Source: Podospora anserina
Lineage: Eukaryota
Direction of reading: 5' to 3'
DNA: 64,000 nucleotides
Assembly: GCA_017654855.1 (NCBI GenBank)
Contig: CM030332.1
Coordinates: forward strand, 7,068,001 to 7,132,000
Position 1 is the first letter of the stretch. Each line of letters opens with the position of its first letter. The notes under the pieces were generated by a model. It did not search any database. It was not told where the DNA came from and saw only the letters and a program-made list of their open reading frames with translations. A program made the position numbers and the translations under genes. Shown piece by piece: positions 1 through 64,000 of the stretch.

Positions 1-1961
1 GCCGCCTTTGATGGTCTCAAGCTCGCAGCACCGCCCGGCATGGGCATCCTCGACAGTCCCGTCAAGCTGGGTCGCCCACAAAGCGTTGCGGCCCCATTAT
101 CTCCTGGCAAGAGCAACGTGCAGCATTTCGAGGAGGGGCCATCGGCCGTTGAGCATAGTCTTGTCCACAAGAACGCCACGCAGGGTGGCAGTCCCCTGAG
201 AAGCCACATGCAAGAAAACACACCACCCATCTCGCTGCGCGACCCTTTCCAAGAGCCGACATATCAGCCAAGTCATGCCGCCCTCTCTCGTCAAGAGCTC
301 TACCAGCCACGAGAGCGAGAGAGACCGCAAGGGACTGTCAAGAAGTTCAACACGACACGGGGTCTCACCGCCGAGGAGCGGGAGATCTTGTCAAAGCCAA
401 ACGTTAAGCGCTTGGTCAATGTCACTCAGTTGTGTGAGTCTAGTTTCAGCACTCATGATGAGCATCCCTGCTGATACATACGACGGATAGACTTCCTCGA
501 TTACTACTTTGATCTCCTGACCTATGTCGGTCAAAGACAGAACCGCCTCAGTGCATTCAAGGCGGAATATCCCGAGCCGCCCGAGACCGACCCAGAGACG
601 TACAAGCAAATGTGGTCAAAGTACGCCGGTCGAGAACGCGCCAATCTCCGCAAGAGGCGAGTCCGGTTGAGGCAAGGTGATTTCCAGATTCTCACCCAAG
701 TTGGCCAGGGCGGTTACGGTCAAGTCTTCCTCGCGCAAAAGAAGGATACCAAGGAGGTGTGCGCGCTCAAGGTGATGAGCAAAAAGCTGCTGTTCAAGCT
801 CGACGAGATTAGACATGTCTTGACGGAAAGAGACATTCTGACAACGGCCAAGAGCGAGTGGCTGGTCCGCCTGCTGTACTCGTTCCAGGATGACAAGAAT
901 ATCTATCTTGCCATGGAATACGTACCAGGCGGTGACTTCCGGACGCTTCTCAACAACACTGGGGTGTTGTCCAACAGGCATGCACGGTTCTACATCGCGG
1001 AAATGTTCTGCTCGGTTGATGCCTTGCACCAGCTGGGCTACATTCATCGCGATCTCAAGCCGGAAAACTTCCTGGTCGACTCCACCGGCCATGTGAAGCT
1101 CACTGATTTTGGCCTGGCGGCCGGTTTCCTCGCACCCGCTAAGATCGAGTCGATGAGGATCCGGCTGGAGAAGGCGTCCGAGACGTCGGTTCCGTTCGGT
1201 AAGCCAATGGACCAGCGTACGGTGGCAGAGCGTCGGGAGGGATATCGGTCCATGAGGGACAAGGATGTGAACTACGCCAAGTCGATTGTCGGCTCGCCAG
1301 ATTACATGGCTCCCGAGGTGCTCAGGGGAGAGGAGTATGACTTTACGGTTGATTACTGGAGTTTGGGGTGCATGTTGTTTGAGGCGTTGACGGGGTTCCC
1401 CCCGTTTGCCGGCAGCAACGCGGATGAGACGTGGAGGAATCTGAAGCACTGGCGGGACGTGCTGAAGAGGCCGGTGTGGGAAGATCCGAGCTACTTTTTG
1501 AGCAACCGGACATGGAACTTTATCACAACGTGAGTACCACCCACCATAAAGGCAACGTTGTCGGGGATCAGAAAACTGACACAGTTCGAAGTTGCATCAA
1601 CTCCCGATCCAAGCGCTTCTCCAATATCAAGGATATCCAGAACCACCCCTACTTTGCCGAAGTGGACTGGGAAATACTCAGAGAGACCAAGGCGCCGTTC
1701 GTCCCCGAGCTCGACTCCGAGACGGACGCCGGCTACTTTGACGACTTTTCCAACGAGGCAGATATGGCCAAGTACAAGGAAGTGCACGACAAGCAGCAGG
1801 CACTTGAGGGCATGGCCGACAGGGATGATGAGATGAGCAAGAGCTTGTTTGTCGGGTTTACCTTCCGGCACCGCAAGCCGGCGAATGAGGATGGCAGCAG
1901 CCCAAGAAAGAAGATTCCGTTTGAGGAGGACGCGGCCCCTTCTTTTGGCACCATGCTGTAG
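1..1961 (+). CDS. dbf2: NDR/AGC-family Ser/Thr kinase Dbf2/Dbf20 (mitotic exit/septation), 5'-partial; exons <1-433, 491-1529, 1592-1961
   Basis: Frame 1 is open from base 1. Splicing intron 434-490 (GTGAGT..CTGAT..TAG) restores VTQLYFLDYYFDLL. Kinase motifs GQGGYG, HRDLKPEN, DFG and GSPDYMAPE are present. Intron 1530-1591 (GTGAGT..CTGAC..AAG) joins the AGC C-terminal tail with the hydrophobic motif FVGFTF. TAG stop at 1959-1961. Confidence 0.93.
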
Positions 1962-3840
1962 GCTCAGCAGAGGAGGTCCAAGGGGGCGCATTTGCAGTCC
2001 TCGCCTGGGAAGCCGAGGGACTGGATGAAGGAGCTGAGGGTGGCACAGGAAGAGGTGGAGAGGAGAAGGAGGGAGTTTAAGTTGATGTGAGGGAGGTTCT
2101 GTTCAATCATATTTGTGCTTGTATTTGATTACCTTACTAGCCTTGAGTACTTGGTTTAGTGTTTGCATTGCTTTTCGAGGGCCGCGGCGTCGTTGATGCG
2201 TTTTCACAGGGAAGGGGATAGATGGCGGGAAGGCAAGGCAAGAAAGGCAAGCAGGATAATTGTGTTAGTTTACCGTAGTATGAACTTGTACTTTTGTAGA
2301 ACAACAGGTTGTGGGTATGTCAGCAAAGCAAGGGGAATATCTCATGCCTTGGTGACAAGTGACAAGTAACAGTATCACACCACATTGTCGTCGTCAGCCT
2401 GGATGTAAACGGTTGGCCAATCCAACACCGGGATCTAATCTTGAGATGTGATCTCCACTCTGGGCCCAGTTTGATGGAATCGATAACTTATTCTAATCCC
2501 TGAGGGCGATCATGTTTGTCACGATGGCTTGGCATTTGTAACAGATTCAGGGCACCCTCGCAGCCCTAAAGATGGAGATTTTGGGTATGAAAAGGAAAAA
2601 AAAGATATCCACCAAAGACGTCATTGGATGGAAAGAGCCAGGGGGAAAAAGGTAAATAAAGAATTAAGTGACGACGCTTCAAGGTGGTGGGTGGAAGTTG
2701 AGATGGAACTAGCCGGCCGGTGTGTTTTGGGACTGACACTGGCCCCGACAACGCTCTTGGATTTGGCATCTGGCATGCGCAGCCGACACATGCGAGCTCT
2801 CTCTAGCATGTCGTCCATCACAGACAGACGTGCTGCTGCTCACATGTAGCTACACGGCAGGCAGTGGCAGGTAGCAAGACCGACGCCCAATCGCTTCTGA
2901 CTTTTGGCTTTGCTCCCCGAAAACAGTACGAATGCATTCCCCACCCCAGCCCTGCCGCCTTACCTCTCGGTCCCGAGAGTGATTTTCAGGATTTCTTTCA
3001 AGGATCTGGAGCTGAATAGATGAGATGGTATTCGAGAAGGAAAGGCTCAACACGCTCGGTGTTTTTCGGCCCGGTCCCGCTGATGTATTGCGTGGCCGTC
3101 TTGGCGGTACGAGATCGGGGCATTCTTTTGGTAGAGCCGCAAGCAGGACAACATTCCCATAGGGTTGCTATTTTCAACCACAGGTATCTAGTTAATGTAG
3201 GTGCCGTACACGGCAAAGAAAAGGTATGGATTGCCAAATGGACGCGCGGCATATCAGTCCCAGTGGCGTCTCTAGTCTCGAACACGGCAGTTGGACGATG
3301 TTGTTGCTCAACAGGAACCCAACAGCCAGATGCCTGACGACAATCCGAGCTTTTTTTCTTTCATTCTTGCTCTGATCATCCCAACTCAACTTTGCTCGGT
3401 CGAGGAGCTAGCGACCTCGGGGCTAAAGCCAGACCTGCAGCGTCCGTCATAGCTCGGCGCCCATAGCCTTCCGTTGTCGTCTTAACGTTGGGCAGACCGA
3501 AAGATTGGACTGCTTGGACTTAGCACTAGTTGGTCCGCTTGAAGATCCCGCACCTCCACCTCTGCCGTCTGCCGTATCGCCCGGGTGAGATATGTTATTT
3601 GTTGTTTTCTCCTTGTATCAGCCTCACTGAGGTACTTGTCGATCGGTATGGTATAACGTAGGGGGTTATATAAAACCCCCCTCCCACCATCCCTTGTTTT
3701 CCTGTCTTGTGTTGTCTCATCCCAACCTCTTCACTTCTCTCCCCCACCTCCCACCTCCCACCTCACCTTGTTATCCTCCTCTCCTCCAACCTCATCGTCA
3801 ACGCTACTGCTCTTTTATTGTCCCTTCCTTGACCATCAAA

Positions 3841-4664
3841 ATGAGACCCTCAACCGTGACGGCCTTCCTTGCCCCGGCGGCCGCCAACGCCCAGTGGTAC
3901 GGCGGTGCCCCCGAGTGCGCTGTAAGCCTCCCCTTCCAATTCTCCATCAACAATACCTCCAACTAACCTCCCCCCCCCCAAAAAAAAAGCAATCCTGCAT
4001 GTCCTCCCTCTGGGACGCAGACTCCACCTGGCCAGCACCAACCTCCTACTGCGCCGAGCCAACCCAGGCCGCCCCCTTGATCTCCTGCATCTCCTCCGCC
4101 TGCTCCGCCTCCCCCACGGCGGTAACCTCCTACTCCTCCCTCTCCGCCTCCCTCTGCGCCCAGTGGGCCTCCTGCTCCGCCGCCGGCTCCACCGGCGTCC
4201 TGACCGTCTCCGCTCCCGCCTTCACCGGCGCCTGGGGTTCCGGCCGCGGCTCCAACGCCTGGGGCGGGGACGGGGAGTGGACAAAGACCTGGGCTGGTGG
4301 TGTCTACACCGTTACCGGGTGCGAATGGAACGGCAATCCTTGGGCTGGCGGCCCGGGCGGCTGGGGACCGGGAGGCGAGGCGGGTGGTAGCCCTTGGGGT
4401 CCTTGGGGTAAGGGGTGGAAGTGGAGCACCGAGACTCAGACGGTGACGAGAGTGTTCACGGGGGTTGATAATGGAGTAACCAGCTTCAGCACCTCCATTG
4501 GGTTGGCGACGGTGGCGTTGGCGGTGAGCGGGGACAGCACCACTACGAGCTTTTTGGCGCAGGCGACGGGGAATGCCGCCGCGGAGGGGAGTAAGGTTGA
4601 TAGCGGGGTCAGGATCATGGGTGCGGTTTTGGGTGGCGTGGTTGCTGTGGCTGGGTTGCTTTGA
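3841..4664 (+). CDS. Secreted, probably GPI-anchored cell-surface protein with a Cys-rich CFEM-like N-terminus and a Gly/Trp-rich middle; exons 3841-3921, 3990-4664
   Basis: ATG 3841 starts a signal-peptide-like MRPSTVTAFLAPAAANA. Intron GTAAGC..CTAAC..AAG keeps frame to give APECAQSCM..YC..SCISSAC. C-terminus GNAAAEG..IMGAVLGGVVAVAGLL resembles a GPI signal. TATATAAAA lies at about 3667-3675 upstream. Confidence 0.8.
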
Positions 4665-5003
4665 AAAGAAGATGACCTGTTTGCTGTGTTATCTTTCTTC
4701 TTGTGAAGATGCTCTAATTTCTTGGGTTAATATTGTTATGGGTGAGTGAACGAAGAGGGGTTGGAGGGTGGTTTCTGCTTGGAGAATTCGGCGGTTTCTT
4801 GTGTCGGTTGGTGATTGGGAAGACTGGACTAAGGAGGGGATCTCAAGCAGGTTATGGCAAGCAGATAATCAAGCCATTACTATTTGTAACGGATACCGAT
4901 ATACTGCCCTACGGGCTTGTTTTCTCAGAAATCGATACCGACAAGCCCGTCTTTGACTGGTCCCTTCGAGGTCTTCACCCATCGTCACACCAGAAGCTGT
5001 GTA

Positions 5004-5620
5004 CTAGATCCGTTCGGTAGATCGTTCTGTGTTGTATAGGCCGTTCAGGGATCGCTTTGCTCCGTGGTGACCAGTATCAAGCCCTGGAAACTCATGATAA
5101 ACATAAAGGCAACTTTGGGGTGTTGAGATAGTCATCAGCTCAGCCATTTTCAAGCTTTCCCAGGACCATGCCTCCAATGGTGTCCCTAGAGTCAACCGCC
5201 GAGTCGAATAAGCCTCCATCTTCTCCCAGATACCCTTCCCAGGCCCTCGCAGCTCGTCGAGGCGAAAGAGAAGCAAAAAGTCAACATAACGGGAGCGTAG
5301 AGCAGCCATTCAGCAGGGCAGGCCGAACTTATACCAGCCCAACGTGTTGGTCACCCCGTCCCAGCGTTGTAACCTTGTTACCACGTGGCATAGAAAGAAA
5401 AGATAGCGCCCCTTTTCCCGGGCCGTGAAGATGGAAGACGCGCCGTTGTATATGCAGTGTTCCATCCGAGACAGCAAGAAACGGGCGGCGCGTGTGACAC
5501 GTGCCGCAACTCACCAAACTTGTTTGATGATCGTTTCCAAAGGCTCCGGGGCTGAGGAAAACTCGATGATGTGCGATAGCGCAATCCGCCTCGTCACCAA
5601 GGACCATCCCGACCGATAGC
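5004..5620 (-). pseudogene. Possible decayed HET-domain-associated gene fragment
   Basis: Minus-strand peptides IWEKMEAYSTRRLT and AWSWESL resemble the W..VE.YS.R.LT and PSWSWAS motifs typical downstream of fungal HET domains. RSGWSLVTRRIALSHIIEF upstream loosely resembles RGWxLQERxLSxRxxHF. Frames are broken and the similarity is judged by eye only. Confidence 0.25.
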
Positions 5621-8600
5621 ATCTGATAATGGCTGCCGGCTACCGTCTTGGCTTGGGAAGCCAACTTGGCAAAGCCGTCGAGCTTCTAGCTTGCCGAACA
5701 GTCTCGCTAGAGATTCAGTTCACCGAGTCCATGGAACCATCCTGATCAACATAATGTCTGGTCTGATTCGGGTCCAGCAGCCGGAAATGCAAGTCTCAGG
5801 ACCCTGCCGGGCTCATACCTACGGCAGCACATATGGCACGGAGGGATGCCGGCATGATGTGCAGTGATTCTGTAGGTGTGGGCGAATAGCCGCGATAAGG
5901 TTAGCCATGTGAGCAGAAGCAACAGACTGGATGGTACCTGAACAGCAGGTGTGATTCGCAGTGCCTCGCCTCAGCTTGGAACGCCGGCTATCTCTGGGCC
6001 TACCAAAGGCGCCTAGATACCTGACAGTTAGGGCTGGTGCTCATGTTTGACGAGGATTGCGAATGGTCGCTCGCCAGATCTACAGACTCTCAGTGGACGG
6101 TCGGTGTGGTTTCCTATCACACACAGATAAGACGCGTGGAAGATCACCGGAAGGTCAGCAGAGCTTGCGGGCTATAAAGAAGACGAAACCCTCCCACTTC
6201 CAGGCCCGTAATTACCCAGGTATTCAGCCCGAGAAAACGGACGACCCTTGAGCTGCCAGCGAATCGGAGGCAGAGGACAATATGTCAATGACCATCATGA
6301 TCGACGACGCTTCCTGTGATGAATGACAATTCCCACCCTTCCAGAGGCAGAGAACGAAGGCCAACATGACACCCACACCACTCCATCCAACAACCAGCTT
6401 CTGGATTCTGACGTTTTGAACTTCTACAGCCTCGCCCTTCGCATGAATCAACCCCCACGTCGATTCCGCGCTCGGGCGCAAGGTTGCGGGGTGAGACTCC
6501 ATCCCCCGAAGCCCCCACGGGTTCACAGGGAGCTCATTGGCCAGGCCTACGTCGTTCTTAACCACCAGACCGTGTTCAATGGATTTAATCCCGCACGAAA
6601 CACCAGTGTGTGAGTGATCGGAAGCGAAGGGGGTTGGGCGGCTGGACCATCCAACCGAAAGTCTCAATATTGGAAATGTTCCAATGCACCTAAAAGGCAT
6701 TGGGCACATCGGTTGAGGAGCCCAGTTCCGCCCGGCAATACAGAGGACGAGGGGGGAAGATGGCTTGCCCGAGGGTTTCGGGTGGTCGGAAGCTCAGTTT
6801 CTCGGGAGTAACCTCAAACAGGAAAGGTCAGCAAGATTCTTGGCAACGACGGCGACAAGACAAGCTCCTCGGTGAGGGGCACGGTCTTTGGACGTTTGAG
6901 AGCACATATCCAACCACCGCCCAGCTTTCACATGTCATTGAAGGTGCTGGGTGGTACTGTAGGTGTGCAAAGTCATCAGCACCCATTACCGTCGTCATAT
7001 CGCATCTGTGGTTTGTTTGACCGCAAAGTGGCTGTATGTAGCTCTTCAAGCTTGGCAAGGAAGCAGCGAGATCGGCCAACCACCACGACAGGTTGATTGG
7101 GTCGCATGTCTTCTCTTGATGTCTGCCCTCTTGGTACGAGGCCGGTTCCGGGGAGTGAGGGCTGGGTCACTTCTCTGGATGATGGAGGCGGCTGGAGACG
7201 ACGACACCACCAATGTCATCACCACACCTCCCATACCAGGTCTGTGATTCGAGCTTCCGTAGGCATTGCCTTGTAGGGCCGTTTTCGTCGTTTCTTGGTG
7301 GTGGATTTCTGCGTATTCGGAAATATGGGTGGCTACAAAATGAGAGGTTTGTGCCGGTTGATGGCCTCGTCGGAACGCATTTCTGGGCGCTCTGGGCAGC
7401 CCCAACGGCTGCCCAGAGTGATGCTGTTAGCGTACGTGGGCGAAGGCGTCCGGTGCACGGAGGGGGTATTGGAGATCCACAGATCGGAAAATAAAGGAAC
7501 AGAAAGAAGGCTAAACACCACGTTTGTTTTCTGTTGTGGCGGTCAGGGGAGGGGCTCTGCCCAGAGAGCTTGTCCCAAGCCCGGTTGCAGTCGGGTATCG
7601 TAGCGCCTCTCTTGCGTGTCGCCGTTGATCAGAGTCTCCAGCGGTCTCCATTGTCTCCAGCGCCCCAATGCTTCGAAGCACCTGCGTGACGTGCAGGACA
7701 GGTGGGCTTTGTGTGTGGAGATTCGGTCTGAATCTCCGCCGCCAGTGTGGACAGTTGTCAGGACACGTTGTTTTGGTTGGCGATGATGATGACATGAGGT
7801 TGATGGCGATAGGGACAACGATAGATCTGTTGCCGTCTGTGTCTGTGGTGTCGCCGAAAACGCAAATGGGAGACGGGCCGGCCAATGCTGGGTGGGATAT
7901 CGCTTTCAGCAAGCAACCCTTGCCCACCGCTTCCGGGGGCTAGCCTCATGGCCCTCCATGCTCCAGAAGCTTGGACCGTATTGGGCATTGTGTCCGTCTG
8001 TCGTCATTGCAAGTGCGTTCTCGTCGATAGATTGGATCGGCAGATTGATGATGCGCTTTTCGAAGGTGGTGTTTGTAGGAGTATGGTGGTGTGAAATACT
8101 AGGTAGGTAGGTAGTTCATGCAGAAGGGTTACAAAAGTCGAGGTTTGGCTACCTCTGAGTTTGTAGTCTTCAAACAGGAACAAGACATACAACAGAGAGC
8201 ATGTGAGCAATCGAGTCATCCTGATCAACACGGTTTTACCTGGCATGATAATGGTTTCCATTCTTACTCTGACATCCACTGACATCCAAGGTCTTACACG
8301 GAGCCGTTGACAGAAAAGGACGGCCCTGCCTCGGCTGTTGGCCCACCGTATGTTAAGGGTCCTGTGGACCGGTGGTCAAGGCCTACCTCAGAGTCCAGGG
8401 TAAGACGCACGGCACCAGTTTCAGCGTGTAACTCGTGGTGTTCTGTGAGGAAGAGGAATGATCTCTCTGCTTTGGAAGCAGTTTGTTTTGACCGCCTCGA
8501 CAACATTGCTACCGCCAGGACCTACGAGTTTGAGCCGACCAGGGAGTCGACAGAAGGAAGCTGACGATGGCTTGTCGTCTGTTCCCGCCCGGTAGGTGTG

Positions 8601-11269
8601 GGGGTACCACCATGACGGGAATCCCCTGTAGACCCCTGTCAGGTACTCGGTACTTGCCCTCTGAATCCATTTCTGATCCTCGCTGTAACCCTGTTGGGAA
8701 CCGTTCCCCATCACTTTCATTTCCTTCCTTTTGCCTTCTCAATATTACGATATTGTGTTTGCAATACAAACCTGCTGGGTATACCCTCCTTTCTCAGTCC
8801 ACAAAGCCCATGCTCACCGCAACAGTGTAGACAGCATACCTAGAAGCCCTTCGCTGATGGAAGAGCAGCCAGACACTGCCACGATGGCCAGCGAGAAAGC
8901 ATGCCGTTCTCCCACCTCCATCACCCCACGCAGGCAGGTTGAGACCCCTCACGCAGACGAGCAGTCTCACCACCAAAGCCACGCGTCTGGAAATGCCACA
9001 CCCATTTCTACCCATCCTGTCCCGCGTTGCGGAGAGTGGAGTGGGTGGGTGGTGTCCAGGATAATCCGAACTGGGAATCATGACACCTGCACCTGACAGG
9101 ACGCTGGAATGGGCTCTCCGCTTCAGAGGCTGCCCACTACAGCACGACGACACGCTCGGCGGCGAAGCTCAAAACTCATGCCACCCATCAATGGGGGACG
9201 ACATGGACATCGCTCGTCTCACAGAGCCGAGCAGACCGATCGGCTTCACAAGATTTTCGGCAGCGTTCAAGCCGTACAGTGCACGAGCAGTGACATATTC
9301 TTGTCCAACTTGACCCTCTTACATGGCATCTGTCTCTTGTCACCATGGCTCTGTCTCGAAGCCCGCCGCCATGGGCTATTGCTGGGCCGTCCTGGTACAC
9401 TACCCGGGGCATCCATGCGGTGTCGGCGTTGGCCAATAACCGGCATTTTTGTCCCAATAGGCCGTCTCCTATGCCCTGAGGAGAAGCTCTCCCCTTCCAG
9501 CCTTGGTGTGTTTGGCTCTCAATCACCCACGCTGTCATAGGCTCAGGTGAAGGTTTAGCAGACCGACTGCGTGCCAAGAAACCCCACACCAGCCCACTTG
9601 GATGCGTTCCGCCAAGAGGAGTGGGTTGCATTGCGGCCCATGAAGGTACCAGCGACTTCGGTCCGTTACTTGCAATCCCACCAGACTTTGTTCTGCGGCC
9701 ACCAGTGCGGCTTCCGAGAAGACGCTCTCCGGCCCTGTTGACATGGACTGGTTTTATTCCATGTTTCCTTTATCCATCTGCGCAATCTGTTTCTCTTGAG
9801 CATGTCAGACCTGTCATAGACTGACCGAAAGGTGACCGTAGGGACTCGGCCTTTTCTTCCTCTTATGGCCCCATATTATCCGCCCGCAAAGGGGGTTCCC
9901 TGGCGAAGTGTGCGAGATCCCGCAGCTTCGAGACAAACAGAGAACGGAGACCCTGACCCCGTTGAGTGCAGACCTGGCTTTGTCTCCTGTCGACCTGTTC
10001 AGGACCACTTCTATCCACCTGTCAACTCTGCACCTTGTAGTCCTCGGAGACTCAGCATTTTTGCGGGCTCTAGCAGTTTGAGAAGGAATAAGCTTAAAAG
10101 ATGTCTTTCCTTGCCACTCCGTTTTAACGGAAATGTGAACACGGAGGCACAATCCACAGTCCTGCAACGGCGAGACACCTCAGCAGGTAGGATTTGCCGT
10201 TGTATGCAGAACTTGGCTTCCTAGGGATTTGACTAGTGTGAGAATTAGCATGCTTGTCTGAGGAGCGAGAGGCCGGCGATCCATCTAGCGGTCCCACAGC
10301 GAGATGGCAGAACAAGATGACCCCCCGTCCCAACCGGGCTCCCGATTCTTGCACAGCGCGACGTGGGCGGGCGGCGCGCGGTGGATGGATGCCCAGCTGC
10401 TTGCAGTGGCCTGCTGCTCCCTATGAACAGGCAGTCCGCGCCGGCACCTATGGGCATGTCGACGGACCGGGGAGGGTGTGCTTGCACACGATCTCTCCAC
10501 CTCCATGCTCCATTCCCACTCTCCTCTCCAGCTGCTCCTCCTCCTCCTCCTCCTCCTTCGTTTCCGTATAGTCCCGTCTCTGTGTGTGTTATTGCTGTGC
10601 TTGCAGTGGCCAGCATCCACCCATCCCCAACCCGGGACCTCGTCGAGACAATTCATATAATCTTTTTGTACTCAGGCGCGCCCTGTCACTCTGTCCCATC
10701 ATTCTCTCCTCTCGCACCACTCCGGGCGGGGCCATTCATCAACACCACAACAACACCTGAAGGAAAAGCCGCCGAGGACCCTGCCGACTGCCAGGCCAAG
10801 TGCAGCAGCTCCCCCCTTCCTTGCTTCACCATCCTCCTTTTCCTCGTCGGTTTCTTCCTGAGCACAGGCCTATACATACGGAGCAAGTGTCACACGGAGC
10901 AAGTCATATTTTTTTTTATTTCTGCTTCTTTGTGTGCGTTCTTCGCAGACCTTTTTTCGAAGAGAAAAGCCACGAAGCTTTTGTTGCCGCAATCTCACAT
11001 TTCGTCGACGCAGCGCAGTCCAGCGGGAGCAGCTGCTAAACTGGGCCGCTGCCCAGAATCCACCCCCACAAGCCCCCTCCCCTCCCCCAGGCACTTGCCC
11101 GCCTGCACGCACACAGAGAAGGCCTGTGCGGTTAGGTGGCTCTCACAAACGTGGGGAACCAGCCAAAAGCCAAAACGGCAGACTTGCGAACTTCTTTGCG
11201 CCAGGTTCCTTCATCCGGACCACACCTCACCACATACCGTCGAGAAGGTCTCATCCATTGTACGACGCA

Positions 11270-14200
11270 ATGGCTGCGAGCACGGCGACGCCGTTCTCTA
11301 CCATGAGCCCTCTTTCTTCCATGAATCCCACATCCACAGAGCACGACTGGCGCTTCCCCCGGAGACCTCAGGATGCTGCCCACAACCAAAGATCCAAAGC
11401 TGATCGAGTCACCGCAAATGCACACCCAGGCCAGCCGACCACCGGCCAGAGGATAACCACCACCGCAACTTCCTCCGCCCGTCCGAGGTATCCTGCCCTG
11501 CCCTTTGACGCTCCTGCTCCATACAATGGCCCTTACCATGGATTGCTTCAAGCTGCCGTCTTCCCCCCTTTTGAGCGCACCAGCCCCAATGTCGTCCAGG
11601 GCTTTGATGAGATGCAGAGGGAAGACCCCTTGGCTACACAGATCTGGAAGCTGTTCGCGAGGACGAAGCAGCTCCTCCCCAACCGGGACAGGATGGAAAA
11701 TTTAACATGGAGGGCGATGCATATCAAACTGCAAAAGGCCAAGCAGGCCGAGGAAGCCAAGTAAGTTTTTCGACTTTCCCGCATGGAATTCTGGGAATAC
11801 GCCATTGTTGGTGAGCTCCGCTGACTCTCCGGACCCCCTCAAGACGGGAGCGTTCGCGTGCTGCGGCACTCAATGCGCCCAGCGGAATCGCTCAGCAGTT
11901 GCGCCAGTCTTCGGATCATGACGCCATGAACTTGGACGAGTACATCAACCATGAACTTGTAGGGACCCCATCTGGCATGGCACTTACCCCCGGATCGGAG
12001 AGCGCCAGGCAAGCCGATGAACGCTCCAGCTACTCCACGGCCTCTGCAATCCCCATCAAGTCGCGCAGGGACGCAGCACAGCCCATGGTTCCGCAATCTG
12101 TTCCTGTGGCCGCACATCAGCGCGTGCCAGAGGAGTTCGGCTATCTCCCCCGGCAAGTTAGGAAAACGAGCATCGATGAGACAAGCAGAAGTGTAAGTCT
12201 ACGGGCCGACCCCCCCCCTTCCCGCGTATCAACTTGTGATTGTGTCAAGGCATCCCCGTTGAGGATCAGGTGATCTGACCTTGTCAATGTGTCTCTAGAA
12301 CCGGAAACGACCTGCCAACTTCTCTCCGCACGTCTCGGCCATGAACGGTGGCTTTGGAACCGGCGGGCTGGACGCTGATCAATACTCACTCGATAACAAC
12401 AATTCGCAACAAAACACCATGGCACAAGCGAACAATCAGCCAGGTGTTCCATTTCCCCTGGACACCTTCCAGCTCGACAACGACCCTATTATCACCTCTG
12501 CTGGTCCTTTCCAGCCCAACTTTACCTTCTCGCCATCGACTTCGCCTATGGTTGCTCATGATCACTTCTCTGTTTACAACGGCAACACGATGCAACCAAG
12601 CTCGCTTGCTGGCGCAGACTTTTACTCGCCCCCTGGCTCTGCATATCAATCTGCAGTCTCCACCCCTCACCCACTGGCCGAGGGCGGCGAGGGGTTTTAC
12701 TTTGCTTCCATGGATATGCGCCAGCGCCAGCAGCCATATCGGCCGGGCCCGTCCGGTATCAACAACACCCTCAGCCAGCAGTTCAGTTATCCGAACAGCG
12801 GCAACATGATGTTCGCCACGACGGCCTCGAGCGCCGACCCCACCTCTGCTTTCACTGCGCCGAGTAGCTTTGGTCACATCGATCCGTCAACGGTGTTCGG
12901 ACAGGATCATGCTGCTCGCTCCCCCGGCGTTGGCTTGGGCCAGGATCCGCCCATGTTTTTTGGGGGCGCCGAGTCGGATGATGAGGAGGGCGGAGTGTTT
13001 GCTGACAGAAACCTGTCAATGACCATAGAAGACAGCTTCGAAAGCTCAAGCTCGTCGTTGGCGTGGGATCCCACATTGCCCGGTAACTTTAGCACGCAAG
13101 CTGCGAGATATCCCGCCGGGCCACCCCGTAAACATGTCGCGATCGGGGGCACGACGACCGAGTTTGTCGATGCGAATGGGGATTACGGTCTGGCTAGATC
13201 TCACTCTCAGTCGTTCCGCACGACCAATGGACGCCAAATCAAGATGCCCCGGACGGCATCGACACCAGGATTGGCCAACATGGCTCATTCCTTCGGACAA
13301 TCGAACCCCAACTCGCCGCCGGGTGATGCCATGTTCACTGCTGGCCTCTCATCCGTAGCAGCCAGCCGGCCTTCTTCACCTCCGCCGGGATCAATGCACG
13401 GTTCTACCACGAACCTCCAGGGCGCCGGTGGCAACCAAGGGGACAGCAGTGCTCCCACCATGTGCACGAACTGCGCTACAACCACAACACCTCTCTGGCG
13501 CCGGAACCCCGAGGGCCAGCCTCTTTGCAACGCCTGCGGCCTGTTCTTGAAGCTTCATGGAGTAGTCCGTCCGCTCAGTTTGAAGACTGACGTAATCAAG
13601 AAACGCAATCGTGGATCAGGGTCCAGTTTGCCAGTCAGCGGAACCAGCACTCGATCTAAGAAGAATGCCGCTTCCAGCTCTTCTAGCAACCTGTCGGGCG
13701 CGACCGGCCGGAAGAACTCCACTCTTTCCATCACTTCCAATGCCAACCCTCCGCCCACACAAGTGAGCACACCTCCGGCTGCCCAACACCGATCGAACAG
13801 CATTCATGATGGCGAAAGTCCCGCGAGCGGCCCCGCCTCGGGGGGCAACACGGCTGGGAGCACCCCTACTAGCTATCATGGTAGCGCTGGCTCTACCAGC
13901 GGCGTGGTTGGTGGCAAGGGTGTTATTCCGATTGCCGCAGCACCACCCAAGAACACGCCTGGTCCTGGCGCTGCATCCTTGACCAGAGCCGCGACTCTTG
14001 GTTCGAAACGCCAACGTCGCCACAGCAGATCTGCTGCCGACCAGCCTTCGAGCAGCATGGACATTGATAGCCCCGAGAATTCGACAGGTTCGAACGAAGC
14101 CGCCCGATCAGTTGGATCTAGCAGCGGCTACTCCTCAGCCCATGCCACCAACAGTATGAGCTTTACCAACGGTAGCAGTTTCGGCGTGTCTCAACGCCCT

Positions 14201-14314
14201 CCCGGCGGATCGGGCTCTAGAGGCGCGCCCGGCAACCAGTCCTCGACCATGTTGAGCGGTAGCGGTACAGGCGGCCAGCCCCAAGAGTGGGAGTGGTTGA
14301 CTATGAGTCTCTAA
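11270..14314 (+). CDS. areA: GATA zinc-finger nitrogen regulator AreA/NIT-2; exons 11270-11760, 11844-12192, 12299-14314
   Basis: N-terminus [41 protein letters not shown] domain, RKTSIDE and [10 protein letters not shown] motifs, GATA finger [50 protein letters not shown] and C-terminal WEWLTMSL are all AreA/NIT-2 hallmarks. Both introns restore frame. Confidence 0.97.
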
Positions 14315-15499
14315 AAAGCCGTGCGTTTCTTCAGGCGCAGGGAATTCTTACATGGGCATTGGAACCCTTCTCAGTCTCCGATCAACCTCGAGCCTTGGTA
14401 ATTGGTTATTGGCCAGCCTCCGAGTTCGGTCTGAATCGGACTTTGGAGCTTTGGTACGCGGCAGACTCTACAGGACTATCGGAATCAATATCAAAGCATG
14501 GATTTATAACCATGCTTTGTCTTTCTTTTATTTACGTTTGTCGTGGCTTCTTTTTGGTGTATTTCTTTTTGTATATGGCTTTTCTCTGATACCACGATGA
14601 TTTTGACCTGGTGCTGGGCAGACAACGGGGATGGCGTGGTCGATGACGCTGGCGCGTTCGCTACGAAACAGCCTCGATGATGGTAAAGCGTCGCAACGCT
14701 CTTTAATTTCGGGAGCAAGGCGATTGGTGTGGTGGGAGTCCCTGGGTTACACTGAATAGATCGATCAGGCGTTGCGGAGACGGGTGAGGAGAGAGGGGCG
14801 AAGTTGACTGCGGGAAGAAGGCTGGCCGTGATGTTATGTTTTTGTGGCATGGCTTCGTCCGGCCCGCGTTTTCTGGTCTTTTTGGGTACTTTGTCTTTCT
14901 GATGGTGGGCTTCAGCGGTTCTTATTACACTCGACCAAGTGCCCATGGGACTGTTTCCTTTGCAGCGAAATCTACAACTGGCTGGCATATGTTAGATTTT
15001 GGTTGACGCTTTCCTTCTTTTGTCTCCCGGTGTGGTAATGGGCATCAACGTGGGCCTCTTTGCTGATGATGGGCGAAGTGGGCAGCGGGATTCTTTTTCA
15101 TCATCTTTTTCCTTTCCTACAGATTCTTTGTTAGACAATCCGGGATACCCTAGTTCGAGATGAGATGGGCGGGATGGGGAGCGCGAGAGAGAGAGAAGAG
15201 ACAATTTTTTGCTGGAATCCTTCGTTTTCTTCTCAGGGTAGGAAGAAGGTTGCACGCCCAGACAAACACGAGATGGATGTATGGGAGGCCACAACAATGA
15301 CGATGATGGATGACAGCGGGTCAGAATAGCAGGAGAGGGCATGATGATGAATTTCTTTGCGTTGTCCACGCAGGGTTAGGTTTCTTTGCCGACCTTGTTG
15401 AAGGGAAGATTGGCAATGAAAGGGATACCTAATTTCCGACTAACAGGGAGAGGAAAGCGTGTTGTAGCAAAGTATAGCAACAGGTATAGCAAATGGTTT

Positions 15500-15532
<33 letters not shown>
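15500..15532. repeat. (TA)n microsatellite between the convergent areA and ALDH 3' ends
   Basis: tatatacatatatatatatatatatatatat seen directly. Confidence 0.9.
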
Positions 15533-15738
15533 GCATACAATTGGCACACGTGAATACAAAATGTCTTGGCCAGTGTGTGATGCCCGATGTGACTGGGAAA
15601 TGCCATCACCCGAAACGAGCTACTCGTTTGACACTTAACTTGAAATATCATTATTATTCAGACACCTCAACACCCATTCATTATATATACCACCCCTATC
15701 TCACACCTTACCCTCCTTTTGCCTCACCCGTCACCTTC

Positions 15739-17697
15739 TCACATGTTCCCCATAATATTTCCCAACCCCTTCGCCAGCTTCCTCCCCCACCCCGGAGCGT
15801 ACCCCATCTCCACCACCCCCCTAGCAAACCTCGAGCTCCTTTCTTGGTCGTTCACAGGATACCTCATCGCAGGCGGGATACTCGTCCTCACCCCCCCAAA
15901 CCACCACCAAGCCCCAAACCGATCCTCACACACCGACTTGACATTGCACAACCCCCTCAACCCTTCCTCCCCGGCAAACCTCCCGTACCCACTGCCCGCC
16001 ACCCCGCCAAAAGGTAGCTGCACCGCGTACGTAGCCCCAAAGTCGTTGACCGCGATCATTCCCGCCTTGATCTTCTTCACAATCACCGGTATTCTCGGGT
16101 CCGTCTCCGCTCCAAAAACAGAACTTCCCAGCCCGAAATCGGGAGCGTTGGCTACCGAGAGGATATCCTCCACCCTGTCGGAGGGCGTCTTCATCACCGT
16201 CATCACAGGGGCAAAACACTCCTCGTTGGCGATGGCCATGTCGGGAGTCACGTCGACCAGCAAAGTGGGAGTAAAGTAGTGACCCTTGGGGTGGTCAGGG
16301 TGGGTGTACCTCCTCCCGCCGGCCAGCAGTCTCGCCCCCTTGGAGACGGCTTCCGAGATGAGCGATTCGAGGCGGGAGAAGGAGCTGTCCGAGATCATGG
16401 CGCCCACGTCCTTGTCTTGGCCTAGGCGGAGGGATTTGACGCGAGGTTCGAGGAGGGAAACAAGTCTGTCGTAGATGCCCGGGGTGGCGATGATGCGCTC
16501 GATGCCGATGCAGTTTTGTCCCGCTGCCTGGAAGGAGCCTCGCAGCAGGGTTTCAACCACGCGGGGGACGTCACGGTCGGGCAAGGAATCGAGGATGATG
16601 GAGGCGTCTTTCCCTCCGAGTTCAGCCACCACGGGGATGAGGGCCTTCGCGGCAGAGGCGGCGACCTTGTGGCAGACGGGGCGGGAGCCGATGAAGGTTA
16701 TGTGGGAGATTCCAGGGTGGGAGGTGAGATGGGAGGCGGTTTGGGGCCAGCAGACTACCGTTTGGATCAGGGAGGGGTTGTGCCCGTGTGCGACGAGAGC
16801 ACCTCGCGCGATCGAGGTGAAGTAACCGGATGACCAGGCGGTTTGCTCAGAGACCTTGACGACGATGCCGTTGCCGGAGAAGAGAGCCGAGATGACGGGG
16901 CCGATGAAGTTGTGGAAGGGGTAGTTCCAGCTGACCAAGGCCGCAACAACACCGAGGGGTTCGTGGTAGACCGTGTTGCGCTTGTAGCTCATGAGAAGGT
17001 TGGTAGGGCGGCGGGAGGGGCGGAGGGCCTTTTCACCGTGCTTGATGGTCCATTCGAGCTTTTCGGCCGTGACGAGGATCTCGCCGAGCTGGGCGTCGAC
17101 CATGGATTTACCGCTGTCGAGACAGGCGACGCGGCAGATCTCCTCTTGGTTGTCAAGTACATGTTGAAGCAGGGTTCTAAGAACCGCCCGGCGTTCGCGA
17201 AACGAGGTGGTGGCCCATTGCTCCTGGGCGGCCTTTGCTTGCTCAATGGCACGGTCGATAGCGTTCGAGGAGGAAGGGTTGGCGAAGCCGAGGAACTGGC
17301 CTGTAGCCGGCGCATAGCATTGAACAGCGGTAGATCCAGAGACCTGTTGAATACAAGCAATTAGTCTCCTGGTATATTCTAATATGATGCAGTGACCTCC
17401 TGCGCACCTTGATAGCTGGCTCCTCGAGAATCTCGACGTTCTCAGGAACCTTCGGCGACGGGACTCGATAGAGGATGGGCTTGTCGTTCTCCCGAACAGC
17501 CATATACCAAACAGCAAACAAAGCAATCCCAGACCAGACAATCGACCATGCGGACTCGGAGATATCAAGAGACCTGAAAGTAGTTAGCAACCAATCTTTG
17601 CGCCATCATCAATCCTCGTGGCCTACGTTTTCTCCTGTATCGCCAGGCGCAGCTGGATGAGCAAGCTCCTGGGAGCCTCCAGCAGTGTCTCCGCCAT
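15739..17697 (-). CDS. Aldehyde dehydrogenase family protein, MSC7-like, with N-terminal membrane anchor; exons 17697-17627, 17573-17408, 17343-15739
   Basis: ALDH motifs SWNYPFHN, FIGS, ELGGKD, GQNCIG (catalytic Cys), EECFAP and LPFGG. Introns GTAGGC..CTAAC..CAG and GTGCGC..CTAAT..CAG restore the N-terminus MAETLLEAP..WSIVWSGIALFAVWYMAV (TM segment). Confidence 0.88.
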
Positions 17698-18131
17698 TGC
17701 TGCTGATTTTTCAACTGCAATTGACCTATTCACGACACTGTCTGGAAGCTTTGGTGGTGTCGCGACTGGTTTTGTTGGGAGAGGAAGCTATGGGCACAGC
17801 TTCGGCGTGGGACGCGATGCTTGGTTGTTCCCTTCCTCACACCACTTTTTTGCGGGTCGTGCCATCTTAGCAGGGGCCCGGGCTTGGCGATGGCCCCCTG
17901 ACAACCAACATCGGATTCTACAGTTTCTCATAATCACAAGTGGCAAGACATACAAAATATTCGATAGAGAGGAAGCTCTCACTAAACATTGATAATAAGG
18001 GATGTATGCAAAATTGACTCTCCGACTAACTCTATACAGCGCAGTTGAATTGTTGTATGTGTGGGTGTGTGTGTTTGTTTGTGTCGTTTTTTGAGCCCAC
18101 CCTGCCCCCTTCTTCCCCAAACACAAGTACT

Positions 18132-18161
18132 ACCACCACCACCACCACCACCACCACCACC
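18132..18161. repeat. (ACC)n trinucleotide microsatellite
   Basis: About 10 ACC units seen directly. Confidence 0.9.
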
Positions 18162-18648
18162 CCCCAGCAAGTTCAAACTCCAAAAAATTGCAAATGCACC
18201 ATCCAAACGCCGGCTTCATTAACCTCAGAAAACAGTAAACAACAGAAACGACCTGTGTCTCGCAAAAAAAGGAGAGTATTCTGTCTTGACCACCCACCAC
18301 CACCACCACCAAAAGGCAAAGTCTTGTCTGAGTTACAACCTCCAAAAACAACCTTCCTCCCAATCAGCCCCTTCCTCTCTTTTCCATCCCCACCCTCACC
18401 ATCTTCAAGCTCTAAACGGCGCGATGGGTGCGCCACACAGCTCTACGTGGCAAAAACACCCGGGATATCAAGAACAAAAAAGGAAAAAGAGAAAAATTCA
18501 AAGACACCACAGAGGTAAATCGAGGAACAGCGGAGAGAGAAAGAGCAGCGATGCTGCCCTGCAACAACGCGTGTGTCGTCCCGGAACCAATATAATATAC
18601 AGTCGAATTTTCAACCTCCAAGAGCAAACACGCCTCCACAACACCAAA

Positions 18649-21600
18649 TCATTCAATGCTTTGCTTGGAGAATGCCGATAACCCCCGTTTCCTGACCGTG
18701 GTCAGGTTGAACCTCCGCTGCCCCGGCAGTCCTTGAGCCGAATGGCTCGACTCAATCCTACTGAGCCGCGCCGCCGAGGTGAAGTCGTTACTGGCCTCGA
18801 AGCTGGGACGGACCCGATCTATGGATCGCCTCACTCGGTCATACGACGGCCTGGCACGGTCTATCGAGGGCCGGCCAGGTCCGGTAATTTCTCTTTGAAT
18901 GCTGTCAACCGGCTCGGCCTCAGGGAGATCCATGGACTGCCGGTTTTGCATGATGTAGTTGGTGCCATCGCTGCCGTTCTGTGCGCGTGTGTTGTGCGTG
19001 GCTGCGATGGAGGGAGGATAGATAGGCCGCCTGTCTTCGTCCACGCTCGCATATTGAGCGTGCTTAGACTTGCGGCTTCTGCCCGACATCTTGCCCGAAG
19101 AGGCTGAAGAGCCCGTAGAGGTACCCTCGAGACCCTCGGACGCGGCAGCTGCAGCGGCAACAGCCTGCGGATCATCGAACAAGCCCTGCTTGGCCTGCTC
19201 CCGAATGATGTCCACATCGTAAGGGAACGTCTGCTTCTGAATGCATTTGACCACGAGACGCGGAAGCAAGCAAATAGCCGGCGTGACAATGAAACACATC
19301 CAAAAGGTCAACTCCTGGTAAACCTGGGGGGCGGCTTGGTAGAACGTGACAGCGTAGGTACTAGCCGTGTACACTCCAGTCCAGAAGAAGATGAAGATGT
19401 CGCTGATTACTATGGCGAGCAATGTCAGCCAATCCCATCGGTAGGTGTTGATGAGAATGTAGGCATTGATCGTGAAGACGGCCGGGTGGGCAATGTAGCA
19501 CCCAAGACGTGTGCGCTCTGCGATGTCCAGTCCGTTGCCGGCTGCTGTGGCCGTCAAGGTGACGAACACGAATGGGATGAAGAAACAAGCGGCGGACTGG
19601 TAGACACCATCAGCCATATATGCCCTGGTGTGAACGTTAGCTTGAGCCTCCACTGCGTCTGCGGAAAGGGGAGTGTTACTTACCAGAACTTGGTCTGTGT
19701 CCATTCCTTGCGCTCAATGCCACGTCGATAGAGCTGGGGCACCACCAACGACACAGTGTCCGACACATCCTGGTCCAACACACCCATGAGGATGACCGGC
19801 ACCGAGGTGAAGAAGAGGTTGAACATTAGGATATAGGTATACTCGTAGATGTAAGCGATGTCGAAGTTGCAGTAGATTTGGAACCAGAAAATGGCAAAGG
19901 TCCAAATCATGTTCTTGTAGAAGAAGTTGCTAATCGACTCTGCCAAGCGCCGGTAGGACCATCGACCGTGAACAAGAACAAGCCTCTGCAAGAAGCGGAA
20001 CTGTCCAATGGCATAATCCGAAGACATGACGGCTTGACGACCTTCGACACCAGCAATACCGACACCAACGTCGGCTTCCTGGATCATGGCCACATCGTTG
20101 GCACCATCACCAATCGACAGGGTCATGACATCGAGACCATTCTTGACCATGGCAACCACGGCGGCTTTTTGGGCGGGACTGACACGGCAGCAGAGAACTG
20201 ACTTGCACTGCTTGCACAAGAGCAAGAACTTCTGCTTCAGAGCATCGCTGAGCACCCAGCGGAGGGTGAAACCGTCGATGACGAGACCGTGAGTAGCGGC
20301 CGGGGGTTCGTGGTCCTTCTTAGCCATCTTAAGCTCTTCGTCACTGCCAGTCATCTGAAACTTGGCCAAACCGTTGTCGAGTTGTTCTTCAGCGTGCGCC
20401 AGATAATCCTCTTCCGAAGACATGCCACTTTCATCCTCGTTAACCTGGATGCGAAGAAGGTCCATGTCGTTGTGCAAGAGGTTGCAAGAGAAACCGATGT
20501 TGATGGCCGTTTCGACCTTGTCGCCAGTCAGGACCCAGAGCTTGATGCCGGCATCGCCGAGAAGAGCGATGGTGTCAGGGACACCGTCCTGAAGTCTGTC
20601 TTCAATAGCCGTGCCGCCCAGCAGGGTCAAGTCACGCTCAATCTTATCAGCAACCTCTTCGAGCCTGTCCTCGCGGTTTTCCAGCGCGGTGGCGGCAAGG
20701 TCGTGCTCCTTTCGCCACTCGCGGTATTCTTCCTCGGAGAGCTCCTTTTGTGCAATGCACAAAGTACGGAGACCCTCGATGGCGAACATCTCGAGATGTT
20801 TGGCGGTTTCCTTGCGAAGTTCCTGCTGTTCTCCTTTCTTGAGACGCGAGTAAATGATGCTGTCGGCACCCTTGCAGAACAAGATGATCTTGCCGTCGGG
20901 CATCCTCACGATTGCGCTCATCCTCTTTCTGCTAGAGTTGAATTCGATGGTGTTGAGAACCGGGTAATGCCTGTCCTCGCCCATGACGTTGACGTTGATC
21001 CCATCGTTGGCGGAGCCGAGGACTGTGAAACCCATATCGCGGGCGGTTGCCACCAGGGCAGCCTCATCTGGAGATTGAGCCTTGAATTCCATCTTAGGAG
21101 GGTTGCCGGGAACCTTCTCCGCGATCACTGTGTGACAGAGAGCAAGGGCCAGCATGAAATGCGCGTTTGCCTCTTGCTGTTCCCTGCCGTTCTTACCAGC
21201 GAGATCCTCCACAAAATCAGGGGCAATGAAGGTCAAGTCCTCGTCATGCAGGTACGGGTTCTCATGGAGCGAACGAAGGCCTTCCAGGGCCCTCACCTTG
21301 GCTGCGGCGATCTCGGCCCGGATCACCTTCGCCTCGTTCTCAACGTCGATGCCCATACGCTTGTTCATGCCGGCCTGTGCCTCCGTGTAGGCCTCGCCGT
21401 AAGGTTGACCGTTGATCGTGGCTTTCTTGAACTCCATGACGTTTTGCGTGAGTGTGCCTGTCTTGTCCGAGAAAATGTATTCAATTTGACCGACGTCATC
21501 AGAGATATTCCAGGACTTGGGGATACAAGGCTGATCGATCTTATCATAGTACATTCCCATGTCGCTGTAGATGAAGTAGGCCTGTAGCGTCCGTACAATT

Positions 21601-23392
21601 TCGAGCGAAATGTACAGGGAAATCGGAATCAAGTTCTGGAAGACGATGACAGCAGCCCAGAATGTGATGAACCCCGTCAGTTCCGGCGTTGAGCCGATGG
21701 AGCCATATTCAAACCAAGCGAGCGAAGCATCGTCCTTGGCCCAGGTAACACCGTTCACAAAAGCAGCCACCAAGCAGATCGCCACGAGAATACCCAGATT
21801 GCAGATGACGTTGAAGTTCAGCTCGCGAGCGATGCGGGCCCGCTTACTGGGCGTGATACCTGCATTCATCATGATCTTGGTGTCGTGGCCGGTGAAGACA
21901 ACGATGCCGAGAGCCCACTCAGTATTGCGCAGATTGCATCCGCGGAGAAGCATGTTGTCGATGCTGATAGGTTCCGACATCTCCCTGGGCTCCCCTTTTG
22001 GATCCCAGGGGACCTTTTGCTGCCACTTGATCGCACCATTGTACTTGTAGAGATTTGCCTGAGGCGGCTCGCTTTCAATCACGAACCGAGCTCGTTCGCA
22101 ATCACGGGCATGCTTCAGAGTACGACCACATCGAAGGGCGGACCGAACTTTCAAGTTGGTTTCACCATCCAGGTTCTTGGTTTCGACGTAGCATGCACCA
22201 TCGGGATCCGAAGTCGCGAGAATGATGATATCGGCCGGAAGTTCGTCGTCGTTGTAGATACGGACAAAATCGCCCACAACCAAGCTCTTCCAAGCATCCC
22301 TGTGAAACCTGGCCTTACCAGAGATCGGAACGTCTGGGTTTATCATATCACCCTTGAGCGCTTGGAGAAGAAGGCCCTCATTTTCCACGGCGGTGGAGGT
22401 GCTGGGAGCCTCTTCATGATTTCGTGGCAACGGCGATGGTACTGGCGTCATTTGAATTTCTTCTCGAGCCGAGACAAACGAGTTTCGTGACATGGGTGAT
22501 GCGACCGCCTCCCAGGGTGTCGTCCTGGTCTCAATCGACATGCGCGGATCGACCGACTTCGACTTCTCCTCGGCAGCGTGTTCGTCCTTCTTCCATAACC
22601 CCTCGATGGCACGCCAGAGAGCTCCAAAGAACCGCGAAGTTGCCTTCTTTATCCTCCGCCAAAGAGAAACGTTGTCCTCCTCCACATTCACATTCTCGAC
22701 CCCGAGTAACCGATGAACGGGGGCATTGTTGAGCTCATTATCCAGGATCGTCCGTCGGTAATCTTCGATGGCGTCCTTGACTGCGGTAACGCAGATAATA
22801 AAAATTAGGGGTACGGCGTTTAGTCCAGGATTAACACCACCAAAAATAGGGAAAATCTGCCACAATGTTAACGATGACACCTGAAACGTTGACCGCTCAA
22901 TCGAACCCAGGGGCCACTCACAACTAGAATCACTATGAACAAGAAGAATATGTTGGCGACATTGTGAAATTGAAAGAAAAGGTTTTTAGGAATAAAGGAT
23001 AATGGCGTGTACTTGGCCGTTCGGATCTTGTTTCTCGTAAACTGTCGAGCCGGCTTGCCTTCTTCGTCTTGGAGTTCGCGTGGCAACGGCTGGCCAAAAT
23101 AAAGTTGTCTTGGAGCAGGGCCGCCCTCGTCGTGCGCACTCTCGCTCTGGGTATCGACCTCTTCTTCTTCTTCTGGGACAGCCTCCTCGGGCTGCTGTAG
23201 CGAACCTGCTCCTCCAGATGCCCTCTTCTTTTCCGACGCGGTCCGGTTGTGTTGTTTCCTGCCTATCAGTGATAGACGCTTCTTCGTCCCACTCTTCACC
23301 GTCATCTTCCGGGTGGCCCATCGTGTCCTCTGCATCGCTATTTCCGGCCCCAAGTTATCGTTCCCCTCTTCTGCCACTGGTGGAGAAGCCAT
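18649..23392 (-). CDS. P4-type ATPase phospholipid flippase, Dnf1/Dnf2 subfamily; exons 23392-22922, 22856-19684, 19624-18649
   Basis: [14 protein letters not shown]-terminal motif, NLDGETNLK actuator, [17 protein letters not shown] phosphorylation site, TGDKVETA and GDGAND motifs. Two GT-AG introns with branch sites restore frame. Confidence 0.95.
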
Positions 23393-26170
23393 GTCGAGGA
23401 GGGGATTCCGGGCAGCGCCCGATCAACCCACTTGCGTTCGCCAGGCTGGCCCCGTCCGGTACCGTCACTGATTCGACACCAGGGCAGTGAATACGGCCTA
23501 GGCTACCCAAAGCAACAACTCGGGTCGTATACGTGTCGTCGAGTAAAAATAATCCGGGGCCAACAAAAGGATGGCGGGACTTGGGGGGAAAAGCGCCTTT
23601 GATGCTGTGGCTCGTGCTGTTGTTTCGAAAGCCAAGCAAGCCGTCCGTCTTCCTTATGAGCCAGGCGCGTACGGTGAAAGAATTGCAATCTCCTATTCAA
23701 GTTGCGACGGCGGCGATGGCGAACAGAAAGAATCGGGGTCTTCGGGAAGCGTGGCCGAGATTGGGACCGGTGGCAGAAATTGGTGGTGCTCGTGATGGGA
23801 TGGGATGGGATGGCTCGCGGGTGTCAGGGTGTAGCAGGGAGAGATTTTGATGCGCGAGGGCGAAACGGGCAGTAGAAACGTGGCGGACCGGATGAGCCGG
23901 GGTTGTTGCAGTCAGCGATAGACCGTCAAGCACCTCATGATCCAGCGGGGACGGGCTCGCAAGGAAAAGCCTGGATGTGCTGCTGGGAGGTCTGCATGAA
24001 CAGGAGGGAAAAGAAAGGAGAAAAAACTTCTGCGAAACTGGACGTTCTCCAAAAGGGGACACGCTCCAGGATGGGGATGGCTGTGGATTGCGGTGCTGCA
24101 CGCTGCGTTCTTCCCAGCCCAGAAGGCCACAACTGCAAAACGGGGGCTCCCGCTGGACTTCGTTAACTTCGGGGTCCCTGAATTGGTCAGCAACCCTGTC
24201 CGTAAGCTCTCATTTTACGGCGTCGCGGCACAAGGTGTGGGGCACCCAGCACACTCCAGCACACTCCAGCCCACCCCAGCCGCCCGGCTGCTGTCCAACG
24301 TGTGTAACTGCCAGCCCGTAGGGACGGTTCTATGATTTCATCTCGAGGGACTTTTGGAGGACTCTTTGTCGGCATGAATCCACGGGGTGCATATGCCTGT
24401 GCTACGCTGTACATCACTGTCAAATGTTCATCGAGTCCGAGTGCCTCCAAGCGCCTTTCTCAACCAGAGACAGGGACAAAAATCACAATGAACCATTCAC
24501 CAACAGACATCTCGCACAAGGGCTCGGCAGTAAACACCGCCTTCCATGTGCTGCAACGTCCATGTGGATTAGTAAGTAAATTCAATGTGGGGCAGCGGAG
24601 ACTCATAGCAAACTTCCAATTTGGGGCCTCGAAGCGGTCGACGATCCTCTGCAAGACATGGACCGTATGAGCGCCTTCAGACGTTTGGAAACACACGAAA
24701 AGTGTGTCCGTGCCAGCCGAACAAGAAGCCAAAGAGCCATGGGCATTCCAGCACATAGTGCACGTACAAGATCCTAACCTTCTGCTCAGCCTTCTATTTT
24801 GTAGTTCTACAACTATCTCGACTTTGTTTCTAGACTACTGGGCCTGCTTGCTTCGGTCTCGGCACAGTACGCCATCTCGGAGTTTGACTTTAACCCGGGG
24901 TGCCGACATCGTTGCAACTTAGATCGGCGAAGAATAGCCATTGGACGATTGGAAGCATCGAAAGCATAAAAAAACGACGCTACATACGCAGCCCGGCTGG
25001 CCAAGAAGGCGTGCACAACTCGCCTAGCGGTTTTTATCCAACTCTTTGCTCTCCGACGGCTTAGCGGACTTCGAAAATCGGCCTTTTGGGAAACCATCGC
25101 ATCCGACACCAAGAGCGCAGATATTGTTGCGGCCTTGATGAATACACCGAACAGTGTGTGCTTCAGATCACGACACGGACCGAAACTGGGCATCAGACTG
25201 TTGGCAGCGCCACGCTGCCTACGAATGGCACATGGCGGGCTTTCTTCAACACCGCCACGCCTACCAGAATACCTAAATAGTTGCGCACTCACCTCACCCA
25301 TCAGATCGATCACCACCTGACGGCATGCTCGGCACCGGACCCTACCCTCAGCCACTTCCTCTGGGAGCCCTCGGTCCCAAGGGTCGTCGCAAGTGAGAAA
25401 AACCGTTGCCTTGTATCACTAGCTCCCGACGATGTCATCATGATGGGACAGGACTGGTGAGACATCAACCCCTTTCAAGCTGTGCCCCAGAGGTCAGAAG
25501 TCTTCCAGCCCAATCAGTTCATGGGGCACCTCAAGGATCCGTTGTCGATGATCTCTGGATGGGGTTTCATCGCAATCCAGGACCTCAGCACCGAAACTTA
25601 TGCGTGGCCTTCCGCAACCTCATGCTCACTCAACCGCCCTAAATGTGGATCAATAGGGGTCTTTTACCTGGATGGTGAGGTTTGCTCAACTGCTTTACCA
25701 GAAAATAGAGTTGGAACGGTAGCTATCCCAGAAGACACAATCCCATTGTTTCGAAACTCGGTCTCCAAGGAACAGACACGGAGTTAACCGAGCGGGCTGG
25801 CAACATGCCAGATGGCGGCCCAGCCCCCCTTTCTATCCCCGAACACGGTGAAAGTCCGAAAGGCAGACATTCTCTGGGAAACTCCGTGCCAACTGGCGGC
25901 GGTTTATCATACATACTCATCTCGCTGTAGACAGTTGACCTTACATTCGGCCAATCAAATGATTTGATTGTAGAGTATCCCGAGGCAGTCAGTGTTGTTT
26001 GAGTTTCAGCCTCTCGTGTTTCGCACCGTGTTCTACAAGGCTTGCTCACCGTCAGGATGAGATAAGGAATACGGTATGCACATATGGGGGTTTAGGCTTT
26101 CTTGTCTTGTTCCATACTGTGTAGAAGCCGAGCACAGACCAAGGGGTTCACCCATAGTTTAAGTGGAAGG

Positions 26171-26205
26171 CGCGAAATATGCTGTAAACGCGTCTACTGA
26201 ACGCG
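26171..26205 (+). promoter_or_regulatory. Cluster of MCB/SCB-like cell-cycle boxes upstream of the gene at 26323
   Basis: CGCGAAA 26171-26177, ACGCGT 26188-26193 and ACGCG 26201-26205 lie within 35 bp, about 120-150 bp upstream of the ATG. Confidence 0.5.
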
Positions 26206-26322
26206 CCTCGCCAAGGCACCCTTTCAAAGCGATGCTTCAGATTGTCTCGATTATCTCGATTATCTCGAGACACTGGAAAAGAACTCGGCCAATCAAGTAA
26301 GAGAGCGACTTCATAATTCATC

Positions 26323-28302
26323 ATGTCGAGTAATGCCTTTATCACAAGCTTCTTTAAGCCAAAAGTGGAGGATCCATCGAGCCCTCCCCAACAATCCCAA
26401 ATCGAAAAACCATCATCATCACCACCACCACAATCACCATCCCCGCCCCCACCAGCACCACCCTCAGCCCTACGCTCACTCTCTTCCTCACCGCTACCGC
26501 CTCCTTCAGCACTACGCTCATTTTCTTCGTCACTGCCACCGGTCAGGAAGCCTAGAGACAGGAATGAAGTGATCAAAGGCTCAGATGATGAAGAGGATGA
26601 TTCGGACGACTCAGACGCTGATGCGTTTCCTGACCTTTTCACCTCTCTCCCTACTTCGGCCCCAGCTCCGGCCTCTACGCTGCTAGCAACTCCAAAAGCA
26701 AAGAGAATCGCTGTCGAGGCCTGCTCATCACCACTCACAATCAACACAAAGCACAGGTACGACATCAAAGCCTTGCTTGAACATGCAGAGACGGATCGAA
26801 AATTGAATGAGAGCCAGCAGCGGCTTGCTGCTGCCATAGCTCAAGGCTCCCCAACAAGGAAGGACAGGTCTTCGTTCAGCGCCAGGCCAATCACTGCCAT
26901 GGAGGCTATTCTCCCGGGTCTAGACAGCAGTGAGGATGAGGCTAAGAGAGGGAGGAGACTTCTCGCTGTTAAAAGGACTGAAGCGCTGGAGGTGAGGCCG
27001 GAGTGGTATTTCTTTGAGGAAGAGACTCAGGTCGACGACGGCGCCTCTATTACGGCGAGGGCAAACTTCCCAGAAGCTAGGGCTACGGGCTCATGGTCAT
27101 TTTTAGCTCAGGAAAAAGGCAGACGGGAAATATTCGAAGATGGGCTGCCTTATTACATCCAAAGCAAACAGGGCGATCTACCAGATGATATCTTCCTCTG
27201 GGTTCTGGGCGAAGTCCTTCACGAAAAGTCTAGAAAGCTCCGTGAAGAGTATGTAAGACTTCTTGGAGTCTGTCCAGCGCAGGCAGCGCGGGTCATGGAT
27301 CCCGACCTTATCGTTCAGATGTTTCGAGACCTTGGAGCCTCCAAACACGCCCTCGCACCAGCTTCTCAACAAGATCAAGGCAACTGGCTAAGAAAGAACC
27401 CCTATTCCGGACGAGACTGGACCCCCTTGCAAACCGTCCTGCGCATTCTATCAAAAACCGCCCACGGCCTCTCAGTCCCCTCCCTCACCCAAGCCATGGT
27501 TATCCTCCTCCGCCTAGGAATAGACAACATCGTCCGCGACGACCCAGGCGTGGCACAAGACTTTCAGGACTGCCTTCCCCGCATAGTCCGAGCCGTCCCC
27601 CGGGAAGCCTGGAACAATTTTGTAAGGCTCCCCCCTTTCCTGTCCTCCCAGCCTACTCGCTAACCCCCCTCCCAGTGCGGCGACGTAACCGACTCCCTCT
27701 ACTCCCACACCCATTCCCCAGCCCTCCGCTCCCTCGCCATCTCCTCCCTCCCCTTCACCCACCCACGCCTCAACGAACTCCGCCGCCGCCTAGCCTTAAC
27801 CTTCCTCTTCAACGAACCCCAACGCGCCCGCTCCAGACCAGAAGAAACCTTCTCCATCCAGTCCGTCCTCGACCTCCTGGAGCACTCGGAGCACTTCATC
27901 ATCGACAGGCACAGCAAAGAGTTTTACAACCTCCGTGCCATGTCCGAGATGGTCGCCGTCGCAGTAGCCGATGGTTGCCCCCCACAGGATGGGGCAAACG
28001 AGGCCGCTCACAGGCAGTTCAACGCCGAAGTAGACCTGCTGGCCCGCCATGTGAGGAACATGTACTCGCAGATTCCAGATGGCAGCGCGGCTCACTCGTC
28101 TAAATGGGAGGCCAAGGCGCAGCTCAAGGACTTTGAGGCGATGTTGCTGAGAGTGATCAGGACGAGGGCAAAGCCGGTGGGTCACATTTTCAGGTCCGAG
28201 GACGAGGAGGATCAGGACAAAAAGCCAGTCAACCAGAGTTCCCTGACAGAGTGGATGCTGAGGAAGAAAAATAAGGCCAAGACTGAGCCGTCGACTCCTT
28301 AG
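26323..28302 (+). CDS. Uncharacterised protein (about 640 aa): disordered Pro/Ser/acidic N-terminus, helical C-terminal domain; exons 26323-27621, 27676-28302
   Basis: Long ORF; intron 27622-27675 (GTAAGG..CTAAC..CAG) joins in frame to the 27940-28302 ORF. The basic C-terminus LRKKNKAK could be an NLS. Confidence 0.85.
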
Positions 28303-28585
28303 GGGAAAGTCACTGCAGGTCATAGTTCAACGATGTAGGTGTTGATGCATGGTATTTGAATTGCTTTGCTCCTCCTTGTGGTTTCGTGGAAAAGAACGCC
28401 CCCCCTGTAATATAAACATACAAACTCTTGATACCCGCGCACGCCATGCTACTTTGGCTTGCTCAACACTACCAACACGCACGTTGAATCATAGAAACAA
28501 CAATACACTTTATCCGCCACCTCCTCCTTGTCTACTACTCAGTCATGAACCCTACCCCAAAGAAACATAAACAGGAATAGGAAGC

Positions 28586-29462
28586 TTAGTCAAAGAACTT
28601 GCGGTTGGGGTTCTCGCCAAACAGAGCCTTGCGCATGGCGGGAAGGGCGCTCTCCTTTAGCAGATCCAGCCTGGCCTCCAAAGTGTTGTCAATGTCGATC
28701 TTGCCGTTGCCACCAACAATAATCACACCACCGGCGCTGCGTAAATGATATCATGTCAGCAGATGTCCTGAAACCATAGAAGGTGGAATGCGTCTCACCT
28801 CCCCTCAGCAACCTCATTCTCCTCATCAATCGTCGCCTTGACCTCCCTCCCCGTCTTCTCCTTATACTCCCCCTCCGCCTTCTCAATCGCATTCTTGACC
28901 AGCTCATAATCTGCCTTCCTCGCCCTAATCTGCAGCTCCGGCTCGTTCATCGCATAGAACCCCTCCAGAATCAAATCCTTGAGGATGCCCTCGTACCTGT
29001 CCTTGTCCTTGGTCCCCTCGCTAAGCCTCTTCTCGGCCGCCTGGAAGATGTCGTCGAGCAACTCCTGACGGGCACCCAGGACGCGGAGACGGGTCTTGTT
29101 GGCGACTGTGGAGCGGGTGATTTGCTGCGACATGGTGGCCTGCTTGAACTTTTTGGCGTAGGCGGCGTCGATGGCGTCGGTCTCCTGGAGGACGAGCTTG
29201 CCCTTTTCCATGGAGAATTCTTCGTTGGCTTTGATTTCGATTTCGCGGGCTTTTTCTTCGGCTTCTTGCTTGATGAAGGCGGTCATTTTGCGGAGTTCTT
29301 GTCCGACCTGGAGGGAGGGGCGTTAGCCATCTTCCCGTCCTTTGGATGGTGTTGAACCCCATTGCAGCCAGCGGTGATGCTGCACCAAAGGTGATATGTT
29401 TTGGGGACTTCTAGAACCAGAAGACATACCTGGTCGTCGGACAAGGCGTGAATACTTGACAT
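28586..29462 (-). CDS. vma4: Vacuolar H+-ATPase V1 subunit E; exons 29462-29430, 29307-28799, 28736-28586
   Basis: [34 protein letters not shown].., [19 protein letters not shown] and the C-terminal [10 protein letters not shown] are typical of subunit E. Both introns are canonical. Confidence 0.96.
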
Positions 29463-30786
29463 GATGGGCGGTTTTGTAGTTGGAACTCGTAGGGAACTAT
29501 GTGATACAGGTTCCGCAAGGACAAGCGGGAGGGGGGTCGTTTAGAGGATGCGATATGCTCTGGCCTGGCCGCGGTTGTAGATGATCTCGATAGGGTTGCG
29601 CGGGGAGGTTTATGATGATGTGAGCCTTCACAGGGAAATGTAGCTGTATGTCTCTAGGCAGTGGTATTGCCGATTAGAAAGTCAATGGGAGGTTGCGGTG
29701 CCGCGCAGCTGTGGCTCCTGCGATGTCATTGGAACCAACAGCTGCTGACAAGCAACCGCCCCCCCCCCGGTCAAGGAGCTCGCAATGGTGGGTCTGCTTG
29801 AGTAGCCCAGCCACGCGTTGCATCCCCCACCTCGGACTGATAAGATAAAGGACCGGGAAGTCAAGCCACAGCTTGGATGAAAGCCACAATGCCACCTGAT
29901 GTTGGCATGTGCTGGCACATGTGGCTGGTGCCCAAAGTATGCCAGGCCTGGTGATGCAGGCACGCACCGACAGCCCCAGCTGAGCTGCGTCTTGGCCTGT
30001 CCCTGTCCACTGTCGCCGAATGTCCCCACGGTGGAAGTGACGGGGAGAAAGGCCAGCGTTTCGTCTGCGAATCGTTGCTCACCCGCTCATCTCGTGTCCG
30101 AATTGTCTCCAGATCCACGATGCGCCGCTTTTGCGAACCACATCTCTGACCGTTCCCGGCAAACAACTTGCTGAACCCGACCGCGGTGGCCCAGTGGTCT
30201 CACAGCTCTCATACCGCAACCAGGAGCAGCGCCGGGCCTTTTTAGTGGCCTCTCTTCCCCAGGCCCAGAACACCGTGCCTCAAGATCGCAGTCCCCCGTA
30301 AGCCAGCCTCGACCTCGGCCACTGTGGATTTGAACGACACAAGAAACACTCATACGCCGGGCTGTCTGCAAACCATCTGCAACAACAAACACCCCATTGC
30401 TCCCTTCTGATCGAGTGCCCGGGAACTGGTAGCGTCATTGAGTGACGTTTCCTGGCAGCGGTCAGACACAGCATCTTTACTCTTTCCCAACGCAAACGGT
30501 CGACGAAGCGCCGGCCCACGATTCAGAGTTTCCACGCCTACCACCTTTTCGATACATTCTTCGAGTAAACAGGCTTTGGGCACCTCGTCTATTTTTCTTT
30601 CTTTTTGTTTCCCTTTTTGTCCAGTTCAGCTACGATTTACGACTAGTTCTATCCGAATCCTAACCACCGATTTTCCTTTTGCCTATCCCAACACTTCAGC
30701 ACCACAACGATTGCCCATGCGAACACAATAGGACACCGTTTACTTGCCCTCGAGAACCGCCGGAGGACTGGTTGTCTACTGGCGCA

Positions 30787-32659
30787 ATGGGGCTTATAGG
30801 CGGCTTGTCTCCTGGCGGGAGCATTGCTGTAAGTTGTCCTCCGACATGATAGGAAACACCTGGCAGCAGGAAAGTCGCTGACAGCTCCCTGGTGACAGCT
30901 CGGCATTATAGTCGGCCTTCTATCAACCAGTGTTCAGAGCTTGGGTCTCACACTCCAACGAAAATCGCATATTCTCGAAGACGAAAAGGGCCCTTACGAT
31001 GTTAGGCGCCCGCCCTACAGGAGGAGGAGGTGGCAGCTGGGGATGGGAATGTTTATCATTTCCAACGTGCTGGGGAGCTCTATCCAAATATCAATGCTCC
31101 CTCTGCCGGTATTGTCGACATTACAAGCTTCCGGACTGGTGTTCAACTCGATTTGCGCCACCCTGATACTCGGAGAACCGTTTACGAGGTGGTCATTATG
31201 GGGGACGTTATTGGTCTGCAGCGGCGCCGTCTTGATTGCCATATTTGGGGCGATTCCCTCGCCGACACATACGCTTACGGAGCTGCTGGATCTGCTTGGG
31301 AGGCGGCCGTTTGTGATTTGGATGTCGTTCCAGGCGGTAATCGTGATTGCTATTGCGGTGGCAACAGAATTCGTCAGCCACTTTACGACATGGATGCAGG
31401 ATACACGGTTTCGTCTGGCAAGGGGTTTTGCGTATGGATGCATAAGTGGCATACTATCTGCGCACTCGCTCCTGGTTGCCAAGTCAGCTGTGGAGCTCAT
31501 CATCAGGACGATTGTCGATGGGGACAACCAGTTTGTACACTGGCAGTCGTGGATGTTGGTTCTGGGTCTCGTCACGTTGGCCCTCAGCCAACTCTACTAC
31601 CTTCATCGGGGGCTTAAGCTGGTCTCGACGTCGGTGCTTTACCCCTTGATTTTCTGCGTTTATAACATTATCGCGATTCTGGACGGCCTGATTTATTTCC
31701 GTCAGACAGACCTGATAGGCCCGCTCCGCGCATGTCTCATCGCCCTTGGAACAGCTATTTTACTATCTGGCGTTCTCGCGCTGTCATGGCGCCTCAGCGA
31801 CGAGCAACATACCCCTGGTGTCGGCCAGTCTTCACTCGCACCTGGTCTTGGCCTTGTGGAGGACACGGACGGCGAGGAAGAGGAGGAAGAGCTCCTGCTT
31901 CACTCTGCACTTGGTGATGAGGAAGAAGCCCGGCCGCTACCGCCACCACATTACAGCAGCTACCAAACTTTTAAGCCAGCTCGTACTTCCTTGGAAACCC
32001 CTGCTGAACAACCGCCGGTATCACCATTGGTCATGCCAAAACGACAAAGACCAACGGCACGCTCGATGAGGACAGTCTCCAACCGCTGGACAGAACGAGC
32101 GGAGATCTGGGACGAGCTCGAAGACAGAGAGTCACCAGAGCCCATACCCCCTGCTTTGAACAGACGGCGGTCGACTACGCTGCCAGCTAGGGAGGCGATC
32201 GCTGCCCGTCAAGCGATAAGGAGGGGTGTGACCGACTTTCCCATTCTGGGCGATGCACCAGCAGATACGGAACCATTATTACCCTCGTCAGCCTCGCCAA
32301 GGAGGGACTTTAGGCGAAGAAGGAAGTCAACTGGCTTTCCGGGATTTACCGCACGAAGAAACTCATCGAGGAAGACCTCCGGCGGTGGATTACAGGATGC
32401 GGTGGGGAACCTGTGGAAGATGAGGTGGTGGAAAGGCAGCGGCAGTAGGTCTGCTAGTACCACGCCGGTTCTCCCGACGACGGAGGATTCGGCGACTTGG
32501 GGCGGTGGGGCAGGAGAATCGTATAGAGATACCCCTGTGGAAACATATAGAGATGAGGAGAGTGTTTCGAGAGATCCAAGAGCTGGGAGAAGTAGATCTG
32601 AGTCTGGGGCAAGGAGGCTTGTGGGTGGTCAAGATGAACCTCCACCACCGCCAGTGTAA
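30787..32659 (+). CDS. NIPA/DUF803-like multi-pass membrane protein (putative Mg2+ transporter) with a long disordered C-tail; exons 30787-30828, 30899-32659
   Basis: Intron GTAAGT..CTGAC..CAG gives GSIA|LGIIVGLLSTSVQSLGLTLQRKSH. RRRWQLGMGMFI, several TM helices and QLYYLHRGL are NIPA-family-like. Confidence 0.85.
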
Positions 32660-32860
32660 AGGAAAGCATTCATGGCCGGCGTTGATTAGGGGTTTTGGGT
32701 TGAGTTAGTTTTGCTTAAATTCAGTTGCATATCCAAGAATGCATTATCTTGAGTTGCATCATTCGATGCGGGATTAGTCGTTGTTGGCTATCTTGTTTGC
32801 TGACTTACGAAGTCCGTCTGCTGTATGTCAGTAACAGTTGCTGGCTTGGAATTCGCCAAC

Positions 32861-33219
32861 TCAAAAGATATCATCAGGGTCAGACACCTCGAGAGGACCC
32901 CCGAAGAAGCTTGTAGTCGAAACCTATAAGGCAACGCGAGTGATCTCAGGCGTTGGCTAGAACCTACACCGAGTCCCTCGCAGACTTCTCCTGGTTGGGG
33001 TCAGCTTTCAACCTCATGATGGGAGTGGCCGAACATACTTGACGGCTGTCCCAACTCACCAGCATGGTCCGGCATAGGCCCCGGGGTTTGGCAGAGGTCA
33101 TCCCTGCCCTTCTTTTTGCTTCTGTTCTTTGCAGCGGCGTTGTGTGCCGGGTGGTACACCCCTGCAATCTTCCCCGCCTTCTCCGCCGCCGCCGCCGTCG
33201 TCGTCGTCGTCTCGCTCAT
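32861..33219 (-). CDS. Candidate small three-exon protein (81 aa); exons 33219-33060, 32990-32968, 32923-32861
   Basis: ATG 33219; intron 33059-32991 (GTGAGT..CTGAC..CAG) and 44-nt intron 32967-32924 (GTAGGT..CTGAG..TAG) give a stop-free product ending GEVCEGLGVSTTSFFGGPLEVSDPDDIF. Confidence 0.55.
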
Positions 33220-34306
33220 ATGGCTTGCTGGGTTCGACTGGGGATATTAACCTCTACATTGGCTCTTTGCCGTTCCAGTTGGGGTTTGGACGGAGGAGAC
33301 AGGTCTTGGGGATGGGAAGTGGGGTGAACTTGGCTTTTGAGGGTAGAGGAAGGGTGGTTATGGGGAGGTTAGCTAACTGCTGACTTGTGTGGTGAGTGGA
33401 CATAACCCAGGATGAGTCACCATACGATGAGTTTGGGTGGGAAGAGGGGCTATTCTTGGTCAAGGTGAAGTTGTGGGTGGGAAGTTAAGAGAAGTAAGGT
33501 ACCTAGGTGGGGAGGTTGGAGAGACATGGAGGCACGCTGATGGGAACTGATGGATGGAATGATGCTGATATTTCTGGGGGCGGGAACAAGAGGATTTGTT
33601 GTGTTGTTGTGCGGATGTTTGACAAAGGCCTGGTTGGTCGTGCATGATGAACAATGTCTGTGATGGGGACTTGAAAATAGTCGAGAGACGATCCAAGATA
33701 ATGGATAGGTCTGATGACCTTTTGAAAGGGCTTTAGAGATGGTCGAGGACGTGTCTGTTATCTTTCAAGGCCTTGATTCCACGTACAGTCTCTATTATTC
33801 TGTCTATGGCGTGGGCGGGCAGGGTGTAACTCCCTACTGCCTACCCTTGGTAGACCGAAGGACAGGAGATAAGACAGTCGACATTGCAAACATAAAGATG
33901 TAATTTGCCCAGACACATAATTATATACAACTGCAGATAGCCAGCTACACGCACCATCCACCATCCAGACAACATCTACAAACGATACAGGGGGGGATCA
34001 TGAATCGAAATTTCACAACTGAAAAAATGAGAAAGAGATAAAAAGGTATATGGTATGTAACATAAAGCTAGAAGAAAAAAAGTAAGACTTTGCAGCCCAA
34101 CAATGATGCTGCCAAAGAATGAATGGTGTGATGTGTGCAAAAAGCCGCTGCTCGCCACACGCTTTCCTCCCTCTCTTCTTTTCACCAGCCGCAAACCCAG
34201 AAGCGGACCCTTTTTCCATCCCATGTTCGATCGTCATCGTCTCAATCCTGGCGAGTTGTGGCGGCCCAGGCGGCTCAGCACCCCATTGCCGAAAGAAAAA
34301 ATAACT

Positions 34307-35057
34307 TCAAATCCTCCCATACCCGCTCTTCTCATCGATATGCCTGAACCTCTCCCTCTCCTTGCGGTCCTTGAGCAGGCAAGCGGTCGCCATGACAAAC
34401 ACAAAGTCGATACCGACCATGCCGAACATGGCGGTGAAGATGTTGTCGAGGAAGATGTTGGCGAACGAGGTGATGGGTGTGGCACAGCCGCGCACAAGAG
34501 CCGCGGCCGCTGGGCTGGAACAGGTCGCATCAGTGACGAACGCGGGGGAGGTGCTGTTGAAGTAACCGCAGCAGTTGAACTATGTCATAATCAGTAAGAG
34601 AAATTCCAGTGTCACATGTTGATGAACACAAAAAAAAAAAAAACACAAAACGTACCTCCGCCTGCATAAGCTGCTGGACATTCGCCGGTTGCGCCCAATA
34701 AAGCGGCGCAAAATCCTCTCTTGTCTTCAGCGTCAAGATCCACAGGAACAACCCAAGAATCATGCTGAAGAGCCCGCAAAACGTCGTCATGTAAGCGCCC
34801 AGCTTGAGCCACCCGCGAGACTGCGTCGCCAGCCCCGGTAGGGTGACCATAAATGTGAGGAAAATGAAGACCGCATTCACGATGCCCGCTGTGAGGGGAA
34901 ACCTCTGATACAGAAGATTTCTGGCCGCCTGCCTCCCGTTTTCTGGAATCTCATCCCTGATGTTCCCGACGATTACTGAGAAGCCGATGATGAAGATGCC
35001 CATCAGAAGAAAGAGGCCGTCTGCCACCACGTAGGCTGCTTGTACTTTGTTCACCAT
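34307..35057 (-). CDS. pls1: Fungal tetraspanin Pls1; exons 35057-34656, 34579-34307
   Basis: Four TM segments, EC2 CCGY motif (FNCCGYFNSTSPAFVTDATC..GC) and C-terminal RKERERFRHIDEK are typical of Pls1. Intron GTACGT..CTGAT..TAG. Confidence 0.95.
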
Positions 35058-38000
35058 CTTGTTGTTGTGTGTTGGCTGCTCGCGAGCAACCTATTTTTCG
35101 GGGAAACTAGCCCGGTTTTCGGTTCCTCCAAGATCTCTCCTTTCAATTTTCGGTATATAACTGACGGCCGGCGTCCCTTTTCAATTTGTCTCGTCCTTTG
35201 TGATATGTATGTACGTGGTTTTCAAATATTTGCAATGAGCGTACACGGGCGAGATCGACCTGCAAATCCCAGCACCCCCCCAAAAAAAATGTTGATTAAA
35301 ATAACGGTTCGAATCGAAGTTGAATGGTGATGATTTCGTGTCACGGCATCGAGCGATGGAGGTTTTCTCGAGTTCCGGCTCTCGGCGCGAGCAATTGTCG
35401 TCGAAACGTACACGAGGCGGACCCAAAGGAAATGACAGAACACACAAGCAACAAGAAAAAATGAGAGACTGTGAGGGTCTAGCCTCAACCAACAAACGAC
35501 AACGAAAAATTAAGATAGGACACCCTTTCCCCAGCGGAAGATGGGAAACGGAAAGGAGAGAGGTTGCAAAAGGAGAGGGAGATGGTGAGAAGGGACCTTG
35601 GCAGAGTGGAGGAGGTGACCCAAAAGGGAGCGCAACTGAGACGGGCTCAGCCTACCACAATGCCAGATTGTGCTTCAAACTGCCAGCCCTGGCGACAATG
35701 CACCAAGAGAAATGGGCTTGACTGCGACAAGAAACAGCTGATTCTGCTCCACCGCAGCGAGTCAACCGCCTGCTTCAGCCTGTATGAGGGCTTGCGCAGA
35801 CGCTGTCCAGTGTCGTAGGAGATTCTCGGTCCCTAACAGAAGCCGTTTCAGATGGCGTCGGGAGACATGGGCTGACAAGGGACGGACGCGCCAGCACGGG
35901 CCATTAGGCGCTCTGTGGCGCCGAGTGCAACGTCCCCGAGGCACAGGATTGGTTGCCTGACCCCAGGCCCAAGGGGTCTGGGGACGGTCGAGATCGAACC
36001 ATTGCGTCTTTCCGCCCACCCGCCATCAATTTGCGCCACCGTTCCTGAATAAACATGGAGGGGCCGGATTTGAAGATATCTCGAGCCTGGTTGTCTCTCT
36101 TTCATGGTGTTGCTGCGAGATTGGGTTTTCGGCGATAGCTTCCCATGGAATATTGATTGAAGGTAGAGAAGCTGGAGTACAGATTGGCACTTACCCCTCA
36201 GTACCACGCTCAGCGCGACACAGATGCTAACACAACCTCGAGATCCCGTTCTGACGGCGGCTGGACCAAGATGAGCAACGGTATCGCAGCATCGCCTCTG
36301 TTGCACAGATGGGACAAGCCCAACTACATGGTACTATGAGTTGGCGGAAGTTCAGAATCGGGCAGATCGGGTCGGTGTGGTACAAAGATAGGATTCTGAA
36401 GTTCCCAGTGGCTTCTCCATCCGTTCTTTCCGACGAATCTGCTTTCTCTCTCAAGACACCGCTTTTTGGACATAACGGCTGAAGAGTAGACGGTGTAGAT
36501 ACGACGCAGTGTGTGAGAATATCCCAAGATTGTGAGCTGGAAATTATATAAAACAATTCGCGGTCCTGTTTTCGACAAAACATGACCTGATGTATGATCG
36601 ACAACAGAGTTTGTTTCTATAAATATCATGCGGGGGTTTGGTGAGCTGTGATGTCGTTGTAGATCAGCAAAACCCAGGTTCTCGACTGGTGTTCCAGCTG
36701 ACAGGAGACTCACCAGCAGGCACAATGTTCGAGGCCTTCAAACACCGGACGAGATGCTTCGGCCGTTGGAAGCCCGCTTCCGAGGAATTAATTAGTAAGC
36801 TCGGTGCCCCCAAGTGGAGGCCCGCCCGGAGCGTTGAATATGGTCAACCAATCAGATCGCGGCTGGCTTCCAGAAGGAGAAGTTTTGCACTCCGGCCTCC
36901 GGCGCAATCCACCAGCGATTTCACCATCAAAAGCCGAGTGCCCACACTTCACCGTTGGGATTCCACTGCAAGAAGCGGAGTGGAAAACAGTGACAAATAA
37001 GCATCTCTGTAGTCTCAGAGAGCATCGATAAACACCAGGAGTGTCGAACCTGGAGTTTGAGCCGAGAAAATAGAGCAAGGTAGGCCCGCCTCAAAAGCAC
37101 GCTCCAAACTAAAGGCGCCAAACGTTTCCTCGCCCCAGATTTTCACACAGTTTGGAGACGAGGCGGAAAGTCATTCACTTCACTTCATCCCATCTTCTGT
37201 GAGATGAATTCACCCCAGAGCTGAACAATCCCATGGTACTTCGTCGCTATCGATGGTCCCCCCTCTCCTATGTTGGAAACGGAAGCATTACAAGTAATAA
37301 AATCTCTCCCTACTTGTGCATCAACCAGCGGCTCTTTGACCCCCCCCGGCTATGACTACGGCTTACCAGGGCCCCTTTTTCGTGTGCAAATCCTCCACGG
37401 GCGCAATCACACGCCATCGCCTCTCCCCGCTTCCCCTCCCCCTTGTCTGATGCATGGGACCAACCTCACCTCACGGGCAAATCGTTCCAAGATTTCATCG
37501 CGCAACGACTCGAACAGGAGGAAACGGCACGGGTCGCTATAAAAACAAATTCTAAAACCCCACCGCGGGGGCCGCGCAACGCAACAATTCCAGAGCTTGA
37601 GGTCGGGTTTGTTGAACGCCAAGATATGACATATCTTGTTTGAACAGTGCTTCAATGTTCATGATGGCTTGTCGTCGATGTCAAGTGTGTTCGAGCCGCT
37701 TGACCTGTCAGATTTTTTTCTATTCGTCATCTGCAGACCGGCTTTCTGGTTGGCTGGGAAGTAAAACATATTGCCCGCCATCGGTACATCTCACATCTCC
37801 CGGGCGAGCTCAACCTAGCCTTCACATCGATCGTCGGTGGGGGAGGAGCAGTGCGCCATCTGTCATCAGCCCATCACTCTCCATCCAATATCAATCCAAG
37901 GGACTGGAGAGTCCAGCGGTAGACGTACAGATTTCCAATCTCATCTCTTCCTCGTACTGACAACCCAGAGCTGCAGGTAGATAGATATATTGCAGAAACG

Positions 38001-40041
38001 AAATAAAATAATACCCCGCTGCGGTTACACGCTGAGCTGATTGTCGGCTGCGATCACCAGCGTCACTGGTTGCATTCCAAGGAAAAGTTCCAGGGGGTCG
38101 ATGGAGGCAACTCGAGAGGCTTCGGAATTCGATAGTTTGTAGCTGCTCCTCCACACACCTTGCATCGTTCTGATGAGGATGGGAAGTGTAAGATGGTTGG
38201 CGGTGCTCGTCATTGGACACGGCGTCCTAAAGAGTGGTTCCGACCCGCGAAAAATCCCTGTTCTGTCTGCACCGGAGGACTCGCGGCGAGAGGGGGTAGG
38301 GAGGGACGCGTGAAGCGTGAGGAAACCAGAGGAAAGCCGCTCTGTGCTGGCTGACGGGCGACGCGGACTGGTACTGCGGAGTTGCGGCGTCAAAGAAGAC
38401 CATTGACGACCCCACACCCACGGGCATCCTCGGCGAACCGCCTCCCGTGCTGGCTCACACAGCCCATTGAAATTTACCATGTCAGATGCAAGTGCCCTGC
38501 CGGAAGTGTTACGCGCAAGAAATAATAGGGCACCTTCGCTTGCCGTTGAATCACAAACAGTGATCCATCGTGTCTCCAGGTCTGTGGGTATCGGATATTC
38601 CCCCGTGGAGAGAAAGGCCGCAACACCGTCTTTCATTCTCCGTCTCTTCTCCAGAGATCAGCCCTGATAACATGGCCGAGAGAATGACAGATGACAGCGG
38701 CCTGGGCCTGGACCTGGGCCTGGGGGTTTTAGATGGAAGTCAACCTGGAAGCCGTCGAGGCCTTCAGTCCCCCACACACGCTTGTCAGACTGCATTGACC
38801 ATTGCCCCAGCGAACAGGCCCGGTGGCACAGAGCACTCGGTGGCCTGTCTCTTCGCCAACGTTATTTGTCCCTACCTGGGTCTCGATGGGGATCGCTTGA
38901 TTACCACAGTGCATCTCTCCGCAAGCGAACTGTGGCTACCTGGCCGCTCAGTCTCCATTCCAAACGGTGCACTGTGCTGACGGAACCCTGACAGGGCAGT
39001 TGTGGAGCTGACAGGCCTGTCACCAACCAATCACTAGTCACCTGATGCCAGCTGGAGCTCTCCCTGAGCCGTGCCCTTCCGCGAACGGAAATCAGCTTTC
39101 TGGTACAGCAGTTGCATTCAAGTTCAGACTCAGCTCCAACCAGGACTGCCACGGTACCTATAAGAGACCAAGAGAGCTTCATAGGCATGGAGATAAACTC
39201 GTGACAAGATAGGTAACTCACCACAGGTCAGAAGCGGCAGTGTCAGAGATGCAGCCACGGTGTTCTTGCAGCCTGCTCTCCTGCCGTCAAGTGTGAAGTT
39301 CAAACTTGCTGCTGCAGCCTCCTGCAGGTGGGTGTTGCCCCCATGGATGCCGCTACCCAGCTAGCGCCCCTTCCCTGACCCTTTCCTCCCTTTGGCAAGG
39401 CCTCGGGACAGCCCCCTTCCCTCTCGCGTTCCCACCTCACACGGTGCACTCGAGGACCGCCACCCCCCGCCTTCGTTTTTTTTAACTGTCTGGTCCGTTC
39501 ATATGGCCCGCAGGCTGCGTGCCACCAACTCGCTATCCTCTTTTCAATCATTCCGCTGTCACCAAACCCGTTCAGTCCAGGTGCGCCTACTTACATTTGA
39601 TGCTTGTTTCTGGACAGGGAACCAGCAGTCCAAAAACGTATTTGACGCGGTCAATTCAGTCAAATCTGCATCGCGGCTTCTTTTGATTGATCCGTTTTTG
39701 TGTTCTCTTTTTACTCCCAGCCTGCCAGTTCCCAATCGCTCTTCAAATAACCGATCCGATTCTCTGTGTCGAGTTGCTCCGTCCGGTGCATGCCACACAC
39801 GCGAACTGCCTGCCTGGGTCAGCCTGCCAGACAAAGCAACAAATAAAAATTAAACGTGATTCCTCGCTTCCTTCCGCCGGACCAGCCTCGACTACAGTGC
39901 AGCACCCAACCAGGTTTCTGCGACAAAAAGGCGACCTCTCCGCTCAAACGCCAGATCAAGTCTAGGCCATCGGCATACCGCTCAAAACAGCATCTCCACC
40001 ATTTTGCCTTTTTTGTATCTCGTGATACCTGAACGGTAAAA

Positions 40042-40901
40042 ATGGCCGACATCACTGACCAGCACGACCAAACCACCCCAACCGAGCTCGACGACGCGCA
40101 CTCGGTCGGCAATGGAAACTCGGTCGCCGGAGAGTCTCGTGGCATCAAGCGCGCCCGACCTAGCACTGCCGACGACGACGATGACGACGACGAGAAGGGC
40201 GGCCGTGAGCGTCGCAAGATTGAGATCAAGTTCATCAGCGACAAGTCGCGCCGCCATATCACATTTTCCAAGCGCAAGGCTGGTATCATGAAGAAGGTAC
40301 GTTCGTTCGCATGTTTGGACAGAGCAGCGCGCTCCTTGCAAAAACGCGTCTTTTCTCCACGATCGGTCAATCGCTAATCCGAACTGCTGTGTATATCAGG
40401 CCTACGAGTTGTCAGTCTTGACAGGCACCCAGGTGCTCCTCCTCGTCGTGTCCGAAACTGGCCTCGTCTATACATTCACGACGCCGAAGCTCCAGCCTCT
40501 GGTTACCAAGTCCGAGGGCAAGAATCTGATCCAGGTAAGACATGAGCTCGGGAGCCGGGCAGGATGCACGCGTCGCGTGAACTGTCGCATCATGGCCATG
40601 GATCTTTGCTGACATGCTGTTGTAGGCCTGCTTGAACGCGCCAGAGCCTTCTAGCAGCGCTGAGAATGGTGTCGACGACGCTAATGCCGTCGACTCCCCC
40701 GAGGAGCCGCCCAGCAGCCATCTTCCTCCTCAGCAGGGACGACCTGGAATGCCGCAGCCTCACGCCATGCCTCCCAACTACATGCCCGTTGGCGGGATGG
40801 ACCCCAGCGCGATGGCTTATCAGAACTACGTGAGCCAACAGCGCGGCGGCCAATACATGCCGCAATCCGGTCTGCAACAGCACGCTGGTCACCAGTCGTA
40901 A
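40042..40901 (+). CDS. mcm1: SRF-type MADS-box transcription factor Mcm1; exons 40042-40296, 40400-40534, 40626-40901
   Basis: RRKIEIKFISDKSRRHITFSKRKAGIMKK|AYELSVLTGTQVLLLVVSETGLVYTFTTPKLQPLVTKSEGKNLIQ|ACLNAP, then a Q/P/M-rich tail; canonical introns. Confidence 0.97.
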
Positions 40902-43900
40902 CCGTCCCGGCCGAGTTTTGTCATGACTTTACCTTACGTATCTCAATACCCAGCAATTAATGCACCTGTGTAAACGTCCAGTTTCACATTCGACATCATC
41001 ACGATGAGGCCACACATTTGACGAGGCTTATCTGGTTCGGCGTTTGATTGGGGCATGTCCATTACCTACTTCCGTATTTTATACCTCTTGCTTTTCGGCG
41101 GTGTTTTGCCGGGATTTCGTTTCTGCTGACACCACCTCCCCCTGGTTGTTTTTGTTGGACATCTGGTGCGCTCAACCCGTCCAGATATCGGTGCGGTCAG
41201 CTCTTGGTTTTTGAACACATTTGGGTTCTGGTTTCGCCTGACAGACCCAGACCCTTTGTGCTGTGTGCGTGGCGCTTTAAAGGTGGTGGGTTCGAGAGAA
41301 AAGCGTGGCGGACAAGGGATTATAGACCGAGAATGTCTTTGGCACTCGGGATCCTGGGAGGTTGGGTCTGCGCATGGCGGCGTCGGCTTGGTTTTCTAAT
41401 TTTTTTTTTCAAGGCAACTTGCCTTGTCAAGTTCTGCCTGGTGGTTTGCCGTCGTTCTTGAGACTCTTTCTGGTTCTTTTTTGGCGAAGGGTTGGGTGGA
41501 CAAGCAACGTACTTGGGGCACGACATATGAGCAGAAAAGGCTTATGATTGGGAACGGTTCGGCCAGCATAAGAACAGCGATTTCACACCTCAGGTGCCAA
41601 ATCGTCTTTTCATTTTCCAGACCTCTGTTTAGCGATTTTGACTGATCACTTGGCTTGGACCTTTTTGTTGCGGGTCGCTTGCTCTTTATGATGCTATTTC
41701 TCCCCAAAATAGAGATGGGGACAGCTTGGTGGATGAGGGAGAGGCGGTTGTTTCTCATGTAATTTCTGCTGCGCTGGGAGGAAGAGGGAGGGCCTGGGAG
41801 GGAAGGGGAGGGGGGAGGGGGACACCTCTGGGGACGGCGTCGGAAGAAAGTGAGTACCTATACCTGTATGATATAGCACAAAGTTTTAACTCTGAAATAT
41901 ATCGAGTTCACAATGCTGCTGGCATCGTTGCTACGTGTGTCTTGAGACCGTTCCCGGATTAACATGAGGATAAGGTTAATGAGATGATGTTGGCCCAACT
42001 GGGAAGGAGAGTACAGCTGGCTTACATGGAACCTGGCTAATCCCTTTTTGACCTTTTTTTTTTTTAACAATGATGCGATCCTAACCGGACCGGGCGTTCA
42101 ATTAATCGATCACCTACTCACGGACACGGACTTGCTGCCCGGTTTTATTCTTGGGCTCAATGCCTGCCGGTCGGGTGCCTGCGTCGAGTCGGTCGGCAAG
42201 TCCCGTTCAGGTTTTATAGGTGCATGTAATGTATCCACAGAGCCGCCTGGGTGTGGCGATGACGCGCTGCCCTCGGGGGAAGAATGAAAGAGAGCTGTTT
42301 GGGGGTGGGGGACTGGGATGGCCCTTGTATTGTGAGGTGGTTGACCGATGAAGGACTTGCCCTTTTTTTTTCTTCTTTTTCTTTTTTGGTTGTGTGGTGG
42401 TCTGTTGCTCGGGTTGTGAGGCGAGGCGGGGATGGGTGCCGTTTTCGTCGATGACCTCCATACCAGGACACTGTCGATCAAGCGCATGCTAGAAGCTCAA
42501 CTCTTCTCTTCAGAATTCCAGGACACTAAAAACTGCAAGTTCAAATCCCAGAGCAATCTCATCTATCCGTTATGTCGGTAGTTATCCCTGAAGATAATAG
42601 CAGACCACGGTGGTTTCTAGATGCTCAGGAAACGCATCAGGTTTCTTTTAAGCCCAACATATCCGACCAACCTCAACTCCCGACTACCTGGTGGGGTACA
42701 TAGGTAGTTGACTGGCTTTTGGGGGCAGTTTACACCAAAACTTTTACCCCTGTGATCGTCGTTGAGGATTGGTGAGATGTCGGAAGGCAGCGCGAAAGGA
42801 GTAGTGGTCCACAGCCATCGCCGAAAGCAGAAGGTTGACTTACACGCACTTACACGCACCCTCACACCTGACCCGATTGGGACAAGCCATTCCCAAAGAC
42901 ACTTTTAAGGTTTTCTTCTTCGTCCCAGCAAACAATGGTTTTTTTCATTAAAAAAATTGAGTTTAGGGAAAGCAGTTTGCGCTTTACTTGGGAGGGAATA
43001 GTTCAGGAACGCTCCGCTTGGCTTCATGGTGCTAAGGTAGTGGCGGGGTTGGCAAGAATGACACTTGTCGGGAGGTGATGGAGGAGGAGGGTACCACTTC
43101 CCGCTTCCGAGGACCGGGACACTGTCGATTGGAGATCTATTTTTGCACATGTTGGATGGTGATATTTTACCAGGGTATCAACCCTATCTCGGCATCCCAC
43201 AAAGGGGGCTTTGGCTGAATGCTTGCCAAAGTTGTGTGAGAGATAGACGTCGGCATGTTACTGCCGAAGCAACTATAAGGGCAACAACCACGAATACAGT
43301 GAGGGCGACCACAAGCTGCAAGCCAAAATATGGCTTTTTCGCGTCCTATTTCTCACATCAGCACACCACACCAAGGAGTCCCTCGAGAAAGTAAGTAGCA
43401 ATCGCCCTAGGGCACAGATCAACAAAGCTGCCGGCACTCAACAAACCACCGTAACTTTCCACACAACATCATCTCAACCAACTTAACAGAGCACCATTAT
43501 ATAGGCTGTGTGATGCTTGAAAAGTATATTTTGTCCAATATGTCAGTTGTACAATGCTCGCCCACAGAGGACCTGCTTTCTTTTTCTTAATGACCGAGCA
43601 CTTTGGGCGTTGTCCCAGATCATCCTCGCTCAACCCACAAGAACTAAACAGTTATTCATCGTTTATCCGATCTCCACTTCACTGTAGATATCCATCTCTT
43701 AGCATCCCATCTCCCCTGTTTAGGGTGTTCTCCTTACTCTGAGGTACGCAGGCATACCTCGTTGTGAATCCTGACGGGCAGTTCTCTTTTATTTCTTCAC
43801 GGCTGTCAGCAAAACTCGTTGTTCTTGAAAACCTCCAGGAGCAGCTCAGACGGCACTTTTTCTGTTTGAATCAGATGACAATGGAAAAGTTGGGCTGGAA

Positions 43901-44661
43901 GCCCTTTTCAAGCCACTCTTGTTTTGTCGACTTTGCGACCCTTGACTTTGGGACTCGGGCTTGCAACTCTCCTTGCAACATTTCTTGCGATCTGCGACTT
44001 GTGGGACTGCATCGTCAATTCTTAATTTCCACACTATATACCATCACCGACATCTTTTTTGATAAATAAATTAAAAAAGAAAAAAAAACCACCTGAATAG
44101 TATTTATAATATTCCTCTCTTTCTTGCCCGCACTATTAGATGATCATGGGTTTAACGTTGGAACCGAGTGACAATGTAGTCTAGTCCAAATCATCTCACG
44201 ATTCTACTCTGTTATCAGGCTGCTAAGTTATCATGCTCAAGCCATCAACAACATCATGATGCAGTCGCAACAGGTACAAAGGTACCTGTCGCAAGCTCGA
44301 TAAAAACAGCGGCGTCCTTGGCATTACGTCCAAAACTGTGGGAAACCTGCCGTCAGCAAGCACAACCTGTCAGCGCGCGTTGCGCAGGTTTGAGCAAGAT
44401 TCCGGAGCGAATGCGGAGACCTCACCAGGGGGTACAACATCCATCACAGAAAGTGTCGTGACAATGGCATTGTTATTGATTCTGGTGCTTGTCCATGGCA
44501 CTTTTCCATGCTTCAGATGTGGAATGCTGTTTCATCTGCGCCAGGATCCATTCCCTTGCCATGCCATTTATCTGATGTTCTCATCCGAGTTAAAATAGAA
44601 GAATATATACCCAAAAACCAATTCCAACACGCTCATAAACTCCATACCCAAATGCCCCATG

Positions 44662-45341
44662 TTAGTGTTCCGTAGAAGAAATAAATCTGCCCACGAGTAG
44701 ACTACCCAAGAATGTGCCTCCCAACACGGACAAGAAATACCCCACGTTCATCGACATCACAGCCAACATCCTATATCGATTTGTTAGCATCGCCCTCCGT
44801 GACATCTAGTCATAGTGATAACTCACAGTAAATAACCCACGCCCGCCACGACGGTATCAATCGCTGCCCTCACCGGATCAACACTCAACCTCCACGGCCT
44901 CGCATGGCTCCCTGTCCTCCTCTGCACAACAACCACGTTCTCCTCCACCCCGTTCTCGCTCAGCACCGCCGCCTTGCCTAGCGAATCCCTGCTGAGATTC
45001 TCTGCCAGTGGCGCTTTTCCATTGACCACGACATACCGCCTGTTCATCTCCTTATCCAACCACCTCAGCTCCTGCCATGACTTGAACGCTAGCAGCCCCC
45101 TGAAGATGACGGCAAGGATAATGAGAAAGATGCATGTGCCTGCGTAGGCGCCGGCGTTGGTCGGTGTCCATTTCGTCGAGAACAGGGAGGTGGACATGGA
45201 GTTTTGGAAGATGGCCATCATGGACATGTGCGTGTCCATGCCCATCGAGCCATCTGGGCTTGTCGATGCGGCGGCGGTGTTGGTGGTGGTGTGGCCCGAG
45301 TGGGATTCGGCGCCGTGGCGGGCGTAGAGTAATGGGTCCAT
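44662..45341 (-). CDS. Ctr-family copper transporter; exons 45341-44827, 44770-44662
   Basis: His/Met-rich N-terminus (HGAESHSGH..MGMDTHMSMM), TM1, MLAVM (MxxxM) in TM2 and GTFLG (GxxxG) in TM3 after splicing intron GTGAGT..CTAAC..TAG. Confidence 0.92.
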
Positions 45342-48300
45342 TGTGTTGATGTTGGATGGGCGAGAGACTCTGAGGATCTCAATTGGAGTTTAAGTGGTGG
45401 TGAATCTCAGGGGGTGTTGTTGCTTGTCACGTTGCTGACTCAATTGCGTGATGTGGCTGACCCGAGGTTGCAAAGATGATGAAGAAGAGATCCGCGATTC
45501 TTGTGATACCAGATCGGAGAGCGCTGCCCTGAAGTATTTGTTGTATCCGTTTAGCCGTTCGCGTGGGGTATAGTGCTTGGTGAATTCTTTCTCTTGAATT
45601 GAATGGTAAGGACGGGACGGCTCGCGGAGAAAGCGGTGAGTGATATATTTATCGCCTTTGCAATACGTAGTGAGAAGAACACCATGAGCAAGTTGTTGTC
45701 TTGTCAGAGGATGAAACGTGTATGGGAGAGAAGATCACGCATGGAGCGGCGAGGGAGGTTTATGTTCCGCCATGCCAATGCCATGGTGATCTGGGTGTCT
45801 GGATTTGGAAGAAACATGCTCAAATGTGGGGGTTGATGCAGTGACAGGGGTCAGTTGAAATGTGGGGGCGGGAGCGCAGATGGTTGACCAGGGGGCCATG
45901 TCCACGACACCAACGGCAAGTAAACTTTGATATTCAACCTTTAGAAGAAACAAGTCAAATATTATCTCACCATTCATGAATGAAACGAGATTCTTCCCGT
46001 ATTCATAACTGCCCTCGAAATCATGCTTGTCATCAACGTTGGGGAATAGTAGACAAAATTCAAGATACACGAGACCTTGGTCCCGGAAAAGGCCAGTAGC
46101 TCTACCGAATAGATATCCACCTTTATCAGAGCGCCATTGTGAGCATCTGCTGGAAGAGAGAATGCTGTGCCATTTCAGTTCGATATGGGATGAACAAGTA
46201 CTCGGCAACAAATTAAACCAAAGGTAAATGTGGAGGTACCAGGTATCTCATCAAAATCGGTTACCTGGGTATGTAAGGTCCTAACTGGGTCATTAGGCTC
46301 ACCCCGGACGTTATCTCTGTTAATCACCGCAGTCATGGGATTCGAGAAGATGATCTGATTGAACGAGGTGATGTATCAATCCAGATCTGGCAAGTGGTAG
46401 GCTGCTGAGGTAAAGTGCTCCTGCCGGCTGTGCTTGCCTTGGGACGTAACGTTACGACCGGACAAGACTCCGCTCCCTTGCTTGCATATTCCAGACATCG
46501 TCGCAGCTTCCTTCCACCTCTGGTCAAATCTGTGAGTTGACACAATGCTTTGAGTCATTCCACTCGGTACTTGATCGAGTCATTGCAGCACTGGTGAATA
46601 TTGGGAAGGTGCAAGCGAGTCCCCGAGGAGAGAGGCAACAGGTCCCGTTTGGTCAGGCCGAGAACATGATCACTCAAGACATCCCCCAACAAACCACACC
46701 CCCTTTGGCCCTGGGCTGCAGCAATGGGTCTCTCCAGGACCGACCGACAGCGACCATCCGTTTACCCGACAAACCCGGAAATCTGAACGCCCATCGCCGG
46801 CGCGCGGCCGGAGACATATTACGTTGGACAAGCCGACAGCTGCAGTTGCATCGAGCCTGTCCCGGAGACATGGTCCCGGTCGAGTCTATTTTGACGACAT
46901 CCCACCCTGCATCACACGGTTAGCCCAAGATCATAATCTGCAGCACCATCACATCGATGTTCTTTGCCGTTTTCGATACTTTCTTTTGTCATCAGAAATC
47001 CCACCTGGTGCTACCGCATTCAACGCAGCCCTGGAGGCCAAGCCGGACCTGGATAGTACTATCAAGTATGAATGCGAGTTCGAATGCCAGATGAACACCG
47101 TCTGGCTCATCTTTCTCCGAAATTGTGTCAGACAACTCACGTACGACGGTCTCATGGCCAGGTCCAATTTCTCCGTAGGGTCAAGACCCTTTGGAAGGCG
47201 CTCCTCATCCTCATGCCTGATGAGCTGCACTTAAAATCCCGAGACAGACCAATATAGAGGAGACGGTCCCCTGCCACAGATGCGCCCTCTCTACTGTGTT
47301 TCTTCAAGGCCTGGTATCCAGCAATTGTAGCCTCGGGGAGGAGAAAATGCTGGTGATACATGATCGATGGAGCCAATATTGAAAAACTCGATGTAAGCCC
47401 CAGGACCCTGAGCACACACACGGGTGATAGGGTTCTCTTTACTTACAGATACAGATTTATCTTGATCGAGATGACGCCTCTGCCGTGCAAAGAGAGATAT
47501 CAGTTTGAGTGTCTCAGCCTCACCTTTCATCTCAATCTGGCTAGGCTAAGCTCCCCCTTCAGCCTCCTGTCGATCTGGCGTTTTGCCCGCAGCCACACCT
47601 CCAAGCACCCGGCATTGGAGAAGAGGAGGCAGACAGGGATCTCTTGGCTTGAGTCAATGGTGGCTTACTCGATCTTTTTTCTAAACCCTAGGCTACGGGA
47701 CTACCTAAAGATTCAAGGTGCAATTTGATTATGGACCTCCAGTCCCCGATATCATACCTTTGGGCGCGTAACAATACTCGAGCCTTGGCATTGCCACCGA
47801 AAAGCACAACCTTTACATCTCCCCCTTCTCCCGGACGAGACCGGTATCCTGCTGTGTTCATGAGGTAACCACACCCTGCAATGTTGGACCCCGAATCGGT
47901 GGGTAGGCTTGGGGGATGGGCGGTCAGGGCTGCATCCGTTCCTCTCCTCTCACTCACAACCCGGTTCACAGGCGAGAAGGGTGGCTGAGGTAGGGAAGGC
48001 ACGCGGCGGGCAGCGTGAATACCAAATAGTCTGTCGTACCGTGTTGTCAGACGGCAAAGAGCATGAGGAAATTCATGATTGGTACACGGCACTTGTCACC
48101 CGACGACTTCGGCCTCCAAAACGCTGGGAAGGAGTCATGGATCGGCCGTGAAGCTGGGAAGTAATAACAGTTATGTCCTTACCTTGTCCAGCCTTTGCGC
48201 TCATCCGACCATGTTATTTTATTGCACACCAGAACGGATACCATTCATTGCCGAGATCAGCTGACGATGTCTTGACTACTCTAGCCTGTTATTTCCTGAT

Positions 48301-49606
48301 CTGGGCCAGGCTGAATCGCGAGCCGCCCAGGACGCCATGGCTACCACCCTTGAGCCCGGTGGAAACCCTGCATGCTGCTGTTCATGGGCGGCACATTTTG
48401 CCCTAGGCGCCTCACAGTTCTCAAGTGGTGTTGAACTCCGGACGCCTCTCTGACTCGACACACACGACAGAGGCGCTAATATGTATGTACCCGCATCACT
48501 CGATACTTCCTGCCAGGAGGCGAAGGCTTCAGTTGGGTACAGTAAGCTCCCACCGCGACGGGGAATTGCAACAAGGCAACTCGAGAACCAATCCGTCTTT
48601 GGCAAGCATTCGGCTGTTCAGCCGCACTGCACAGTCAAAACCAGGCCCAAAACACCCCCTGCTTATTGCTTGATGATACATATGGCAAGGCTCTTGCGTA
48701 ATGAAGTGAACGGCGAGGAAAAAGAAAAACGAACGAAAGAAAATATGGAAACGGTAAGCTCACCCCCAAAATTACGCCGACCCCTCGCCCGGCCGGGTCA
48801 GGGATTCGATTGCAGAGCGATTGTGAGAGTGTGTCGTTCTTGCATAGGAGGAGGACCACAACGGAAGGTGTGTGCATGGTGCAATCCAGCTCTGCCCATC
48901 CACAACAGGCCCCCCCCCATCCGGCTTCTCCTGTGGTTCTCGGCGCAAGAGATATTCGGGAGGAGACAGTTGGGGGAAGTGTGGGCATCCATGTCTGTGA
49001 TGAGTGTGTGCTGGACCGGTGAAGGAGGGTCAGACCGGCGAGTACCTAATCCTCTTGTCCTACACCTTGGGTTCCGACTCTTGAGCTTTCGTAAGACAGG
49101 GTCAATCAAATAGACACACTACTAACTTGGAAAAGATAGGGGCGACTTTTGTGTTCCCTCATGACCCGTGATCGAGATCAGGAAGAGAGTGTTGGTTAGC
49201 TTAGCCAACACACCGATCAGACCAATCGAACCCATCCCGTCTCCTCTTGCCAAGCTTCCGAGATACATACATACATGCAGACAGCAAGGCACTTGCCGCG
49301 TTTGGACATTTCGTGCGTTGCTTTCATACACACACTTGAAGCGTGGAGGGGAGTGTTTGGTTGGAAGTGCATGGTCTTTACCAGTATGTATCCGAAATGT
49401 GACAGCAAGCAAACAGCGAACCGAAGAACGCCCCGGGCTGCTTTGTTCCGGACCGAGCAAGTCGTTATCTTGATCGGATCTGGGGGTGTCTTCCACATAC
49501 TCGACTGGGAGGGATGGGTAGAATTGGATGGTTATACAACATCCATGGTGGGTTTCGAAGTTGAAGTTGGTTGAGGGGATCTTATTTGGTAATGAGATTT
49601 GCCATT

Positions 49607-49607
<1 letters not shown>

Positions 49608-49675
<68 letters not shown>

Positions 49676-49679
49676 GTGT
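49608..49679. repeat. (GT)n microsatellite, about 35 units
   Basis: Seen directly. Confidence 0.95.
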
Positions 49680-49911
49680 ATGCTGGAGAGCGGCTTGCCT
49701 CGTGGGGGAGGGTTTTGTTCTTCTCAGTGCCTACCTTGCTGAAAGGTTTGTCTGGATGGCAAGTGATGATAGTCACCCAAAGCACACAAATACGTATTCA
49801 CATGGTCAGAAAATACTTCGCAAGATGATTCAATTATCAACAGGAGGAGGGTGGACACTCGTCCAATTTCCATCCCCGCTCAAGAATTAATTATTTTTTT
49901 TGGATTAATAA

Positions 49912-49938
49912 CTCTCTCTCTCTCTCTCTCTCTCTCTC
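49912..49938. repeat. (CT)n microsatellite
   Basis: Seen directly. Confidence 0.9.
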
Positions 49939-51244
49939 CCCTTCGCTCACCCTTTCCACATTGGAAAAAGAGGAGGGGTTATAAGCCCTAGAAAGCCCTT
50001 CGAAAAAGAAGAGAAAAAAAACCAAAAAGAAAACAGGTATATACAATCTAACCCCTCTCTTGACCAAGCTTTTCTTTGTTCTTTTTTTCCAGTGGACAGA
50101 GCCACTGTCAAGCTCATCTTGCTTGCCTGGGATTTTCCCATGGAGGGTTTTTTTTTCTCTCTGTTTCTGTTTCTTTCTTGATTCACATTATACCCTCTCT
50201 TGAAAACAAAAACAATACCGTCCAAACAGTACCAAGTCAATTCCCTCATCTGGCCGGCCTGCCCATCGCAATGACATGGTCGAATGTCGTGACGATTTTC
50301 GTAAAAATATTCCGAATACGATCGCTGCTTGTTGGGTCAAAAACGCTATCAGTCGACCCATCCACCACTCCCATTTTTTTTACTAAAAAAGAATAAAAAA
50401 AAAAGGCCATTCCCAAAAACAAATACATCTCAAGATATATAAAACAGCCAAGCAAAGAAAGAACCTCTAGCACCCAACCCTTTCCCCTTGTTTCCCAGGG
50501 GAACCAGAGATAACACCAAAAACCAATCCTGCCGAACCCCTGCCCAAACAAGAGCTTGTGTCTTCCTAACTTTTGCCCTCGTCGTTGGGTGTGTGCGCCC
50601 TTTGCCCTGGCCCAAATGTGCCAACTCCAATAGCTTTCCCCGGAGACGAGGAGCTGTGTGCAAAAAAGAGATGAAAAAAAGTGTACCCGTCTTGTGTCCA
50701 ACAATACAAAAGTGAAGCAAAAAAAACAGACAAACGGAAAGACGGGTATGGGTATCAAGCTTGAAAACAGAGCCAAACGTTGTCCAGTTTGCCCCCCCCT
50801 CCAAAAAATAGCCAGCCCCCTTTGGTCATGTGATGATCTTGACAGTAGGAAACCCAAGAACTCCCAATTCAGCTGGCCCCAGTACCCAAACTCCAGCACC
50901 CAAGCTCCAGCCTCCGCGCTTGCAAGGGATGGTGTTGTGTGCAAAGTCAAAAATATAAACAAAGACGAAGCGAAGCGGCCATGTTCCCCCAAAACAGGAC
51001 CAGACCTTGTTCCTTATGTTCATGGTCTTCAAACCCCCTTTCCCCTTCCCCCCCCTTTTTTTTTCTCGTTTTTTCCTTTCCTCTTCTTTCCCTTCCCTCG
51101 CTTTCCTTGTTGAATCCTGTCATTGACTTCCCCGCAGCATCATCAAGGTATACCCGCACAGTCGTTGGTCTTGATCGACATCTGCCATCGTCTTCGACAC
51201 CGTCCGGACGCGTCAGGATTGATGTCCCTGTCAAGAACACATTC

Positions 51245-52919
51245 CTATTGCCTCTTCCTCAAAGCCGTCGAGCTAGAGGAATCCCCGTCAGTCGTAGGTG
51301 GGCTCTCGCCTTGAGCGTTTGCATTTCTGGGAGCCGCGGCATTGTCCCTGTCCTTGTCCTTGTCCCTGTCCCTGCCCTTACCCTTGCCTTTGTCCTTGGA
51401 CAGGCATCCCTTGACCAACATATGCCGCTGGAAACAAAGTCAGCACATGTAGCTGATAGACAACCAAAAAAAAAAAAACTTGTCGAACACATACCTTGAG
51501 TGCATCCTTCCTCGAGAAGGTCCTTTCGCAGTTATCACATGGAAAAGGCTTGACGGCCAAGTGTATCCTTGAATGCCTCTTGAGGTCATGGTTTCTGTTG
51601 AAGCTATGGTTACACTGATCACACTTGAAAGGACGTTCTTGCAGCGGCGGTTGCGGGTGGTGGTATCCCGCGTAGTTGTGAATCGGATACGGATGAGAAA
51701 CATGACCATACACCACCATGGGCTGGTTTGGCTGATGCAAGTTGGTCATCATCGAGCCCTGCATGCTTGGATACGGAGGATACGTGGCTGGGGGCTGGTG
51801 ATGAGGCCGATGGGATCCGGCATATATCGGAGAATGCATCCCTGGCATCAGAGGACCTAGGGGGTTTCTCCCAGGGAGAGGCCCACCCGTGGCGTTCGGG
51901 GATGGTCCGGGCTGGGAGGCATAAGGGAACGTCCCTTGCTGCGGCGACGACACTGTTGGGTAGTAAGGCGCCGAAGGTGAACGGTACTCTGACCCGACCG
52001 GCGGTGAACCTCGATTCGTCGACGACTGAGGTGCTGCCTGGCCCTGACCTGCGAGATCGGGCAAAGCAAGAACCGACGGTGATGGTGATTCCTGGGAGTG
52101 GGAAGGCATGCTTGAACCGTAAAGAGCCAAAGAGCCAGCACTCCCATTCACACCAGCGTTGTTTCCGCCAGCACCGTTGGTTCCTAGCCCCCCGCCTCCA
52201 TTCACACCACTGCCGCCACCACCACCGCCGCCTGCTGAACTGGAGAACGGCGGATGACCTTGGTATGCTGAGACGCTCGGCAAGGCCCCGCCGTTAGCTG
52301 GGGATGATGAGGTTCGCCCGTGATACTGTGAGAGTGGGGAGGCAAAATTGAAGGGAATAGGTCGTTGGAAGGCCCCGGAGGTGGAATTGTTGCCCGAATA
52401 ACCGTAGCTGCCCGGGGGCACCGGCGTAGCCCAGCTTCCGTGGCCATAAAAAGACGAACCGCCGGCCGGTGATTGCTGCGAACTGCTGCCGTTGATTCCT
52501 GCTGATGGGCTAGTCCCGTCTGCCGCCCCTGATGTGGGAGTCAGAATACTTGTTCTACTGGCAATTGTGATGTTGGTATGGCTAGAAGGATAAGGGGAAG
52601 AGGAGGGAGGAGAAGAGGCCGAGGGCGCCGCCGAGAACGCCGCCGAGAACGCCTCCCGAGGGGCCGGCTCAGAAAACGGCAGCGCCCTTTGGCCATCATC
52701 ACTGTGGTCACTTGGATGGGTCATGGCTGTAGAAGCCTGTCTAGGGTCTCGCGTACTTGATAGGTCTGAGTGAGAATACATCCCACTGACTGACGGTAGA
52801 TTTGGCGCTCCCTCTCTCCTTGCTGCATTGTTCGGAGGAGGGGACAGGGAATCCTCTTCGTCGCCAGACTCAGGATGCGACATCCTTGGTGGTGGTGGTG
52901 GTGGTGGTGGTGGAGGCAT
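51245..52919 (-). CDS. nsdC: C2H2 zinc-finger developmental transcription factor, NsdC-like; exons 52919-51495, 51427-51245 (start uncertain)
   Basis: Two fingers RPFKCDQCNHSFNRNHDLKRHSRIHLAVKPFPCDNCERTFSRKDALK|RHMLVKGC match the NsdC family as I recall it. Intron 51494-51428 is GTATGT..CTGAC..CAG. First in-frame ATG at 52919 (MPPPPPP..); the frame is open to a TAG at 53004-53006, so an upstream exon is possible. Confidence 0.8.
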
Positions 52920-54043
52920 GCTTAACTGATCAAGCTGCTTTGCTGCCCTTGGTTTGGCGGAAACCGTCGCCACAGACAAGGGAGAGGGGGTAGCCACTGG
53001 AGGCTACAAGATGCGGTGGAAGATCGATTGCTTGATGGCGGTGGGATGGAGAGGCGTGGCTCACGTATCAGTTTTATACCCGTTCAACGTGACAGCAAGT
53101 GCTCGCAAGGTTTCCAGAAAATGGTGGCCCTAGCACATGGCGCAGATCAGGTTTTGATGGGGGCGCAACTAAGTTCTTCAACACCACAAAGTCTGATAAG
53201 ACGAGTATGCGTGTGACCTGGGGATGAAAGGCTCTTGTACTTAAGCTTTTGATGTGTGGAGGTCGTTGACAAGGCGTGGTGGAGTGCCGATGCTGAAGGG
53301 GCGTTCCGTACGAAATACACGGTATGAACACTGCCAATAATTGGTGGTTTTCGGGTTCGGGACCCTGTCGGTAATCTGGCCAGGTCCAGCTCCAGGTCCA
53401 GGATCTGGGAGATGGGTAGAATAACGACCTCAAGCCAACCGCGCTGGGCTGTTACTGCTGCCTCGTGTTGCTGCTACTCTTGCGCGGTTCCCCTCGTGTG
53501 GTTGTCCTTCCTCAGGGACCCGTTGCCTGACGCAGTGGGGACGAGGTATACCGACAGGCTGGAGACTTGGGACGGGAGAGGAAGCGGGCTGGCGGGGTGG
53601 GTGCCGGTGTTAGGGACGGATGTGTGGGTGCCCTTTCCCTCGTGCTTTGTACTTTCAAAGATGGGGGTGGAAAAGCGCGTCTTTGATTTGGGATCGAACC
53701 AGGCCGGCCTGTCTAGCGCGGGAGGGCTGAAAGGACACGAACCGGGGATGTGCTGGTGAGATGAGTGTGCCACACCCTTCTCCTGGGACTCGCACAGACT
53801 TGAAATTGGCGTGCTCTTGAAAATGCGTATTGTGGACTCTGCGATGCAATGACAGCAGCAGGCTCCCGGAGAAATGGGCACAGCACAGCGCGTGTGTACG
53901 GTCTCGGATGTCTCAGGGCCAGGCTGTGGCGCTTGTTGGCTGAGTGGGCTAGCAGGTGGAAGGTGTGAGGAGAGGTACAATGTAGCAGAGCCTTCTGGGT
54001 TGTCGTAAGTATAACTGGTAGTCCTGTTGCTGTGGTGGTGTTA

Positions 54044-54080
54044 GTGGTGGTGGTGGTGGTGGTGGTGGTGGTGGTGGTGG
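54044..54080. repeat. (GGT)n microsatellite upstream of the nsdC-like gene
   Basis: About 12 GGT units seen directly. Confidence 0.9.
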
Positions 54081-55089
54081 TTGTTGTCGTCGGTAGACAG
54101 ACATGGGCTTGGGATGGGACAAGGCTTGAGGTCGGTGCTCAGGCTTGCCTCCGTTGCGGCTTCCACGTTGAGCTGATATCAAAGCCGGTGATGGATGTGT
54201 AGTAAGCAGGAAATAACTCCCCCAAACAGGTCCCCTTCGTGACTCCTCAAGACGTGAGTATCAGCTCTGAACAGTATTTCCCCTCAGGCACTGGGGAAAA
54301 GACAGCGGTGTATGGAAGGCCGGTACATTCAAGACTTCTTAACGAAAGACATACCCCCCCCCCTCTCCCTGCCGCATGCACAGCTGGGAGAGCTCTGCGG
54401 TACTGGACTGCACAGGGCACGGCTTGCTGGGAAAATGTCTGCGAGCCTGGTGCCGAGACCCTGGCTCGACTCTTGTTGATGTCGACACACATGGATGTGT
54501 ACTGTAAGTATCGTACGGCCACCCCCAATTACGGGAGCCGTAATACGGCCACCCACGCTGGGCGTGTGTCTACTGTACCCAGGCTGAACGACACCCCAGT
54601 GGACAAGCGCAGCAGGAGGAGCCAAAAGCGGTATAGCTTGCCTGTCCGAACCGACCTGAAGATCGGGGCTCCATCAACATCCAAAACCTTTTGACGCTGC
54701 TTCTTACCAACTCGCGCAAGTGCACGTTGAGGGGCTGGGGGAAAACACGAGGGGTGTGTGAGGGAGAAGCAGAGGTTGAGGGCAAGTATGGCAGCTTGTT
54801 TCTTCCACGCCTGGCCGAGAGAGAATAGCCACCAGGACTCGACTTGGTAATGCTGGGTTCAATATGTGTGTTCTTTCTCGTTGTCGAACACTCAGGATGT
54901 GCGGTTCTTGGCAAGCTAGAACCCTGGTGCGCGGGAGGCGAGCACCAAGAGACGGTCGTTGACAGGGAGGTCAGATCCCTCACTTTTTGGCTGTGCCTCT
55001 CCCACGCTCACCTTTCGTCCCTCCCCACCCGTGCACCATGCTTCCGGCATGCATGCCGCATGCCCCCCTACGCTACAGCTTACCTGGGG

Positions 55090-55096
55090 GAGAGAA

Positions 55097-55151
<55 letters not shown>
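55090..55151. repeat. (GA)n purine microsatellite
   Basis: Seen directly, with two AAA interruptions. Confidence 0.93.
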
Positions 55152-55153
<2 letters not shown>

Positions 55154-56460
55154 AAGAGGGAACAGGGAGAGAAGTTTTCCATGTCTTGTACGTGCATGGA
55201 TGGGGGGGGTGCTCTGTCCGAATTGGTCCAACTGGCTATCTAGCTATCTGGCGAAGCCCTCACTCACCTCAACCAGCTGCCAGAATGGGCTCAAGCTCCC
55301 CCCTCTCCCGACCAGCTGATGTTGAGTTGCCGTTGCGCGGTTTTTGTCTCTGGTCCCTTGCGCTCCGAATTATGACATGCCTAGGAGGTGGACTTGGCCG
55401 CATGTCAAAGAGAGAGAGCATGATTGATGCGCACCAGGGATGACAGGTGGACTGGTGCATCGTGGTCCGCTCTTTGGGTCCCAATTCAGGTCTGCCACGA
55501 ACGACAGCAAAGGATAGCGGCATGTCCCCAAGAAAAACAAGCTGTTTCTACCAGAAGTGCCGCTAGCCCTACCAAACGTCAAGCGATAGCTTCTTTGCGG
55601 AGTTCGTCCCATCATATTCGGTCGACCTGACAAAGCCTGTTGGGAAAACTTGGCTGGTGAGTGGTGGTGGTGGTGAGCAAAATGGAGCAATGGGATGACA
55701 TCTTGGATTTTCCCCAAAGCAAAGTCCCCAAGCCAGCACCCCGGTCACCGGTGTCTCCCTATCCCATGCTTGGCGGCCCTCTTTGACGAGATGCTCGCGT
55801 CTCGATTCGGATTAGACCCCTTTCCAGCATCGTGGGCTTTCCCTGTGGGCCAAATTCCCTGCTGGGTGAGTGGCCAGTGTGGGCCGTGGGCTGGCCAGCC
55901 CGTCTAGACCTCTTGGCATTGAACCAGGCCTGTGTGTGTCTGAGAAAGACATTGGATTGCCCAGCGAACAGGTTTGGCGAACTGGCTTCTCTTCTCCCGA
56001 TGTCTTCCGCGGGTACAGAGACACCAATGTTTCGCCGTGATCAATGTCGGGGACCAGGTCCCCTATCCCAGCATTGGGGGACCGCTCATGTTAACGCAAA
56101 GCAGAGCGCTTTCTGGGCGGACCACTCTCCAACCACATGAAGGCGCTGCCGCAGGTGTCCTTCCCCAAGACCTGCATAGGCATCGCTTTTTTCAGCTGAG
56201 GAGCTGGCTGGCCTTTGGATACCACTTACCAGACATCCCCCCTCATGCATCCGCCCTGGCGTTTCCCCATCGAAACCCAGTCGCCGGGTGTATTGGGAAC
56301 CACTAGTTCCTCTGCAGCCTGCACGGGATCATCATATTCAGTTGTACTATGATATGGCATTGTCGCACGGAAAGCAACCTCACAGAAAAAAGGCTCCGTA
56401 GCATGGTGAACAGACCACCCAGCGCGCTTTTTTTAAATTTCATTTTTATTTTTATTTTTT

Positions 56461-56646
56461 ATATAATATACGTACATGTATATACATATATATATACATG
56501 TATATATACATACATATATGTATACATATACATACATACGTACATATACATACATATATACATACATATATACATACATATATACATACATATGTATATG
56601 TATGTATATATGCATGTATATGTATGTATATATGTATGTATATATA
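56461..56646. repeat. Compound (TA)/(TACA)/(TATG) alternating purine-pyrimidine tract flanked by T-runs
   Basis: About 185 bp of tatacatacata followed by tatgtatgtata units. Confidence 0.93.
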
Positions 56647-59600
56647 ATTTTTTTTATGTTTTTTTTTTATCTCTGAGCGAGTCCCTGTCAAGGACCTTGG
56701 GCGAGCCGAGATGGAACGAATCCGTCGGTTGACCGCTCCCGACCCGTACCGCGATTGGCGGGTATGGCTTTTGCGTGCCGTGAATGCGTCAGTACTAGCT
56801 AGGTACACTACTGCGTGAACGGGATGGGGAAAAGGACGCTGTCTTGTGCCTTTCCCCGCTCATCATTCCGGTCGGGTTTCCACAGATGACAGAATCTTTG
56901 TCTGCTGTGTGTGCCTTGCGACGAGAAATGTCAGCGTTCTTATATCACTTTGACTGTGCCTATGCCTGCGCCATGCTTCTTTTGCCATTCTTGGCTGTGG
57001 TTGTTCGCCATCAAATACTGCTGCGGTCTGAAGTCAGCATCTCTACACCGTCGTCTTCCCCCTGATCAAACATGGCGATGCGCCCGTTTCCTGGAGACCT
57101 GGTTTTTGGGTTTACCCCAACAGCCCCGGGGGTTTGGAGATGAAGAGAAACACGGAGACGAGCCTTTCCTCCATTCGGGAATTTTTGACGAGACTGTGAT
57201 TCCAGTGACCAACCGTTGTAGATTTCTTTGATGGGGGGTGGTTTATTAGACAAGACAACCACCGTAGTGAGGTTCCAGCAAAACCCTCTTTTTGCTGTTG
57301 CCATTAGGATTTTCTCGTGTGATCGGCCTCCTTTGCTTTCAGAAATGTAACACAGCATTCTCCTTGTGTCACCTGTGTCGAGGACACTGAAGATGTTGAA
57401 GATGGCATGCTTTGTCGAGATCTAATGAGGAACCAGGACAAGCCAGGTGCCCATTAAAAACCTCGTCCGCTACAGCTTTCCCACAGATGATCGGCTGCGG
57501 TACGTAACGGCACACCCTGGAGCGGGTCTAGTGCCCCCAGTGCAATATAGCACCGTCAAGCAGGGTTTTGGAGAATCAGAATCAGAACAGATATTGTATG
57601 AATTGCATGTGCTGCTCGTCTATCCTCTCGGGGATTGCTCAATGCGACCACACGGCGCACTTGCTTGCGGGGGCAGCCCAGGCGATGTTACAGCAGAAAC
57701 GAACCGACCACGGCGGGGGTACACCTTTGGTTTGTTTCGTTTCGTGTAGAATGGTGTCTTCCTTTTTCCTCACTTATCGAAAAGGCACGGAATGTTCGAC
57801 TGTTTGCCCGCGGCTGACAATCTATCCGCTGACGATCAGATGTGCCTGCCCCTGGCACAGCAGGCCCATGCTGCAAAATCGAGGAGACAATCACATAATG
57901 TGCAGTTGCTGAGACCGACCGACCTCGACGCATTTTGATAGCAAATGTGGCGTGCGACAAGCAATGGGAACGGTTGAGACCAGAGTGACGGGTAGCCCAT
58001 GTGCTTGTTTATATCTCGGGAGGTTGGGTCGAGCCGAATCAGGGTGCGACCTCGTATTCTTTGATCGGCCCCAGCTCATCAAGACAGATCTCGTTAGCAA
58101 AAGACAGCATTGCTTTTGTATGAAGTTCCTGTCGCATGTCGTCGAAGTCGAATGAGGCTCGAAAAAACAGTGGCGCTTGGGTTTCTCAAATGCGCACACA
58201 AAGGCGGGGGGGAAGGGCCGCTGCGGAAAGGCGTCTGGCTTTCTTGGACAAGGACCCAAGCCACACACACACACACACACACAGATGAAGAAGAGCCACG
58301 ATGGCCTTCGACGCCCCTCCCCGCAAGTGGACCTCGCACCGCAGCAAGGCGGTCCGTGCGCGACCCCATGCTCGCGCTGATCTATTATTTGGCGAACCCC
58401 CGCACACCACTACAGCGCAAAACCCGGGGAGGTGTGGAAAAAGCGGGAGATTTGATAGGCTGGGAAATACCGAAATTCACAACAGCCAAAAAGAGACGTG
58501 ATCCCCAATACTTTGATGCAAGCTGTCGGGAAATTTGAACAGCTGGGAGCTCACAGAGAGCTGGAACAAGGGCCGGGATAGGAGACAGCCCTCGATATTA
58601 CGGAGCCAGTTCATACAGCACTGTCCCTCGCCCGACTGGTGCCCGTATTCCCACTCTTGCGGGAGCGTTGGTTGGTATACAACAATTGGTCCAGTGCAGG
58701 CTGCCGGATTCCGCCCTAAAAAGGGGGAGCCGACAGCTGGTGTTGAGCCGCAACTCCGCCAGATCTCTCGAGCTTGGACGCCACAAGCGGGCAACGCCAA
58801 CCATCTCAACCGGGAGTTGATCGCCACAAGCTCTGAACTGCAGAACTAGCCTCCTGTCAAGAGATCAGATCGTGGCCGTTTTGACAGCAGCCTCTCGCGT
58901 CTTCCCGCGCCGGCAGATACAAGATGGAAGCCACAACGGCACACTGCTGCCGATGTCCAGAGGTGGAGAGGCTGAGCGGCCAGGCGGAACGGCTGGAGTG
59001 AGGCGGGCAGCTCGATACCACAGAGTCGGTAGCTATGTAGTAGGTATTACAGCAATGAAAGCGATTCCTGCCTTTTTGTTCACACCTTCCCAAACAGGAC
59101 GTCTTTCTCCACCCATCTCAACCGCCGCATCTTGGACTGTAACCCAGCACTCCTGGGGCGAATACGAACGAAACGAGATGCTAAAGAAGGCCGTCAGACC
59201 TGCCACCCAAGCATCCGCTACCGACGGTCCGGTCCTTGGTCTGCGCCCCTGGTGCCGATCTCACGATAAGCTTAATCCTCACCATCCCACTTGCCCAACC
59301 ACACCGAGCGACACCGAGATCACGCCGGACCAGACTACCCATACTAGGTGTTACCTTTCTCGCCTCCAGCAACTCGCCGCTGCTACATGGAATTCCCGCC
59401 GTCGAGGCCCACAAAGTTTGCCAATTTTGTTGTCTCCGTCACACGAGCCCCAACCTCGGCCCCCCCTAATTCTCAAGGAGGAAAATTAGATCGCTCAGCT
59501 GCTCGGGTTCCTGCGTCAATGAGACACACGCAGTACCACGGGAAATGGAAGAATGGGTTTAAATCTCCGGGCTGATTTGGAACGAGTTTACTGACGTCAG

Positions 59601-62166
59601 ACAACATATAACTTTTGAGATGTTCTTATGTTTGGCGAGCAAAGGTAAAAGCAAAAAGGTGTGGTGTCATTGTCTTGGATATGCAGCTTTCCAGAAAGAA
59701 CTGCGAGAAGCAGTAGAGTAATCCATTTTTGAGACCTTTCCTCCGATAGGGAGGGCGGTGTATACGAGCCTTTGACTTCGGGTATTTATGCTCAGGTCTC
59801 AGAAGAATATGTCTGTGTTTTCTCTTCGTCGAACCGGTGACGCAAGGGGGGCGGGTCTTGGGTTTGTTGTTCGTTCAGGGGCCAATGGAGCCGATGGTGG
59901 ATAGGGGGCCATCACGAAGCATCTATCACATAAGGTATTTTGCCTTACACGGTCAATACATGTTTTCGGGCGTCAAGACAGGACCATGTTTTGCGACTCC
60001 GTCAAGGTGCTATCGACTGGCTTTCCAGGTTGCCAAACTTTGTATGTGATTCTCCACTTATGGGAGAAGGCGGGAACAGCCACACCTGTCCAGAATAATC
60101 TTTTAATAAAAAGTCAAACGTAATCTGGTGCGTGATTACGCAGATGAGCCTTGCCAGCCCAGTCCAATAGCGGTTGGATCCACGAGAGGGTCAACTCAAC
60201 AGACTTGAAGCGAGGATGAATTGTGTCATGGTAGGCATCAAGGGCCAGATCGACCCGCTTGGGACTGTAAGTTGCGGAGAGAACGAGAGTTAGGGGAAAC
60301 CATGTCGGACATGCGAAGGCTCGGTTGGATACGGCGATGATAGTGGTGATGACGAGGACCATCGGATTGCAGACCCCACTTGGGAACGGGAGAGACAGTG
60401 TGCCTTTATCGCACGAGAAGGGCAGCACAGGCCCGGTCATGCACACACGAACGGGGAATTTGACCAGAGGTAAGCCTGAAGTCAAGTCTTGGAGGGCTGT
60501 GGGAACCAGACCTCCCAAGGGACGCTCTCATGCGGCAGAGTTCACAAGTGTCAAATTCTCAACTGAAGTCCTTGAGGCTGAGAAACTGCCTACCTTAGGT
60601 ACTCTTGCTACCGCAGCAACACCAGCTTGACGGCCAAGATGCTGGGGGTGTCAGGAACGCACCCCAGATAGCCTCACAGACATCACACAAGAATACAAAA
60701 AGTTAGACCTATCACTCATGTAATTTCATTCTAATCTCAGCCTCAGCACAATCACATACATCGACACCTCCTTCCGAGTATGTTTCTTGAACGGCGCAGT
60801 GAATTCGCTTCTTCATGAGCAGTCAGATCATCAGGTCCCTCCATCAACCTACTTCTCTCATCTCCCCCCACGCATCCTCATCCGCATCTCATACATCCCA
60901 AACAACAGCCCCAATACACAATCAATCAAACCCCGAAGACAAGACCGGACCAAATGTTGACCACCAAACCGACCTCAAGACACCTCAGACATCGTCACAA
61001 GAGAACCCCATTCTCAACTCGAGAGCCAATGGTAGAATGATTTATTGGCTTCCCAGGAACAGGATCGACCTCTACAAACCTCCGGTGGAAGGGCCCCTCC
61101 CACACAGACAAAACGCCCGCTCCCTCCGGACAAACACCCGGCCAGCAAACCAACAACAAGACATTGATGTTCCTCTGTGTTCCGGTATCAAAAGAGACTT
61201 TATCACACACAAACAGCCCTCATCTTATGTACACTTATCCCCCCATCATATCGACGTACCCCGGCCCAAAGACCACATATATATATATATATTTATATAC
61301 ATAAAACCTGGCTCAAAGCCCTCAGCATTAGATTTCCATCACCACCACCACCACCACCACCACATGCACGTATCACCACTTGCAACGACACCACAGCCAC
61401 CTAGCTATCTCAGGTCCCACACGAATCACAGTATAATCAGGATCTTCCAATTGCAGTACTATCGATTGAAGCCCTGGGTAGTTGACTGGGCAATCGACTA
61501 GGTAGTCAACTGGATGATAATCAGCAAGGTAAAACCACCAATTTCGGTACGCCAAAGGCTTCACTTTTGTCGGGCAGTAAGATAGACCACAGAGTGTTAA
61601 CCCTGGGTCACTCTCGGAGCAATCGTTAAGGCTATTTCTACACCTGATTCTATAGCGACAACCTTAATTTATAGGATAGAGTGTTGTAGATATGATGGGG
61701 GATGCGTGGTATAAAGATGACAGGGGGGGGGAGGGTGGTGGTGCACATAGAACAAGTCCCTTGAAAAGGGGGTAGTTACCTATATCGGCACAAACCAACT
61801 AAGACACACGCCAGCCTTGACCCTTTGATGGAGAGAAAGGACCGGAAAGGTATATATATCACCGAACCATGCGTGTGAGCGCATGGGTCAAAGCTGTGGA
61901 AGAGGAGGGACTGATGGGAAGCACTACTACTCCACCCATTCACCTTCGAGCACTCCACGACGGTGACGGTACGTGCCCACAGCCCTGGTCACCCCTCTCT
62001 CTTCTTCTCTCGATTCCGTCTGTTCCGCAGGGTTGTTGTGGAGATCTGAAGTCGAGAAAAGACTTCTCGCTGAGATAAATAAGCAGTCATATAGACGGGA
62101 CGGTGCGGGGCTTGTTGAGCACGTTGGGTAGAGGGGATGGAATACAGATAACAAATACTTTGGATA

Positions 62167-62211
62167 GACTGATGGGTGGTGGATTGATGGGTGGTAGACT
62201 GATGGGTGATG
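62167..62211. repeat. Three imperfect copies of a 15-bp minisatellite (gactgatgggtggtg)
   Basis: gactgatgggtggtg / gattgatgggtggta / gactgatgggtgatg. Confidence 0.75.
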
Positions 62212-62598
62212 GAACTGATCAGTAGACCATAGGATGCCCTAAACAGACTAAACAACGGACAGCCAGATTGAGGAGGCAGCATGCTGACAGATAGACTGAT
62301 TGCTCTACACCAACTGCACTCGAGGCAACTTAACTTCAAGAGACACCATGAACCAGACGGTGGGTGACCGGGCTTTCAATGGCCCAAGCACTTCACCATC
62401 AATACACCAAGCCATCCCTCTTAAGGTAGGTAAGATCTCATAATATCCAATTCAGATTTGCATCTCCTATAAAACCAAAAAAAATAAAAAAAAAATTTCA
62501 AACGCAACGCCTCAAATGCACAAAGTTTACAGTCTTGCTTCTCTTCGCTCACCACCACATCATCATTAACTTCTCCCCCCATCACCCCCCTTCTCCAC

Positions 62599-64000
62599 TT
62601 ACAACTTAGCAGCCGCTCTCGCCGGACCAGCAGAGGTGATCTCATTGTACAGCAGGCTCGTCAAGAAATCAGCATAGTCCTCACCGGTGACCTGACCGGA
62701 AAAGTACTGGGCCGCAAGACCATACTTGTTGCCCTGAGGAGCCTTGCTGGCGAGCTCCTGGGTCTGCTCCTTGAGGAGCTTGAGGGCGTACTGCTTGTCG
62801 ACCTTCTTGCCCTCGGCGGTGGTGACGCCGTGGCGCACCCACTGCCAGAGCTGGGAACGGGAAACCTCGGCTGTGGCGGCGTCCTCCCTGTTTTCATCGT
62901 CAGCATCGTGTCTCTTCGTCATGGTATGCAGCGGAGAAATACTCACATCAAGTAGTTAATAGGAACACACCCAACACCCCTAATCCAAGCCTCCATGTAG
63001 CCCAGGCCAATGTTCAGGTTCTTCCTGATACCCGCCTCGGTAATCTGACCAGGCACGTTCATGTTCAACAAGTCATTCTGACCAATCGTGACATCCTCCC
63101 GTCTGACAAACAGCTGGTTGGGAGTGGGCATGTGCTTGTTGAAGATGTCCACCGCGATGCCCGCCAGCGCAGGGTGAGCAACCCAGGTGCCGTCGTGGCC
63201 GGCCTTGACCTCGCGGAGCTTGTCCGCTCTGACACCCTCCATAGCCACCTCGTTGGCCTTGGGGTCGTCCTTGATGGGAATCTGGGCAGCCATGCCACCC
63301 ATGGCGTGGACACCGCGCTTGTGGCAAGTCTGGATGAGGAGCTTGACGTAGGCGTCCATGAAGGGAACGGTCATGGTGACGGCCGACCGATCGGGAAGGA
63401 CAAAGTTGGAGTTTTGACGGAACTTCTTGATCACGGAGAAGATGTAATCCCACCTGCCGCAGTTCAAGCCGGAAGAGTGGTCGCGGAGCTCGTAGATGAT
63501 CTCGTCCATCTCAAAGGCGGCGAGGATGGTCTCGATGAGGACGGTGCCGCGGATGGTGCCTCTGGGCATGCCGATGTAGTCCTGAGCAAGGTTGAAGACA
63601 TCGTTCCAGAGACGGGCCTCAAGGTGAGACTCCATCTTGGGAAGGTAGAAGTAAGGGCCGAAGCCCATCTTGACGGTCTGGAAGGCATTGTGGAAGAAGT
63701 ACAGACCGAAGTCGAAGAGAGAGCCAGACATGGGCTCGCCGTCGACGGTAACGTGCTTCTCCTCCAGATGCCAGCCACGGGGGCGGACAATCAAGGTGGG
63801 GAGCTTCTTATCAGTGCGGAGCTTGTACTCCTTGTTGCCGATCTTGAAGTCGACCTGGCGGCGGTTGGCGTCGTAGAGGTTGACCTGGCCGTTGATCATG
63901 TTGTCCCATGTGGGAGCGCTGGAGTCTGTGAATCACATGTCAGAACCACCGCCCCTCCCTCGATCTCATCTCATTCCCAAAACTCACCCTCAAAATCAGC
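62599..64000 (-). CDS. mls1: Malate synthase (glyoxylate cycle), peroxisomal, 5'-partial; exons >64000-63988, 63925-62947, 62887-62599
   Basis: [50 protein letters not shown] and [18 protein letters not shown] motifs; C-terminal AKL is a PTS1. Confidence 0.96.

Follow-up and report, generated by a model that had tools for sequence, protein, structure and literature searches.

The Dbf2/Sid2 kinases belong to the NDR family and act in the septation/mitotic-exit network. The closest described system is that of Fusarium graminearum, for which Du et al. (PNAS 2026; PMC13123824) described sexual-stage A-to-I stop-loss editing of DBF2. As presented in that paper, UAG-to-UGG editing of FgDBF2 is seen from 5 days post-fertilisation and adds a 24-aa destabilising tail, which reduces kinase dosage during ascospore delimitation, and a TAA allele that blocks editing led to 31% abnormal asci. 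The tail is described there as coil-rich disorder; scrambled, FLAG and distal-truncated tails were only partial substitutes for the native one, and the tail-driven degradation, insensitive to proteasome and autophagy inhibitors, is left unexplained (PMC13123824). The same source gives DBF2 editing signals in eight Sordariomycetes, half of which are Sordariales (Chaetomium, Sordaria and two Neurospora species); of the Sordariomycetes it surveyed, 94% have TAG and 82% have it placed in a hairpin loop (PMC13123824). Fungal A-to-I editing is reviewed as favouring U at -1 and hairpin loops and as depending on Tad2/Tad3 (PMC11156358), and a preprint reports up-regulation of ADAT genes during perithecium development in Podospora anserina (10.1101/2024.12.09.627484). 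Our literature search found no A-to-I editing map of Podospora. We analysed the orthologous gene in a stretch of 64,000 nucleotides of P. anserina DNA, hereafter called the window.

Two further systems resemble what we propose for this gene. In animals, stop-codon readthrough into the 3'UTR appends C-terminal peptides that lower protein abundance; such tails are generally treated as a matter of error quality control and often need to be hydrophobic. The window Dbf2 would share with them a 3'UTR-encoded peptide that reduces abundance, but in this case RNA editing is proposed to programme the bypass during development, and the tail is a charged one that ends in a short hydrophobic stretch. Premature-stop correction of the PUK1 type, in F. 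graminearum and Neurospora, has in common with the proposed event the sexual-stage Tad2/Tad3 machinery, the UAG-to-UGG chemistry and the cis preferences, as far as these are described in PMC4817773 and PMC11156358. Editing of the PUK1 type repairs an interrupted frame so that a full-length protein is made (PMC4817773, Liu et al. 2016), whereas in the window Dbf2 a normal stop would be removed and a tail added to an already complete protein.

By homology, positions 1-1961 of the window are the 3' part of a presumably single Dbf2/Sid2 kinase gene of the Podosporaceae (Sordariales). Over 345 aa, the kinase exon shares 91-99% identity with proteins named Dbf2, Sid2 or Dbf20 by their sources, the 90% cluster includes named members from Podospora fimiseda, Triangularia setosa and Cladorrhinum, and Pkinase and Pkinase_C are precomputed (Pfam) for the orthologs. 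The C-terminus reads FGTM[LFI] in 125/135 annotated orthologs and FGTML in the window gene. For the window, what is established comprises the UAG with its hairpin and open frame, the identity of the gene and the fact that the tail region is transcribed; the comparison with relatives provided the conservation of frame and motif. The features are:

1..433, + strand: DBF2/sid2 coding exon, the window beginning within the gene (open frame; matches part of P0271, a cluster member of 664 aa).
434..490, + strand: intron 1, GT..AG, inferred (joining 433 to 491 yields the ...NVTQL-Y-FLDYYFDLL of P0271; the stretch lies outside RNA contig coverage).
491..1529, + strand: kinase-domain exon (open frame; 99% identity to the cluster representative P0151).
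1530..1591, + strand: intron 2, 62 nt, GT..AG, RNA-confirmed (each of 4 runs has one contig that joins 1529 to 1592).
1592..1958, + strand: final coding stretch, ending ...SFGTML, Pkinase_C domain (Pfam; ortholog C-termini).
1959..1961, + strand: canonical UAG stop, with A1960 as the candidate base for editing, which would turn UAG into UIG, decoded as Trp (sequence; TAG in relatives; edited orthologous site).
1954..1969, + strand: hairpin with a perfect 5-bp stem, TGCTG (1954-1958) with CAGCA (1965-1969), and the 6-nt loop UAGGCU (fold; the A is the second loop base).
1932..1989, + strand: imperfect outer extension of the hairpin, pyrimidine-rich on the 5' side and G-rich on the 3' side (minimum-free-energy fold).
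1962..2087, + strand: 42-codon extension that would be read after editing, AQQRRSKGAHLQSSPGKPRDWMKELRVAQEEVERRRREFKLM (open frame; inside RNA contigs in 4 runs).
2022..2024, + strand: Trp21 of the tail, nearly invariant (W51 of alignment A2, at least 90% of 14 rows; weak, because W aligns easily by chance).
2070..2087, + strand: tail-end motif R-E-F-K-L-M, abutting the second stop (8 distinct lineages carry it in frame 0 and vary its codons synonymously).
2088..2090, + strand: second stop, TGA (in 7/8 motif-bearing lineages TGA lies 0-1 codons past the motif, taken as R-E-F plus three residues).
2091..2377, + strand: remaining 3'UTR (RNA contigs end at 2323, 2363 and 2377; one continues to 2668).

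The window gene shares with FgDBF2 an orthologous gene and an orthologous stop, a UAG whose A lies in a predicted hairpin loop, and an in-frame tail closed by a downstream stop. Together with the comparative data below, this makes it likely, in our judgement, that the window UAG is the ortholog of the FgDBF2 stop-loss editing site, with the sexual-stage editing and the destabilising tail proposed by analogy. The two differ in that the window tail would be W+42 aa, giving an edited isoform of 664 + W + 42 = 707 aa, and the F. graminearum tail is 24 aa; moreover, the distal half of the window tail is predicted, at modest confidence, to be helical, whereas the tail in the paper is coil-rich and disordered (PMC13123824). 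Podosporaceae are not among the eight species for which the paper gives RNA evidence of DBF2 editing, although its supplement may include the species studied here (PMC13123824).

The strongest alternative, which we consider unlikely, is that the UAG is an ordinary stop followed by a 3'UTR, the hairpin and the open frame both arising from the local base composition, which changes from pyrimidine-rich to purine/G-rich across the stop, with little, no or non-adaptive low-level editing. The fold bears on this in two ways. The minimum-free-energy fold of 1925-1995 (-27.8 kcal/mol) recovered the stop hairpin with outer pairs to about 1932/1989, thereby confirming the coordinates of the first-pass annotation, which had placed the UAG in the 6-nt loop of the TGCTG/CAGCA stem, and A1960 had an unpaired probability of 1.00. 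This class of hairpin is rare among window TAGs, though ordinary against its own shuffles. Across the whole window the A lies in any hairpin loop in 33% of 869 TAG trinucleotides, the strict class (A in a loop of 3-8 nt closed by at least 5 contiguous pairs) holds 5.8% (50/869), and an energy of -27.8 kcal/mol or lower is reached by 0.2% of the 869 TAG-centred 61-mers. Against its own shuffles the hairpin is unexceptional (z=-1.08; 27/200 shuffles fold equally well or better), as expected if composition alone produced it. Among 18 sequences the stem columns are paired in 76.7% of 90 cells; covariation was not significant in this set, with 155/500 shuffles pairing equally well, and a G-C to C-G change was seen at one pair only, in 3 sequences. 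Folds of +/-30 nt placed the A in a hairpin loop in 5/15 close relatives, which is not above the 33% background and is far under the 82% published for Sordariomycetes (PMC13123824), and the hairpin is absent in the nearest relative, L016 (Cladorrhinum-like).

The extension lies within the transcribed 3'UTR: spliced contigs in 4/4 runs span 1959-2090 and reach at least 2323. The four runs are RNA, since intron 2 is spliced out; they were available as assembled contigs of unlabelled stage, a form that drops minor variants. Position 1960 is A and no other letter in 4/4 contig sets, which is what an ordinary 3'UTR would give, but does not refute editing because the contigs drop minor variants and their stage is unlabelled. 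The frame is indeed open for 42 codons after the TAG at 1959-1961, to the TGA at 2088-2090, as had been read from the sequence at first. The region past the stop is purine-rich (0.70), frames 0, 1 and 2 stay open for 42, 21 and 38 codons, several minus-strand frames are open too, and a 41-codon open frame was kept in 15.7% of 5000 composition-preserving shuffles (P=0.157), so that the window frame on its own is not significant and fits an ordinary 3'UTR. AlphaFold2, run on a 14-row alignment, placed coil at tail residues 5-19 and one helix at 20-40, with block pLDDT of 56-76 (mean 64) over the tail, and a search for a Pfam family on the tail found none. Of the earlier description of the tail as helix-like or coiled-coil-like, the helical part is weakly supported, by the distal helix of the AlphaFold2 model.

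Comparison with relatives strengthens the case against an ordinary 3'UTR. The comparative set comprised 80 metagenome loci, 46 of them distinct and with a verified C-terminus (15 close relatives plus distant ones). The stop is TAG in 14/15 close relatives, whereas in distant ones it is mostly TGA (TGA 16, TAG 11, TAA 4); tail length is 21-98 codons in the former group and 0-54 in the latter. R-E-F-x-L stands in frame 0 in 8/12 distinct Sordariales-like lineages, 31-91 codons past the stop, and never in frames 1 or 2 of these 12 lineages. It is found in frame at six different distances, and its residues are written in synonymous codons (AGG/CGG/CGA, GAG/GAA, TTT/TTC and TTG/CTT/CTG), neither of which an ordinary 3'UTR would explain. 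L005, L007 and L017 lack the motif, L006 has it in degenerate form, and in L023 it is placed behind a second in-frame TAG. Stop-free frames in 7 lineages combined gave p=0.018. The closest pair, L010/L012, has 0 indels in the 270-nt tail versus 6 in the following 300 nt; its tail diverges at about the same rate as the downstream UTR (11/270 versus 7/156), which favours the ordinary 3'UTR. Protein-guided dN/dS was 0.24-0.69 in the tail versus 0.02-0.10 in the last exon; it was given little weight, since synonymous sites are at saturation and the alignment method biases the estimate downward. Over most of its length the tail is poorly conserved, the Trp and the terminal R-E-F-x-L being retained. 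A hard-coded tail, with TGG for TAG, was not found: 0/135 annotated orthologs continue past FGTML, and among the best 150 of 672 representative matches none extends past query residue 122. On these alignments, the tail shows conservation of frame and motif across Sordariales relatives. The first-pass annotation had proposed to align dbf2 3' ends for conservation of the UAG, the hairpin and a coding signature; the TAG held up, joined by the in-frame motif, whereas the hairpin did not, and an excess of third-position changes is not clearly seen in the tail. In four other Sordariales the orthologous stop is reported to be edited (PMC13123824), which likewise speaks against an ordinary stop.

Conservation of frame and motif shows only that the tail is translated and not how the stop is bypassed, and would therefore also suit programmed ribosomal readthrough of the UAG without editing, the conserved tail being that of a readthrough isoform. 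We hold this to be very improbable. TGA is generally the leakiest stop, and readthrough contexts include UGA-C and CARYYA; the stop here is TAG and not TGA, TAG being the sole stop made sense by A-to-I editing, and the GGCUCAG that follows the UAG does not fit these contexts. In addition, the F. graminearum TAA allele, in which editing to a sense codon is abolished, gives a defect (PMC13123824). There is equally little to recommend reading the conserved block (around 2067-2090) as a non-coding RNA element of the 3'UTR, a protein-binding or localisation signal: the lack of a clear third-position excess over the whole tail and the adjoining conserved TGA would agree with it, but the block keeps to the frame of the stop in every case although the spacer varies in length (rough chance at most (1/3)^6), and its differences are synonymous, including the first-position changes AGG/CGG and TTG/CTG, which an RNA sequence element would not preserve.

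We therefore return to stop-loss editing of the window UAG. The proposal that it is a sexual-stage A-to-I switch is supported by orthology (PMC13123824) and by the comparative evidence, the contigs containing no A>G. Such editing calls for a Sordariomycete host with sexual-stage Tad2/Tad3 machinery (short isoforms, AME1), and the taxon, Podosporaceae within Sordariales, fits. In developing perithecia, the tRNA adenosine deaminase Tad2/Tad3, in the form it takes in the sexual stage, would deaminate A1960, presented after a U and in a hairpin loop resembling an anticodon loop. The resulting UIG would be read as Trp, and ribosomes would go on for 42 codons to the TGA at 2088-2090. The W+42-aa tail would then act as a destabilising element in cis, with Dbf2 dosage falling at ascospore delimitation, while vegetative cells would retain the stable, unextended kinase. 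For the window, the editing itself, its stage, the enzyme and the destabilisation are drawn from the literature. By analogy with the ortholog, the likely effect of the tail is reduced protein stability and not a new activity or localisation; of the altered localisation, stability or regulation at spore delimitation suggested at first pass, stability is thus backed by the published ortholog and localisation is unlikely. The suspicion that related cases might be published proved right, the ortholog being that of Du et al. 2026 (PMC13123824), and because stop-loss editing of the ortholog is already published, the window site is probably a new example of that mechanism and not a new kind of thing.

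It is possible, though we put it forward tentatively and at less than even strength, that the Sordariales tail is more than a disordered, sequence-agnostic destabiliser, and that the conserved module in which this in-frame tail ends serves as a recognition signal, being either a C-terminal degron or the place where a dedicated factor docks. The proposed module consists of a Trp and, 15-70 residues on, R-R-E-F-x-L-L/M directly before the conserved TGA. If this is true, scrambled, FLAG and distal-truncated tails would substitute only partially in F. graminearum because the module is the actual signal. A word search of the main text of PMC13123824 found no mention of the Sordariales R-E-F-x-L motif; its SI Fig. 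S8 may show it. Separately, a weaker echo of the module was observed in a Fusarium-like locus, ...GWRGFVSREKALF, ending at the stop.

Stage-specific RNA editing that removes a stop tunes how much of an essential cell-division kinase is present, and thereby resolves a conflict between growth and reproduction without gene duplication. This stop-loss dosage mechanism was already published in April 2026; the window locus would extend the DBF2 pattern to the Podosporaceae, whose well-developed genetic model makes TAA and TGG alleles and ascus cytology easy to handle. New here is the retention of the tail frame and of its terminal motif across Sordariales. If confirmed, this retention would bear on a disputed question, namely whether selection or noise accounts for stop-loss tails (PMC13684035 versus PMC13684032), and the motif would mark the residues that mediate the degradation left unexplained in PMC13123824.

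The window start cuts a gene for a Dbf2/Sid2 NDR-family kinase, so that the C-terminal 600-odd residues are encoded here, with these features at its 3' end (forward strand):

1-433, 491-1529 and 1592-1958: exons of the Dbf2/Sid2 kinase
1954-1958 and 1965-1969: hairpin stem TGCTG/CAGCA; the 6-nt loop that it closes is UAGGCU, in which the A comes second
1959-1961: canonical stop codon, TAG
2088-2090: second stop codon, TGA, with 42 open codons between TAG and TGA

The kinase exon shares 99% identity with a 90% cluster representative (members named in this cluster: Podospora fimiseda, Triangularia setosa and Cladorrhinum spp.) and 91-97% with proteins named dbf2, sid2 or DBF20 by their sources across Sordariomycetes. 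P0275, an annotated protein of the same cluster (724 aa), ends in the usual FGTML and carries 60 additional N-terminal residues without a start Met, apparently an artefact of the gene model.

The 42-codon frame lies exactly where the first-pass annotation had placed it. That annotation read the TAG as a candidate for sexual-stage A-to-I stop-loss editing and advised a literature check; the check settles what kind of site this would be: for the ortholog, a matching mechanism appeared in print in 2026. According to the main text of Du et al. (PNAS, April 2026, PMC13123824), the DBF2 UAG of F. graminearum is A-to-I edited from 5 days post-fertilisation, adding a 24-aa tail; under a TAA allele, which prevents the change to a sense codon, 31% of asci have abnormal spores because the encapsulation of one nucleus per spore goes wrong, and with a TGG allele the sexual stage is fine. 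Constitutive production of the edited isoform is stated in the abstract to impair vegetative growth and septation. The tail reduces the abundance of both Dbf2 and GFP, and scrambled, FLAG or distally truncated tails replace the native one only partly. DBF2 stop editing is reported there in eight Sordariomycetes (Pyricularia oryzae, three Fusarium, Chaetomium globosum, Sordaria macrospora and two Neurospora), none belonging to Podosporaceae; among surveyed Sordariomycetes 94% have TAG and 82% hairpin-loop placement, and the tails are described as coil-rich with little sequence conservation save among close relatives. A comment (PMC13684035; reply, PMC13684032) contests that stop-loss editing is adaptive in general, yet calls the DBF2 case "compelling". 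U at -1 and hairpin loops are the cis rules of editing, and Tad2/Tad3 with sexual-stage short isoforms and cofactors is the enzyme, in a 2024 review (PMC11156358). ADAT genes are up-regulated in P. anserina perithecium development (preprint 10.1101/2024.12.09.627484); no editing map for Podospora was found in the literature searched.

Taken alone, the stop-site features go beyond chance only partly, and we consider it unlikely that they are compositional and the site unedited. The sequence downstream of the TAG is 70% purine, frames 0, 1 and 2 stay open for 42, 21 and 38 codons, several minus-strand frames are likewise open, and 41-codon openness is retained in 15.7% of 5000 shuffles. A 203-codon antisense stop-free frame opposite the DBF2 end and tail (minus strand, 1491-2102) is probably a product of base composition. 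The minimum-free-energy fold of 1925-1995 (-27.8 kcal/mol) contains the hairpin proposed earlier, with the UAG in the 6-nt loop of the perfect stem and with its outer pairs, and leaves A1960, the candidate edited base, unpaired with probability 1.00. Compared with its own dinucleotide shuffles, its stability is not exceptional (z=-1.08; 27/200 equally good). The hairpin stands out against the window's 869 TAG trinucleotides: a hairpin loop of any kind holds the A in 33% of them, a loop of 3-8 nt with at least five closing pairs does so in 5.8%, and 0.2% of the 61-mers reach -27.8 kcal/mol or lower.

Consensus contigs of four sequencing runs, none of them recorded as RNA, were compared over 1300-2700. 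Each run has a contig joining 1529 to 1592 (GT..AG), indicating that all four are RNA. The contigs span the stop and the entire extension, with 3' ends at 2323, 2363, 2377 and 2668, and thus the tail is part of the mRNA. Position 1960 is A, with no other letter, in all four runs, which neither demonstrates nor rules out editing given that these are consensus contigs of no stated tissue stage. The contig reaching 2668 comes from run X1 (one contig, depth 149), whereas those of the other three end at 2323-2377; candidate sources of the RNA at 2378-2668 are a longer isoform of the 3'UTR, transcriptional read-through and an overlapping transcript.

The last exon, used to scan metagenome contigs, matched 80 loci, of which we kept the 56 (46 distinct) ending in FGT[MI][LFIV] directly before the stop; the 24 excluded comprised three without a stop inside the locus and 21 with a match short of the C-terminus or off-pattern pre-stop residues. 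Judged by their best match among named Dbf2 proteins, the closest loci are similar to Cladorrhinum (L016, 99%), Cercophora (L003/4, L010/12), Lasiosphaeria/Echria (L001/2), Rhypophila (L005) and Chaetomiaceae (L006-9, L017). At identities of 77% and above, 14 of the 15 distinct loci stop with TAG (tails of 21-98 codons), compared with 16 TGA, 11 TAG and 4 TAA in 31 more distant ones (0-54 codons), reproducing the trend in the main text of PMC13123824. In ±30-nt folds the A lies in a hairpin loop in 5/15 close and 10/31 distant loci against the 33% background, weaker than the 82% given in that text, and the nearest relative, L016, is without the hairpin. Across the five stem columns, 76.7% of 90 cells are paired versus 32-64% when slid, and stem covariation is not significant (155/500 shuffles as good; a single G-C to C-G change, in three sequences). 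A Fusarium-like locus (L011:519-590 and L014), 94% identical to F. poae/graminearum Dbf2, has a 23-codon tail, DEPQIPQSVVGWRGFVSREKALF, which with the W equals the published F. graminearum tail in length; its end, R-E-x-x-L-F, loosely resembles the Sordariales motif.

This motif, R-E-F-x-L, occurs in frame 0 in 8/12 distinct Sordariales-like lineages (the window, L016, L001/2, L003/4, L010/12, L008, L009 with Leu to Ser, and L023), at 31, 31, 36, 43, 55, 61, 72 and 91 codons from the stop, and never in frames 1 or 2. The TGA follows the motif (R-E-F plus three residues) by 0-1 codons in six of the eight. At least six different spacer lengths are found, every one divisible by three (rough chance (1/3)^6), and combining the stop-free frames of seven lineages gives p=0.018 (0.038 with L023 as failure), L003 and L010 being related and the lineages thus not fully independent. 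Codons of the motif residues differ (AGG/CGG/CGA, GAG/GAA, TTT/TTC, TTG/CTT/CTG), as selection on the peptide predicts and selection on the RNA sequence does not; a 3'UTR RNA element is a very improbable explanation, and we give equally little credit to a tail made by readthrough independent of editing. At least 90% of the 14 alignment rows share a mid-tail Trp, a weak sign as W aligns easily. In L010/L012 (from 1864) the TGA that follows R-E-F-E-L-L-S in L001 and L003 is CGA, giving ~24 extra codons (90 total). In the distant relative L023 (1879-2130) another in-frame TAG interrupts the tail after 54 codons, with the motif behind it, non-terminal (...ARREFRLM if read as W); this may reflect two editable stops in tandem or plain decay of the tail.

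Several results speak against strong constraint on the tail. L005, L007 and L017 lack the motif, and L006 has it in degenerate form; the tail of the Rhypophila-like L005 (1867-2025) runs 52 codons to another TAG without R-E-F, with 264 nt of downstream sequence only. Frame-agnostic counts gave no clear third-position excess in the tail. L010 and L012, the closest pair, differ at 11/270 tail sites versus 7/156 in the downstream UTR, but their tail has no indels, as against six single-base ones in the next 300 nt. Protein-guided tail dN/dS is 0.24-0.69, biased by the alignment method. AlphaFold2 (14-row alignment) models a proximal coil and one helix at tail residues 20-40 (pLDDT 56-76), giving modest support to the helix proposed earlier and none to a coiled coil; no Pfam family matched the tail. 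On our reading of the sequences, the tail mostly drifts, with frame, terminal motif and second stop kept. A hard-coded tail was found in 0/135 annotated orthologs and in none of the best 150 of 672 representative matches, which fits the harm of constitutive extension to vegetative growth reported in the abstract of PMC13123824.

The conserved Sordariales tail-end motif is the one point that may go beyond the main text of PMC13123824, whose SI Fig. S8 may already show it. The kind of site is already known, and the window's DBF2 stop is probably a new instance of it: the account we favour, and consider fairly likely, is that in perithecia the Tad2/Tad3 system edits A1960. The resulting Dbf2 would have 707 aa, and its W+42 tail would cut kinase dosage at ascospore delimitation.
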